This document shows, in pieces, positions 1-64,000 of a stretch of DNA of 64,000 nucleotides; position 1 is the stretch's first letter; each line of letters begins with the position of its first letter. Origin of the DNA: Mytilus edulis (taxonomy: Eukaryota); assembly GCF_963676685.1 (NCBI RefSeq), contig NC_092347.1:26288001-26352000 (forward strand), in the 5' to 3' direction. A program made the translations under genes and the position numbers. A model generated the notes under the pieces. The model had not been told where the DNA came from. It worked only from the letters and a program-made list of their open reading frames with translations, and searched no databases.

Positions 1-511
1 TATGATACACAGATTAACACATGACTTCTCAATATCAGCCAATTTATAATCTCTGGACCATGACAACCCAAACCCTAGGCTTACACCTCAGGCTGATATG
101 ATAAATGAGTCGGTATGGAATATGTATCATATATCAATTTGTATATAAATTCTAAATCAGTACTATGGAACAAAGTCTAGTGATAATACTGAAAAATAAA
201 AAAAGCCTAACAGTTCATTATAGATTGCCAAGAAAACATCTAGTTTGAAAAATGGTTTTACCATCCTTGGATTTGCAAACATAGAAATAGGTCTGACAGT
301 GCAATTTTGGATTTGAACCCTACCACTTATGTTGTATTAAACATACCTACATAGGTAATTTTTGGCCAGAAGGGCGATGTTTAAGTAGTCAACCACTGTC
401 AATATTCTATATGTTCTTTTTATAGTACATCAGAACAGCTGTTAACATCTGGGTTTGAAGGATGTTTTAAACATATATCTAAAATATCCATGTAAAAAAA
501 TGACTGATTAC

Positions 512-2231
512 CTTGCTGTCTGAATCTTCTGAGATTACACCAGAACAATTCTGCATTTGTGAACCTCCCTCTGAAATTAAAAACAGAATTAAATATCAAC
601 CTACTAAATTCTATATATATCATTATGTGCACATATTCTGCACACATCCTGCCTGTTGTTATTAGATATAAGACTACTTTTATAACTAGGTTACCTCTAA
701 TACTTTTTTCTAAGGACACATCAATCCCCATTACACAATGGTTGGGCGACACATTTAAGATTGTTCCTTCAATGGTTCAATGAAGAAGAACAGTTTGAAA
801 AATGTAGTTCTTAAATGCAACAAAAAAACCAACAAAACCGCTTGTCAAATATATTATCTTTGAATATCATGGTAAAAAAAACAAATATTTTTTACGATGA
901 AAATAGAACACTCCTGAAATGCAGTTTCACCAGACCATTTTGTTAAAATATCAGGATGCCAGATAAGTGTTATAACCTGGAAATGATTGTGTAGACAAAG
1001 GGTCTATGACAATGACAGAATCACAGCTTAATACTTGCATTAATACATATACACTATATTATGATAATATGATTGTGAATTTTTAGAAATCTTTATTTTG
1101 GTACAAATGTAACATCTATAACAACTATGATCTGTTACTAGACATAAAAAAAAAAATCCACTGATTTGGATAAAATTATAAATAATCCATCTTTGGTTGT
1201 AATTCTTTTGCAATCTTAAGATCTACAAATTAAATACAATTGTAACCTAAGATTAGAAAGAATCAAGCATCAATTTACACACTGCACATAATCTTAGGCA
1301 AGCTGCATCAATAAATCTGCTATGTACATGAAGAGAAGAGTTTAAAACAGGATTGTAGTTATACAGTGAGATACCAGAGATAAATCCATTTAGCCCTGAT
1401 GGCTGACAATCTTTCTTGAGAGAGATAATCCATATAGCCCTGATGGCTGACAATCTTTCTTGAGAGAGAGAGAGAGCCAGAGATAATCCATATAGCCCTG
1501 ATGGCTGACAATCTTTTTTGAGAGAGAGCATGTTAATACAATATACAGAAGGAATGTATGACAGTACAGTGATTTACAATGATATAGGAATGACTTACAT
1601 TGTTGTTCTAACTGTGCTTATGATGACATTAAATATTAAAACATGGCATCAACATAAAGAAATATATATATATATCAATCAATCAATCATTCATACAATA
1701 CATACATTTCTTACATCACTTCTACATGACATTCATCTTTCTTTGGTTATACATGTACAGCTATTGGGACCTTAAATAAATCTAAATTATTTAATATCAA
1801 CAACATTGACATGTGCTGTATCTTGAATATTGAAGTAAAACATACTAGTTACTGCTAAAAACGCTATGTTAACATTTTTAGTTAATTAAACTTATTTAAT
1901 TATACTGACCATGAAACGTCCTCCTCCTTGTGCTTTCTCTTAAATCATAAAATGGAGATCCTCTCTGATTAGGTGATGTTCTGTGTGTTGGTGAAACTCG
2001 CTGAGATGGTGAAGTTCTATCCGGTGAACTTAAATGTGGACTTAAATTTAAAATTGGTGGACTATGTGGACTAAAGAAATCTTCATCGTCTTGTATACTA
2101 TGTAAATGGTCTAATGTTTCATGTGCATAATAAGTATCTGATGCTCCCACTAGTGCTCCAGGAGATTTGGGTAATAAGTGATGATAATGCTGAAATATTT
2201 GTGCATCTTTTTGAGGTGCTGCCACTGGCAT
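512..2231 (-). CDS. Unidentified Ser/Pro-rich protein, N-terminal coding exons; gene probably continues off the left edge
   Basis: Acceptor ttttttaaag|GTTC (exon edge 2242), ATG at 2231. Probable donor CATG|gtcagt (exon edge 1910, phase 1) joins in frame to a 59-bp exon 570-512 (ttttaatttcag|AG...CAAG|gtaatc), reading ...RRRTFHEGGSQMQNCSGVISEDSDSK. If the 1910 donor is unused, the ORF ends at 1896 (111 aa). Upstream non-coding exon donor AAG|gtaaga near 4536. Product not recognised. Confidence 0.55.
1375..1528. repeat. Three tandem copies of a ~45-60 bp unit ending in (GA)n
   Basis: AGAGATAATCCATATAGCCCTGATGGCTGACAATCTTTCTTGAGAG repeated three times with variable GA tract. Confidence 0.9.
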
Positions 2232-4689
2232 TATATTTGAACCTTTAAAAAAAAGAAAACATTTTTGTTAAAAAAATATCTACCTGCAACTTTCAATTAA
2301 AAGATACACTTATTGTTTAAAGTGTTAATCTCAGTTTAAGATGTATCATCTTATTGGTTGCGCCCTATGCATACAATATATGCCCGTCTTCTGAGCTGCA
2401 TATATACATTACATCTCCAGTCTGTATAATTAAGATAAGACAAGCCAAGTTCATTGAAACAAAGGTGCACATTATCTATGATGAACAATCAAAATATAAT
2501 AAACAAAAGTATATGATTTATAATGATTGATATATGTACACCAGTATACACTGAATATGGACCTTAACTACAAGGAATGCATTGGACTGTAAAAACCTAT
2601 AATGAAAAACTTGTATGGAAAACTATAACTAAGTATTACATGTAGATAGACCATGAGACCATAGATAGGTCATTGGACCATAGATAGATAATAAACATTC
2701 TCATACATAGAGTGAAACTAGTTTTGTGTGAAGAGCATTCAACCCTCATCTTAATATCTTTATGAATGAAAACCTATGATAAAAATTTAAATGTTTTATT
2801 TATTTAATTTGTAGAAGAGAATACCATAGTAAATGAAGTCATTGTGTAATATATGAATACCTGAAAACAATCCTTCCTAATTTATTTCAATCAGTTAAAA
2901 TACAAATCCTGTGTCCAAGCTTATCTTACAAGGATCTGAAAGTGCTCTGTTTACTATTGGTTTTTAAAGACTTTTGGTCTCCTTTGATTTTGTCAGATAA
3001 TACACACCTTTGAATGCTTAATTTTGCATTCTAATGAAATAACTAAACATGAACATCACATGGCGACACATGTTTGTCTGCTGTGAACCAAAAAAGTCTT
3101 AAATTTTCTTTAATATTAGAATCAAAAAATTTGTTTATGTCATGCTCTATTCTCATTTTACCATGATCAACTGAGCATTATATTTGTCAATATTTACACC
3201 TCACAAAACGCTCTGTATAAAAATATTGACAAATTTATTAGTTAATATAAGCATAGAGTATGCCATAATATAATTATTTCTTAATTTGCTAAAAAAAAAG
3301 CAGCTGCATGTTTTACTGAACAACTTATCAAGTCTTGTAAGACTGACCAACACCACAAACAAATTTGTGATTATGGGACTTCCAGGTGCTACAATGTATT
3401 TACAAGTCCCCATGAGGGACCTCAAAATATAATACATACATGTATCATTGTATTAATAAACTATTTGAATATGATCTGGAACTGTTCATCATTTTCTATC
3501 AGTTTATATTGTACACAATTCCTTAAAATTGTGTGAATGATAATTGATTTATTCTAGTACACTAATAACTATCATGTCCAAAACTTTTTAAAGCTGCATG
3601 TCACATTGAATGTGTGACTACATGTATGTCTCTGTAATTCAAAGATTTGAAAGACCTTTGTGAATTATTCAAAAACAAATTATGTATGCATGATACCTCA
3701 ACCACTGGTTTCATATTAAAACTCGCAGGTGTTGGTGCCATGTTTTAGAATTATAAGTATGTACCAGTAAAAAAAATGAACCAATTTTTGTGGACTAGTT
3801 AATATAGTTTTAGTCAACTATTTGCATTTCCCTGTCCATGTTTAATATCACATAACCTATAGAATAGGCAATATGTGCAAGCTGACAGCCTTGCTATTGC
3901 ATTCTATAGATTGCATGTGCAGTCAGTTTCCTGCACAATTTAGAAGAAAAAAATATAGAACGATACCAGTCTTCTGGCACAGTGTATCCAATAACAAAAA
4001 CATCTGTGATATAAGCTCATTTCTTAATCAAAATTCTTATTTCCTATATATTAAGCCTGGGAACAGTATGTCTATATATTAAGCCTGGGAACAGTATATC
4101 TATATATGTTCCTGATTAAGCCAAGGATTTACATTACTAAGTTAAAAATATACACCTTTTAATTAAAAAACTGACAGACCTAGGGCTAGGTGTTAGGAAA
4201 TTAGAATGAACTTTTTCAATTGGTGAAATTCATTTAGTATTAAATTTCCAAATTTTACATTAAATCAGTAGGAGCAAAGTGAAAAATTGTAAAAATAACT
4301 TCTTGGGTGATTTTAAATTTACATCTCTGTAGACTGGTCTGTATTTATGCAGTTTATTCCATGCTCATACTTAGTCTACAACACATATTACACTCGTTTA
4401 TACATTAACATGTGTATAAATATATGTACACACACACATACCAAGTACACAAAGTTATTCGGGTAAAGAATAAAGTTTCCCACTTTAATTACCTCTTCTA
4501 ATATCGTTTTTTATGTCGAAAATTCGTTATCTTACCTTAAAATGTATGTTTCTCCTTTATTCGTCTTTTAACAACACCAGGGACATGCACAGATAATGAA
4601 ATTTTAAATTTTCTAACTGAACACACACGCACGGAGCTGTAAAGCTTGGTGTCTACTGTACACACGTCGATATGAGTTGATTCCCCGCC

Positions 4690-5000
4690 TACTGCTATGA
4701 CGTCACCGGAAGTATTTTAATGACTTTCGATTTGTGTGATTTTTTCTGTCATTTCTCTCAATTTTTTACACTTTCATACCGTTTTACTTTTATTGCAGTT
4801 ATTAAGGTATAATTCTTGTTTCTTATTTTATTGAAAAAAGGCGTTTCACTTCTTACAATGATCAAAATACTTGGCTAAAAACACAAATAACAAACAAATG
4901 AATAAATCTATAAATAGAAAATAAATACCGAGATTTTTACCAATTGACGTCAAGATTTATATCACATGACATTTTGTACTTCAATGATTGGCTTATTAGA
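4690..5000. promoter_or_regulatory. Bidirectional promoter with two full CRE sites, ETS site, E/M-box and CCAAT box
   Basis: TGACGTCA at 4698-4705 directly abutting CCGGAAGT (ETS) at 4706-4713; second TGACGTCA at 4945-4952; TCACATGAC at 4962-4970; ATTGG at 4987-4991. Lies between the divergent 5' ends of the minus-strand gene and PNRC. Confidence 0.65.
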
Positions 5001-5294
5001 TATCCTTGGTTCGACTTTGACAGGGAGAAGCGGAGAAGAAAGGCGATTTGTAAACAAGACATTTTTATTTTAAATTTATAGACTTATTCGTGAATATTTC
5101 AGAAGGAGAAAGTTGTTACGGACTTGCTTGTGAACCGTTTAAAACGTTATTTCTTACGAAAAGGGTTTCACACGGCGGATAACAAGAAAGAATTCTTGTT
5201 CTTTGTGATCGAGATTGTTGACAGTTAGTGACTCGACGCCATATTTGTGTTTGTTACACTTTTGTGAAAGAAAATTTCCAGAACAATCGATTAG

Positions 5295-5669
5295 ATGACT
5301 GTCTCAGATATGATACGCCAAAACGAAGAAATGTTAGATGGACAGTTTCACTGTAGGCTTGAGAAGAGAAACAATAGACAAGTGAACAAAGATTGTCAAA
5401 TGCGCTCTCCATTGAAATTCATATCGAGGAAGACCCCGTCGCCAAAGTTGGGTAGCATAAACGAACATTTCGAGACAAAAGTTCAAAATGAAATGGTACA
5501 TCCCAACACAGTTTATGCTGGTGCTAAGTTTTCAGAACCACCATCACCTACAGTGCTACCTAAACCACCAACGCATTGGACACAAAGATGTGCGACAAAC
5601 AGTCTTCCTTTTTGTAACGATATGGCTTTTCAGTTAAAAACAATCTTGAAAGTTCCAGTAGAAGCATAA
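5295..5669 (+). CDS. PNRC2: Proline-rich nuclear receptor coactivator (PNRC family), single coding exon, 124 aa
   Basis: Diagnostic PNRC motif YAGAKFSEPPSPTVLPKPPTHW and C-terminal LKTILKV (LKxLLKV-like). The invertebrate gene is probably co-orthologous to PNRC1/2. Confidence 0.92.
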   Translation: MTVSDMIRQNEEMLDGQFHCRLEKRNNRQVNKDCQMRSPLKFISRKTPSPKLGSINEHFETKVQNEMVHPNTVYAGAKFSEPPSPTVLPKPPTHWTQRCATNSLPFCNDMAFQLKTILKVPVEA

Positions 5670-7864
5670 ATTCATATGCATTGATTTTAGTTTGGACATT
5701 CCAGAATTTTATTTTTTCATCATAAATCAATCATTCATAGTCACAACAGTATTGAATTTCGTGCAAGAAGTTTTTTTTTTGTAATGTGATTTTGTTAAAT
5801 GTTTTATTGTATTTTTATGTGGTTATAAACCGATTTAAAAATTTCTTTTTACAAACTAGGTTTTAAACTCAGAACTAAGTTTTCTTTCTTTTAAACAAAC
5901 CAGAATTTAATAGTATGTATCAAGAGATATAAAAAAAAACTTCGATATTTATATTTATAAAAAAAATATTAACTTATTTAGATATTGATACTTCATTTTG
6001 CATGTAATGAAATATGAATTGTCAATTTAATTTAAAAAAAAAAAAAAATAAGACAATTTTATTTATAATAATACATGATTTTTAGTACATGTATTTTTAC
6101 TTTTATATGAAATAAAATATTTGTATAATAATATTTTTATTTTGTAAAAATCCTTGATACATAATATTAAATAAAGAATGGTTAATGCTAAGACTGATAA
6201 ACAAATTATTTTGTGTAAATAGTTAAAATTGTATATAAAATTGATGTAAATTGCAGGGTTCTTAATATATATTTTTAATGAAAGTGCAATAGTCATATTT
6301 TAAAACATGATAACAAGAAAATTGACATTTCAAGTAGGAAGATTACCAGAATATAGATCATTTTAAAAAGAAATGATACATGTAGGATATTAAAGCAGGC
6401 AAGGGAAAAGAAAAAAGTATTTTATTTTTGAAAGAATAAAAAATATTGTAAGAGTTGTGTAAACATAATTGAATCTTTTTTCAAAGTTTTAAAAAGAAAG
6501 TTGATCGTTTAATTTTAGACTTTTAAATAGGTACATAAATTTTAAATAGAAAATAAGAAATTGTAAAATGAAAATGAACAAGCACTGTAATATAGTCAGA
6601 TTTTTTTTTAATAGGGTTATATTTTTAACAAATTACCATTTTTTATAAGGGCTGAAAGGAATTTTTGGGGCTTTGAATAAGTTAGGAAAAATAGATATTA
6701 AGATATACTAAGGAGAAAAACTGCTTTTTGTATCAAGAACATATTCCTGTATATTGGAAGTTCAGTGAAAGAACACCAACATTTCCTGAAAGAAATTGAA
6801 GTTCAGGAAAAGAAAATGACAATTTTAGCTACAAGCAGAGTGAAGAAATGTGAATTTTCTGTCAACATGTACATGAACACTGCAGTCTACATCACCATGA
6901 TAATAATATCAGTCTCAGCATCAACCATACCAGTCACCAATAGAGCTTCTTCCTTCCACCTTTTAGGACCCTCTTTAGGGTCCGCCAAATTACTCAAAAA
7001 GAGTCTAAAATTGTTGTACATCAGAGTTATCAGTATTTGTTGTTGAATTTTTTCTGCCAAACAAACAGTTCTTTCTAAGTGTTGAGCTTCAATGAGAGTT
7101 GTAATAGGATTATAACCTTCATAACGCATAACAGTAAAAAATATTGCCAATTGACGTTTAACAGTAATTTTTGGTACATGAATATAAAACTTTCACTTTG
7201 AATTTCTTTAAGACAAATAAAGAATTGACTAATTTAGACAAAAATCACTTTTATTTTTTCCTAAAATAAAAGTAAAGATAATTATTTGAGACCTCTGATT
7301 TATCAAGATAAGGATATTTAGAGGAATTATAGTAAAATGTTAACCAATTTGATACTTCCTGTCCATACATGTACATATATGTAGCTGAAAATGACTACAT
7401 TTGAAAATGCCTGTACCAAGTCAGGAATGTGACAGTTGACCATTTATTGTGGTTTGTCATTTGATTTTGTCATTGATTAGGGAATATAGGATTAAATTTT
7501 CCTCTGATTTCTTTTTTTTTTTGTGATTTGACATTTTGACACCTTACGTTAAAGGGCATTCTACCCTCCTTCAGTGCAATCAAAAAATTAATATTTAAAA
7601 AAAACTTTTGATATGCTCATAATTGGAAATGAGGTATTGCCATAACATTGGAGTCTGTCATTTACTCATTGTCCATTTTTTTTTTTTTGTCTACCCTGGC
7701 TGAAAGAATCTGCAAGTGTGAACTACATGTATTGTCATCAGTTACTACTTAACCCCTAGCCCTATATCATCATCTGAAACTACAAGATAAATAGCAATGG
7801 CGATTTGCCTGCCACCCGTTTTTGGTTGATTATTAAGTTGGTCCCCACTTGAGGTGTAAAGTGG

Positions 7865-10800
7865 GGTAACTGCAGTAGTATGTAGGGTGGTAACAACAGT
7901 ATTGTGTAAAGTAGTGGTAACAACAGTGGTATGTAAGGATTCAGTAACAACAGTAGCTGCGGAACCGTAGCTCTTAGGTCCTTATGTTATTTTTTGACTA
8001 TTTGCAGGGTCCGCAAATAGTCAAAAAATAACATAAGGACCTAAGAGCTACGATTCCGCAGCTATAACAACAGTTCAGTGTATGTAAGGTAGTGGTCACA
8101 ATAGTAGTATGTATGGCTTCAGTAGCAACAGTTAAGAGTGAACAGTTGTGGTAACAAAAGTAATATGTAAGGTTGTAGTAACAACAGTAGTTAGTAAGGT
8201 TGTAGTAAAAACAGTGGTATGTAAGGTTGTGGTAACAACAGTGGTATGTAAGGTTGAAGTAACAACAGTGTTTTGTAAGGTTGTAGTATCAACAGCAGTA
8301 TGCAAGGTTTTGGTAACAACAGTTACTGTAGTATATAAGGTTGTAACATCAGAAGTAAGTAAGGTTGTGGTTACATGAAAAGAATGTAAATTGGTTGTAA
8401 CAATAGTGGTATGGAAGGTTGTGGTAACAACAGTGGTATGGAAGGTTGTGGTCACAACAGTATTATGGAAGGTTGTGGTAACAACAGTCAAATGCAAGGA
8501 TGTGGTAACAACAGTAGTATGGCTGGTTGTGGTAACAACAGTAGTAGGGAAGATTATGGTAACAACAGTAGTATGTTAAGTTGTGGTAACAACAGTAGAA
8601 TGTAAGGATGTGGTGTCAACAGTAGTAGGGAAGGTGGTAGTAACAACAGTTTTATGTAAGGTTCTGGTAACAACAGTTGTAATGTATGTTGGGTTTGGTT
8701 ACAACAACGGTATGCAAGGATGGTGTAACAACAGTAGTATATAAGGTGATGGTAACAACAGTGGTATGTAAGGTTGTGTTAACAACAGTTGTATGTTAGG
8801 TTGTGGTAACAACAGTGGTATGTAAGGTGGTAACAACAGTTGTATGTTAGGTTGTGGTAACAACAGTGGTATGTAAGGTGGTAACAACAGTAGTATGTAA
8901 GGTTGTGGTTACAACAGTAGTATGTAAGGTTGTGGTAACAACAGTAGTATGTAAGGTTGTGGTAACAACAGTAGTATGTAAGGTTGTGGTAACAACAGTA
9001 GTATGTAAGGTGGTGGTAACAACAGTGGTATGTAAGGTGGTGGTAACAACAGTATAATGTAAGGTGGTGGTTACAACAGTAGTATGTTAGGTTGTGGTAA
9101 CAGTAGTAGTATATAAGGTTGTGGTAACAACAGTAATATTTAAGGTGGTGGTAACAACAGTAGTATGCAAGGTTGTGGTTACAACAGTAGTATGTAAGTT
9201 GTGGTAGCAACAGTGGTATGTAAAGTTGTAGCAACAACAGTGGTATGTAAAGTTGTAGCAACAACAGTGGTATTTAAGGTTGTAATAACAACAGTAGTAT
9301 GTAAGGTAGTTGAAACACCAGTAGTATGTAAGGTTGTGGTAGCACCAGTAGTATGTAAGGTTATGAAAACACCAGTATTATGTAAGGTGGTAACAACAGT
9401 AGTATGTAAGGTGGTGGTAACAATAGAAATATGTAAGGTTGTGGTAACAACAGTAATATGGAAGGTGGTAACAACAGTAGTATTTAAGGATGTGATAACA
9501 ACAGTAGAATGTATGGTTGTGGTAACAACAGTAATAGATAAGGTTGTGGTAACAACAGTAATATGTAAGGTTTTGGAAACAATATAAGTATGTACGGTTG
9601 TGGTAACAACAGTAGAAGTTAAGCTTGTGGTAAAAACAGTAGTATGTAAGCTTGTGGTAACAATAGTAGTATGTAAGCTTGTGATAACAACAGTAGAATG
9701 TATGGTTGTGGTAACAACAGTAATAGATAAGGTTGTGATAACAACAGTAATATGTAAGGTTTTGGAAACAACATTAGTATGTAAGGTTGTGATAACAACA
9801 GTATAATGTAAGCTTGTGGTAACACCAGTAGTATGGAAGGTTGTGGTAACAACAGTAGTATGTAAGGTTGTGATAACAACAGTAGAATGTATGGTTGTGG
9901 TAACAACAGTAATATGTAAGGTTTTGGAAACAACATAAGTATGTAAGGTGGTGGTAACAACAGTAATATGTAAGGTTGTGGTAACAACAGTAATATGAAA
10001 GGTGGTAACAACAGTAGTATGTTAGGTTGTGGTAACCCAGTGGTAAGTAAGGTTGTGTTAACAACAGACGTTTGTAAGGTAATTGAAACACCAGTAGTAT
10101 GTAAGGTTGTGGTAACAACAGTAGTATGTAAGGTTGTGGTAACAACAGTAGTATGTAAGGGTATGGAAACACCAGTATTATGTAAGGTTATGGTTAAATT
10201 AATAGTATGTAAGGTTGTAGTAACAACAGTAGAATGTAAGGTTGTGGTTACAACAGTAGTATGTAAGTTGTGGTAGCAACAGTGGTATGTAAAGTAGCAA
10301 CAGCAGTGGTATTTAAGGTTGTAGCAACAACAGTAGAATGTAAGGTTGTGGTTACAACAGTAGTATGTAAGTTGTGGTAACAACAGTGATATGTAAAGTT
10401 GTAGTAACAACAGTGGTATGTAAAGTTGTAGTAACAACAGTAGTATGTACGTTGTGGTAACAACAGTGGTATGTTAAGTTGTAGTAACAACAGTAGTATA
10501 TAAGTTGTGGTAGCAACAGTGGTATGTAAAGTTGTAGCAACAACAGTGGTATGTAAGGTTGTAGTAACAACAGTAGAATGTAAGGTTGTAGTAACAACAG
10601 TAGAATGTAAGGTTGTGGTTACAACAATAGTATTTAAGTTGTGGTAACAACAGTGGTATGTAAAGTTGTAGAAACAAAAGTGGTATTCAAGGTTGTATTA
10701 ACAACATTGTTATGTAAAGTTATGGTAACAACCGTGGTATTTAAGGTTGCGGTAACACAGTGGTATGTAAGGTTACGTGATGTAACAACAGAAGTTTGTA

Positions 10801-10922
10801 AAGTGTAGTAAAAGAAGCATTATGTTATGTGTGGTAACAATAGTAGAATGTAAGGTTGTGTGTGGTAACAACAGTAGTATTTAAGGATGTGGTAACAACA
10901 GTGGTATGTAAGGTTGTGGTAA
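7865..10922. repeat. ~27-bp minisatellite, left part (GTAACAACAGTAGTATGTAAGGTTGTG)n
   Basis: About 3 kb of degenerate 24-27 bp tandem units; explains all the VVTTVVCK / YYCCYHNLT / ILLLLPQP ORFs. Confidence 0.97.
7954..8064. mobile_element. Fold-back palindromic insertion (MITE-like), 52-bp arms, TA at both ends
   Basis: 7954-8005 is the reverse complement of 8013-8064 with one mismatch; 7-nt loop AGGGTCC; it interrupts the minisatellite. Confidence 0.75.
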
Positions 10923-10937
10923 TGTAAAAGTCTACAA

Positions 10938-10949
10938 TGGCGCCCACGT
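10938..10949 (+). other. Primer binding site, tRNA-Lys-like
   Basis: TGGCGCCCACGT one base after ...CTACA; resembles the tRNA-Lys(CUU) PBS TGGCGCCCAACGT with a 1-nt gap. Confidence 0.7.
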
Positions 10950-12270
10950 TAATGGTTTATTCCAAGGATGGATCTTCACAGTGGAAGCTGGAATGATTTA
11001 AATTTTGTATTAAATATTACTTGCTGATATTTTATAAATTGATTTATAAATGTAAATTTGATTTTATATATTCAGTTTGTGAATATTGAATATGGCCTGA
11101 AAGTATGTTAGTACATTTGTATATCTGATTGGTATTATTTGATTAGATACTAAAAAACTTGAATTTGTAACAGAAGAAGACTCTTATATCTTGAATTGAA
11201 CATTTGATAGATTATTGCATAAACTTTGGTTAATTTGTTTGTATATTGTGTATCTTGTGTAGATAATTATTGTTTTATTAAACTTATTTATTTTGAAACC
11301 AGTAAATTTTTTTAAATTACTTTATTGAAAACTTATTCAAATTTTTTTTTATTTTGAATTCTTTTGGAATTTATTCTGAGATTTAACTTAATGTTTTGGA
11401 ATTTTTCTGAAATTGGATAATTACAGTTTTTGGCATTAAAAGTAGTTTGATAAGTAAAATTGTACATTCATAGATTTGAAGGTAGTTTCAGTTTGCATAC
11501 TGAATATAGTATTATTATATAATTGTAACTTATAGTTTGACATTTGTAATTATAATACAAAGGTCATTGTTAAATAAAGATTTCCCTTTGAGAGAGAGCT
11601 ATCCCATCCCCATAGCACACACACACACATACTCATATTTAAAAAGAGACAAGGTAAGATCTACCAAATGAACACAAGTTAGTACAAGGAACTCTATGAG
11701 ACATTAGCATCATTAGTTGAATACATAGTAGGTATACTCAGTACTCATTAGGTACATAGATAGTAGATTGGAGTTAGGTAGTTAGTGTTTTACATCAGTT
11801 TGGGTATGTAAGTTTAGGTTAGTAGTGTTGGTATATACATAGGTGCATATATAGAAGTACACTGTTGTAAGTATAGTACAAGTAGTATTTGTTTCTTACA
11901 GCAGATAGGATACTGTAGTAAAGGTTAGTATAGTGCATTGAGTTTAGTTGGTGTTGTATTGTCAGTCTATTGGTTGGTTGAGTTTTGCTTTGGTTAGTTG
12001 TTTGGTGGTTTGACATATGGGTTAGGTTATAAGCCTAACATATCTTCAAGGTAAATCAGGTATTATATATATATGTGATCACACAATGGTAGGTATTCAG
12101 TTTGTGTGATTGAAGATACAGTGACCGACTGGTGAGTGATACTTATATATATACTTTTCACATTGATATTAATCATTTTTTTAAATTGCAGGTACATTAA
12201 TTAATTTGTTGATTTATTCAATCTCTTTCAGAAAAATTATTACATTAAGGTAAGTATCAGGATAAGCATC

Positions 12271-15200
12271 ATGTCTGAGGAGTTGACCGAACAGGATATA
12301 CAGAACATCGTTAGAGCTTTTAAGGATATGAAAGTCAAACCGAATGCCGATACAACTGATGCATTTAAGAATTGGATGAAGGAATTTTCCACGTCAAAGA
12401 TGGACGATGTATTATATATGCCATACATACCGAAGTTACCTATCTTTTCCGGAGATGACAAAGGAGATGATGTTTCATACGATCTTTGGAGATATCAAGT
12501 AGCATGTCTTATCAAGGAGAATTACCGACATGAGATCATAGCTCAAGCCATAAGACGTTCTGTTCATGGAGAAGCAAGTCGAATCGTTATGCGATTAGGA
12601 GTTGAAGCAACCGTTGATGATGTCATAGACAGAATGGATTGCATCTTTGGATCTGTAGACGTCAAAGAAGTCCTTCTTGCACAGTTTTACACAGCATGTC
12701 AAGGAGCCGACGAAGATGTATCATCATGGGGTTGTAGACTAGAGGAAATTCTTAATAAAGCACTACAGCGAGGTAAGATTTACGAACAAGATACGGATGA
12801 TATGCTTAGATCAAAATTTTGGAAAGGATTACGACCAGAACTACGAAAGGTTTCCATACACAAGTTTGACCGTATTAAAGAATTCAACCAACTATTGATA
12901 GCCATGAGAGAAATAGAAGAGCAACACCGTCAAGATTGCGTGATTAAGGAAAAGAGCAGTACATCTTTACCAGACAAAGAGAACATAACATCAGATGAAA
13001 CAACAGAACTGAAGGCTATGGTTCAGAAACTAACTGCACAGTTACAGGAAAAAGAAACTCGAACAGCAACTCACACCAAGAATCCGAGCTCAACTACAAC
13101 ATTTATTCCGGACGAAACTATAATTCATCGACCGAATGACAGAAACATACGGAGAAAAAGCGATAAAGGAGATAGTATATGTTGGAGATGCGGACAACAA
13201 GGTCATATAGCAGTAGGATGCAGAGTAAGATTGGACAATTCAAGGAAAGTACAACATGCTTTGAATTTTCAACAAGTAACCTTCGAGGAACAACACATTA
13301 GTTCAAGCTTGACTACAAAGGAACAACGGATAGCAGGTACGGCAAATGAGGTTACAGTTTTCTTGAATGGAATGAAAACACAAGGATTGTTAGACACTGG
13401 ATCGACTGTATCTACGATGAGCGAGGAATTTTACAACAAACACTGCTCAGCAATGCCATTAGAACAACTATCAGGACTATTAAAGATTGAATGTGCAGAC
13501 GGCTTACAACTACCGTATTTAGGATATGTAGAGGCAGAACTTCAACTGGAAGGAATTACAACACCTTACATGAAAACATATCCAGGATTATTTCTCGTAG
13601 TTCCAGACAGCGATTATAATTCTACTACACCCTTGCTTATAGGAACTAACATCTTAAGTTCAGTTATGGAGGATATCAGTAAAGCAATTGGGCCAAGGTA
13701 CTTACAGGATACAAATCTTTATACGCCATGGTACCTCGCATTCAGATGCCTTACATTAAGAAACCAGGAATTGGAAAAACAGCACAATAGATTAGCTATA
13801 GTCAAATCAGCAGAGATGAAACCAATAACAATACAGCCGAATACAGAAGTAGTCATTAAAGGATATATGGACAAGCAATTACAATACCCAACAGGTTGTG
13901 CCTTACTTCATGCTACAAGAAAATTAACACTTTCAACTGATCTTGACATTGTACCAGCTATAGTCAACTACAACAGTCAACGTAAAGAGCCAATACTAGT
14001 ACGGATATCAAACATAACCACGAGAACAGTTACCGTAGCACCAAGATCAATTATTTGCGAGTTACAACCAGTCAGCATTGAAGAGTTACCACCAACCGAA
14101 AAATCAGACATACCTGATATTTTAGATATAGTGAAACTACCAACTGAAATACTAGAGGATGATGAATTGGATAGAGGAAAAGATTTGTTAAATAGATTTA
14201 AGGATATATTTTCAACAGGAGATACTGACATTGGCCACACATCAGCAGTCAAACACCGAATTAACTTAGTAGATAACAGACCTTTTAAACAACGTCATCG
14301 CCGAATTCTGCCGTTAATGATTGATGAAGTTAGGAACCATCTACGTCAACTGTTATCAGCGGGAATTATAAGACTATCTCATTCACCGTGGTCTTCGAAC
14401 GTGGTGCTTGTAAGAAAGAAGGATGGAAGCTTAAGAATGTGCGTCGATTATCGTCAGCTGAATGATATTACCATCAAAGATTCATACGCTTTACCACGCA
14501 TAGAGGAGATCCTTGATTCTTTAGGAGGGAACACGTTTTATACTGTCTTAGACATGAAGAGTGGTTACCATCAGGTGGAAGTATTAGAGGAGCACAAAGA
14601 GAGAACAGCCTTTACCGTTGGACCACTAGGATTTTTTGAATATAACAGGTTACCATTCGGATTGGCCAATTCCCCTGCAACATACCAACGATTAATGGAA
14701 GAATGTTTGGGAGATCTTCACACCAAGATTTGTTTCATCTACCTGGATGATTTAATTATCTTTTCCAAGACCGTAGACGAGCATTTCGATAGACTAGAGA
14801 GAATATTTCAGAGATTAAGAGAAGTTGGACTGAAGCTGTCGCCAAAGAAATGTTCATTATTCCAACAGAGAGTAAAGTATATAGGCCATATTGTGTCAGC
14901 TAAAGGCATTGCACCAGATCCAGAGAAGATTGACAAGGTTATGAACTGGCCAAGACCTACAAATCCAGAGGAAGTAAGACAGTTCTTAGGTTTTGTGGGA
15001 TATTATAGGAAATTTGTCAGAGATTTTTCTAAGAAAGCCAGACCATTGACAGATTTGATGCCATCAACATCTAACAAGAAAGGAAAAGGAAAGAAAGGAC
15101 AAAAGAAAACATCAGTAGAAGTGAAACCATGGCACTGGGATAAAGAACAAGAAGACGCATTTCAGGAACTGAGACACCATTTATCTAACCCACCAGTATT

Positions 15201-16104
15201 AGGATTCCCAGACTATCAGAATCCATTTGAACTACATACGGATGCCTGCTTAACTGGATTAGGAGCAGTTTTATACCAACTACAAGAAGGTAAAAAGCGT
15301 GTCATTGCGTACGCCAGCCGTGGTCTTTCGAAGTCCGAGAGGAATTACCCTGTACACAAGTTGGAATTTTTAGCGTTACGATGGGCCATCTGTGACAAAT
15401 TCAACGATTATCTGTATGGAGCCAAATTTACTGTACTTACAGACAACAATCCGCTGACCTATGTTTTGTCTTCAGCCAAGTTAGATGCAACAGGGCATAG
15501 GTGGATAGCAGCTTTATCAGCTTTTGATTTCGATATCAAGTACCGACCTGGAAAGCAGAACACAGATGCAGATGCCTTATCAAGACTACCTGATTTGCTT
15601 CAACGCCAGGAATGCACACCAGACGAAAGTTATAGCCATATCAGCGAGATCAGCAAGATACCTATTACATCAGTTAAGGCTATATGCAGTTTACTTCAAC
15701 GACAACCATACATTGAATCTTTGGCAAAATCTACTAATGTAATGGAAGATATAGACATCATAGGAACAGATGAAAAAGTAGATATCAGGAGAGAACAACT
15801 GAGAGACCCTGTTATACGATACTGGATAGACAACGTTATGAAGAAGAATTCACCACGAAAGGAAGATATTCCAGCAGTACCGTTTCATCGTTTACTCCAT
15901 TCAAACTTCAACAGACTTATATTGAAAGATGGAATATTATTTAGAAGAACAACAGTAGATGGAGAATCGAAAGATCAGTTAATTCTACCAGCATCTCAGA
16001 TTAAGACCGTATTGAATTACCTGCATAACAACATGGGTCACCAAGGTCGAGACCGCACAACATCGCTTGTTAAAGACAGATACTTTTTGGAGTGGAATGC
16101 ATAA
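12271..16104 (+). CDS. Gypsy Gag-Pol polyprotein: PNMA-like capsid, CCHC knuckle, aspartic protease, RT, RNase H, start of integrase Zn domain
   Basis: YDLWRYQV...IRRSVHGEA capsid; CWRCGQQGHIAVGC knuckle; LLDTGS protease; RLPFGLANSPATYQ and YLDDLII RT; LHTDACLTGLGAVL and DADALSR RNase H; HNNMGH. Gag and Pol are in one frame. Confidence 0.96.
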   Translation: MSEELTEQDIQNIVRAFKDMKVKPNADTTDAFKNWMKEFSTSKMDDVLYMPYIPKLPIFSGDDKGDDVSYDLWRYQVACLIKENYRHEIIAQAIRRSVHGEASRIVMRLGVEATVDDVIDRMDCIFGSVDVKEVLLAQFYTACQGADEDVSSWGCRLEEILNKALQRGKIYEQDTDDMLRSKFWKGLRPELRKVSIHKFDRIKEFNQLLIAMREIEEQHRQDCVIKEKSSTSLPDKENITSDETTELKAMVQKLTAQLQEKETRTATHTKNPSSTTTFIPDETIIHRPNDRNIRRKSDKGDSICWRCGQQGHIAVGCRVRLDNSRKVQHALNFQQVTFEEQHISSSLTTKEQRIAGTANEVTVFLNGMKTQGLLDTGSTVSTMSEEFYNKHCSAMPLEQLSGLLKIECADGLQLPYLGYVEAELQLEGITTPYMKTYPGLFLVVPDSDYNSTTPLLIGTNILSSVMEDISKAIGPRYLQDTNLYTPWYLAFRCLTLRNQELEKQHNRLAIVKSAEMKPITIQPNTEVVIKGYMDKQLQYPTGCALLHATRKLTLSTDLDIVPAIVNYNSQRKEPILVRISNITTRTVTVAPRSIICELQPVSIEELPPTEKSDIPDILDIVKLPTEILEDDELDRGKDLLNRFKDIFSTGDTDIGHTSAVKHRINLVDNRPFKQRHRRILPLMIDEVRNHLRQLLSAGIIRLSHSPWSSNVVLVRKKDGSLRMCVDYRQLNDITIKDSYALPRIEEILDSLGGNTFYTVLDMKSGYHQVEVLEEHKERTAFTVGPLGFFEYNRLPFGLANSPATYQRLMEECLGDLHTKICFIYLDDLIIFSKTVDEHFDRLERIFQRLREVGLKLSPKKCSLFQQRVKYIGHIVSAKGIAPDPEKIDKVMNWPRPTNPEEVRQFLGFVGYYRKFVRDFSKKARPLTDLMPSTSNKKGKGKKGQKKTSVEVKPWHWDKEQEDAFQELRHHLSNPPVLGFPDYQNPFELHTDACLTGLGAVLYQLQEGKKRVIAYASRGLSKSERNYPVHKLEFLALRWAICDKFNDYLYGAKFTVLTDNNPLTYVLSSAKLDATGHRWIAALSAFDFDIKYRPGKQNTDADALSRLPDLLQRQECTPDESYSHISEISKIPITSVKAICSLLQRQPYIESLAKSTNVMEDIDIIGTDEKVDIRREQLRDPVIRYWIDNVMKKNSPRKEDIPAVPFHRLLHSNFNRLILKDGILFRRTTVDGESKDQLILPASQIKTVLNYLHNNMGHQGRDRTTSLVKDRYFLEWNA

Positions 16105-17728
16105 AGACATAGAGGAATGGATTCAACGTTGTCCAAGATGTTTGAAGAGGAAAAGATTACCGAATGATAAAGCACCACTCAAGAGTATAAAAACATCACA
16201 ACCACAAGAAATCGTTTGCATGGATTTTTTAACACTAGAAACATCAAAAGGAGGATACCACCATATACTTGTAATCACGGATCATTTCACGCGGTATGCA
16301 CAAGCCATTCCGACAAAGAACATGTCAGCTAAAACAACGGCGGAAGCCTTTTTCAACAACTATGTGATCCATTATGGTCTTCCTCAAAGAATACACTCAG
16401 ACCAAGGAGGAAACTTTGAAAGTCGACTTCTTAAGGAATTATGTGAACTTACAGGAATTAAGAAATCGAGAACGACGCCTTACCATCCGATGGGAAACGG
16501 CCAGTGTGAAAGGTTCAACAGAACACTTCTGAACATGTTAGGCACACTGCAAAATGATCAAAAGAGCAACTGGAAACAATACCAATGTCCAATTGTCCAT
16601 GCATATAACTGCACTAAACAGGAGACTACTGGATATTCACCGTTTTCTTTAATGTTTGGACGAGAACCTCGTCTTCCAATAGATACTGTATTTGGAATTG
16701 AGAACATCACTACTCAGAAGAACACGACGAAGTATGTTGAACAACTGAAAGATAGACTACGAAAATCTTACGAGCTTGCATTACGATCTGCAGAGAAAGC
16801 ACAATCTAGACAAAAGAAAGGATACGATGAAAAGATCAGAGGAGCCGTATTGAATACAGGAGATAGAGTACTCGTTAAGATTTTAGCATTCGAAGGAAAA
16901 CATAAGCTTTCTGATAGATGGGAAAACGATCCTTACATCATATTGGAACAACCAAACTCGGAGATACCAGTTTTCGTAGTGAGAAAAGAGAATGGTGAAG
17001 GGAGAAAGAGAACTTTACATCGCAACTTGTTGCTACCAATTGGTTCCGTCTCCATGGATGAACAAGAACCGGAAGATACACCACAACCAAAACCCAGATT
17101 AAGACCCAGGAAAGAGACTAAACCAGTACCAAAACCAAGAACGACAAGAAGAGAACCTTTGACAAAGGATCCACAGCCTCCAGTCAGTATTTCATCAGAT
17201 ACTGACAGTGAAAGCGAGGATGAGTCTTTCATGATTTTGATTACACAGCCTACTGACGACACAGATATCAGCACAAACAGTGATGATGATGATAAGTCTG
17301 AAGAACCAGTAGCTGAAGTCTATGAACCGCCGACTGACGGAGATCAGCAGGGTGTCATAGAACAAGAGGAAACTGAAGATACAGAGGACGCTCTTTCTTC
17401 TAATGGGACAGAAGATTCAGTTTCAGAGCAATTAGAGGAAGCAGCTACCAATGCAGAAGTAGAACTTGAGGAAGCTGTTTCTTCGGATGAACCTGGGCAA
17501 GAAGATGAACAAGATGAAATACAAGACATTCCACGAAGATCTGTCCGCACAAAAACATCAACAGCAACAACTAAATATAAGGACTTTGTGTGTAAACAGA
17601 TTCAGCCTAATACAGATTGGTTAATGAGGGCACAGTTTTTGAAGGATGCTGTATCCAGTGGAGTATTCAGAGGATCTGAAGATAGAGTAAAAGATGCCTT
17701 ACTGAAGATTGTCACTGATACAGGTTAG
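16067..17728 (+). CDS. Gypsy integrase (continuation of Pol after a 1-nt frameshift) with long acidic C-terminal tail
   Basis: CPRC completes HHCC; D-D-E residues in VCMDF, IHSDQG, GQCERFNRTL; GPY/F-like RWENDPY. TAC TTTTT GG at 16081-16090 has one T too many for R-Y-F-W-S-G. Confidence 0.93.
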   Translation: MLKTDTFWSGMHKDIEEWIQRCPRCLKRKRLPNDKAPLKSIKTSQPQEIVCMDFLTLETSKGGYHHILVITDHFTRYAQAIPTKNMSAKTTAEAFFNNYVIHYGLPQRIHSDQGGNFESRLLKELCELTGIKKSRTTPYHPMGNGQCERFNRTLLNMLGTLQNDQKSNWKQYQCPIVHAYNCTKQETTGYSPFSLMFGREPRLPIDTVFGIENITTQKNTTKYVEQLKDRLRKSYELALRSAEKAQSRQKKGYDEKIRGAVLNTGDRVLVKILAFEGKHKLSDRWENDPYIILEQPNSEIPVFVVRKENGEGRKRTLHRNLLLPIGSVSMDEQEPEDTPQPKPRLRPRKETKPVPKPRTTRREPLTKDPQPPVSISSDTDSESEDESFMILITQPTDDTDISTNSDDDDKSEEPVAEVYEPPTDGDQQGVIEQEETEDTEDALSSNGTEDSVSEQLEEAATNAEVELEEAVSSDEPGQEDEQDEIQDIPRRSVRTKTSTATTKYKDFVCKQIQPNTDWLMRAQFLKDAVSSGVFRGSEDRVKDALLKIVTDTG

Positions 17729-17883
17729 TATTCCCTTTTATATGTTCATGTTTTTATATTTATTTATTTATCTATTTTTTTATTTAGTCGACGAGGACGT
17801 CTCTTTCTCTCAAGACCAGGGGGAGAGATTATATAGTTTATATTTTAGGTTGACGAGGACGTCATTTGCAACCAGGGGGAGGA

Positions 17884-19364
17884 TGTGGTAGAGTGGATTT
17901 TCTGCCATTCACCCTGGATGCATTGATTATATTATATGTACTAATTCTAAATATCTCTTGCAGATGATTTATTGAAGTAGGTGATTCGTTTGCAATCTAC
18001 TTGTGATTAGGTCTTATTTTATTGGTCATTGGTGGTCTTGTGATATATTATATAGAGGGAATTCAAATTAAATGGCTGGTCAATTTTGGTCTTTGTTTAC
18101 AAAAGTTTAAATAGTTTAATTATTTAGTATCCAGACTTTGTAGTTACTTTTCATAGAAGGATTGAATCATTCAGTGATATTGGATACATTTATATTCAGT
18201 CAGGAACCACAAATATAGCATAATTTGGTAAGTTACATTTATTTACATTGAGAGCCTTTGTTCTGACAGGTGGATGAAGTATGAATCCTGATTATGATAT
18301 TTCATTAACATGCAAGGTAAAAGTAAGTTTCCCCAATGTCCAAGTGAGTGTGAGATTTTAGTTTGAGAGATGATTATGTGATTTGCTTGTTTTGAGAGCT
18401 TTTGTGTATTCGCTGTACGGGTGAGTTTGATTTGTTTTAACAGTGACCTTGACCTATGTTATGGTATGGTATTGTCAATAATGACGTAGACATTTAAATG
18501 TAAACAAGTCAGATGATATTATGTTTGTTTATAATTGAAAGTACCTTTTTGTAAAGATTTATTTGTTTAATAGAATCTTGTACTTATAATTATATTATTG
18601 ATTTCAGATAATGATATTATGTATTGACCATAGATCCATGATATATTGATCTGTATAAGGACACTAGGATAGAAGTTAAATAGTGTAGCTGTTGATGTTT
18701 AATATTGTACAAACTCAGTTCCACAAATTGGTGAGTTTACTTAACTGTGTAAATCGATAGCATTTGTATTTTATTGTTTACCTGTATAATTTGACTATGA
18801 CAGATATTTCATTGTCACTTTGGAAATATTACACTGGGATTATCTTCCCTGATTATGAACATTCAAGCTAGATTCACATGAAGTTAAATATGTACATGTG
18901 TATTGATGATAAATGATTATTCATTTATATTATATTATAAAGACATTATATACGAAGCTCAAATTATCTGTAATGATAATTTGCATGAAGTTGTTGTTTA
19001 TTGTTTGTAAATTTACATTTTGATATTTTCAAACCGTATACCGTTTGTATAGAATATATGATGTTTGTATGTATTCAGTCGGATCGTTTTGAGTAACGGT
19101 TAAAAGTTCAAAGGTTAAATATAGGATGTTTTAACTATATAAGAACATGTGAACTGAAATGATATTAAAAGTGTAATCGACTAGTATTTAAAGCTATTGA
19201 ATTGTATCGGTTATTATATTATTTTACCATTGTTTATTTGTTATTCCAGGGTTAGTGTATGTAATTGTAAGATGAATGCATGTGATGTACAATTGATGAA
19301 TAAAGAACCCTATGACTCAGATGACTTAGTTATATTTGATGAAGCAGAAAATTAGACTTTTACA
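17884..19364 (+). repeat. 3' LTR (1481 bp), TGT...ACA
   Basis: Starts TGT right after PPT AGGGGGAGGA. Imperfect inverted ends (TGT-N10-ATTTTCTGC versus GCAGAAAAT-N9-ACA). TATA-like run near 18044-18053 and AATAAA at 19299-19304. Confidence 0.85.
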
Positions 19365-19457
19365 GTAACAACAGTAGTATGAAAGGATGTGGAAACACCA
19401 GTAGTATGTAAGGTTGTAGTAACAACAGTAGTATGTAAGATTGTGTGTGGTAACAGT
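19365..19457. repeat. Right-hand remnant of the 27-bp minisatellite
   Basis: GTAACAACAGTAGTATG units resume immediately after the element. Confidence 0.9.
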
Positions 19458-19654
19458 GATATGAAGAAGAACCAATTTATAAGAATATAACTTACAAATA
19501 TTAATATTTTTACAAGTGTATATTATGTTTGGTTAATTTTTCATGGTATTTTTTCTTGAATCGACATTGTAAGGGGATGATATTCTCAAAGCATTGTCTA
19601 AAAGCTATCATTTCGAAATTTATATTACAATTCTATCATTTAGTTTAGTTTCTT

Positions 19655-19676
19655 CATAGACATATATATGTCTCTG
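19655..19676. mobile_element. 22-bp palindrome with 7-bp TSD (P-element-like footprint)
   Basis: GTTTCTT-CATAGACATATATATGTCTCTG-GTTTCTT. Confidence 0.7.
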
Positions 19677-19800
19677 GTTTCTTATAACAAAAAGGTATTT
19701 TTTCTTATCATTCCATTTCAAGTATCACAACCTGTAGCTTGAGAACGCAGTGATCTACATGTATCATTTTTATTATATTTTTGAACATATATCAATATAT

Positions 19801-22700
19801 TCTACTTCTACTTCTACCATTTTGCGGCCAACATCAACAAACTGATTATTTTGCCACTTTTTGGATGCGCATGTAAATAATTTAGATAAATATAAGTGAA
19901 CATTTTTGTGCTATACATTCTATATACAGTGAGGTTAAAATCATCCTTGACGGTGATCTAAATCGTCGCATGAAGGTGAGTCTTGAAGCTACCTGCACTG
20001 GTGGCGGTAAGTGGTAGTGCGTTCCAGTCACTTACTGTTCTTGGACAGAACGATTCTTTCTTCACTTCTGTTCTGCAAGTTGGTAATTGGAAACCGTTGA
20101 TGTTTAAGTTCCGGGAAATTCTGTCTGGTGGAATGAGCGTGTCTTCTGTATTTACATTTACCATCCCGTTCGAAAGTTTGTACATCATTGTGAGTCTTGC
20201 TGATTTTCTCCGGACTTCAAGGGATTTCCATTCTAATATGGTAATCATGTCACTAACAGATGAGGTGTTGTGATATCTGATAGTGACATATCTTGCTGCT
20301 CTTCGTTGTACCATTTCCAGCCGGTGTTTGTTGTTCTGCTGGAAAGGGTCCCATACTGTGCATGCATACTCCAAGGTATGACTAGGGATTTGTATGCAGT
20401 TTCCTTAATAGTGGTTTTACTGATATTAAAGTTTCGTTTCAGAAATCCAATTGTCTTGTTTGCTTTGTTACAGATGTTTCTGATGAGTTCGTTCCATTTC
20501 AAGTCTGAGCTAATGGTACAACCAAGATATTTGGCAGATTTAACAGGCTCCAGTGCAATTTGTACTCTCTAACTATAGGTTTGCGTTTTCTTGTGATTGT
20601 TAGAACATTGCATTTATCAGGATGAAAGGCCATTTTCCATTTTGTTTCCCAGATTGCAAGCTTGTTGATGACCTCTTGTAGGTTCACACTGTCTGCGTCT
20701 GATGCAATGGTCAGGTAAACTATGGTGTCATCTGCAAAGAGTCTAACCCTTGGGCGAATACCTTCTGGCATGTTATTTATGTAAAAGAGGAACAAACTGG
20801 GTCCAAGTACAGAGCCTTGTGGGACGCCTGATTCTACATTGATTGAGTCAGATTTTTCCCCTTCTACAACTACCACTTGTTTCCTGTCAGAAAGGAAAGT
20901 ATGTATCCATTTGTTGGTTTTACCTCTGATGCCATAGTGATCCAGTTTGTGTATTAGTAAACTGTGAACTACTTTATCAAACGCCTTTGAAAAATCCATA
21001 ATTAGGCAGTCTGTTTGGTTCTCTGCATCCATGGTTATGGTAATGTCATTTATGAAGTCTATCAGTTGTGTTTCGCAGGATAGTCCTCTCCTGAATCCAT
21101 GTTGTAATGGGTAAAATATATCATATTTGTCAGCATGGGTCATAATGTGGCTTGTTACAATGTGTTCCATGATTTTACAGCAAATGCAGGTAATAGAGAC
21201 TGGACGGTAGTTTATTGCATCAAACCGTTTTCCCTTCTTAAATATTGGACTTGCGTTTTCTCTTTTCCAAATATCTGGTAAATCACCTGTTTCATAGGAC
21301 CGTCTGAAGATACATGTAGTTGTTAATATTGGCGCAATATCTGATGAAAGTTCTTTTAGTACTCTTGATGTTATAGAGTCTGGTCCAGCAGCGTTATATG
21401 AGTTTAGATTTGATAATAATTTGTTGATGAGTCCGGTATTGTAGGATATTGTTGATCTGTCATGTTACAGCGTTCTTGAAATGCAGTGTTGGTGGAATTT
21501 ATTTTATCTGAAAAAGCTGATTTAAACTGCTTATTTATAAGATGTTTGCCTTTTCAACTGGGTCTGGATGGAGTAGCCCATTGCTTCGTAAAGGTGGTAT
21601 TTGATTTCCATCTGATCTTTTGTTTGATAAATGTCCAGAAGCGTTTCATACAGTTTGTTTTTGTCGTTACTTGGGTCTGGTTTTATGATGTCCTCTATGT
21701 ATTTCCAGTATGCCCGTCTGATTTCTCTCTGCACCAGTCTTTTTAGTTCCTTGTGTTTGCTGTTATGCTTTGGATCAGCTAATTTCTTTTTTCTCTTGCA
21801 GTGTTTGTCCCGTTTTCGAATTAGCCGTTTGATGTCTGCTGTTATCCAAGGGTTGTCGTCTTTTGATCTGGCTGTTTTCTGTGGTACGTTGGTATTTATG
21901 GTATTTTCTAGTTTGTTCTGAAAATAGTCCCACATATCTTGCGTGCAGCAACCTTGATGGTTCATCTTGGTTATTTCTTCATTTATTGATTTAAGATCTT
22001 CTTTGATGTTATCCCACTTTGCTTTTTTGTATAGTGAAATCTTTCGTGGTTTTTGCCGTTTGATTTGATGGAATAGTTTTTAATTCTGCAAAAAACTATT
22101 TTAACCCCGCCACATTATTTATGTATGTGCCTGTCCCAAGTCAAGAGCCTGTAATTCAGTGGTTATCGTTTGTTTATGTGTTACATATTTGTTTTTCGTT
22201 CATTTTTTTAACATAAATAAGGCCGTTAGTTTTCTCGTTTGAATTGTTTTACATTGTCTTATCGGGGCCTATTATAGCGGACTATGCGGTATGGGCTTTG
22301 CTCATTGTTGAAGGCCGTACAGTGACCTATAGTTGTTAATGTCTGTGTCATTTTGGTCTTTTGTTGATAGTTGTCTCATTGGCAATCATACCACATGATC
22401 ATCTTCTTTTTTATATATCATGGTGAGATATGCCAGGTATGGTTTCAACCCTGGTGAATGAGTCTGGGTAGTTTTTAATTATGAGATCTAGGGTGTTTGA
22501 TTCTCTTGTTGGTTCTTGTAGGCCGTGGTCGTCTAGGATGTCGGTGAACTTATGGTGTATATTGGTATGCTGAGTGTTTGGTTTCAGAGATTTGGTTTTC
22601 CAGTCCCAGCCTGGAAGATTGAATTCTCCAGCCATGATACTCATTGCATTCTTTATATTGTTTGCTCTAGATAGGCTCTTTTCAATACACTACGTTTTGG
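19801..22700 (-). mobile_element. 5'-truncated, frameshifted non-LTR retrotransposon (CR1/L2 group) ORF2 remnant
   Basis: APE endonuclease tail (GEFNLPGWDW, TLDLII, ISHHDI) 22411-22644; RT motifs DFSKAFDKV, GVPQGSVLGP, LFADDT 20499-21170; C-terminal SFCPRTVSDWNALP; (GTAGAA)n 3' tail at 19801-19818. Split into at least 5 ORF pieces; 5' boundary approximate. Confidence 0.92.
22100..22413 (+). repeat. Dispersed ~310-bp non-coding repeat inserted into the LINE endonuclease
   Basis: Interrupts the LINE in the HHDI/VFAE region; its 3' motif TTGTCTCATTGGCAATCATACCACAT recurs near 25391, 47800 and 54246. Confidence 0.75.
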
Positions 22701-23330
22701 CATATGAACACATTCTATATTTTTTATTGTAGACTCCCGTACCACCTTAAAAAACAAGTTCTGGTTTGTGCCGATTATAGTCATGGTTGACTGAGTGGGG
22801 TTTAAGTTTTCTTCTGTGACTGCATTTGTTTGCTTTTCTCTGGTAAATGTTGTATCCATTTAATAAACGATTTTTTTAAATGCAATGCTGTTATAAATTA
22901 TTTTAACAAATACAATATTACCAGTAGAGGAGTCAGGTGTGCCAAGTATACTATGGAAACATGTACCAAGCCCGGAGAAAAAGTCACAATTTATCACAAC
23001 TATCTGTACTATTGAAGTTTCAATCGTTTCACTCCCCAAGTCGTAAACAGCTCCCCCAAGCATAGGGATATTTTGGGCAGATTTTGAAAGATAATGTAGT
23101 TATTTAGACAAAATACTACTTTCAAATTATGATTAACATTACACAATTATCTTTTCTTGATTGGCCATGAGCTTGGGTGATTTTAAAAGCTTTTACTTCA
23201 TTCCCATTTAACTGTTTCATCATAACAAGTCAAATGGACAACATGTAACAACTAAAAAAATACTGTACAAATTAACCGGTGAAGTTGGAAAAGTTTAAAG
23301 GCCTGGCATCCACTGACATATAATATTTAA

Positions 23331-23619
23331 GGTTCCACTAAAGTCAAAATATAGGACACTACAGAAATATCTAAACTTTGCCTGTATTGTTCAACCTATA
23401 TTGAATAAAGTCCTAAACTATGGGAACATATGTTCATTTAAACATACTCTACTTATACACACTGTGAAAATAGTTTATAAACTTGAAATTTTTATGTTGC
23501 GGTTAAACCGGTTAAAACATATGTTCACATAGTTTAGGACTTTATTCATTATAGGTTGAAAAATACAGGCAAAGTTTATATGTTTATGAAGTGTCCTATA
23601 TTTTGACTTTAGTGGAACC
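23331..23619. mobile_element. 289-bp MITE with ~105-bp TIRs and TTAA TSD (Kolobok-like GG..CC termini)
   Basis: TTAA|GGTTCCACTAAAGTCAAAATATAGGACAC ... GTGTCCTATATTTTGACTTTAGTGGAACC|TTAA. Confidence 0.85.
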
Positions 23620-24911
23620 TTAAAGCATTTTGTGTTTCAAAAAGATAAAATCTTATTGAAGAAATAATTGATGCAAGCTATACTTTATTGTAGTTTTAGC
23701 TTGCATCAATTATTTTGATTCTGAATAGGACAATTAAGGTAATTTCTATGTCCGATAAGTATAAGTGTAAAAAAGCGTTTGTGTAGGCTCTTCCATTAAT
23801 CTCCCTTTTTTGTTTGTAAAGAAGCAAACGGCTGGCACTGATTTTTCAGAGGGAGGAGTTTGAACAGCCAGCATGAACGGTTGTCATATTTAGCAATGTT
23901 TAGGTCTGACAAATATGTCAATTTCGGAATGTACATGTAACACATTACAGTCATAATAAATGAGTTAGTAACATCATGTGCCCTATTTAAGAGTTTGAAA
24001 GTGTTTTAAAGTTAAGGAAATATATCAAGTGCATGATAAATTGATTAAATTCATTATTCTGAAGAAGTCAATATACACATGTGCAAACAAATTTTATTGG
24101 ATTTAGAGCATGGGTTTGTTCACAAAGCATAAGAAGCATGTCATATTAGAATCTGTTTGAATCTTGATGGGCACTTTTTCTCATTTCTGCTGTTGTTGTG
24201 AAAATAAACAAAAACCTGTAGTACTAGTACAACTTAGTTCATATCTACACCTTCTGCAGGAACAGTGAAAAATGCCTAGTATCAAAATCCCAAAAAGAAT
24301 TTCTCTTTCTGAAACACAAAATTTATTTACCTTTTTTATATCTAGTAGATGCCAGGCCTCCTAAAGACTTTCCCAACTTGACAGTTGAGTCTGTTATAAG
24401 AATAGTTTGTAAGGTGATAATACAGCCATTTTTGTTCAACTTCAGTTTAGTTACTCAGTAACGTTGATAACATATGAAACTCTGTCATGAGTCAGAATCC
24501 ATATTATGGGGCATATATATTAGAAAACCATTTTGTAATAACAATTTAAATAAGTTTCAAAATTGCAAAAAGATGGTCTTTTAATGTGGATAAAAATGTC
24601 TAATGATGAAAAGCAATTTATATGTGAATTCAGTTGTTATCTTAATTTTTTATTTGAAACAAGAAGGTCAAAAGATATGTACTAATATTCTATTTTGACA
24701 ATAATATAATATGTCGTATGTATGTGCTTAATAACAAAAAGTTTATAAATATTTGATAAGGACCTGGAGTTATCCTCCTTTGTATACCGTTTAGACAGAC
24801 TCTCCCCCTTTTATTATTGAACAATTATTGTTTCTTAGTTGTATTAAAATAATAATAATTGAGCTTGTCTGTATCAGTAACTTTATGTTTATGCTTATTA
24901 GTTATAATTAT

Positions 24912-25180
24912 AGATTATCGTTGATCATCTCAAAGAGATTGATTTTCTCGCTTGAGCTTGTGCAGCGAAAGTGAGAAAAGCAATCGAGTTGAGATGACCA
25001 ATGATAATCTGTTTATCGCTATTTTACCTATGACGACGTTGTCAATTTCATGTCAATTTTGTTAGCAACGCCACATGACCTCCTTAGTTTCTAGCAATAA
25101 TTTTTCCATCTGAAGCGAGAAGCATGATATGAAAATTATCACAAAAAAGATCAAAAGAAAAATGCACAAAATAGCGATAA
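24912..25180. repeat. Hairpin-headed unclassified repeat
   Basis: Imperfect ~45-bp-arm hairpin GATTATCGTTGATCATCTC...GAGATGACCAATGATAATC, followed by the inverted pair TTATCGCTATTTT ... AAAATAGCGATAA. Confidence 0.6.
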
Positions 25181-25467
25181 TGAGCCCTATGATTAGGAAA
25201 ATAAGAAAATATATATATATGTTAACACAGTAATCTCAAGTAAACATGTTTGAAATAAATGACATATGAGGAACAGGGCACCTTGTTAGTGTTGTAATAA
25301 GTGGTGCCATAAGCCACAACATTTCATATCATGGTTATAATGGGGGGAAAGTCTCAAAAATAACAGTTGGACAGACAGGTCTTCAGATATTTGTCTCATT
25401 GGCACTCATACCACATCATCCTATTTATACTTAAATCGGTTTTGAATGATATCTTTCTATTTTTCAG

Positions 25468-27037
25468 GGTTTTAATTTTTGATTTCTGTGATGGTAGAGG
25501 AATGTCCAGCATCAGTTGTGACAAAGTGTGCACAGATAGCAACCCTGTTGAAAATCTGGTATCTGTTCAGTATCAGAATAAAATGGCAGGTTTTATAGGA
25601 GAAAATTTTGTCAGACCTCCTGTAAATGTTACTTTACAATTCCCATGTAATATTGAAGTTTTCCGTGTTATTATTAACCCAGTAGTAGGGGCACAAAAAT
25701 CAAATGGATTTGAAATTTATACATGTTCAAATAAAGTAGACACATCACACTTGCTTCAAAACAAAGTACATGTAGTGTCTAGCAAAAGTTCTTTATTTGT
25801 TCCTATTGGTAAAATGATTGTTGATAAACCTGGAGTTATTTGTTTTACGAATGGTCAGTTTAGATGTGACGAATCTAATAGTTTGGTTCCACCAATGGAT
25901 CAATATTGTTACCATGGCGAACTGAGACATGGAAGATCAAGTGCTTTAAATTTTGTCAGCCATCTTACTGTCAGAATTACAAGAACCGTTAGTGGAAGTG
26001 CAGTGTGTATCAAGAAGTTAGAAGTTTTAGGGAGACCTTCAAAATCATATTCAGATTGTGTCCTCAACAAACTTCAACAATTGTTTTCACCAAGAATACG
26101 AAGTAGTGACGTTTTAGATAAGATTCAAAATGAAAAATCCGACAATGTGCAACAATCAAACTGTGATCTTTTTTCATGTAATGATGTTGATATTCCAGAG
26201 GATTTTATAGACAGTATCACTCAGGAAATTATGACAATGCCAATGGTATTACCATGTGGTAAAAATGTTGACCAGTCAACACTGGAAAAACATGTTTCAG
26301 CAGAAGCCTCATGGGGTAGAATGCCAAGTGATCCCTTCACAGGCATGTTGTTTGACAGTCAGAAAAAGGCAACTCCTAATCTTCCACTGAAGGGGAGGAT
26401 AGATCAGTTTGTTCTTCAGAATTTAGACAAACTGCAAAATATACCAAGGACATTAGGAAGAGATGCGAAGGAAGGACCGTCTACAAGTAGACTTGTGGGT
26501 ACTGAAAATATACAACAATCAACTTGCAAAACTGATACAAAACAAAATGAATATCAACATAACAATGTTGGCAAAAGAAAAAATGTGTTTGATTCTGTTC
26601 TTGACTTGACAAAAACTAGTGATCCGTTTGATGAGGTTTCACTTAATCATGGAAAGAAGTCAAAGAAGGAAAAGATAATAGATTTGACAGCGTGTGATTC
26701 AGAGACATCTACAGAATGTGATGAAATAATTGATCTGACATCTAGTGACGCTCTAAAGGGTTCAAAAACCCATGCATCTGATCTTCAGAGTAGTCTTGAT
26801 AGTGCCTTATTGACAACACTAGGTACATTACCATCATTTACAAAACCTGTTAAAACAAAACAAGCACCTGTTTGTTGTAGCCTTTGTAAAACTGTGGACA
26901 GCCAAATTAATTATAAACTTTCCTGTTGTCATTACATGTGTAGGAGTTGTCTGACAAAGTCTCCAAACACAGTTTTATGTCAAATTTGTAAAATTCCAAC
27001 AGAAAAGAGAGATGCAGTGCGTGCACATATCACATAA
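25468..27037 (+). CDS. UBOX5: RING finger protein 37 / U-box domain-containing protein 5, main coding exon
   Basis: N-terminal ENFVRPPVNVTLQFPCNIEV matches the UBOX5 N-domain; U-box IPEDFIDSITQEIMTMPMVLPCGKNVDQSTLEKH...PSDPFTG; C-terminal RING CSLC...CCHYMCRSC...CQIC. Acceptor tttttcag| at 25467. Start is either ATG 25502 or supplied by an upstream exon. Confidence 0.92.
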
Positions 27038-27810
27038 TTGAATGATAAATTATTCACATAATTCATGTAATTGAATGATAAATTATATATTTTATTTAAG
27101 ATTTGTTTTAATTTACTAGTATTAGTATTCTTCACTTATTCCAGATATGTTTCAAAGCCAGTAGAAAAGTATTGAGCTATACACTAAAACAGAACATTGG
27201 GACACAAGTTTATGAACAAAATACATGTTTTTCTTTGTTGAGCCCTCTTCCTTGCAGATGATAAATTATCATTTGATATATAATTTGGGTAGTTAGATAC
27301 ATGTATTATGCGTTGCAATTTATAATGGTTTACCTACTTTTGACCTAACTAATACCATTGGGCAGAATTCAGATTTTGTTCTTCTCCCTCATCATACCCT
27401 GCAAATATTAATAGTCTAATGAGTAGTTACAAATGATATATGAGTTTTGTTTCGGTTCTGTGTAGGAGCAAATAGGGAGGGGTGTACTTTTTGGCAAACA
27501 TTCTTTTGGGATGAAATTAGAAAATGAATTTAAATGAAAACAATGTTTTTTTTATTCCTGAACAATAAGATTAAAGAAAAGGTTTTTTTTCTTGTCATTT
27601 TCAAGAGTTCACCTAGACATTTCTTTGGTATATATCTGATAAAATACTTTTGCTGATCTGTATTTTAATCAGCTTGTGTTTTGGTTGACCAATGAATCTG
27701 CTGTCCGTCCTTCCTTTCCATCAGAAAAAATGACAACCTGTTGCTTATAGAACCTGGGAAACAGACAAATTTAACATTGACCAATAAACCATAAGAATTA
27801 TTTCAAGTAC

Positions 27811-27908
27811 TATATATACCATGGTTTTTACGAGTTAACATATTTAAACAAACGAATCCGAAGGATGAGTTTGTTTAAATATGTTAATGAGTAAGACACA
27901 TGGTATAT
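27811..27908. repeat. Imperfect ~45-bp-arm hairpin
   Basis: TATATACCATG..TTAACATATTTAAACAAAC / GTTTGTTTAAATATGTTAA..CATGGTATATA; the motif ATATACCATGGTTTT recurs near 28931. Confidence 0.7.
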
Positions 27909-28788
27909 AAAATTTGTAATATAAATAAAATGATTGACAGCTTCAAGACCTTCAACTTATATTGGAAATTGATCACGTTGCAGTTTTATCCAATGAAATG
28001 GAAGCTCGCGCAAGTCACTTTTGCGCCTCGTGTTAGTCTTCTGTATATTTCATGTAATAGAACCCCTGAATTTGCAAAAAAGAAAGGAAATGTCGGATTT
28101 TCCCGATTTTTATTTAGTTTTACGCGCCGTCTATGATTGTTTCCACAGGTAATTTCATAATGTCATCAGACTGAGGTAAACAGAAATATAGGATTCCAGC
28201 GACAAGGATTAAATAATTATTCCAATGACGGTAAGAATAGTTTTTTGTTTTTGTTTTCAAGGTATCAAACAAATTAATCATATTTTATAGAATTTTTATC
28301 TCATTGAAAAATGCATATTTATACATTTCTAGTTTTCGTACAAACTGCTTTTCTTCCGTTGTTTGATTAATTCGATTATTAGATTATTTATTAAAACACA
28401 ATTTAAATGATAAAACACTGTATTTAAATAGTAGCGGATCCAGGGAGCGTAGATAGTGTACGTTCCCCTAAAATCATGTTTTTTTCAGATATTTGTAGCC
28501 TATATTTATTCCCTTTTCTATAGGTACCCCCTTTTATAAATCGATATTAAATTGGATTTTCGCAAAGGAAATGGTAGTTTCACATTTCATTTTTTTTCAC
28601 AACTAAAAGAAGAAATATTTAGTAAATGTTTCCAAAATTAGGGAAATTCGTTACAATCCTTTATAGTTTGAAAAAGGGTTCACATAATTAATTGCTTATT
28701 GTTATAAAATGAAAACAAATGAAGATCTTGACCTTTTAGTACGTTTAACAGTTTCCTAAATATATAAGAGGCGGATACATTTAAAAAA

Positions 28789-28864
28789 AAAAAAGGTGGA
28801 GCTTCAGCCATGGAATAACATGAAAATGAATATGTTATACCATGGCTGAAGCTCCGCCTTTTTT
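28789..28864. repeat. Hairpin with ~33-bp arms
   Basis: AAAAAAGGTGGAGCTTCAGCCATGGAATAACAT ... ATGTTATACCATGGCTGAAGCTCCGCCTTTTTT. Confidence 0.75.
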
Positions 28865-29761
28865 CCTTTGGATTCTAGTTGAGTTGCATATTTAATTAGC
28901 AAAGTATGGTACAACATCAATTTGCATATAATATACCATGGTTTTCCCTCACCACACTTTTTAATCAAATTATTTCATAAAAACATCAAAGCAAAAAATC
29001 CAATTTATGTTACAAGTTCAGTTGAACCATGGCAGACATACATTGTACACTTGCATGTACACCTTACAATCATTCTAAACACCAAACGTAGTGCCCCTGT
29101 TGGTTATACATGTAGTACATGAGGAACAGACCAAACCGCTTTTACTTAACATTAACCAATTCAATTAACCATCAAAAAGAGGTAAAGCCAAAGGTCAGAT
29201 GAATCATACCAGTCCACACAGATACATAAACATAACAATCATTCAATGTTTGCCAAATATAGGGGCCTATACTGTCCCCTAATACTTATATTTCATAAGT
29301 AACTGACAAAACCATAAAAAACAATATGGACCTTGAAATTGATGTAAAGGTCATTATGAATCCTGCCAGACGGATATGTACATTTTACAATCATTCCATA
29401 CACTAAATTTAGTTCACCTTTTAATTTGTGTATAGTATCAAAAATTGACAAACAATTATGAAAAGTTAACATTGACCAATGAAGCATGAAAATGAGGTCT
29501 ATATGATATAAAACCTAACAGATAGAATAGATGTGTACACCAGGACGAATGTATATGAATAAAATCGTCACATAAGGTATCCATATACATAGTATTAAAT
29601 TGTATACATTACACTGCTGGATTGTAACCCTATTTCTCGCTCTCTGAAATTCGTATTCGACAGGATAAAAAATGGACTTATATTTTTTATAAGCCAATGT
29701 AGGCTGTCTATGTAAGTCAGATAGAATCTTGGGGACATATTCATGATATTGTTGCTAGAAT

Positions 29762-29793
29762 CAGAAACATATATACACACATATATGTCTCTG
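29762..29793. mobile_element. 32-bp palindrome with 7-bp TSD (P-element-like footprint)
   Basis: CTAGAAT-CAGAAACATATATACACACATATATGTCTCTG-CTAGAAT. Confidence 0.7.
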
Positions 29794-29994
29794 CTAGAAT
29801 AGACGGAGATCTGGGAGTATACACCAATGAAACAATTATCCTAAATAAAAAAAAGTACAAAAGTTCAAAATATAGTCATCAACAATCTGAGACTACTATA
29901 ACACATAGTTAGTGTTGTAGTAGTCTCAGTCAACAACAAACTAATATATATTAAGCTATTAAAGGTCATAAAACTAATTACTCAGTAGATCATT

Positions 29995-30370
29995 TGATGA
30001 GTTTATTTACAACCACTGGGTCGATGCCACTGCTGGTGGAGATTTATTTCCCAGAGGGTATCAAAAGCCCAGTAGTTAGCACTTTTTGTGCTGACATGAA
30101 TTGTCATTGATGTGGTTATATTTATAAATTTACTGTTTACAAATTTTTGAATTTTTTTAAATACTGAGGCTTTTCTACCTCAGTCATAGATTACCTTAGC
30201 TGTATTTGGCAAAACTTTTAGGAATTTTGGTCCTCAATGCTTTTCAACTTCGTATTTTATTTGGCCTTTTTAACTTTTTAGGATTCGAGCGTCACTGATG
30301 AGTCTTCTGTAGACGAAACGCGCGTCTGTCGTATATACTAAAATTAGTCCTGGTATCTATGATGAGTTTA
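29995..30370 (+). mobile_element. Non-LTR retrozyme monomer (~365 bp)
   Basis: Bounded by direct repeat TGATGAGTTTA (29995-30005 and 30360-30370); non-coding; contains a hammerhead core. Confidence 0.75.
30289..30332 (+). ncRNA. Minimal type I hammerhead ribozyme
   Basis: Stem I GCGTCA; core CTGATGA (30295-30301); stem II GTCT-tctgt-AGAC; GAAA; short palindromic stem III ACGCGCGT; cleavage after GTC at 30326; stem I' TGTCGT (one mismatch). Confidence 0.82.
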
Positions 30371-31570
30371 TATTCATACAGCAACATCATGATACAGGAT
30401 AGCACTTAGTCTATCTAGTGCAATGCTCAAATTACCTGTTCAATATTTTAATGCAGAAAAATGATCGAAACATTTGTATCTTTCTTTAAACTATGCCACT
30501 CATTTATCGAGAATATAATGGCATTTCATTTTCTATATGATATTATAGAGCAGCCCAATTCTTAGGATTAGCAGTTTAATTTTGTCCATCTATCATCTTC
30601 ATGTATTATGAAGCTTTCAAACATGTTTGACCACTGGGCAATACAACTGATCTTACTTACCCCTTCTTTGCCTTAATCATATTGATTCAATACTAGGAGG
30701 CTCTTGCTGCGATATACAACATCTCACTGTCTTAAAACACTAATCAATCTTTCAATCGAATTTACCGGATAGAAACAAATATTACCCTCAATCTTAATTC
30801 TGGAATACGTTCTTTTTTCTGTTAAAAAAATCAACACCATTTCTCACACTTGCTGGGAAAATGTTAAAAAAAATCCTTTACACTGTATTTGAAATAAAAG
30901 GTTCAATTTTCTAGATAATGGTCTTAATATAAGTTTTTGTGTCTAATCCAAAAAAAAAGTAATCCCAACGCTCGAAATATTTCGTGTTGCAATTTGTCCC
31001 TTTTTGTTTCCATGATATCCAATTCCTTTTGATATAATTATTATTTTTAATTCGTACTAGTATTCAATATAACAACAGGCGCAGTGTCCATATATAAATA
31101 TATATATGGACAATATTTTCTTCCCATTGCCCATATTTTATTGACTATTGACAGAACGTGTAGTGTCTGTGATATAGATTCCCTTTTTTGTGTTTCTTTG
31201 GAAAGTTCATATAAAAATCACAGAAAAACACAAACATCTAGAGTCTGATAGTCTGGACGTTAGTAAAAAAAATAAGGGGAACGCATAGTCAGGCCCAATC
31301 CCCTGGTCGCACGCCCTTGAATCGTATTGGAAGAGAAATCGGGAGCTTTAGAATTTCCATCTTGAAGTATCGGCTGTGATTAAAATCTTTACAGAAATGG
31401 GTTTAGTGTAGGTATAAAAGAAATAACAGGTTTTACGAATGCTAATATCAATCACGGTTGTCTCTAAGAGAGTCTTTGACACATTCCCCTTTTGCCATTC
31501 TCAATTGTATTGTTCGAAACTCCTTCTCAACTAACTCTAGCCAATTTTTATCTTTCTTAATTGAATTTTA

Positions 31571-33859
31571 GGGTCTCACCAATTAGCGACAACAAGAATT
31601 ATTTTAGCGACAAGAAGACTATTTAGCGACAAGAAAACATTTTTTTTTATTAGATATAAAGAAATTTGTATTTAATGTTTTTTTTTAAATATACGAGCAG
31701 ATATTTCTAATTAAAATGTTTTATTATACAGATAGACGAAGAAATGAAACATTTGTGAGGAAGAAAGAGATTGTGAAGTTTATATTAGTATATTGGTAGA
31801 TGAAGAAATTAAACATTTGTGAAGAAGAAAGAGATTGAGCTTCTTTTTTTTTATTTTTAAATATGAAGAATATGTATAAGATAATGTATGTATCTGTTTT
31901 CATCAAAGTCAAAGTATGAATAAACGAATGGAGATATATATGGAGCTGGCATAATGGAATATAATATTTTGATTCATTTGCTTAATACTATGCTCTAAGT
32001 GTACTCTTGTTATGTCAATTCGATGCTTTATTTGTAGAACTCTCAGCCACGCTTTGCCATCTTTATTATTTAAGCGTGTTTCCAGACCCCACAACGAGGA
32101 CGTGGTTCTACCTTGGGGTCCATATAATTTTATTTTATTTTTATTTTTTTTTTAATTATTTTTAGTCATTATATAGTAATATGTACATTCCTATCTAACA
32201 TAATATTTATACCTTTTGTACATGGTGGTCCCATTTTGATAAGCCGTAGATTTTTACCACTAAGGTTCACTGTATTTTTGCCCTTTTTGAAGTTGTAGTT
32301 TTAGCATTTTTAATACGTTTCTGTTGGCAAGGTTTACGTGCACATGCACTTGTTTTGGGGATTGTCAGCCCACCATCTGTTGAAGTGGTGGACTCTGGGA
32401 TTGCGTTTCACTTTCTCCCATGAGTCAAGAATTTTTGCAATGCAAAAACCTTATTTTCTCCGATTTAATCTGCCATAGAGCTTTTGTGCATTGAAAATGG
32501 CTTACTGAGGAGCTTAGCTCAAAGTCTCCATGTCCATAAAGTGCGCCATTGACAAGACTTTCTTGCAACTTTATTTCTTTGTGAATTTTATAAATTAACT
32601 CTGGAAGTTTCTCAGGCTTCCAATCTTGATTTAGTTTCAAGATGTGATTGATAGATTCACAATTATTGTTTTTCCATTGCAATGGAATTCTCGACTCTGA
32701 TTTTCGAGCATTGTACACGTAATCCCTTATAGTAGGAATAACTTTTTGCGTAAGATATGGACCAACGAGGTCTTCATATTTTCTTTCAATATCTGTAACC
32801 TTAGTGGAAAAATCTACCGTCATATCTGCTTCTATCAGACCGTTATCCCCAAATAAGTCTGATAAAATTTGTTTTGCGTTCTTGTCATTTACGCCAACCT
32901 TTGTTCTCAAATGCCTTGTAACATTTTCACTCAAGTGCCTTGTGCACAATGTGAGTTCAGATGTTGGAAAACTGTCTTTGATAGCTTTTACTAAAGCCTT
33001 TTCCTCATCTGAACCAATCACAAGATTGCTATAACTAAGCAAGGTATCACTTATTGTTGTATCAAGCACTGAGGCAATATGAGTAAAAAAACGTTGGTAG
33101 GTGTGGCAAGCACCATCCCAATGCAAATAAATTGGTCCCATTATTATTGGGCGCGTGTCCCCTGTTTTATTGCTACCTTAACATCCAATTAACACCTTCA
33201 ACTTTGTACACGCGTCAGACTATACAATTACACGCGCCAGAATATACAATCATTGTAAATAGTGAACACCTGTTGAAAACTCAAGATTGTCATTAATTTC
33301 ATTTCATCTTCAACCAATATGCATAAACATGATAAATATCGTTTAATGAGGCAATAAACAAATAAAAAGATGAAAACATTCACATTTCAATTTCTTTTCC
33401 TCTTGTTTGATTTCAGTTCTTTGTATTTCACAATTTGTGTCAATATTTTCAGGACAATGATGCACAAATAATTCATTTTGCGAGCTTAATATATATTGCA
33501 CGAAAAGAGTTTTAAAAAACAAATTATCAGATAAATAATAAATTCTAAAACACAAGGAAAAGTAAACTCATAATACAATAATTAAACGTAATACTGGCTG
33601 TTATAAATTATAGATGATAAACTATTATGTAAATAATGTTTCATTTTTTTCTATCAATTTTAACTTTCTTGTCGCTAAAATTATTTTCTTTTGCATATTC
33701 TTTTAATATTTATTGCAATAATTAATTTCAATTAAAAACAATATGTTTTCTTGTCGCTAAATAGTTTCTTTTCGCTAAAATAATTCTTGTTGTCGCTTCT
33801 TGTCGCTTGTTGACGCTTCTTGTCGCTAAAATTCTTGTTGTCGCTAATTAGTGAGACCG
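31571..33859 (-). mobile_element. Internally deleted Mutator-like (MULE) DNA transposon
   Basis: TIRs GGTCTCACCAATTAGCGACAACAAGAAT / ATTCTTGTTGTCGCTAATTAGTGAGACC with subterminal TAGCGACAAGAA repeats; flanking GAATTTT(A/C) duplication at 31563-31570 and 33860-33867. Confidence 0.85.
32425..33141 (-). pseudogene. MULE transposase fragment
   Basis: IGSDEEKALVKAI...LCTRH (second D and CxxH) and NNNCESINH (catalytic E); N-terminal part with the first D is missing. Confidence 0.85.
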
Positions 33860-34068
33860 GAATTTTCATACATCATGTCTTGTAATGTCGACAAAAATGG
33901 TCTTATATTTACAAAAGTTTTGTATAGTTACTGTCTAATAGTAACTTAGTGAGACTATACAAATCCTTGTAGTTACACAAATAAAACGTTGGGACAATTA
34001 AATTTCCGTAAATCAGTCCGATCAAGGTTTCCAATTTTACTGAACTTTGTTGTTTTTCCGGTCATGAA

Positions 34069-35492
34069 ATGGTCCATGCATTTCTTATCCACACTCTTAT
34101 TCCAGGTTCTACGAAACTTCTTTACCATCAAATATATGCCCAAGATAGTCAGTTAAGTCAAGTTCCAGACAATGGTGTCATTGGAGAAAGGAAACGGTGT
34201 TTAGTAGAGTGTGCTGCACAGGTAAGATCAAATATGATTCAGCCACGCCCCCTTTTAACCTTTTAACAGTAACATAAAACAAACGATGATTCGTATCGAT
34301 TTATCAAGAGACGATTTATTTTTGTTTATGTTCACTTATTTACATTTGTTTAAGTCTTGTTTGTTCATTTTGATTATGCCGCAAAATTGAACCATATACT
34401 TGGCAAATTGTACAACGTTGCCGTAATTGAAAGCATGAAAGGCGGAAGATTTAAAAGGGATAGTTGAAGACAGAGACATATAAAAAAATTAGTATACATG
34501 TCTCTGTTGAAGACAAACTGATTCTCGATCGGCATTCCAACAAAACAAAAAAATCAAACAAATAAACAAACAAAATAAATTATGAAAAAAACAAATGACG
34601 AAAAAAAGAAAAAAAAGCAGTGTAATAAACACAACATAGAAAATGAAAGACCGAAACTGGAAGACTGTCAACACGAACTCAACCATAACATTTCGTGATG
34701 CCACCAACCGTGTGGCTCATGCACGTAACAATTTGGTGTTGAGTCTCGTTCGCTGATGTCACATTTGAGGAAAAGATGATGCTAAGAATGTGGTCATGAC
34801 AATAAGAACATATCCATCGTCATCTGTGAAACAAATATTCCATAACGGCCAATTAACTCGTCGGATGTCGTCAGTATCTTTTTTCTTGACTTCTTAATTT
34901 CATTCATTTTTGAAACGACTACATATTTCATGTCATAATGTAGTCATCAAATTCCTGGAGGCACTTAAATGATCTTAAATCTCTGATCAAATTATGTTTT
35001 TATTTCTTGTGATCTCTATTATAGACCTAATAAATAACTGTATAGGACTTTGAAAACTTTCAAAATTTGCAGGTGCATTCAGAATATCAGTTCAGAAGAG
35101 CAGTACTTGGACGATCAGTGGAAGATGATGTACAAAGAATTCACAGTGAAGATACGTTACCCGAGTTTGAATTAGGATATACACGATTAGAAAAAGACTC
35201 TCCCTTCAAAACAGAGAAAATTGCCGTTTGGTTAGGGGCAGGATATACATGTTTTACATTGATTTGTGAAAAGACAGAAAACCGAATGTTGGCGGAGACG
35301 GTGCTTAAGACATTAATCCGATTTTTACAACAACATGTCGGTTTATTGACTTCACCCACTGAAGCCTGTACAAAACCAGAAAGAATATCAGTGATTTTGG
35401 ACAAGTTTTTGCCCCAAGGAAACTTACTTTTCACGAACCACAGAGTGATAAGACAGCTTGAAAAGGAAACAGAGAGCATTATAAAACAATAA
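34069..35492 (+). CDS. AP5S1: AP-5 complex subunit sigma-1; coding exons 34069-34221 and 35073-35492 (190 aa)
   Basis: N-terminus MVHAFLIHTL is as in vertebrate AP5S1; VWLG, ENRMLAETVL and FLPQGNLLF motifs; phase-0 intron CAG|gtaaga ... ttgcag|GTG. Confidence 0.93.
34471..34506. mobile_element. 36-bp element with inverted ends and 7-bp TSD (P-element-like footprint) in the AP5S1 intron
   Basis: TTGAAGA-CAGAGACATATAAAAAAATTAGTATACATGTCTCTG-TTGAAGA. Confidence 0.72.
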
Positions 35493-36402
35493 ATCTGTAA
35501 ACAAAATTCGCTATGTTAGTAATCAGCTTTTAAACAGTAAAATACTGTTTGCGAGACTTGCAAATGCTATATTCCCTCGGAGATAACAACAACAAAAAAC
35601 CGTATGTGGAATGATGTATACTAGTATACAATTCAGTTTAGATATAGCATTCCGAGAAATCAGTCGGACTAAAACCGCCCCTAACTTTTTCAATTACGTA
35701 AATAGTGGGAGCTGGCTTTAGTCAGACTGCTAAAAAGTTGTCATCGAATTTTTGAACTATTACAAAACATAAAAGAATATTTAATTTGTAGAAAATGCAC
35801 GAGTGTTTCGTCTGTATTGTAAATGTTGTAGTCACGAGTCGTTCCGAATTGACAAATTAATCACATCTTAAATTCATTATTTCTCGCGTCCTGACACATC
35901 TGCGCTTGTAAAATGACTCGTGAGACATGGCAATTGTAGCAGTGTCTCTCTGGAACAAAAATAAATATATAAACGCCATCCATTAGGTGTGCTTGCGGAG
36001 TATCATTTATGTCAGTTGCTGCAGAGTGGTGGCTTACTGTACCAGGGATTCTGGTTCTAAGCTAGTATGGTGCAGTGGTCATATTTAAAACAAATCCTGC
36101 TACTCGATTGATTTTTTTCGTATGCATTAATTTGGAGGAAAATTAACTACACCTTTCTTTTAACAATAATTGTAATTATTTTATCGCGCATAGCTTTAAA
36201 TTTGCGACTACCGTAAAGCAAGGGGCTTATATTATATCTCATTTTTAGTTAGTAGCCATTAATATTACCACATATAGGTATTTAGTAATAGGGTACCAAA
36301 ATTAATTGAACAGATGAATATTTCTACTCTTATTATAATGCTCTTCTCCTATCCCAATGATTTTCACATTAACATGCTATGTCTGTTTAGATTGATTACC
36401 CA

Positions 36403-37654
36403 TTTTTATACGACCGCAAATTTTTTTGAGGGGTTCCTATAATGCTATGATGTCGTCGTCGTCGTCCGATGACACATTTGGTTTCCGGACAAAAAATTTA
36501 GTTTAAGTTAATGGATCTCTATAAAATTTTACAAAAAGGTTCAATACCACATAAGGAAGATTGAAGTTGATTTAAGGGGTTAAGGTACCAACAATTTATG
36601 AATTAAGGGTAAAAAAACAAGCATTGTTTAAGTCTCTGGACAATAACTTGTGCACACATGTCAGTGTATGGATCTCTCGGACATTGTACCACAATGTTCC
36701 ATATCACAAAAAGAAGGTTGGGATTGAATTTGTGGGTAGAATTAGGGATAAAAAGGGATCCAAAAACAAGATTTTTTTCTAGTTCCCAGACAATAACTTG
36801 TGTTTAAGTGTGGATCTCTCTAAAATTGTACCACAATGTTCCATACTACAAAGGGAAGTCTGGGATTGAGTTTGGGGGTAATTGCTCAAAGGGGGTCAAC
36901 ACGTTTTTAGGGGGATGTTTTGTTCAGGGATTCAATTTTTTTTAAAGTTTCAAAACGAAATCTTCAATTTCAAAGTATAGCGCAATGAATTTTTAATAAC
37001 TTTGACCACATTTATTTTTTGTGACTGAAACTTATAATTATGTTAACAAGAATGTGTCCAAAGTACACGGATGCCCCACTCGCACTATCATTTTCCATGT
37101 TCAATGGACCGTGAAATTGGGTAAAAAATATAATTAGGCATTAAAATTAGAAAGATAATATCATAGGGAACATGTGTACTAAGTTTAAAGTTGATTGGAC
37201 TTCAACTTCATCAAAAACTACCTTGACCAAAAACTTTAACCTGAAACTCGCACTTTCATTTTCTATGTTCAGTGGACCGTAAAATTGGGGTCAAAAGTTT
37301 AATTTGGCTTTAAAATTAGAAAGATCATATCATAAGGAACATGTGTACTAAGTTTCAAGTTGATTGGACTTTAACTTCATCAAAAACTACCTTGACCAAA
37401 AACTTTAACCTGAAGCGGGACAGACGGACGAACGAACGGACGAACGGACGAACAGACGGACGGACGAACGGACGAACGGACGCACAGACCAGAAAACATA
37501 ATGCCCCTCTACTATCGTAGGTGGGGCATAAAAATTTGATAACAATCCAAATTCAAACGGTATTAGAAGCTTGACTATTGTGTCTAAATTTGCCCCAATT
37601 GTTCAGGGTACGAACTCTGCGGTCGTATGAGGCTGCGCTCAGCGAAATTTTATT
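36403..37654. mobile_element. Non-autonomous Helentron/DINE-1-like element (outer of a nested pair)
   Basis: Subterminal inverted repeats TATACGACCGCA / TGCGGTCGTAT, (GTC)n microsatellite, internal degenerate tandem cores, T-rich ends. Confidence 0.65.
37045..37533. mobile_element. Non-autonomous Helentron/pearl-like element nested in the previous one
   Basis: Two ~169-bp core repeats (37078-37414), (GGAC/GAAC)n microsatellite, terminal hairpin ATGCCCC..TAC tatc GTAG..GGGGCAT. Confidence 0.75.
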
Positions 37655-37829
37655 GTTAATATAAAGGAACTTTAAACAACCGTCATACAAGTGGAATGTT
37701 AAGCTAGCTATACAACTAGGTTTAACCTATTATTTCATCGGAAAAATGCCTGTCATAAGTCAGATTTATTGCAAGTGTTTTGCACTTGTCCCGTCGAGAA
37801 TCATATAATTCTAACTCTTACCGGTATAT

Positions 37830-38125
37830 TTAACATTGCCATAAAGCGCGAAGGTTGGCTAGCCACAAAACCGGATTGAACCCACCATTTTTCTTAAATT
37901 GGCCTGCACCAAGTCAGGGATATGACAGTTTTTATCTAATAGTTCGTTTCTTTGTATGTTGCATTGTCTTTTGTGTTTGTTGCACTTCAGTGTTCTGTTG
38001 TTGTTTCGTTGTTTTACTCTTATAGTTGATGTGTTTCCCTCAGTTGAAGTTTTAAACCCGGAATTTTTCTCTTTGACGATTTATGACTTTTGAACAGCGG
38101 TATGCTACTGTTGCCTTTATTTGAT
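37830..38125 (+). repeat. Dispersed repeat family (CCAGGTTCAACCCACCATTTT...CCTGTACCAAGTCAGGAATATGACAGTT)
   Basis: Related copies near 7400-7520, 44010-44300, 45615-45910 and 47860-48110. Confidence 0.7.
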
Positions 38126-38598
38126 GGACTTCCCATTTGTATTTGGATTTGCATTGGCGTTCGGTACTGATATTATGGTAAACATTTTTTTAAAGAATAA
38201 TATCTTTTAATTGAGTTCTCCTAATGCACGCCAATAAGGTGAACATTATCTTGTAATAATCTTATTGAGTTACTACCACTACTGGTTTGCAGTTTACATG
38301 GTATCGTCACTGGGTTTGAACTGACTTTATAGGAAATATTTAATGTGCGTTGTAGATCATGGGTATAGTGTTAATTTTGATGGAAATAAGAGCAAACCTT
38401 CTTGGTGGTTAAAGTGGTCTTTTAAAATTAGCTTGTGTTACAATTCAATAGCTTATTTAGTTTCCAAAGGTAAAGATTCATAGGTGTACAATGTATTTGG
38501 TTTGGGTTATTCAAGAAAAAACACTTTGCATTCACAAACTGCTCAATATGTTTTACATTGTCGACATTTTATCATTTGATTTTTAGTTAGTTTACAAG

Positions 38599-41500
38599 TC
38601 AAACCTGACCATCATTTAAAAATTCAAATATACTTCCTATTGATGGAAGATCAGCATCAGACTTTTTAGTTTGGATTCTAGCACATGAAGTGTCTCTACA
38701 TGTATTCTCTACAATTTTCATATGTACTGAAGCCTCAATATCGTAATGAACAACATTACTTGTGAGACCAGTATTTGTTACAGATGGTCTGTTGTGGGAG
38801 AAGTCAGTGCATGCATACTTAGATCCTTGGTTTTGGACTAAGCCAGTATAATCACAATTCATTGATACTTTGATACTAGCAGAAGGTCTTTTAACACCTA
38901 CACGTGTTATATCTTGCTCATTGCAGCGTGTGATTTCTGGTTTGATCCACGGACCGACGGGAAATTTTACCTCCTGTGGATAATAATTGGAAGATGCATG
39001 AAAAACTGTTTGTGGCTGGTACCCATCATACTGTAAATGTGTACCGGGATAATGCTTCTGATAGACAGTGGACGGGTCATTGTGACAGTAACCATAATTA
39101 TTCATGAGCGTGGCAGAATGGTAGGATGGTGGACTAATATTTGTATACAGATTCCCGACTGGAGAATTTCTTTGATCTGTCCAAATAGGATTGGAACAAT
39201 TCCGTGGATAATCTCCGACATGTTCTGTTTTGATTGTCACCCCATTTATACACTCGGGTATCGTTTCGGGAGAAATTTGATTATAAGAATGAAATTGCGG
39301 GTTAACTGGGGTTGGATGATACTGATAATTTGGTGAACTACATGCAAAATCTTGCAAAACTGGTTGATTGAACATCTGTTGACGACGTTTGAACTCTTGA
39401 AACTGTATCTGTTTTTCTCTTTGGGTGATCTTATGAGCGACATGTGTAGACGGCAACACAGGTGAGTGACGATCCGTCATAGAATGCCAGCTTGACGGAC
39501 ACGGATCAAGAGAATTATAAAATGTCATGGATAGATCTTCAGTAAAACCCATATGAGGAGTACAGAACGATCCTATTTTTGAAGTGCCCTGTTGATCTTC
39601 ATGGAAGGTATCATCAGTCTCACCAGAACAAGGAGCATACGAGCTACCGAACTGAATGAAATAGAGAAGATCGTTCATAGCATAGCGTTGACGTAATGTT
39701 GATTCCTGTTGAAGAAATGTACTATCTTCTTCCCTAAAATAAAGTAAGAAACTAATTGAGGTAAAGTTTGTCTATGTCATCTCTTAGTTCAGATACAGTT
39801 AATTTCATCCTGTATCTTTTTCTCTTTGACTAACATTTACGTTTTATAACTACTGGTTCTTTGGAGTTTTTTGTTGTCGAAGTGCGGTTGGTGCCAATAT
39901 GTTTATCCTGACGAGTGTATTATACATGTCACCCACGGATTTTATGTATTAATTTATGTCAACTGTTTCTTGCACATGTCTTGTTTCTCTTGATTTATCC
40001 CGTTTTTGTACTGTCCTATATTATGTGCGTTTCGATTTTTGCTATTGTTTAATACTATGGTTTTGTTTAGAGTTGTTTTGTCTGGTGACATTGTAAAACG
40101 CTAGATTTAACTATCATTTGGTTTTCCCTAATGTCGAATAAAATTCAGTCCGACTAATTAAGCCGTCAAGTTAAATATCAAGAACATAGCCAAATTAGTA
40201 GCTGATACATCTGGCTGCCTTACAGATTAGTTCCTGTTGTAGGTATGAATCTTTATTTATCAGCTGGTATTCGTGTAGGTAAATAAACTCATCATAGATA
40301 CTAATTTGTTTGTCCTGACGATTAAAACGAATTTGCATGTAACTGGTATTTTTTTTTGCCCATAAGGAAAATGCTTCTATCAGTCAGTTTCTGCAACAAG
40401 TATATTTACTTACCTTACAGGACAATGTGTAAACACAATAGAAAACTTCTTGGAATTTTTACAAATGACTTTCCCGCGTGAATGCAGCCACACCCAACTT
40501 CCTTCCTTAGACTCCATTCGAAAATACATTGTTTGTACCTCTGTACTTTCAGTTACTAGAAAAAAATAAGTAAACAATTTTAACCAGTACACATTAAACA
40601 TACTCAATGATCAAGCTTACCATCGCTACACTAGAAAATTACCCGAAAACAATATACAATTCCTCCCCTCAAACGTGTCAAATCTCAAATCATGTCCATT
40701 TTTAAAACGACCAAACAAATAAATATCTGTGACAGGATATTCATTAATTGTGTAAATTGTTTTTGAAAGCGTATGCAGACAAGTATGTGATAGTGATATC
40801 ATCAATTTTCTACTCAGGTATTGTCTGACTTAGCCTTATTTGGCACAAATTTTATTATTTTCGATTTTAATCCTCTTTACCTTCAAAGTTGATTTGGTCT
40901 TTTCCGATTGGTTTTAATTCGAACGTCTTCTGTACGAAAAATACGCGTCTGTTCTGTAAAATTATAAACCTGCATCTTTGATGAGTTTAACAACCACTTG
41001 GTTGATGTAATTGATGATGAACATTTTGCTGAGGTTACAACCATCCCAGTTGACTTGTCATTGATAAATTCATTTTACTGTAAAATTACTGTTCGTTGCT
41101 TTTATTCAAACAACATGCTTTGGGTTTTTTAAGTGTAGTTTACTTATAGTCCCACCTACTCCCCCAACAAACCTACTAGCTTTAATGTAAATAAATGTCA
41201 ATGGGGAGGTAAAAGTTGGTACTTGAAATCAAAAGGTAGATGCACCAAGTGTATCAACAATTAAGTGGGCCTTCTCATAACTATTTTATTCGAGATAGGG
41301 TTTGTTCATAAGTCAACTGTATATCGTGTATATTTTAATCCTTGCATCAAACTGTAACTTATTTCTATATCAAAACAACAGTGCAACAGAATGAACTCAA
41401 GCACGTAAACTTGACATTGTAAGTTTTGTAAGGAAGATGAATACCTAAATACGTACATGTTTTGTGACAAGCTGCAAATGTAGCTAAATCCTCTGGATGG

Positions 41501-44500
41501 ACAAACTGATAAAATGACTTTTCCTTCAGATCGTCGTCCCCATACCCAATCATTTCTTCTGACCTGAAACATAATAAACGCTATTTCAAACTTGCTTTTA
41601 ACTTTATATTGCATTATTTTATTTATTATAAAAGACTAAAAGTAACATAATTTCGATTTTGTTTTCGTATTTAGGTTGTTTTCCGTTTGATAAGCAATTA
41701 CTTAAAGTTATTCCCAAACTGAATACATTATAATCTCACTCTGTATATCATATACTTTTGAAATGAGTTTCATTATCCTTTTTATATTCGTTTCATATTA
41801 CCTTATGGCTTAAAAGAAGGTTCAAAAGCTGTTAGTGCTTTCAAAATTTCTAAACAAATAACACATTTACTTACTTTTTATCAAATTCCTTTATTGTAAG
41901 TCCCATATCATGTTTACTCCAGAAAACATTCTGTTTGAAATCCTCAACAATATCGCTTCCGGTCAACATGAATGGTTGGCAATAAAGTAAAACAACGTCT
42001 GGGCTAGACTTCGATTGGTTACTGTCATTAGGTCTTTGGATAGAGCCCGAGCAATGAATTTTCTGAAATTATAAGTTGGCTTATGTTAAATTAATTCTTT
42101 GAAAAGAAAACCGAGATGTTAAATAAAGATATGAAGTTAATCAGTTTACTGGAAACAAAAACGATTGGTAGAATTCTTCTAAATGAATCAACTTGTGTTA
42201 TGGAGACCGAGTGAAGTGATTTGTACCAACGATCATGAAGCTGCACATATTACCAGGGTAGGTATTTGAAAAGTTAATAAGCGGCGACAATTCAACTTCA
42301 AATTGTCCAGAAATCTAATAGAAATCCATTTGTGTACTCATAAAGGTATAACGAAATAAGAGATCAATATTTTGATTTGATATGATAGTCCAGATGTCTC
42401 AATGTTGTGTCTCAAGCTTTAATCTTAAATCTGTCAATAAAGGTGTGTACGAGTTTGGGATTAATTCATTTAAAATGCATTAAATTCCATCAACATTTTC
42501 AAAGTTATACAATTTTTTTAAATTATTTTATTGCATGTGAAGGGAGGTTTAACATATGATATCATTGTTATGTAAATAAGCTACATGTTACGTAACAAGT
42601 CAACTAGAAATCTAACTCCTATTCATCTTTTATTTTTCAAAAGATTTTCCTGTTTTCCTGACAATCGAATTTGCTCAATATTATAACATCCAACCTTCAT
42701 CCCCACATGCAAAGGTGAAGTTGGACGAATATTCCAAGGATATGTAAAGTTTCTTCTTTAAAAAAATCCAATCCTCTTTTTTAGGATCTCATTTAGACTT
42801 TCGATTAGATTCGATTGAAGGAGGGTTGTCATCATTCATTCAAATATAATTGAAATCCGACACAATATATTTCAAGACGTCTGACAACAGCAGTGTGTCG
42901 AAATTAGTTGTTTTTAGTATTGTATCTTCAAGTAAACTTCAAATACACCAAAAAAACTTGCTTGTATTTTTAGATATGCAATTTAGGAAAGTTAAACTTT
43001 TGATCTTTCATCTTTTCTCCGAGTATAAAGAAAAACATGACATTCCTCCAGTACAATAATCTTTCTCGAATGAAAAATTAAAAAGAAGGAAAAAAACTTA
43101 TCAATGATAACAGGCTTATACTTTATAGTGCGCTAGACACCTTCAATAATCAAAAGCATAAACTGCACTTAAATTTAGATAAGTAAAGTCAACTTTATTC
43201 TTCAAATATGCACATACCAGATAGCCAGCAGATGTTCCATTGAAACATTTCATTCGACATATAAATGATACTTGTCTCCAATTACACCCAGGGTGTTGCT
43301 GAAATTATACACATATAAATAAGTTAAACAGTAAACACGCAAAATGGTGTAGATATGAACAACCATGTCAACTGATAAATTGGTAGAACTTTTTATAATA
43401 GTATATATAACCAATTGTTATAACTTTAAGTTCATTATTCAAGTGATCAAACTCAACTTGAAGGCCACATGATACAGTTACTGAAAGCTTATCCAAAGCA
43501 CAGTTTTAACTTATAAATAATAGTTATCAAAAGTACCAGGATTATAATTTTATAAATAAACGAGGTTCTCCTAGACAAAATGTAAATCGCATAAACAGTA
43601 CTTGATAATTTTCATTTAGGGGATAGGGTCTAGATAGGTAAAGGGTGACGTTTTTGCGTAAAGGTTTAATCCGACTTGGTGTTGCGAATGTACCAAGTCG
43701 GGTTTATCTGGATCGTACATGTTATTCGTTAATATATTTTCCGTTGTTCGTGCTTCTGTCGGAGTAGTTTTTAGAACTTGGTTGTCTGATGTGTAATGTT
43801 GTACTGTTTTGTATTTTTTTATATCTTTTTATATCATATATTTTTTGATATCCTATGTTGTTTGTTGTTGATGGAATATGTTCGTTGTTGTTCTGCAGTT
43901 TACATCTTGTATCGACTATTATATTATTTGTTTGTATGTTTCTCTGTTATAAATGTTCTTGTGTGTGTTTGTGTTGTATTTCTGTCACGTAGTGTTTAAG
44001 CGATATTTTTTTAAACATTGTCATAAATCGGGAGGTTAGCCAAGCCATTATACCAGGTTCAACCCATCATTTATTGTTAAAATGTCCTGTACCAAGTAAG
44101 GAATATGACAGTTGTTATCAAATAGTTCGTTTCTATGTGTGTTGGTGTTGGTGTTTGTTTTTGTTTCACTTCGATGTTTCTGATGTTCCTTTGTTTTCTT
44201 TTTACAGTTGACGTGTTTCCCTCGGTTTTGATTGTAAGCTGGATTTTTTTTCTCAATCGATTTACGACTTTTGAACACCGGTATACTACTGTTGCCTTTA
44301 TCTATACATCATGAATTTTCATCCAAACACATCATAAAATATAGCACTGTCCATGTAAAAACACTCATTATAAATACCAGGATTGCTTATAGAAGAAATT
44401 AAGCTGGTGTCAACAGCATTATCTAATTTCTTGAGATGCTCTCATTTTTGTTGTTATTGAGTAGTTCTTTTTAGTCTATTCGATGTTTTTCCTATAGACC

Positions 44501-47500
44501 ATGGTTTGAGATTTCTCTTTTGGATATAGATTCTGATAATCATCGTTCTAGTTTTTCACTTTATAATACAGAGAAAAGCATGCACTGGCTTAACCTGAGT
44601 TTGATTTTCAAAACTCATATTTTAACAGACACTGATAAAGGAGCTAGATTTTACACAAAGAGGCAGGCTTAATTTCAATAATGAAATCCAGATATGAATT
44701 CCAATAGTTCTGAAAATCTTATTCCACAGAAAAAATATTTTGTAGTGGCTCGTGTTGTTAATTAATAGTTTTCTTTTCCGTTTAAAGAATATTATCACTT
44801 ATAGTATGCCTTTGTTCATATTAAATGACCAGATCAAAACATTGATGATTGATCAAGATTTGAACTGCCTCTTGTTTCCTAAGATACAATATTTATAGCA
44901 AATAATCATACCTTTGTCACATCCTTTATGTAACTATTTTCTAAGATGTTTTTCAAGTCTTGATGATCTTCAGGGTGAACTAATCCATACAAACAACGAT
45001 GCATCAGATCCACCTGTACATGTTAAATAATTAGTATGCATTATATTTGAAAGTGGCGTATTACTTCTATAACTTCATAGTTTATGTCGCCATAATTGGA
45101 GTTTTTAGTAAAAATATCAAAGGAATTAGTTTTATATTCATAAGTTTGATTCCATTTGATGCTTTAAAATTTTTTAATAACCAAACAGTAAAATATATTT
45201 TCAATTTATAAATAATAATTGGAGCATGAGTTTTTGTGACACTCCCTTGATATAGTCTTAACTCCAACCTTAAAACAAATCAGCTTGATAAAACTTGCAT
45301 TTTATTAACCAATTTTGCAATTTAATATTAATACAGAACGGATAAATAGAAATAGTTAAACTTTAAATTATCTAAAACAAAACAATAAAAAGAAATGCGA
45401 AAATTGTATTTTATTTAAAAACTAACCTGGTTAAAACCTAAATATTGTAATACGTTATCTGTAGAGTAAACTATAGTACCATCTGCAAAGGCCGCCAACA
45501 GAAAACCATCCAAACACTGTACAGTATTAAAGAAAACAATGAAATATTTATAGACACATCATTAATAAAACCGGTTTACATCTTTGTATAAAATAAGTTA
45601 AGTAACATTCTTTGATTCGTTGACTGCTGTGTCCCTATTTTTGACATTTTTACCTATTGTGTCTCTTTGTTTTGTTCACACATCGTTCTCAGTATAATGC
45701 GATGCAACTGTCACAAAAGTGAGAGGTTTAGCTAGCTATAAAACCAGGTTCAATTCATCACTTTTTACTAAATAAAATGTCTATACCAAGTAAGGAATAT
45801 AACAGGTGTTATACATTCGTTTGATGTGTTTGAGCTTTTGATTTTGCCATTTGATTAGAAACTTTCATTTTTGAATTTTCTCGAAGTTCAGTATTTTTGT
45901 GATTTTACTTTTTTTCACAATGAAAAGTGTGTACTTTTGTTTTCATTTAATGTAGGACAATGTCCATTTGAAAAGTTCGATAGCTATGATTGGCTTATAA
46001 ATTTAAAATAAAATGAAGACCTGCAATGACATTGAGCTAAGTAGCCACACATAATTTAAATTAAAAAAAATCATGTTTTTGTGTTTCATTTGATTTTCTA
46101 TATTCCGTGTGTTTTCGTTATTTACAACTATTGGTTCGATTTATTGAAATGTTGATGGTACAAAGATTTAAAACCATTCTCTATCAAAACCTTTTTTTGT
46201 AATAAAGAAAAAATATAGATGTATTTTTTTACTAACTTGAAGCACTTGTTTTCCTCCAACATTCCCAAGTGAATCATCTTTAGTTGTTGTTTCATTATCT
46301 GATAATTGTTGTTGCTTCAAGCCAATGACTAAACAAAATAATTAATGATGCATTAAATTTTGGTGATGTGTTTGGTTAAGAATATTTTAATGTGATAGTG
46401 ACCTGCAACTACGTATTCTCTATATAGAAGTTGAGAAAACCTAAACGCTGAGGGAAGTGTGTCTTCAATTTGTTCATTCTTTGATATATAAATAGATTTA
46501 AGGGTTTTTCAGAATACAGAGATTTTAACATTTATATTAGAAAGAGTTCGATTTTAATACGGATTTCCTGGATTCATCTCATACATTTACTATGGTCATA
46601 TGTTGCTTCTTGAAACACAGTGTGCATTGACTACGGACGGTTGAATAACAAAACACTTAAAGACTCGTATCCAATGCTCAGACAGATTATCTTATTTTAC
46701 TTAACATCTTTTTAATACTCAAAATTTACTTTGCATCTTTTTTAAAGTGTGTTATGAATTTTTAAATTGATGCATTTAGTATGTGCAGTTATACTATCAA
46801 TCAACTTGAAAGTACGTTGATGATTAATCATTATTTTTCGAAGGCTGTTTTTTTTTTTTCAATATTTGAAACATTTGCGCCCATTTTACATGACAACGTA
46901 ACTTTGATTTTGAGACATCCATAAAGGATTGTATAGTTATCAAAGCAGAAGAATTAAAATTCATTAGACCATCAAAATAATTCACCGGCAAACTAGATAA
47001 AATATATAATAAAATGAATTGTACTTACTTTTGAAGAACATCTTTAATCTGAAGAATGAGATAATAAGTCTGAATACTGTCTGACTGTCAAGTTTCCTAT
47101 GTAAGGATGATCTATCTATTGGTATTAATCCTTCTAAGCCTTTTATTTCTGTCCGAAGTTTGTCTCTGTATCGTTTGGATTTAAAACTAAAAGTAAATCA
47201 CCAATCGATGAAAAGTTTTAAAAAGTTACCTTTCTTTGATCAAGTACCAGTATATGATTCAAAATTTATAACACTTTTATGTGTGCTTTGAATTGATACA
47301 AAATTTTTATCCATGAATATATATAATAGTAAGATTAAAACGAAATTTTTCTGTTTCTCTCTCATTACATCTGTTTTATAAATGATTGGGAGTCCTACCT
47401 TATAACCAAAAAAAAGACAAGGTTGAAACTACTTTAAAAAGTATGACGGAACTTGCAGTTTGACCACTATGGCTGTGACTGAAACGGATATGGCGGAACT

Positions 47501-50500
47501 GTCAGTGTGGACGAAATGTTTTTCATTGTGTGATTTTTTTTGTCTATATTTTTGCTTTTACAACACTAAACACCACAGTGGTGTAATAGCACTAGCCCGG
47601 CATTTAATAGTTGTCGTCATGTCTAGTTTTACTCGTTGTTTTAGCATCAAATCGGGTTTCTTTCGATTGAATTGTTTCACATTTATTCATCTTGGGGTCG
47701 TTGATACCGGTTGACTATACGGTATATCTTTTTCTCATTGTTAAGTTCGTACGAACTATATGGACATTTAGTTGATAACACGTACCACGTTGATGGTAGT
47801 TGTCTTATTGGAAACCATACTATTTTTTTTATTTCTTTTTTATAATGATTAAAGTTATAAAACAATGTTGACTGCTGTACCCCTATTGTGTTTGTTTGTG
47901 TTGTTCAAATATCGTTGTCAATACAATGGAATTGTATGCGACTGGCATACAAGTGAGAGGTTTAGCTAGCTATAAAACCAGGTTTAATCCACCATTTTCT
48001 ACATAAGAAAAATCAAAATCAGGAATGTGACAGTTGTTAGTCATTCGTTAAATGTGTTTGTGCTTTAAATTTTGCCATTTGAATACGGACTTTCCTCAAT
48101 GTCCGGGTTTTTTTAAAATCTTATTTTTGAACGCTTAACACTTTGTTTTGACTGGATGAAAAGCATATGTTCTAGGTTCAGTTCCAGAGATGTTTGGTGA
48201 TTCTAATTGGTCAAATCCCCAATTCATCACCAACTTTCTAGAAAATCTTCGAACTTTATAATAATTAAATTTATGATTAAGTGTCAAAATAGGTTACATA
48301 TGATTTCTTTAAAGAGATATAAAGAAGAATCGAGATACTGTCGATATGTTATCCAGTTAAAAATTACTATATCAGAGAAAGACCAACAATATGAAAATAG
48401 AAAAATGTCATGTCATATAAGATATGATCAGTGTCGTCGCAAAACATACTATATAAAAAGGGGCGAAAGAAACTAAACGTATTTTCAAAACTCATAAATT
48501 TACAGAAGCTAATATCGCCATTGGCAAAATAAATAAGAAAAACGACGAAAAGACAAATGTGTCCACAAAACACTAATAAGATATTAGAGACTGAGTTACA
48601 CGAAACCAACCAAAAAAAACTGTTGTTGATCTGAGGTGTTCCGGATTAGAAGGCAGACACTGTCCCATTATTGGCATTAAAGTATACCATGTGTTTGACA
48701 ACAATCGGAGTTGAGTTACATTAACACCAAACAAGAGGTATGACTAGGTCCGTCGATATGAAAAGCATTTCCTTCCATGGTCTTTCATATGATTTATCTC
48801 TTACAGCAAGTGTCACAGCCACGGTGATGATAAAACATGTAATACTGTCAAATGGACAGTACGGGAAATGTTTAATCTTTGATAAATTGAAAATGTCTAG
48901 TATGTTGAGTAACTGGGATACTACAACGGCTAATATTCGATGGGGAACGAACAATAACCTATTGTGTATTATTTTGATTTTTATTCTTATTTATCTATTA
49001 ATTAATCTATTTATTTATTTACGAGTTTTTAATTTATTTATTTACATTTATTCATTATTGATTTGTCTTTTTATTTTCATTTTGTTTTTATACCAATTTA
49101 TTGTAATTTTTGTAATCATTTATTTGGTTGATTCATTTGAAGTAAGTTTATCAAGACTTTAGACACTGCAATATAAATTCAATTTAAATTATATAAACAG
49201 GATTATACATGGAAATACTAATATTCAAAACCTTTTAGCATACTATTTACTAAAATTGTAATAATGTGTTCCTACATGTCTTCACGCTGTGTATACAGAA
49301 CTCTTGAAAATTCCTGTGTTATCTCAAGTACTCTATGTACTGTGACATACTAATCGTCTGACGGAGCTCAACTCTGGGAGAGAGAAATTAACGTTCACCA
49401 AATTTCATTCAGAATTTTTATAAATATTGTTTAAACCCCTATAACATATTGATGTCAATGCAATGACATTTTGGTTTTATCTTTTCTAACTAGGTTTGAA
49501 TTAAAACTTTTTGCATTCTTTATACGAAGTGAGATTTTTTTTTTTAAAGATAATCAAACGCCACCAAAAAAGGTAAATATTCTCCATCAAGATCTAATTT
49601 CATTGATTTCAACTAATCTCTTGTAATTGCACTGACCAGTTCCGTGAATTTGTTCAAAGATTTTTTGAAAACTGTTCTAGATTTTGGGATTTTTTTTATA
49701 AAGTCTTATCTATTAGTTGAAGACCTATTTTGACACATATATGTGTTTGGTAGTTTGTATGATTGGATTTGTATTTCATTGGTGTATTTGTTTCAAACTT
49801 TCTTACTCGTGACATATTTTGCCCAATTCTAAATTCAATGTGCTAAGTGCATGTCTTTCGTAACTGTCCGCTGAACCAACAATCTTTCACAAGAGCTTTT
49901 GAATGTCGCAAATGTAAAATATGCGCTTGGTGCCTTGTACGCGTCGAAATATGTTATAGTTTCCTCAAATTAATCATGCTGATAAAAATTCAGAGTATGG
50001 TTACTCATTTTCAACATATGTCTCCAAATGGTCAATACTAACGTTAATAGTACAAGGTAACATATGTCCAGCAAATGGTTACATATGTCCAACGTAGTTT
50101 CAAAGCCTTGAACATCCATTACTGAACCAATATCTTAACAAATTTGAACGTCCACACACTAGGTAATTGCTTTTATGTGCATGGGATGTATATATATACT
50201 GATATGGCTGTTTCCATGACTTATATTTAGTTATATATCCCCTCAATCTATGTTCTGCCTATGAGTTTGCACCTTTATGGAATGAATATCATTGAACGAT
50301 GATTTCCTTTTAACCTTATATAAATTATAATTCTTGGTAACTCACATGTGTAAAATGAAAATAGGCTAGTCTTTTAATTAAAATGTAAACTTTAGTCAAA
50401 GAAATAAAAATACGAGTGAAAACTCGTGCGTGTCAAATTACAAATCATATATTAAATAGACAAACAAAACTTTTGAGAAAATTTGAGTGGTTATGCTTAA

Positions 50501-53500
50501 TTCTGGTCAATAATTACTAAGGAATCGTGTAGCATTTTGTCCTTACTTTAAAATTTCTGTCACGATCCCTACTTTGGTGGGTTAAATCTTTGGTCGCGTG
50601 TTACAGTTGAGCACTAAAATCAACACGAACAGTGTGGTATATATTCTGTAGAATTTTCATTTCCTCTAAAAAATGCAACAATTCAGTAGTGGAAACTATT
50701 TATTGCAAAATAAGGTCAGTTTGTATATTTCTACGTTACTTGTTTTACCTAAGGTCTTATAAGGGAATTTCTATTCATGTAAATGTATGTTAACTTTTCT
50801 GTATACCTTTCATTATTCCTGTTAGAAAAGAGTTTCAATCAATGTTTTTCAATACGATTCAATTATTATTTGTTACATGTATCTTTTCTGCAGAGCCTTC
50901 AATAAAACAAAAAGCACTTCTATTGAAAACAAATATCATCGAAGTCCCAACTTCTCTTTCCGCCCACTCGAATATATGATATAAAAAATGTAATTCGTTG
51001 AATTTTGGTACAGATTTGTATCAATTATATTTTCTTTTGTTTGAATTTTAACTAATCTGTCCTTTTTCAAAATCCCGATGAAAGTTTTTACTATCTACTT
51101 TAAATATTAATTTTGTTCTTATTTTTTTTCAATTTGGGAGGGAGAGGGGAACACAGAGGAATATCTCATTGTTTTTTTTTTAATTCTACATATGTAAATG
51201 CATGAGTCTTTTTTTATTTTTGATTTCCTTAACCTTTATTATTTCGATTTGATTCTGTCTTTTTTGTAATTTTTAACTCTGACTATTATAATATTTCAAT
51301 TTAACTTACTGTGAAAACGCCTAGAACAGTCATAACATTTTCCTGTGTGCAGTCTGTTAAAATATTGAAAGCAATCAACGTACTAAACCAGCGCTTACCC
51401 GAATTTTGCTATACTTTGGTCCTTTTTGATTTATCAGCTCTTGTAACGTTTGTAAAAGTTTTGGATTTTCAAACATTGGGCCTAGAGCATCACTGAAATC
51501 TTTAATTGTCGTATTGCACATCTGGCGCAATAAATTTGGTACCGTTAATATAATAATAAAAAATGGATAGATGAGAATCCCTTCTACCATTGAAAGATTA
51601 TGGATTGACCAAGGGATTCAAACCCTAAAAGAATATATATATATATTTATATTCACGGTTTTTAAGTCTTCAAACAAAGATGAGATAGGTATTGTTTACA
51701 AATCGGATATCAATACACATATACAAACAAAACAAAAATATTATGTTAACAACGATACTAAGCACACATTTTGAGTTGTGTCAAAACCTTCATGTCTGCA
51801 TATAACATTAGAATGAGTAGACCGTAAGTCTTTCCATATGTGGCACTTAATAATTTTGTGCTTTTAAATTAATTCTCTTTGGGCACTACAGCTGAACAAA
51901 AATATTATATCTAGACTCGGTTTTAGTGATATTTACTTGAGATGTAAATTTTAAAACTGATGGAATAGAGACATTTCAGAAACTATATGCCACTCTTTCC
52001 TTTTATGTCCGAGTTTTTACGACATAAAAAAATAGCATATTAGATTGTTCCTAAATCTTATTTTCGTTTACTAAAATATAAGTACATTCCAATAGCATCC
52101 AAACTATATATAGCTAGAATGCTAAGATCTACCGGCAATGATAAGAAGGCAGCACTTCTCACGAATATTGAAAGATCAGACATACATGTAGTTTTAATGC
52201 ATCTGTTGCAAAGTGAACAGTTAATTTTTAAGTTAGACAACATTAAAACTGGTTTGACCTTATAGTTTCATCACAATATACACAGTTTTATGAAATCTAA
52301 TGAAAAGTGTTGATTTTATGGAATTTTTCCATATGTATGTCTTTGAAGAAACATTTTCTTTTGTAGAAATAAGCGCGCGTCTGGCGTACAAATTTTTCAT
52401 ACTGGTATCTATATGATGAGCATTATCTATAGCACAAGAACAAAATAATTACAGAGAAGTTTTCGTAAAACCGGTATAGATATTTAGAGGTTACCATTGA
52501 GTTTCTTGGGCCAGGATGATTTTGGAAATGAATATTCTGTCTTGGTAATTAATGGAAAAAAATAACTTTGCCCAAGACAGGATGTAGCGGAACGTTCTGC
52601 TCAGCAAAATGCAGGAAATAATTGTGTGCAAATGTGAAAATAAATTTATAACGCACGAAATAAATAATCTGTGGAACTATGAATATTCCGTCCGCGTAAA
52701 ATCTCCCTACTCCTCCCCTATTAAAGGAGAATGTTCATGTGCCGAAAATTCCTATATATAATAAAAATTCAAATACATTCGAAAGTTGTTCAATTATACT
52801 AAAATTTTAATTCAAATATACTCGAAAGTTGAGACAAACTGTGAGGTTTGTGCGCAGGTTAACCTGCTTAAAATAACGCTGTACATTTTGCAGTCTTTGC
52901 ACCATACCAAGTTGTTGTTCGTTGTTTAGTGCTCGCCTTTTTTGTACGTCTGTAGTGGTTGATATGGTCTGTTGTATGCTGTTTAATATTCTTAGTAATT
53001 TCGGGTATACTTTTTAGAACTTCAAAACAAGAAAAAACTTTAAACTTTACAAAATTGATTTGAAAAAAAAACAACGGAAATTAAAGAATTATATTAGATT
53101 GGTGTTATGGTAACTCGTCAAAAGCGAAAGTTGTTTATACTTTTTGAACGAATGTGACTTAAGTCATATTAGGGTTAATGAAATTAATATTATATTTTAG
53201 TAATCTTTACATAATATGTATTTGCACTTAACTTGGACTCAACTATAGTTATAATTTCCCTTACTCGATTTTCATTTCTTTAACATTCTCTATGAAGAGA
53301 AAATATTGTTTTTCAGAAGCATCTAAGCTATATGAAATTTGCTACGAACAGGATGGTCTTTTTCCCTTATAAACAATTAACTATTTTTTACTACGGAATC
53401 TTATAAAGATATATTTTCTTCTTTTCCTTGTCGAATAATGACTACATTTTTTGATTGCAGGAGACAATTTGGGTGATTTACTAAGCTGTTAACGTTGTTG

Positions 53501-54989
53501 CAAAATTTAAAAAAAAAAGACTCTGCCGGAAAATTGACAGTCGCGTTATTTGTCTTTTATGAAATAAATCTTACTTTTTTTTAATAAAGAGGGCTTTGAA
53601 CGTGGCCGGCAAAAAAATCAAGACACAGTCTAAGACATCATAGGCGCTTGAAATGAAGTATTAACTTATTTATGAGGATAATACAAGTTGTTCTTTAGTC
53701 ATTTGCTCTTAGTCTACATGATCCTATAACGGAAACGTTTTTCATTTGCTATTTTTGAAATACGTTTTATATAATGTTCCCAAACTTTCGACGAGAAACA
53801 GTTGTCGCGCATTCTATGTATTGAGTTTATTTTGTATATTATTAAAATAACCATACCTCTTTTAAAATAAGAGCATAGTGTTTGACTTGTTGAAATGTCT
53901 GAATTTTTATTTTTAGTTAAATTTTGATGAAATCCTAAGATGGAATACTTGTAAAAGTAAATTTATGTAATTTAAAAAAAACTCTTTACACAAAAAACTC
54001 AAAAGGATGATGTAAAAACAATTAAAATATATATATCACCCCAACAAAGCTAAAGAAATATAAAAAAGATAGGAATGAAAGTACATTGTTTTAGGTTTTA
54101 GGTGCATACATAGGAGTGACACAATACATATCTTAATTTATTTTTGGAAATCCAAATGGAATGGTACCTTCTTTTTTGTTCATAATCATATGAAGAACTA
54201 GTTCAAATAATTATGAAGTCTTCATGTTGGTCTCTTGTGGACAGTTGTCTCATTTGCAATCATACCACATCTTCTTTTTTATATTGAAAGGCTATTTAAT
54301 GTTTTGCTTTGACACTGTCGCTGTAATGCGTCAAAGCAAAAAGCTTTCGTTTACTGTTAGCAATGTAAAAAAAAAAATAACAAGTAAAGTACGAGGAACT
54401 ATGCTCACTAATCCCAAACAATATGCAACAGACCGACACAATTTTGGAATTTTACAATGGAAATATATTGAGAACCAGCAGATTTTCGTCAAGAATCACC
54501 ACAGACATTTTTTAGAAGCTCATCTACTTTCCTGTCTCTCACTTGTTAGCATCGCTTGTTTGGGGTTATGCGTATTCTGTAATTTCTTACCCATTAAAAC
54601 CAAAATATCAAATCATTAACATTAAAGGAAAGATACTATTTTTTTCTATTCTAAACCTTACGCTTGGTACAGTGAGTTGTTCACCCTTTCTGTACATTCC
54701 TATTTGGAATAACATCACTAAAAGTCAGGATCAAGATTTAACTAAATTTTTCATGAATGATAAAAGCTAAAGATATAACAGGACTGTTTTCCCCCGATGA
54801 AATGAAGTAGTTTGAGGTTGTATTTTATCTTCCTTTTATTTCCTGAAAAATGAATATCAATTCAGAAAAAAATACAGTAGAACAAATACTAAATAAAAAG
54901 GAAACAAACTTGATTGTAATAAAAAGTGACTATTACCTGGGATCAATTTTTGACGATCTTGCTGATGGGGGTTTTGTCTGTCCGTCCAT
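38599..54989 (-). CDS. Divergent aryl hydrocarbon receptor-like bHLH-PAS transcription factor (715 aa, 10 coding exons)
   Basis: Exons 54989-54937, 47186-47029, 46328-46237, 45516-45427, 45013-44912, 43298-43218, 42062-41875, 41563-41457, 40555-40414, 39733-38599. All GT-AG and phase-consistent, total 2148 nt. bHLH SKRYRDKLRTEIKGLEGLIP...KLDSQTVFRLIISFFRLKMFF; PAS-A LDGFLLAAFADGTIVYSTDNVLQYLGFNQ and VHPED; SFICRMKCFNGTSAGYL; PAS-B FWSKHDM, YQFVHPED, WVWLHSRG; Q/P/S-rich tail. Confidence 0.88.
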
Positions 54990-55609
54990 ATTGTATTCCT
55001 TGAACAAAAACAACAGTTATTATTTTATCTTCGATTTTCACCTTAGCTAATTACTTATCGGAATTTTTATCCTTTGCTTGCGATAAGGAATTGTGATTTG
55101 GAAAATATTAGTCAAACAACAAATACAGAAAATTAGCTTTAATTTGTGGGTTTTAGTACCCCTCTCTAAACATTTATTTTCTAATCTAAATCCAAACTGA
55201 AGTGTTTGTTTGCTTATACACTATCCATCAAAAGTAAGAGAAAGGATTATAATTAAATAAACAATGACGGGTGCATTTATGTCTGTGTTCTTCCTGCATA
55301 ACATTTCGAATTTTGAAATTTTCCGACTAAACATTAGAAATTAGAAAAGGAACGGTTTTTTTTAATTTTTATTAGATTCATCAACTTATACAAAAAATAC
55401 AGTTCGGTTCTTTTCACCAAAAATTATGTATTTTTTTGTTTAAAACAGGGAACATATTTTTCGAAAAATATACTATTGTTTTGTTAAACAAAAGATAGAT
55501 TAACTTTAATACATGGTTTGACAATTTGTAGAAATTAGCATAAATTGTTTTAAAAATTTAGAAATTAGAATAAATTGTTTAAAAAATTCTTAAATAAAAT
55601 CCAACTTAC

Positions 55610-55815
55610 CTGTGAAGCATCCAAAGAGTCTGATAGATATCGATTCGTTTGAGTCAGGCGTTATCACAGTGACATATAAATATTGACTTTAGGAACACTT
55701 TCCTCGTGTCCGGGGGTGAGACGTCGCCAAAACCTCTCGTTATATCACCTGTCATCGCGATATTTCTAAAAGACATTAAAAGGTTTATGTCGTCACCAGA
55801 AACCAAATATATACC
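55610..55815 (-). promoter_or_regulatory. Probable non-coding first exon and TATA box of the AHR-like gene
   Basis: Strong donor CAG|gtaagt at exon edge 55610; TATATA on the minus strand near 55808-55813; acceptor ttgttcaag| at 54998 just upstream of the ATG. Confidence 0.5.
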
Positions 55816-57437
55816 TTGGTATCTTGTCTTCATTTTGAAAATTCCTCGTATTATTTTATACTTCTCTTCCGGTTATCTTCTATAATATTTTCCGGGAGGA
55901 TGCTAAAAGTGAGCATATGCACTGAACAACATTACATGTACAAAACACAATATATTATTGGGAAGTATTTTATCAGAAAAAGAATATTCCGTAGTATATT
56001 TTCTTCAGAATTTTGTTGTCTTTTCCCATTGTAAATATTTATAACAAATATAATTTTAAATTTTCTAAAAAAAATATTCTGCATTCAATATTAATTAGAA
56101 TGGTGCGATTTTATTTTTTAAAACACATATGAAAACAAAGAAATATTATGATAAGTGTATTGAAAAAAATCGTAAATATGTAGATATCAACAAATATTTC
56201 GGATAACAGATTTTGATATTTTTAATATTAGTATTATGTTAATTTATTCTAATATCTATGACGATTTTTACGAAAATCTCTATTAAATTTTGTTATAAGT
56301 GTTAATGCTTATTTCAGATTGACAGCCAGTTGGATAACTTGTGGAGTCTTACAAAAAAAAAGATGAGTTTAAGACAAAGATGACGGTAGTTTTGCGATGT
56401 TTCAGAAATTCAATTGAAAAATATCTACAAAAAGAACAACCCGTAGGAAGCACATGAGTCCAATGGATGGTAGTGTGATACATGATGGTTCCACCATGCA
56501 AATCCAAACTCAGTAAAAAAAAAGGTCACTACAGAAGATCATAAAAATACAGGCCCCCTATATGTCCGCGCAAACACGTCTCTCGTGCGCTAACCTTATT
56601 CGAGGAGTTTTTGTGTCATGAGCATAGCCCTGTAAATAAAGAGTCTACATATTAATAAGAACATATTAAACATCTCTTACGCAGAAAACTTAATGGAATT
56701 TTAAAGAGCTTTTAACAGACAAACAGATTATTAAATATTTACCTAAAATATGAAGTTAAGTACCCGATTTTGTACCAAGTTAAATTTAAAGATAAGATTA
56801 GCGGCTTTGTTTGTATCGTTTTAAGAAATAATATCTACACCAGAAAAACGATGAAAAGGAAGTAAAATAGCAGATGTCCACAAAATCCTTTATAAAGATC
56901 TTGCTTTATGTTGTTTACTATAAGACAGCATACATTCATCTTAAAGAAAAAAATCCTTTTAGAATATAAATTACGAATAAATGGTTTGCAATCACAGAAG
57001 ACTGTAGAAAGGGATTGTATTTTCATTCAAAAGAAAAGAAATTTTTACATTCCACTAAAACACAAAAGAAACAAACAAAAAGTTTGCAAAAAAAAAGTAG
57101 TATATTTAACATGAAAAATAGAACATATTTCAGATCCCATTAGCCATGCTAATAGAAATTTGGTACAACTGACATACAAACCTTTAACAGAAAACAGCAA
57201 TGTAGACAAGGCTCTATGTGTTCTTGTCAGCTATTTGTAGCCTCTGTACCTGTATACTTTTTATCTGCCATTTAGACCTATTACAGTAAAAAAATATAAA
57301 CGAGACTAAACATTGCACAACATTTGATATAAGCTCCATAGCATATAGTATTGCCCATTTTCAAGTAAATATTTTCATTTATTAAGTTAATTATAAATTT
57401 ATTTTTGTTTAAGTTCCTCAGAAAAGAATATTACAAC

Positions 57438-57473
57438 CAGAGACATATAATACAATTGTATTATATGTCTCTG
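57438..57473. mobile_element. 36-bp perfect palindrome with 7-bp TSD (P-element-like footprint)
   Basis: TTACAAC-CAGAGACATATAATACAATTGTATTATATGTCTCTG-TTACAAC. Confidence 0.75.
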
Positions 57474-58400
57474 TTACAACGTATTGTGCCTATATATGAA
57501 CACCCTCCTGAATTCAAAAAAATGTTGTATCAAAGTAACGCTCATCACATTTAATAACCAAAAACAATTATTAATGTGAAAGTATTTTGTTTTTTGAGAT
57601 TATTAGTTGTTCATAAACGACCTTTTTATAGCGCCATTAGCGAGAAGTTGGCCTTAAACATGTTATTGCAGTATTTTACGATATGAATAATTAGCTAAAG
57701 GGTATTATATTTAATAAAATTCAATAAAATGAATATCATACGTTGCTGAATAGCTTTGACGTGATGTTTGCAGATCCTTTATTTGACTTTTACATTTATT
57801 TTAATATAAAGTAATGTGCAAAATAATCTCGGTTTACAGAGAGATATCTCTATAACGGAAATATAAAAGGTTAAGGTTAAATGTTCTTATGCCCAATCCA
57901 CCTTTGGAATCACAAAAAGACAGTTATATTCTATTCTGCTTTATAAAAAAAAAACACTTTACAAGAGTTTTCGGACATCTGAAATATAAATAAAAAGAGT
58001 TGTATGAAAAGCATAGAGATGTGAGTTACATACAGCATCTTTATCCGACACAGTAAAACCAAAGTCAATCCATGTACTTCAACCGTAGGCAGGTGCCTTT
58101 TCGGCATGCTGAAGCTGATTCGTAGAGAATTTTTTCATAAATAAATCTAACAAAGACTTTCCAAGATATGCAATCAACTCAAATTTCCAAAAAAGACAAA
58201 TATTAAGATACGACAAAAGACGAACACTGAATAAGTTCCTGGCTAGGGACAGGCACATGAACATATCCATAGTTTATCGAAGGATTAGCCCTACCTATTT
58301 TGAACTCGATCAATAATAAAAAAGACAAACGGCGCATTAAAAGAACACCCTATAAACTTAGTAAAGGAAAGGCTCGTTGCTCTTTGTTAGATATTCATAT

Positions 58401-58572
58401 CCCCGATCTGTGTCAGATCCTCAATTTAACGCAAGTGGTCTGTGTCAGATCGTCATGTCCCCGATCTGTGTCAGATCCTCAATTTAACGCAAGTGGTCTG
58501 TGTCAGATCGTCATGTCCCCGATCTGTGTCAGATCCTCAATTTAACGCAAGTGGTCTGTGTCAGATCGTCAT
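58401..58572. repeat. 58-bp tandem repeat x3
   Basis: CCCCGATCTGTGTCAGATCCTCAATTTAACGCAAGTGGTCTGTGTCAGATCGTCATGT at 58401, 58459 and 58517. Confidence 0.93.
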
Positions 58573-58624
58573 TGTAATTCGTAGTACACAAAGTGTGAAT
58601 ATAGCAAGGTGCTTTATAATGCCA

Positions 58625-59590
58625 GATAATCATGGTTATGAGTAGTGTACTGTGTCGATCATCAAGGTTTGTAGTAGTGTACTGTGTCAGATCATCATGG
58701 TTATGTGTAGTGTACTGTGTCGATCATCAAGGTTTGGTGTAGTGTACAGTGTCAGATCATTATGGTTATGTGTAGTGTACTGTGTCGATAATCAAGGTTT
58801 GGTGAAGTGTTCTGTGTCAGATCATCATGGTTATGTGTAGTGTATTGTGTCGATCATTAAGGTTTGGTGTAATGTACTGTGTCGATCATCAAGGTTTGGT
58901 GTAGTGTACAGTGTCAGATCATCATGGTTATGTGTAGTGTATTCTGTCAGATCATTATACTTATGTGTAATGTACTGTGTGAGATCATCATTGTTATGTG
59001 TGGTGTTCTGTGTCAGATCATTATGGTTATGTGTAGTTTATTCTGTTAGATCAGCTTGGAAATGTGTGGTGTACTAAATCATTTCATCATAGTTTTGTGT
59101 GCTGTACTGTGTCAGATCATCATGGTTATGTGTAGCGTACTGTGTCAGATCATCATGGTTATGTGTAGTGTAGTGTGTCAGATCATCATGGTTATGTGTA
59201 GCGTACTGTGTCAGATCATCATCATGGTTATGTGTAGCGTACTGCGTCAGATCATCAGGGTTATGTGTGGTGTACTAAATAATTTCATCATGGTTTTGTG
59301 TGCTGTAATGTGTCAGATCATCATTGTTATGTGTAGCGTACTGTGTCAGATCATCATGGTTAATTATGTGTAGTGTTGTGCGTTAGATCATCATGGTTAT
59401 GTGTAGTGTACTCTTCCAGATCATCATGGTTATGTGTAGTGTACTCTTCCAGATCATCATGGTTATGTGTAGTGTACTCTGTCAGATCATCATGGTTATG
59501 TTTAGTGTACTCTGTCAGATCATCATGGTTATGTTTAGTGTACTCTGTCAGATCAGCTTGTGCATGATGTATAGTGTACTATGTTGTATC
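58625..59590. repeat. ~33-bp minisatellite (GTGTAGTGTACTGTGTCAGATCATCATGGTTAT)n
   Basis: Direct inspection; explains the CQIIMVMCSVL ORFs. Confidence 0.95.
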
Positions 59591-60387
59591 ATTAAAACTT
59601 CCAATTTTTTTTTTTTCGTTTTTTTTAGTCCCTCTGACTTTTTAAAGCTATTAACATTTTTTATATGCAAATATCAATTTTATCCTGCTAAAACTGTTTT
59701 AAGCACCAAACACTGTTTGAAATATCAGGTGGATAACTTATTCAACAAAATAGATGAAATAATGTTTTAAAAGACCTCTTCTTGAACATGTTTACGCAAG
59801 TGGTCAGTGGGCGAACGTGGCTTCATGTCTACACATTGATGTAAAGCTGCATATTTTCTTCAGGTTACCGTCTCATTGTTATGTAAAGGTGGACAAAAAT
59901 TGTGAAGAGTTGAATTTTTATTAAATGTCAGCAGTGTACATTAGTTTTATATTTGCGATCGACAAGTAGTGATGTTTGTGCAAAATTATGTCAATACGCG
60001 ATGATAAATTTATTTTATAAATTAAAAGACAAACATTTCGTCTTGAGGGTAAAGTATTTTGTAAATTTCCACTTGAGATAAGAGAGAATAAATTCAAGAG
60101 GCAATTTTAGGAACTGGAGCCATCACATTAATTTTATGGAAAAGACTTAATACAAATACACACAAGATGATAACATTATTGAATCATCAATGAACGGACA
60201 ACTTCTAATTTGACAAAAAAAATCAACTGATCCAAAACATAAAAATGTGTAAAACGAATTTGACTAGTTTCTTTTAAGTGTAAATGCTGTAAATAATATA
60301 GAATAGTATATTTAATTGTGTAAACATTGAAAATAACATAGTAGCCTCCGTGGTTCACTAAGTTAATAACATGGCATCCTTCATGTC

Positions 60388-60770
60388 AAGAAATCAGGGT
60401 AAATACGGCATATACCATAGCACCCAACATGGAAAGAAATCGGGGTAAACACGTTAAATAACATAGTACCTAGCATGGTAAAAAATCAGGGTAAACACGA
60501 TAAATAACATAGTACCTAGCATGATAAGAAATCAGGGTAAACACGATAAAAACATAGCACCTAGCATGGTAAGAAATCAGGGTACACACGGTAAATAACA
60601 TAACACGATGTATATATAGTAAGAAATCAGGATAAACATGATAAATAACGTTGCATCAAGCATCGTAAAAATAATGGTAAACACGGCATATACATAACAC
60701 GTAGCATGGTACGAAACCAGGATAAACAAAGTAAAATGGTAAAACAATTTACATGGTAAGAAATCCGAGT
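60388..60770. repeat. ~46-bp degenerate tandem repeat
   Basis: AAGAAATCAGGGTAAACACGATAAATAACATAGTACCTAGCATGGT, about 8 copies. An unrelated 46-bp duplication follows at 60782-60875. Confidence 0.88.
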
Positions 60771-62895
60771 TGAATGGGAAATTACAAAATATCAATCTCC
60801 GTCGGTCATTTCAACGGTTTTGTGAAGTTACAAAATATCAATCTCCTTCGGTCATTTCAACGGTTTTGTGAAGTTTATTAACCATTTTGTATTTGTTACT
60901 TCCACAGGTTTTTTTTTAAAATAAAACACTAAAGTCTTCAATGTATAATTGTTACCAATAATTCTGTACCGCTTAAATTGAAATGCAGTCCTGGTTGTCT
61001 GGTACTTTCAGTGGTCAGTGCTTCGTTATTAGCATGATTTAGATTTTGTCTTTTGATTGTAGTCTTCCAGTTAATAAGAATTTTATAGTTGGGTTAAAAT
61101 TTAGGTTGTAATTGTCACAAAAATAATGCCCACGCTGCAAAAATGCAAGTTATAATAACCATTCTATGAAAAACAGACTTTACAAAGGTTTATCAAAGCT
61201 AAGATCGAATATGAAAATGTTGTGTATATACATAAATAAGTACATTATGTTTTTAAAACTTAACATTAGACCATTTACAACTATCAGGTTATATATCTAT
61301 TAAATGTTTATATTTCTTCAGAATTTATTTAGTGTCGTTATTATCTGAAAACATTATGATAAATGTCCATGTTTACACCATCAGGACGTTTGACACACTC
61401 GTTTAAAATACAAACCTTCCCATTATAAATGATCTGTTGATAATTTAAATTGTAGAAAGCCTTTCTTTAACAAAAATGTTTTCAACTAGAGGCTCTCTGT
61501 CTTGCATCGTCGTTCACCTCGCTATACTTTAGTTAATTCGCTTGTGTTTCTTTCCATAGGATTTTGAGTATTGATTCGACCATTTAAAAGGTTAACTACT
61601 TTTTATCGCCTGAAATCACAAAATGTATAAGAAAATTTTAATATGTATACTAGATTTAATGTTGACCTTGATATGATCTGATATGGCAATCTATGGAAAA
61701 TATTGCCTCCAAATCTATTTCAACTAATTTTCACAACATAGCAGATGAAAAATATCAAATAAAAAAAAGAGAATATACCATAAAAACGCAAACAAAGCCC
61801 TTGTCATATATCTGTAAAAGAAGGGGCATAATAATTTTTTTAATGACTATCTTTTTTGTATAAAAAGAAGATGCAGTAGAGAAAAATATTGAAATAAAGA
61901 ACAATGTTATGCAAAAAAAAAAATAGAACTTAATTTAATATTTTCTTGTACCCTTATGTTGTTGATACGCCGGGCGATTTATTTATTATAATGATCGTTA
62001 GGATATCAAGAATAATAAGCAGCAAATAAAATTACATAAGAGGTATTTGATCGTATTTGGTTTGTTATATGATCCTGGTAGTGAGAGGCTGAACATCATG
62101 GCATACCTAGCTGTATAGGTCAGTTTTATAAATAGATACAGTAGTTAACCGACAGTAGATAAAGATGGACATTTGGTAGTAAGAGATAAAAAAAACAACC
62201 GAAAAACTTACATTTTATCAATTTACATCACTGAATAAAGTGAACCATACATCAGTACGGGGTAGCACTTTGTATATTCATTCTGAGAAATGAAAACAAA
62301 ACACCGATCATCTGACCCATGCAGGGGAGGGTCCAGGATTTTAAGTTAGGGGGCGCAAGCTTAATTTTCGCGGAGCGAGGCGAAACATTTTTTTAGGTAA
62401 AATTATCGAAATATTCTTTTTAAGCTGAGGACATTTAATGCTTTGCAAATTTTAGGGGGCGCATGTCCAAAACGCCCCGCCAGAAGCTGCCCTTGTCAGA
62501 CCATTGAAATGCAACGATAATAAAACAGTTATTTTTACATTGGAGACTACGTAAACGATCTGAGCTTCTACACAGTCATATTAAATTACATGCGGCGGAA
62601 AAATACTTAAATACCCCAATTCTACCAAGGATTTGTATAGTCAGAAGGCTTACTATACAAATGATTGATGCTTCATTCTTTCAAATGCATCAACTAGCTC
62701 CTTTGGGAAAAAAAACGCATGCTATCATCTATAGAAAGTGTAGATTTCTGTAATTGACACTTTGTGGAACAGGCACCATTTTAGGACCGAAAGAAGTAGT
62801 TCGGAATTCTCAAGCTTCAGATAATTTGTTTGTTGAAGTAGGCCGTTATCATGGAGTAAATAGGTTAGATAGAATTTAAGTGTACTCTTTGTACT

Positions 62896-63218
62896 TTGAA
62901 TATCACTGAAGATGAATTTCATTTTGTTTTACAATGTGAATGCTATAGAGACTTAAGGAGACAGTTTATTAAACCTTATTATTATAGACGTCCATCGTTG
63001 TTCAAATTAGTGCAACTTCTCAGCACTGAAAATGTAAAAGATTTGCGTAATTTGTTTAAACTCTTGTTTAATGCACTTAATCATAGGACCGAACTGTTAT
63101 TGGCCAATACTTGATATTTATTTGCTTCTCTGATGTATTATGTCATGTTGTGCTATAGAAATATATTTGTATTTATTGCACTGATAAGCATAATGTGCAA
63201 TAAAGAATTGAATTGAGA
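62896..63218 (+). mobile_element. 3' terminal fragment of a non-LTR retrotransposon
   Basis: EDEFHFVLQCECYRDLR is the typical ORF2 C-terminal zinc-knuckle end; short 3' UTR with AATAAA followed by a (GAATT)n tail near 63200-63217. Confidence 0.8.
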
Positions 63219-63459
63219 TGACAATATAATAGATCTGAATGTCTGTGTTCTGCTTGCAGATAAGATTATCGTTGAATTTTAATTATTTTTGCCATGCGCA
63301 TTTTTGGATTTTATTTTGCCGGACAGTCGGAGACAAGAGACTGTGAATTATCAAATAATAGTTGTGATTAATAAAATTCTTGACACAACAAAGCAAGACA
63401 AAATCATTATTTTATAAAGGAAAACAATAATAGTTTCCGGAATGAGAAACGTGTCAATG

Positions 63460-63500
63460 CGGAAGCCAATGTGCAGATTACACGTACTTCCGGTAATGGC
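63460..63500 (+). promoter_or_regulatory. Housekeeping-type promoter with ETS sites
   Basis: GCGGAAG near 63459, CCAAT near 63466, ACTTCCGG at 63486-63493, just upstream of the WDR75 start. Confidence 0.55.
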
Positions 63501-63517
63501 TGCGCCCATTCGAAAAC

Positions 63518-63600
63518 ATGCCTGAAAGTAAAATTGAGATTTCTGCTGTTTCGGGCGCTAGCCTCGTTAAAACAAGACCTGTGTTTGGGCCAGATTCAAA
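63518..63600 (+). CDS. WDR75: WD repeat-containing protein 75 (UTP17), first coding exon; gene continues off the right edge
   Basis: MPESKIEISAVSGASLVKTRPVFGPDSK then donor AA|gtaaac; resembles the WDR75 N-terminus (..GGSELNFRRAVFSADSK). Only 28 codons visible. Confidence 0.65.
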
Positions 63601-64000
63601 GTAAACATTATGAATATTTTAGGTTTTAAGTTCAATATAAAATATAAGTGATATGTGTTACTTTTAAAAGAACTAGAGTCGTAAAGAGGACAGTAATCTT
63701 CACCGTTTTTAATTTGTGACCATGTTTACATACCCGTCAAGGCTGAATTTAAACAAATAAAATTTCAATATATTTATGTCTGTATTTCACGTAAACTTTG
63801 TGGTGAAACATAAACATACAGAATGTATTTGCTAAAAATAAATATGAACATTTATTTTAATATGAGGCAGGCATTAGCTGTGAATGGGGACGAAGTTTGT
63901 TTAAATTATTTTTTTTTGTATTTCAAAAATATTTGTTAAAAAAAAGATACCGAAATACCGTAAGGTTTCCGATTTTGGTTCTGTTGTTAGGGATTTTACT

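Follow-up and report, generated by a model that had tools for sequence, protein, structure and literature searches.

We found that a Ty3/Gypsy element at positions 10923-19364 of the window (the whole 64-kb stretch of DNA analysed) carries, in place of its 5' LTR, a 12-nt inverted copy of its own U5 tip. This is probably a single defective copy: a template switch at the dinucleotide TA during reverse transcription would have given the left end a U5 att site in inverted orientation, and normal integration would have followed. The element may be regarded as a clean natural record of reverse transcription failing, as it rarely does, where the 5' LTR is made. An earlier, sequence-only reading had proposed either (a) a family of single-LTR Gypsy elements bounded by terminal inverted repeats (TIRs), or (b) a one-off aberrant cDNA produced by a switch at TA microhomology. 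Our results contradict (a), and (b) agrees with every feature that we tested.

The internal sequence, read on the forward strand, is that of a canonical Ty3/Gypsy (Metaviridae) element. The primer-binding site (PBS), TGGCGCCCACGTTAATGG (10938-10955, assuming an extent of 18 nt), starts with TGG one base past the LTR sequence and lies at the same place beside the 5' LTR in three other copies, C2, C5, and C7. It is followed by a leader, or 5' untranslated region (10956-12270; 97% identity to the C2 and C5 copies), and by ORF1 (12271-16104, 1277 aa), in which Pfam domains mark a PNMA-like gag capsid (~12547-12804), reverse transcriptase (RT; RVT_1, 14410-14895), RNase H (RT_RNaseH(_2), 15136-15525), and the beginning of the H2C2 zinc domain of integrase (Integrase_H2C2, 15988-16086). 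ORF2 (16067-17728, 553 aa) encodes the remainder of the H2C2 domain and the catalytic core, rve (~16196-16489). The two ORFs overlap at 16067-16104, which places the frame break within the zinc-binding domain of integrase. Gag thus lies upstream of protease, RT, RNase H, and integrase (H2C2 and rve) in the canonical order, the protease being a weak match only (Pfam, E 0.006).

We compared the coding region with that of C2 and C5, each of which has one uninterrupted ORF (1821 and 1818 aa, respectively). A single private one-base length difference was detected, near 16084, and the integrase frame is broken in the window copy only; gag-pol is intact apart from this one indel, as had been proposed. 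Alignment with the other copies also revealed 56 private substitutions in the window copy. Hypermutation was rejected as their origin because the spectrum is mixed.

The polypurine tract (PPT), AGGGGGAGGA (17874-17883, forward strand), adjoins the sole LTR and is identical before the 3' LTR of C2, C5, and C7. This 3' LTR (17884-19364, forward strand) is 1481 bp long, runs from TGTGG to TTACA with the usual TG...CA termini, and contains AATAAA at 19299-19304. The absence of a direct copy on the 5' side, noticed earlier, was confirmed: a repeat search of 9500-21000 found no second LTR, and blastn found none elsewhere in the 64-kb window. Genome matches to the complement of the PBS were the family's own copies or look-alikes that are not primer-binding sites, and no tRNA gene that could name the primer was among them.

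The element lies inside a 27-bp minisatellite that spans 8076-10922 on the left (~106 units; TRF and repeat families D1-D4) and resumes at 19369-19444 on the right (~3 units; TRF and phase test). Two copies of GTAA, at 10919-10922 and 19365-19368 (forward strand), form a 4-bp target-site duplication defined by sequence and by satellite phase. When the element and one GTAA were removed, the satellite came back in phase: in the reconstructed empty site, 23 of the 27 straddling positions agreed at offset 0, whereas the 26 other offsets tested gave 2-12 of 27. The clean insertion that had been claimed thus holds, coordinates included. We also searched the genome with the right flank for a haplotig carrying the empty site; the unique part of the flank matched its own locus only, and the other matches were an unrelated repeat.

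At the left end, fifteen nt (10923-10937) separate the left duplication from TGGCGCCCA, which starts at 10938. The first 12 of them, TGTAAAAGTCTA (10923-10934, forward strand), match, as an exact reverse complement, the U5 terminus of the element itself, TAGACTTTTACA (19353-19364; inverted pair I3 in the repeat search). Both points had been made from the letters alone and both are correct. TACA and a spacer A occupy 10933-10937 (forward strand), TACA being the final 4 nt of the canonical 5' LTR and its TA being common to the stub. The left end therefore reads, in order, the 12-nt inverted right tip, the last 4 LTR nt (with a 2-nt overlap), one A, and the PBS; in the assembly, our one source for this junction, it is GTAA-TGTAAAAGTCTACAATGG. 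On the bottom strand the sequence across the junction is ...CCATTGTA|GACTTTTACA-3', and through the stub the left end thus bears a U5-type att sequence, ...TTTTACA-3'. The chance that 12 nt match perfectly in inverted orientation at the two exact termini is ~6e-8 for a fixed place. The stub agrees with the U5 end of the window copy itself, with a C where the C2 copy has an A.

Could an assembly artefact have created this structure, a real full 5' LTR having been lost or misjoined beside the minisatellite? The site borders 2.8 kb of the 27-bp satellite, and near-identical copies of the element exist elsewhere, two situations that are hard for assemblers. However, a collapse can generate neither 10 nt of inverted U5 tip nor a matching 4-bp duplication in satellite phase. 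The 64-kb window contains no N runs and no gap, and the window copy is no mosaic of other loci because it carries the 56 private substitutions. We thus consider an artefact very unlikely.

Three other copies with internal sequence are found in the same genome (C2:106643294-106653212, C5:2752978-2762894, and C7:15466335-15478591), and each has two direct LTRs. Their normal junction is ...TTAGACTTTTACA-A-TGGCGCCC (the PBS side is also given as TGGCGCCCACG), or in short ...TTTTACA-A-TGGCGCC, and the spacer A stands between LTR and PBS in all copies. The window copy is 98.9% identical to C2 and 97.7% to C5 over ~8.4 kb, with homology beginning exactly at 10933; therefore, exactly nt 1-1477 of the LTR are absent from it. 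The 24-nt stub junction occurs once in the 1.37-Gb genome at ≤2 mismatches. Like the window copy, five other insertions (two two-LTR copies and three solo LTRs) have perfect 4-bp duplications, namely TTAC, ATCA, TTTA, CTTC, and CTAA. The full-length C5 copy has imperfect flanks (GTGA/GTAT), and one C1 solo LTR has no duplication. As its sequences read, the family is a small, canonical two-LTR Ty3/Gypsy family, and the window copy, without a 5' LTR and with the inverted U5 tip in its place, is a defective member of it.

These copies bear directly on reading (a), which supposes that single-LTR Gypsy elements bounded by TIRs form a separate lineage, intermediate to Ginger, whose members are mobile as DNA or through non-canonical priming. 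Ginger1 and Ginger2 have a Gypsy-type DDE integrase, TGT...ACA inverted termini, and a 4-bp duplication, and the window element, with its Gypsy-type integrase, its TGT...ACA ends, its 12-nt inverted termini, and its 4-bp duplication, recalls them. Yet Ginger elements have no RT, an integrase-like transposase being their sole enzyme, and they are mobile as DNA with longer TIRs common to many copies. The window element has RT and RNase H domains, and its 12-nt inverted termini exist in one copy only. Moreover, C2, C5, and C7 are canonical, C2 differs from the window copy by only ~1% and has the same PBS, PPT, and LTR, and the broken integrase frame is private to the window copy. Such a lineage is thus extremely improbable. 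The sequence-only reading had itself stated that two-LTR relatives and a unique stub would reduce the case to a single aberrant insertion, and this is what the genome contains. The claim of a family intermediate between Gypsy and Ginger was tempting but wrong, and is now removed. The element also differs from DIRS and Ngaro retroelements, which have inverted or split repeats and are defined by a tyrosine recombinase in place of a DDE integrase and by the lack of a target-site duplication, since it has an rve core and a 4-bp duplication. A single LTR, a duplication, and inverted tips need not mean a new class when such elements are annotated, and sister copies provide a quick test.

If the copy is a one-off, when did the event occur? 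Its timing relative to integration is not set by sequence alone, and a normal two-LTR copy may have lost LTR nt 1-1477 and gained 10 nt from a U5 end by break and repair after insertion. Alternative end joining typically shows microhomology and short inverted templated inserts, and both the TA microhomology and the short inverted insert at the junction would fit it. But the deletion would have to begin exactly at the host/LTR boundary, sparing the GTAA duplication and the satellite phase, and the last base of the filler would have to coincide with the natural ...ACA terminus. Rearrangement thus needs two exact coincidences, both of which a run-off copy followed by integrase action would account for. 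We consider a post-insertion event, for example polymerase-theta end joining in which an inverted filler is copied from a template, unlikely.

Taken together, the anatomy of the copy, its uniqueness, its canonical relatives, and its clean duplication lead us to infer a template switch, the acceptor of that switch, and the use of two U5 ends by integrase. Early reverse transcription was presumably normal: minus-strand strong-stop synthesis and the first strand transfer would have been completed, because the 3' LTR is complete, U5 included. The error would have arisen as the 5' LTR was being built. By then the 3' end of the minus strand would have copied the PBS plus 5 nt (the A and the final 4 nt of U5). 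It should next have copied U5-R-U3, with plus-strand strong-stop DNA as the template, but would have jumped at the 2-nt TA microhomology. The putative acceptor is the 5' end of a minus-strand DNA primed by tRNA. This may have been the strand's own 5' end, which the second strand transfer would have displaced, or the one belonging to the co-packaged genome. Run-off synthesis on this acceptor would have appended GACTTTTACA-3', yielding a second U5-type att site that would be duplex from its making. The inverted copy stops precisely where minus-strand DNA has its natural 5' terminus, as expected of run-off copying. Integrase would then have paired the two U5 ends, and normal concerted integration would have produced the 4-bp duplication of the family.

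Several points count against the template switch. One is that the junction is known from the assembly, another that the genome search gave no empty allele. Completion of the plus strand at the left end is not fully explained. If the switch was intramolecular, those 12 nt of the minus-strand 5' end would be needed at the right end as well. The att duplex, at 12 bp, is short versus the ~20 bp used in vitro, and a 2-nt microhomology has little information content. Three other origins of the stub were considered on paper: autointegration by integrase, the opening of a hairpin (P-nucleotides), and a 1-LTR circle made linear. All three were rejected, since each predicts a junction sequence or strand order other than the one observed on the bottom strand.

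The proposed course of events has precedents in the literature. Strand-displacing synthesis often jumps to 5' strands that have been displaced, with 2-21 nt of complementarity: the 3' end dissociates from its template, pairs through a few bases with the displaced 5' strand, and copies it into an inverted junction with a deletion (PMC1855051). The parallel is an analogy only, because those chimeras were made by phi29 polymerase in vitro (PMC1855051) and not, as would be the case here, by a retrotransposon RT in a particle. Proviruses with unequal LTRs originate in reverse transcription, and in asymmetric-LTR proviruses of HIV-1 an RT template error likewise gave dissimilar ends that still integrated; however, these are mostly partial 3' LTR deletions with direct-orientation joins (PMC9278108), whereas here the whole 5' LTR is gone and U5 is inverted. 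HIV-1 integrase in vitro favours U5/U5 pairs, and the duplication is still normal (PMC8742673). When a bad end is inserted by host enzymes, the flanks are rearranged and there is no short duplication (PMC5041404). We found no exact precedent, namely an integrated element with an inverted U5 tip where its 5' LTR should be, in a search that covered older retrovirology incompletely, so this is no evidence of novelty.

The window copy suggests that a Gypsy integrase acting in vivo can achieve concerted integration from a pair of U5 ends and as little as 12 bp of terminal sequence. It is conceivable, although we give the idea very little credence, that Gypsy reverse transcription in this genome repeatedly yields U5/U5-ended "copy-back" cDNAs as a by-product, and that these are raw material for Ginger-type transposons. 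If so, molecules that are integrase-competent, bounded by inverted repeats, and bearers of an integrase gene would be the material from which Ginger-type DNA transposons originated. The window copy itself is unable to leave descendants because it has no 5' LTR and hence neither a promoter nor a 5' R: it was dead on arrival.

We examined both ends of the Gypsy element at window 10923-19364 (the window copy) and the site that it occupies. GTAA flanks the element on the left (10919-10922) and on the right (19365-19368). From 10923 its left end reads TGTAAAAGTCTACA-A-TGGCGCCCA, and its right end finishes in ...TTAGACTTTTACA, with the last base at 19364. Positions 19353-19364, reverse-complemented, equal 10923-10934 exactly, and a repeat search recovered the same match; we call this 12-nt inverted copy of the U5 tip the stub. 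The only LTR (17884-19364, 1481 bp, TGTGG...TTACA) directly follows the purine run AGGGGGAGGA, and no second copy of it was found in the flanks or anywhere in the 64-kb window, which has no N runs. Duplication, inverted 12 nt and single LTR were all found at 10919-19368 as the sequence-only reading had described them. Upstream of the LTR, at 17775-17883, the motif GACGAGGACGTC...CCAGGGGGAG is present twice, 62 bp apart, and constitutes a duplicated region resembling a polypurine tract.

The host site is a minisatellite with a 27-bp unit (consensus CAGTAGTATGTAAGGTTGTGGTAACAA), with ∼106 units on the left (8076-10922) and ∼3 on the right (19364-19444). We deleted the element and one GTAA in silico and checked the 27-bp periodicity over the joint. 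Of the 27 straddling positions, 23 matched at offset 0, versus 2-12 at each of the 26 other offsets. Because the satellite is in phase after removal, the insertion is clean and the 4-bp duplication is no accident of later flank loss. The assembly contains no empty-site haplotig. An assembly artefact is hardly credible as the source of this structure: neither an inverted decamer nor an in-phase duplication can arise by collapse.

The sequence-only reading had left two accounts standing: a family of single-LTR Gypsy elements bounded by terminal inverted repeats and close to Ginger transposons, or a one-off aberrant cDNA formed by a switch at TA microhomology. We surveyed the window's own genome (1.37 Gb; C numbers denote its sequences). 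A leader query (10923-11500) gave four other matches, an LTR query gave three loci with LTR pairs and, besides these, solo LTRs and LTR fragments, and an internal-region query gave, apart from one rearranged copy, just two further full-length copies; other families are more distant (∼68-70% match to the internal region). On their left side, the other copies have a complete LTR that finishes in ...GAAGCAGAAAATTAGACTTTTACA, then A and TGGCGCCCACGTTAATGG; the LTR end of the C2 copy carries one A-for-C change. Two LTRs are present in the copies at C2:106643294-106653212 (flanks TTAC/TTAC), C7:15466335-15478591 (internally rearranged, flanks ATCA/ATCA) and C5:2752978-2762894 (imperfect flanks, GTGA/GTAT). 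Solo LTRs lie on C4 (flanks TTTA), at C5:47470169-47477584 (broken by a ∼5.9 kb insertion, target-site duplication CTTC) and at C12:37892411-37894855 (broken by a ∼1 kb insertion, target-site duplication CTAA). Judged by junctions, LTR pairs and flanks, this is a canonical two-LTR Gypsy family whose insertions create 4-bp duplications. A search for the 24-nt stub junction TGTAAAAGTCTACAATGGCGCCCA with up to 2 mismatches allowed gave a single occurrence in the 1.37-Gb genome. Tabulating left termini and duplications gave two direct LTRs for the other members and a stub in the window copy only, which refutes the new-family account; the canonical relatives and the single stub junction support a one-off aberrant cDNA.

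The C7 copy is a rearranged, non-autonomous derivative: its leader/gag start is present twice and most of pol (window-equivalent 12840-17503) is missing. A minus-strand solo LTR at C1:125766122-125767603, which matches the window LTR at 99.5% identity, lacks a target-site duplication (flanks ATTA/GAAC), whereas the other solo LTRs have one; it may reflect recombination between two insertions or another irregular event. LTR nt 1-∼150 (window 17884-18033) recurs at 87-89% identity on many contigs and chromosomes where the remainder of the LTR is absent, which suggests a module common to another repeat family. A repeated composite (C11:37713277-37713908, C11:7343089-7343289 and C11:5627624-5628050, 85-94% identity) places small fragments of the LTR (nt 851-979 and nt 1178-1247), oppositely oriented, beside an integrase-coding fragment.

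Over ∼8.4 kb, the window copy is 98.9% identical to the C2 copy and 97.7% identical to the C5 copy. Homology to these sisters begins with the T of TACA (window 10933). The window copy is thus a normal family member minus exactly LTR nt 1-1477, in place of which stand ten new nucleotides (twelve with the shared TA counted). Repair after integration, in which part of the LTR was deleted and an inverted templated filler added, could give such a structure but is very unlikely, as it demands two exact coincidences: one break would have to fall right on the host/LTR boundary, and the filler would have to end on the natural terminus.

An origin during reverse transcription accommodates these ends. 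The sole source of U5 in cDNA is the RNA 5' end, via minus-strand strong-stop DNA and the first strand transfer. The 3' LTR of the window copy is complete, U5 included, so the early steps were normal. At the left end the bottom (minus) strand reads 5'-...(PBS complement)-T-TGTA-GACTTTTACA-3', PBS being the primer-binding site. Minus-strand synthesis would first have run through the PBS and the spacer and 4 nt into U5, and the strand would next have gained GACTTTTACA, a plus-sense U5 sequence for which the sole complementary template is the 5' end of a tRNA-primed minus-strand DNA (5'-TGTAAAAGTCTA...). TA is common to both sides of the join and the copied stretch stops exactly at the 5' terminus of that DNA, as would be expected of a template switch primed by microhomology and ending in run-off. 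From this anatomy, we infer that a switch and run-off probably created the stub.

During the second strand transfer the two ends of the minus strand lie side by side, the 3' end kept there by plus-strand strong-stop DNA, and the 5' end has to be displaced for extension to proceed, a geometry that would favour a template switch. Strand-displacing polymerases are known to jump to a displaced 5' strand where 2-21 nt are complementary, yielding inverted junctions (PMC1855051). The acceptor could have been the minus strand's own displaced 5' end at this step or the minus-strand DNA of a co-packaged second genome. Had that second minus strand been a short one, the two 3' ends could have primed on each other, and this would explain the plus strand of the new end too. 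Every variant would make the new end as a duplex, with the U5 att sequence oriented correctly for integrase.

That the duplication is the canonical 4 bp and lies in satellite phase indicates that such a molecule underwent concerted, two-ended integration. One integrase-competent end with host joining of the other gives large duplications, deletions or inversions and no short duplication (PMC5041404), and HIV-1 integrase in vitro prefers U5/U5 pairs and still makes the normal duplication (PMC8742673). HIV-1 proviruses with unequal LTRs from reverse transcription are common (PMC9278108), but their structures differ from that of the window copy. A literature search that covered older retrovirus work thinly gave no exact precedent for an inverted U5 tip standing in place of a 5' LTR, and we claim no novelty for the phenomenon. 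Lacking a 5' LTR, the window copy has no promoter and no 5' R and is thus unable to make genomic RNA that could be replicated, in line with a stub that occurs only once.

The coding region comprises two ORFs (12271-16104 and 16067-17728) that together encode a PNMA-like gag capsid, RT, RNase H, an integrase H2C2 zinc domain divided between the ORFs, and the rve integrase core. This domain order is that of Ty3/Gypsy, and the window copy is a defective member of such a family. A Ginger-type transposon was ruled out by the RT and RNase H and by inverted termini that are 12 nt long and unique; a DIRS-type element was ruled out by the DDE integrase and the duplication. The sister copies each carry gag-pol as one unbroken ORF (C2, 1821 aa; C5, 1818 aa). 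A three-way alignment with them gave 56 private substitutions of the window copy and only one private length difference in the coding region, a single base near 16084, which splits the integrase zinc domain. Half of the 56 substitutions cluster in window 15800-16700 and a further group lies in the leader (11050-11142); the spectrum is mixed. Clusters and spectrum hint at a mosaic origin, not at hypermutation; recombination with a family member outside the sample would be one example.
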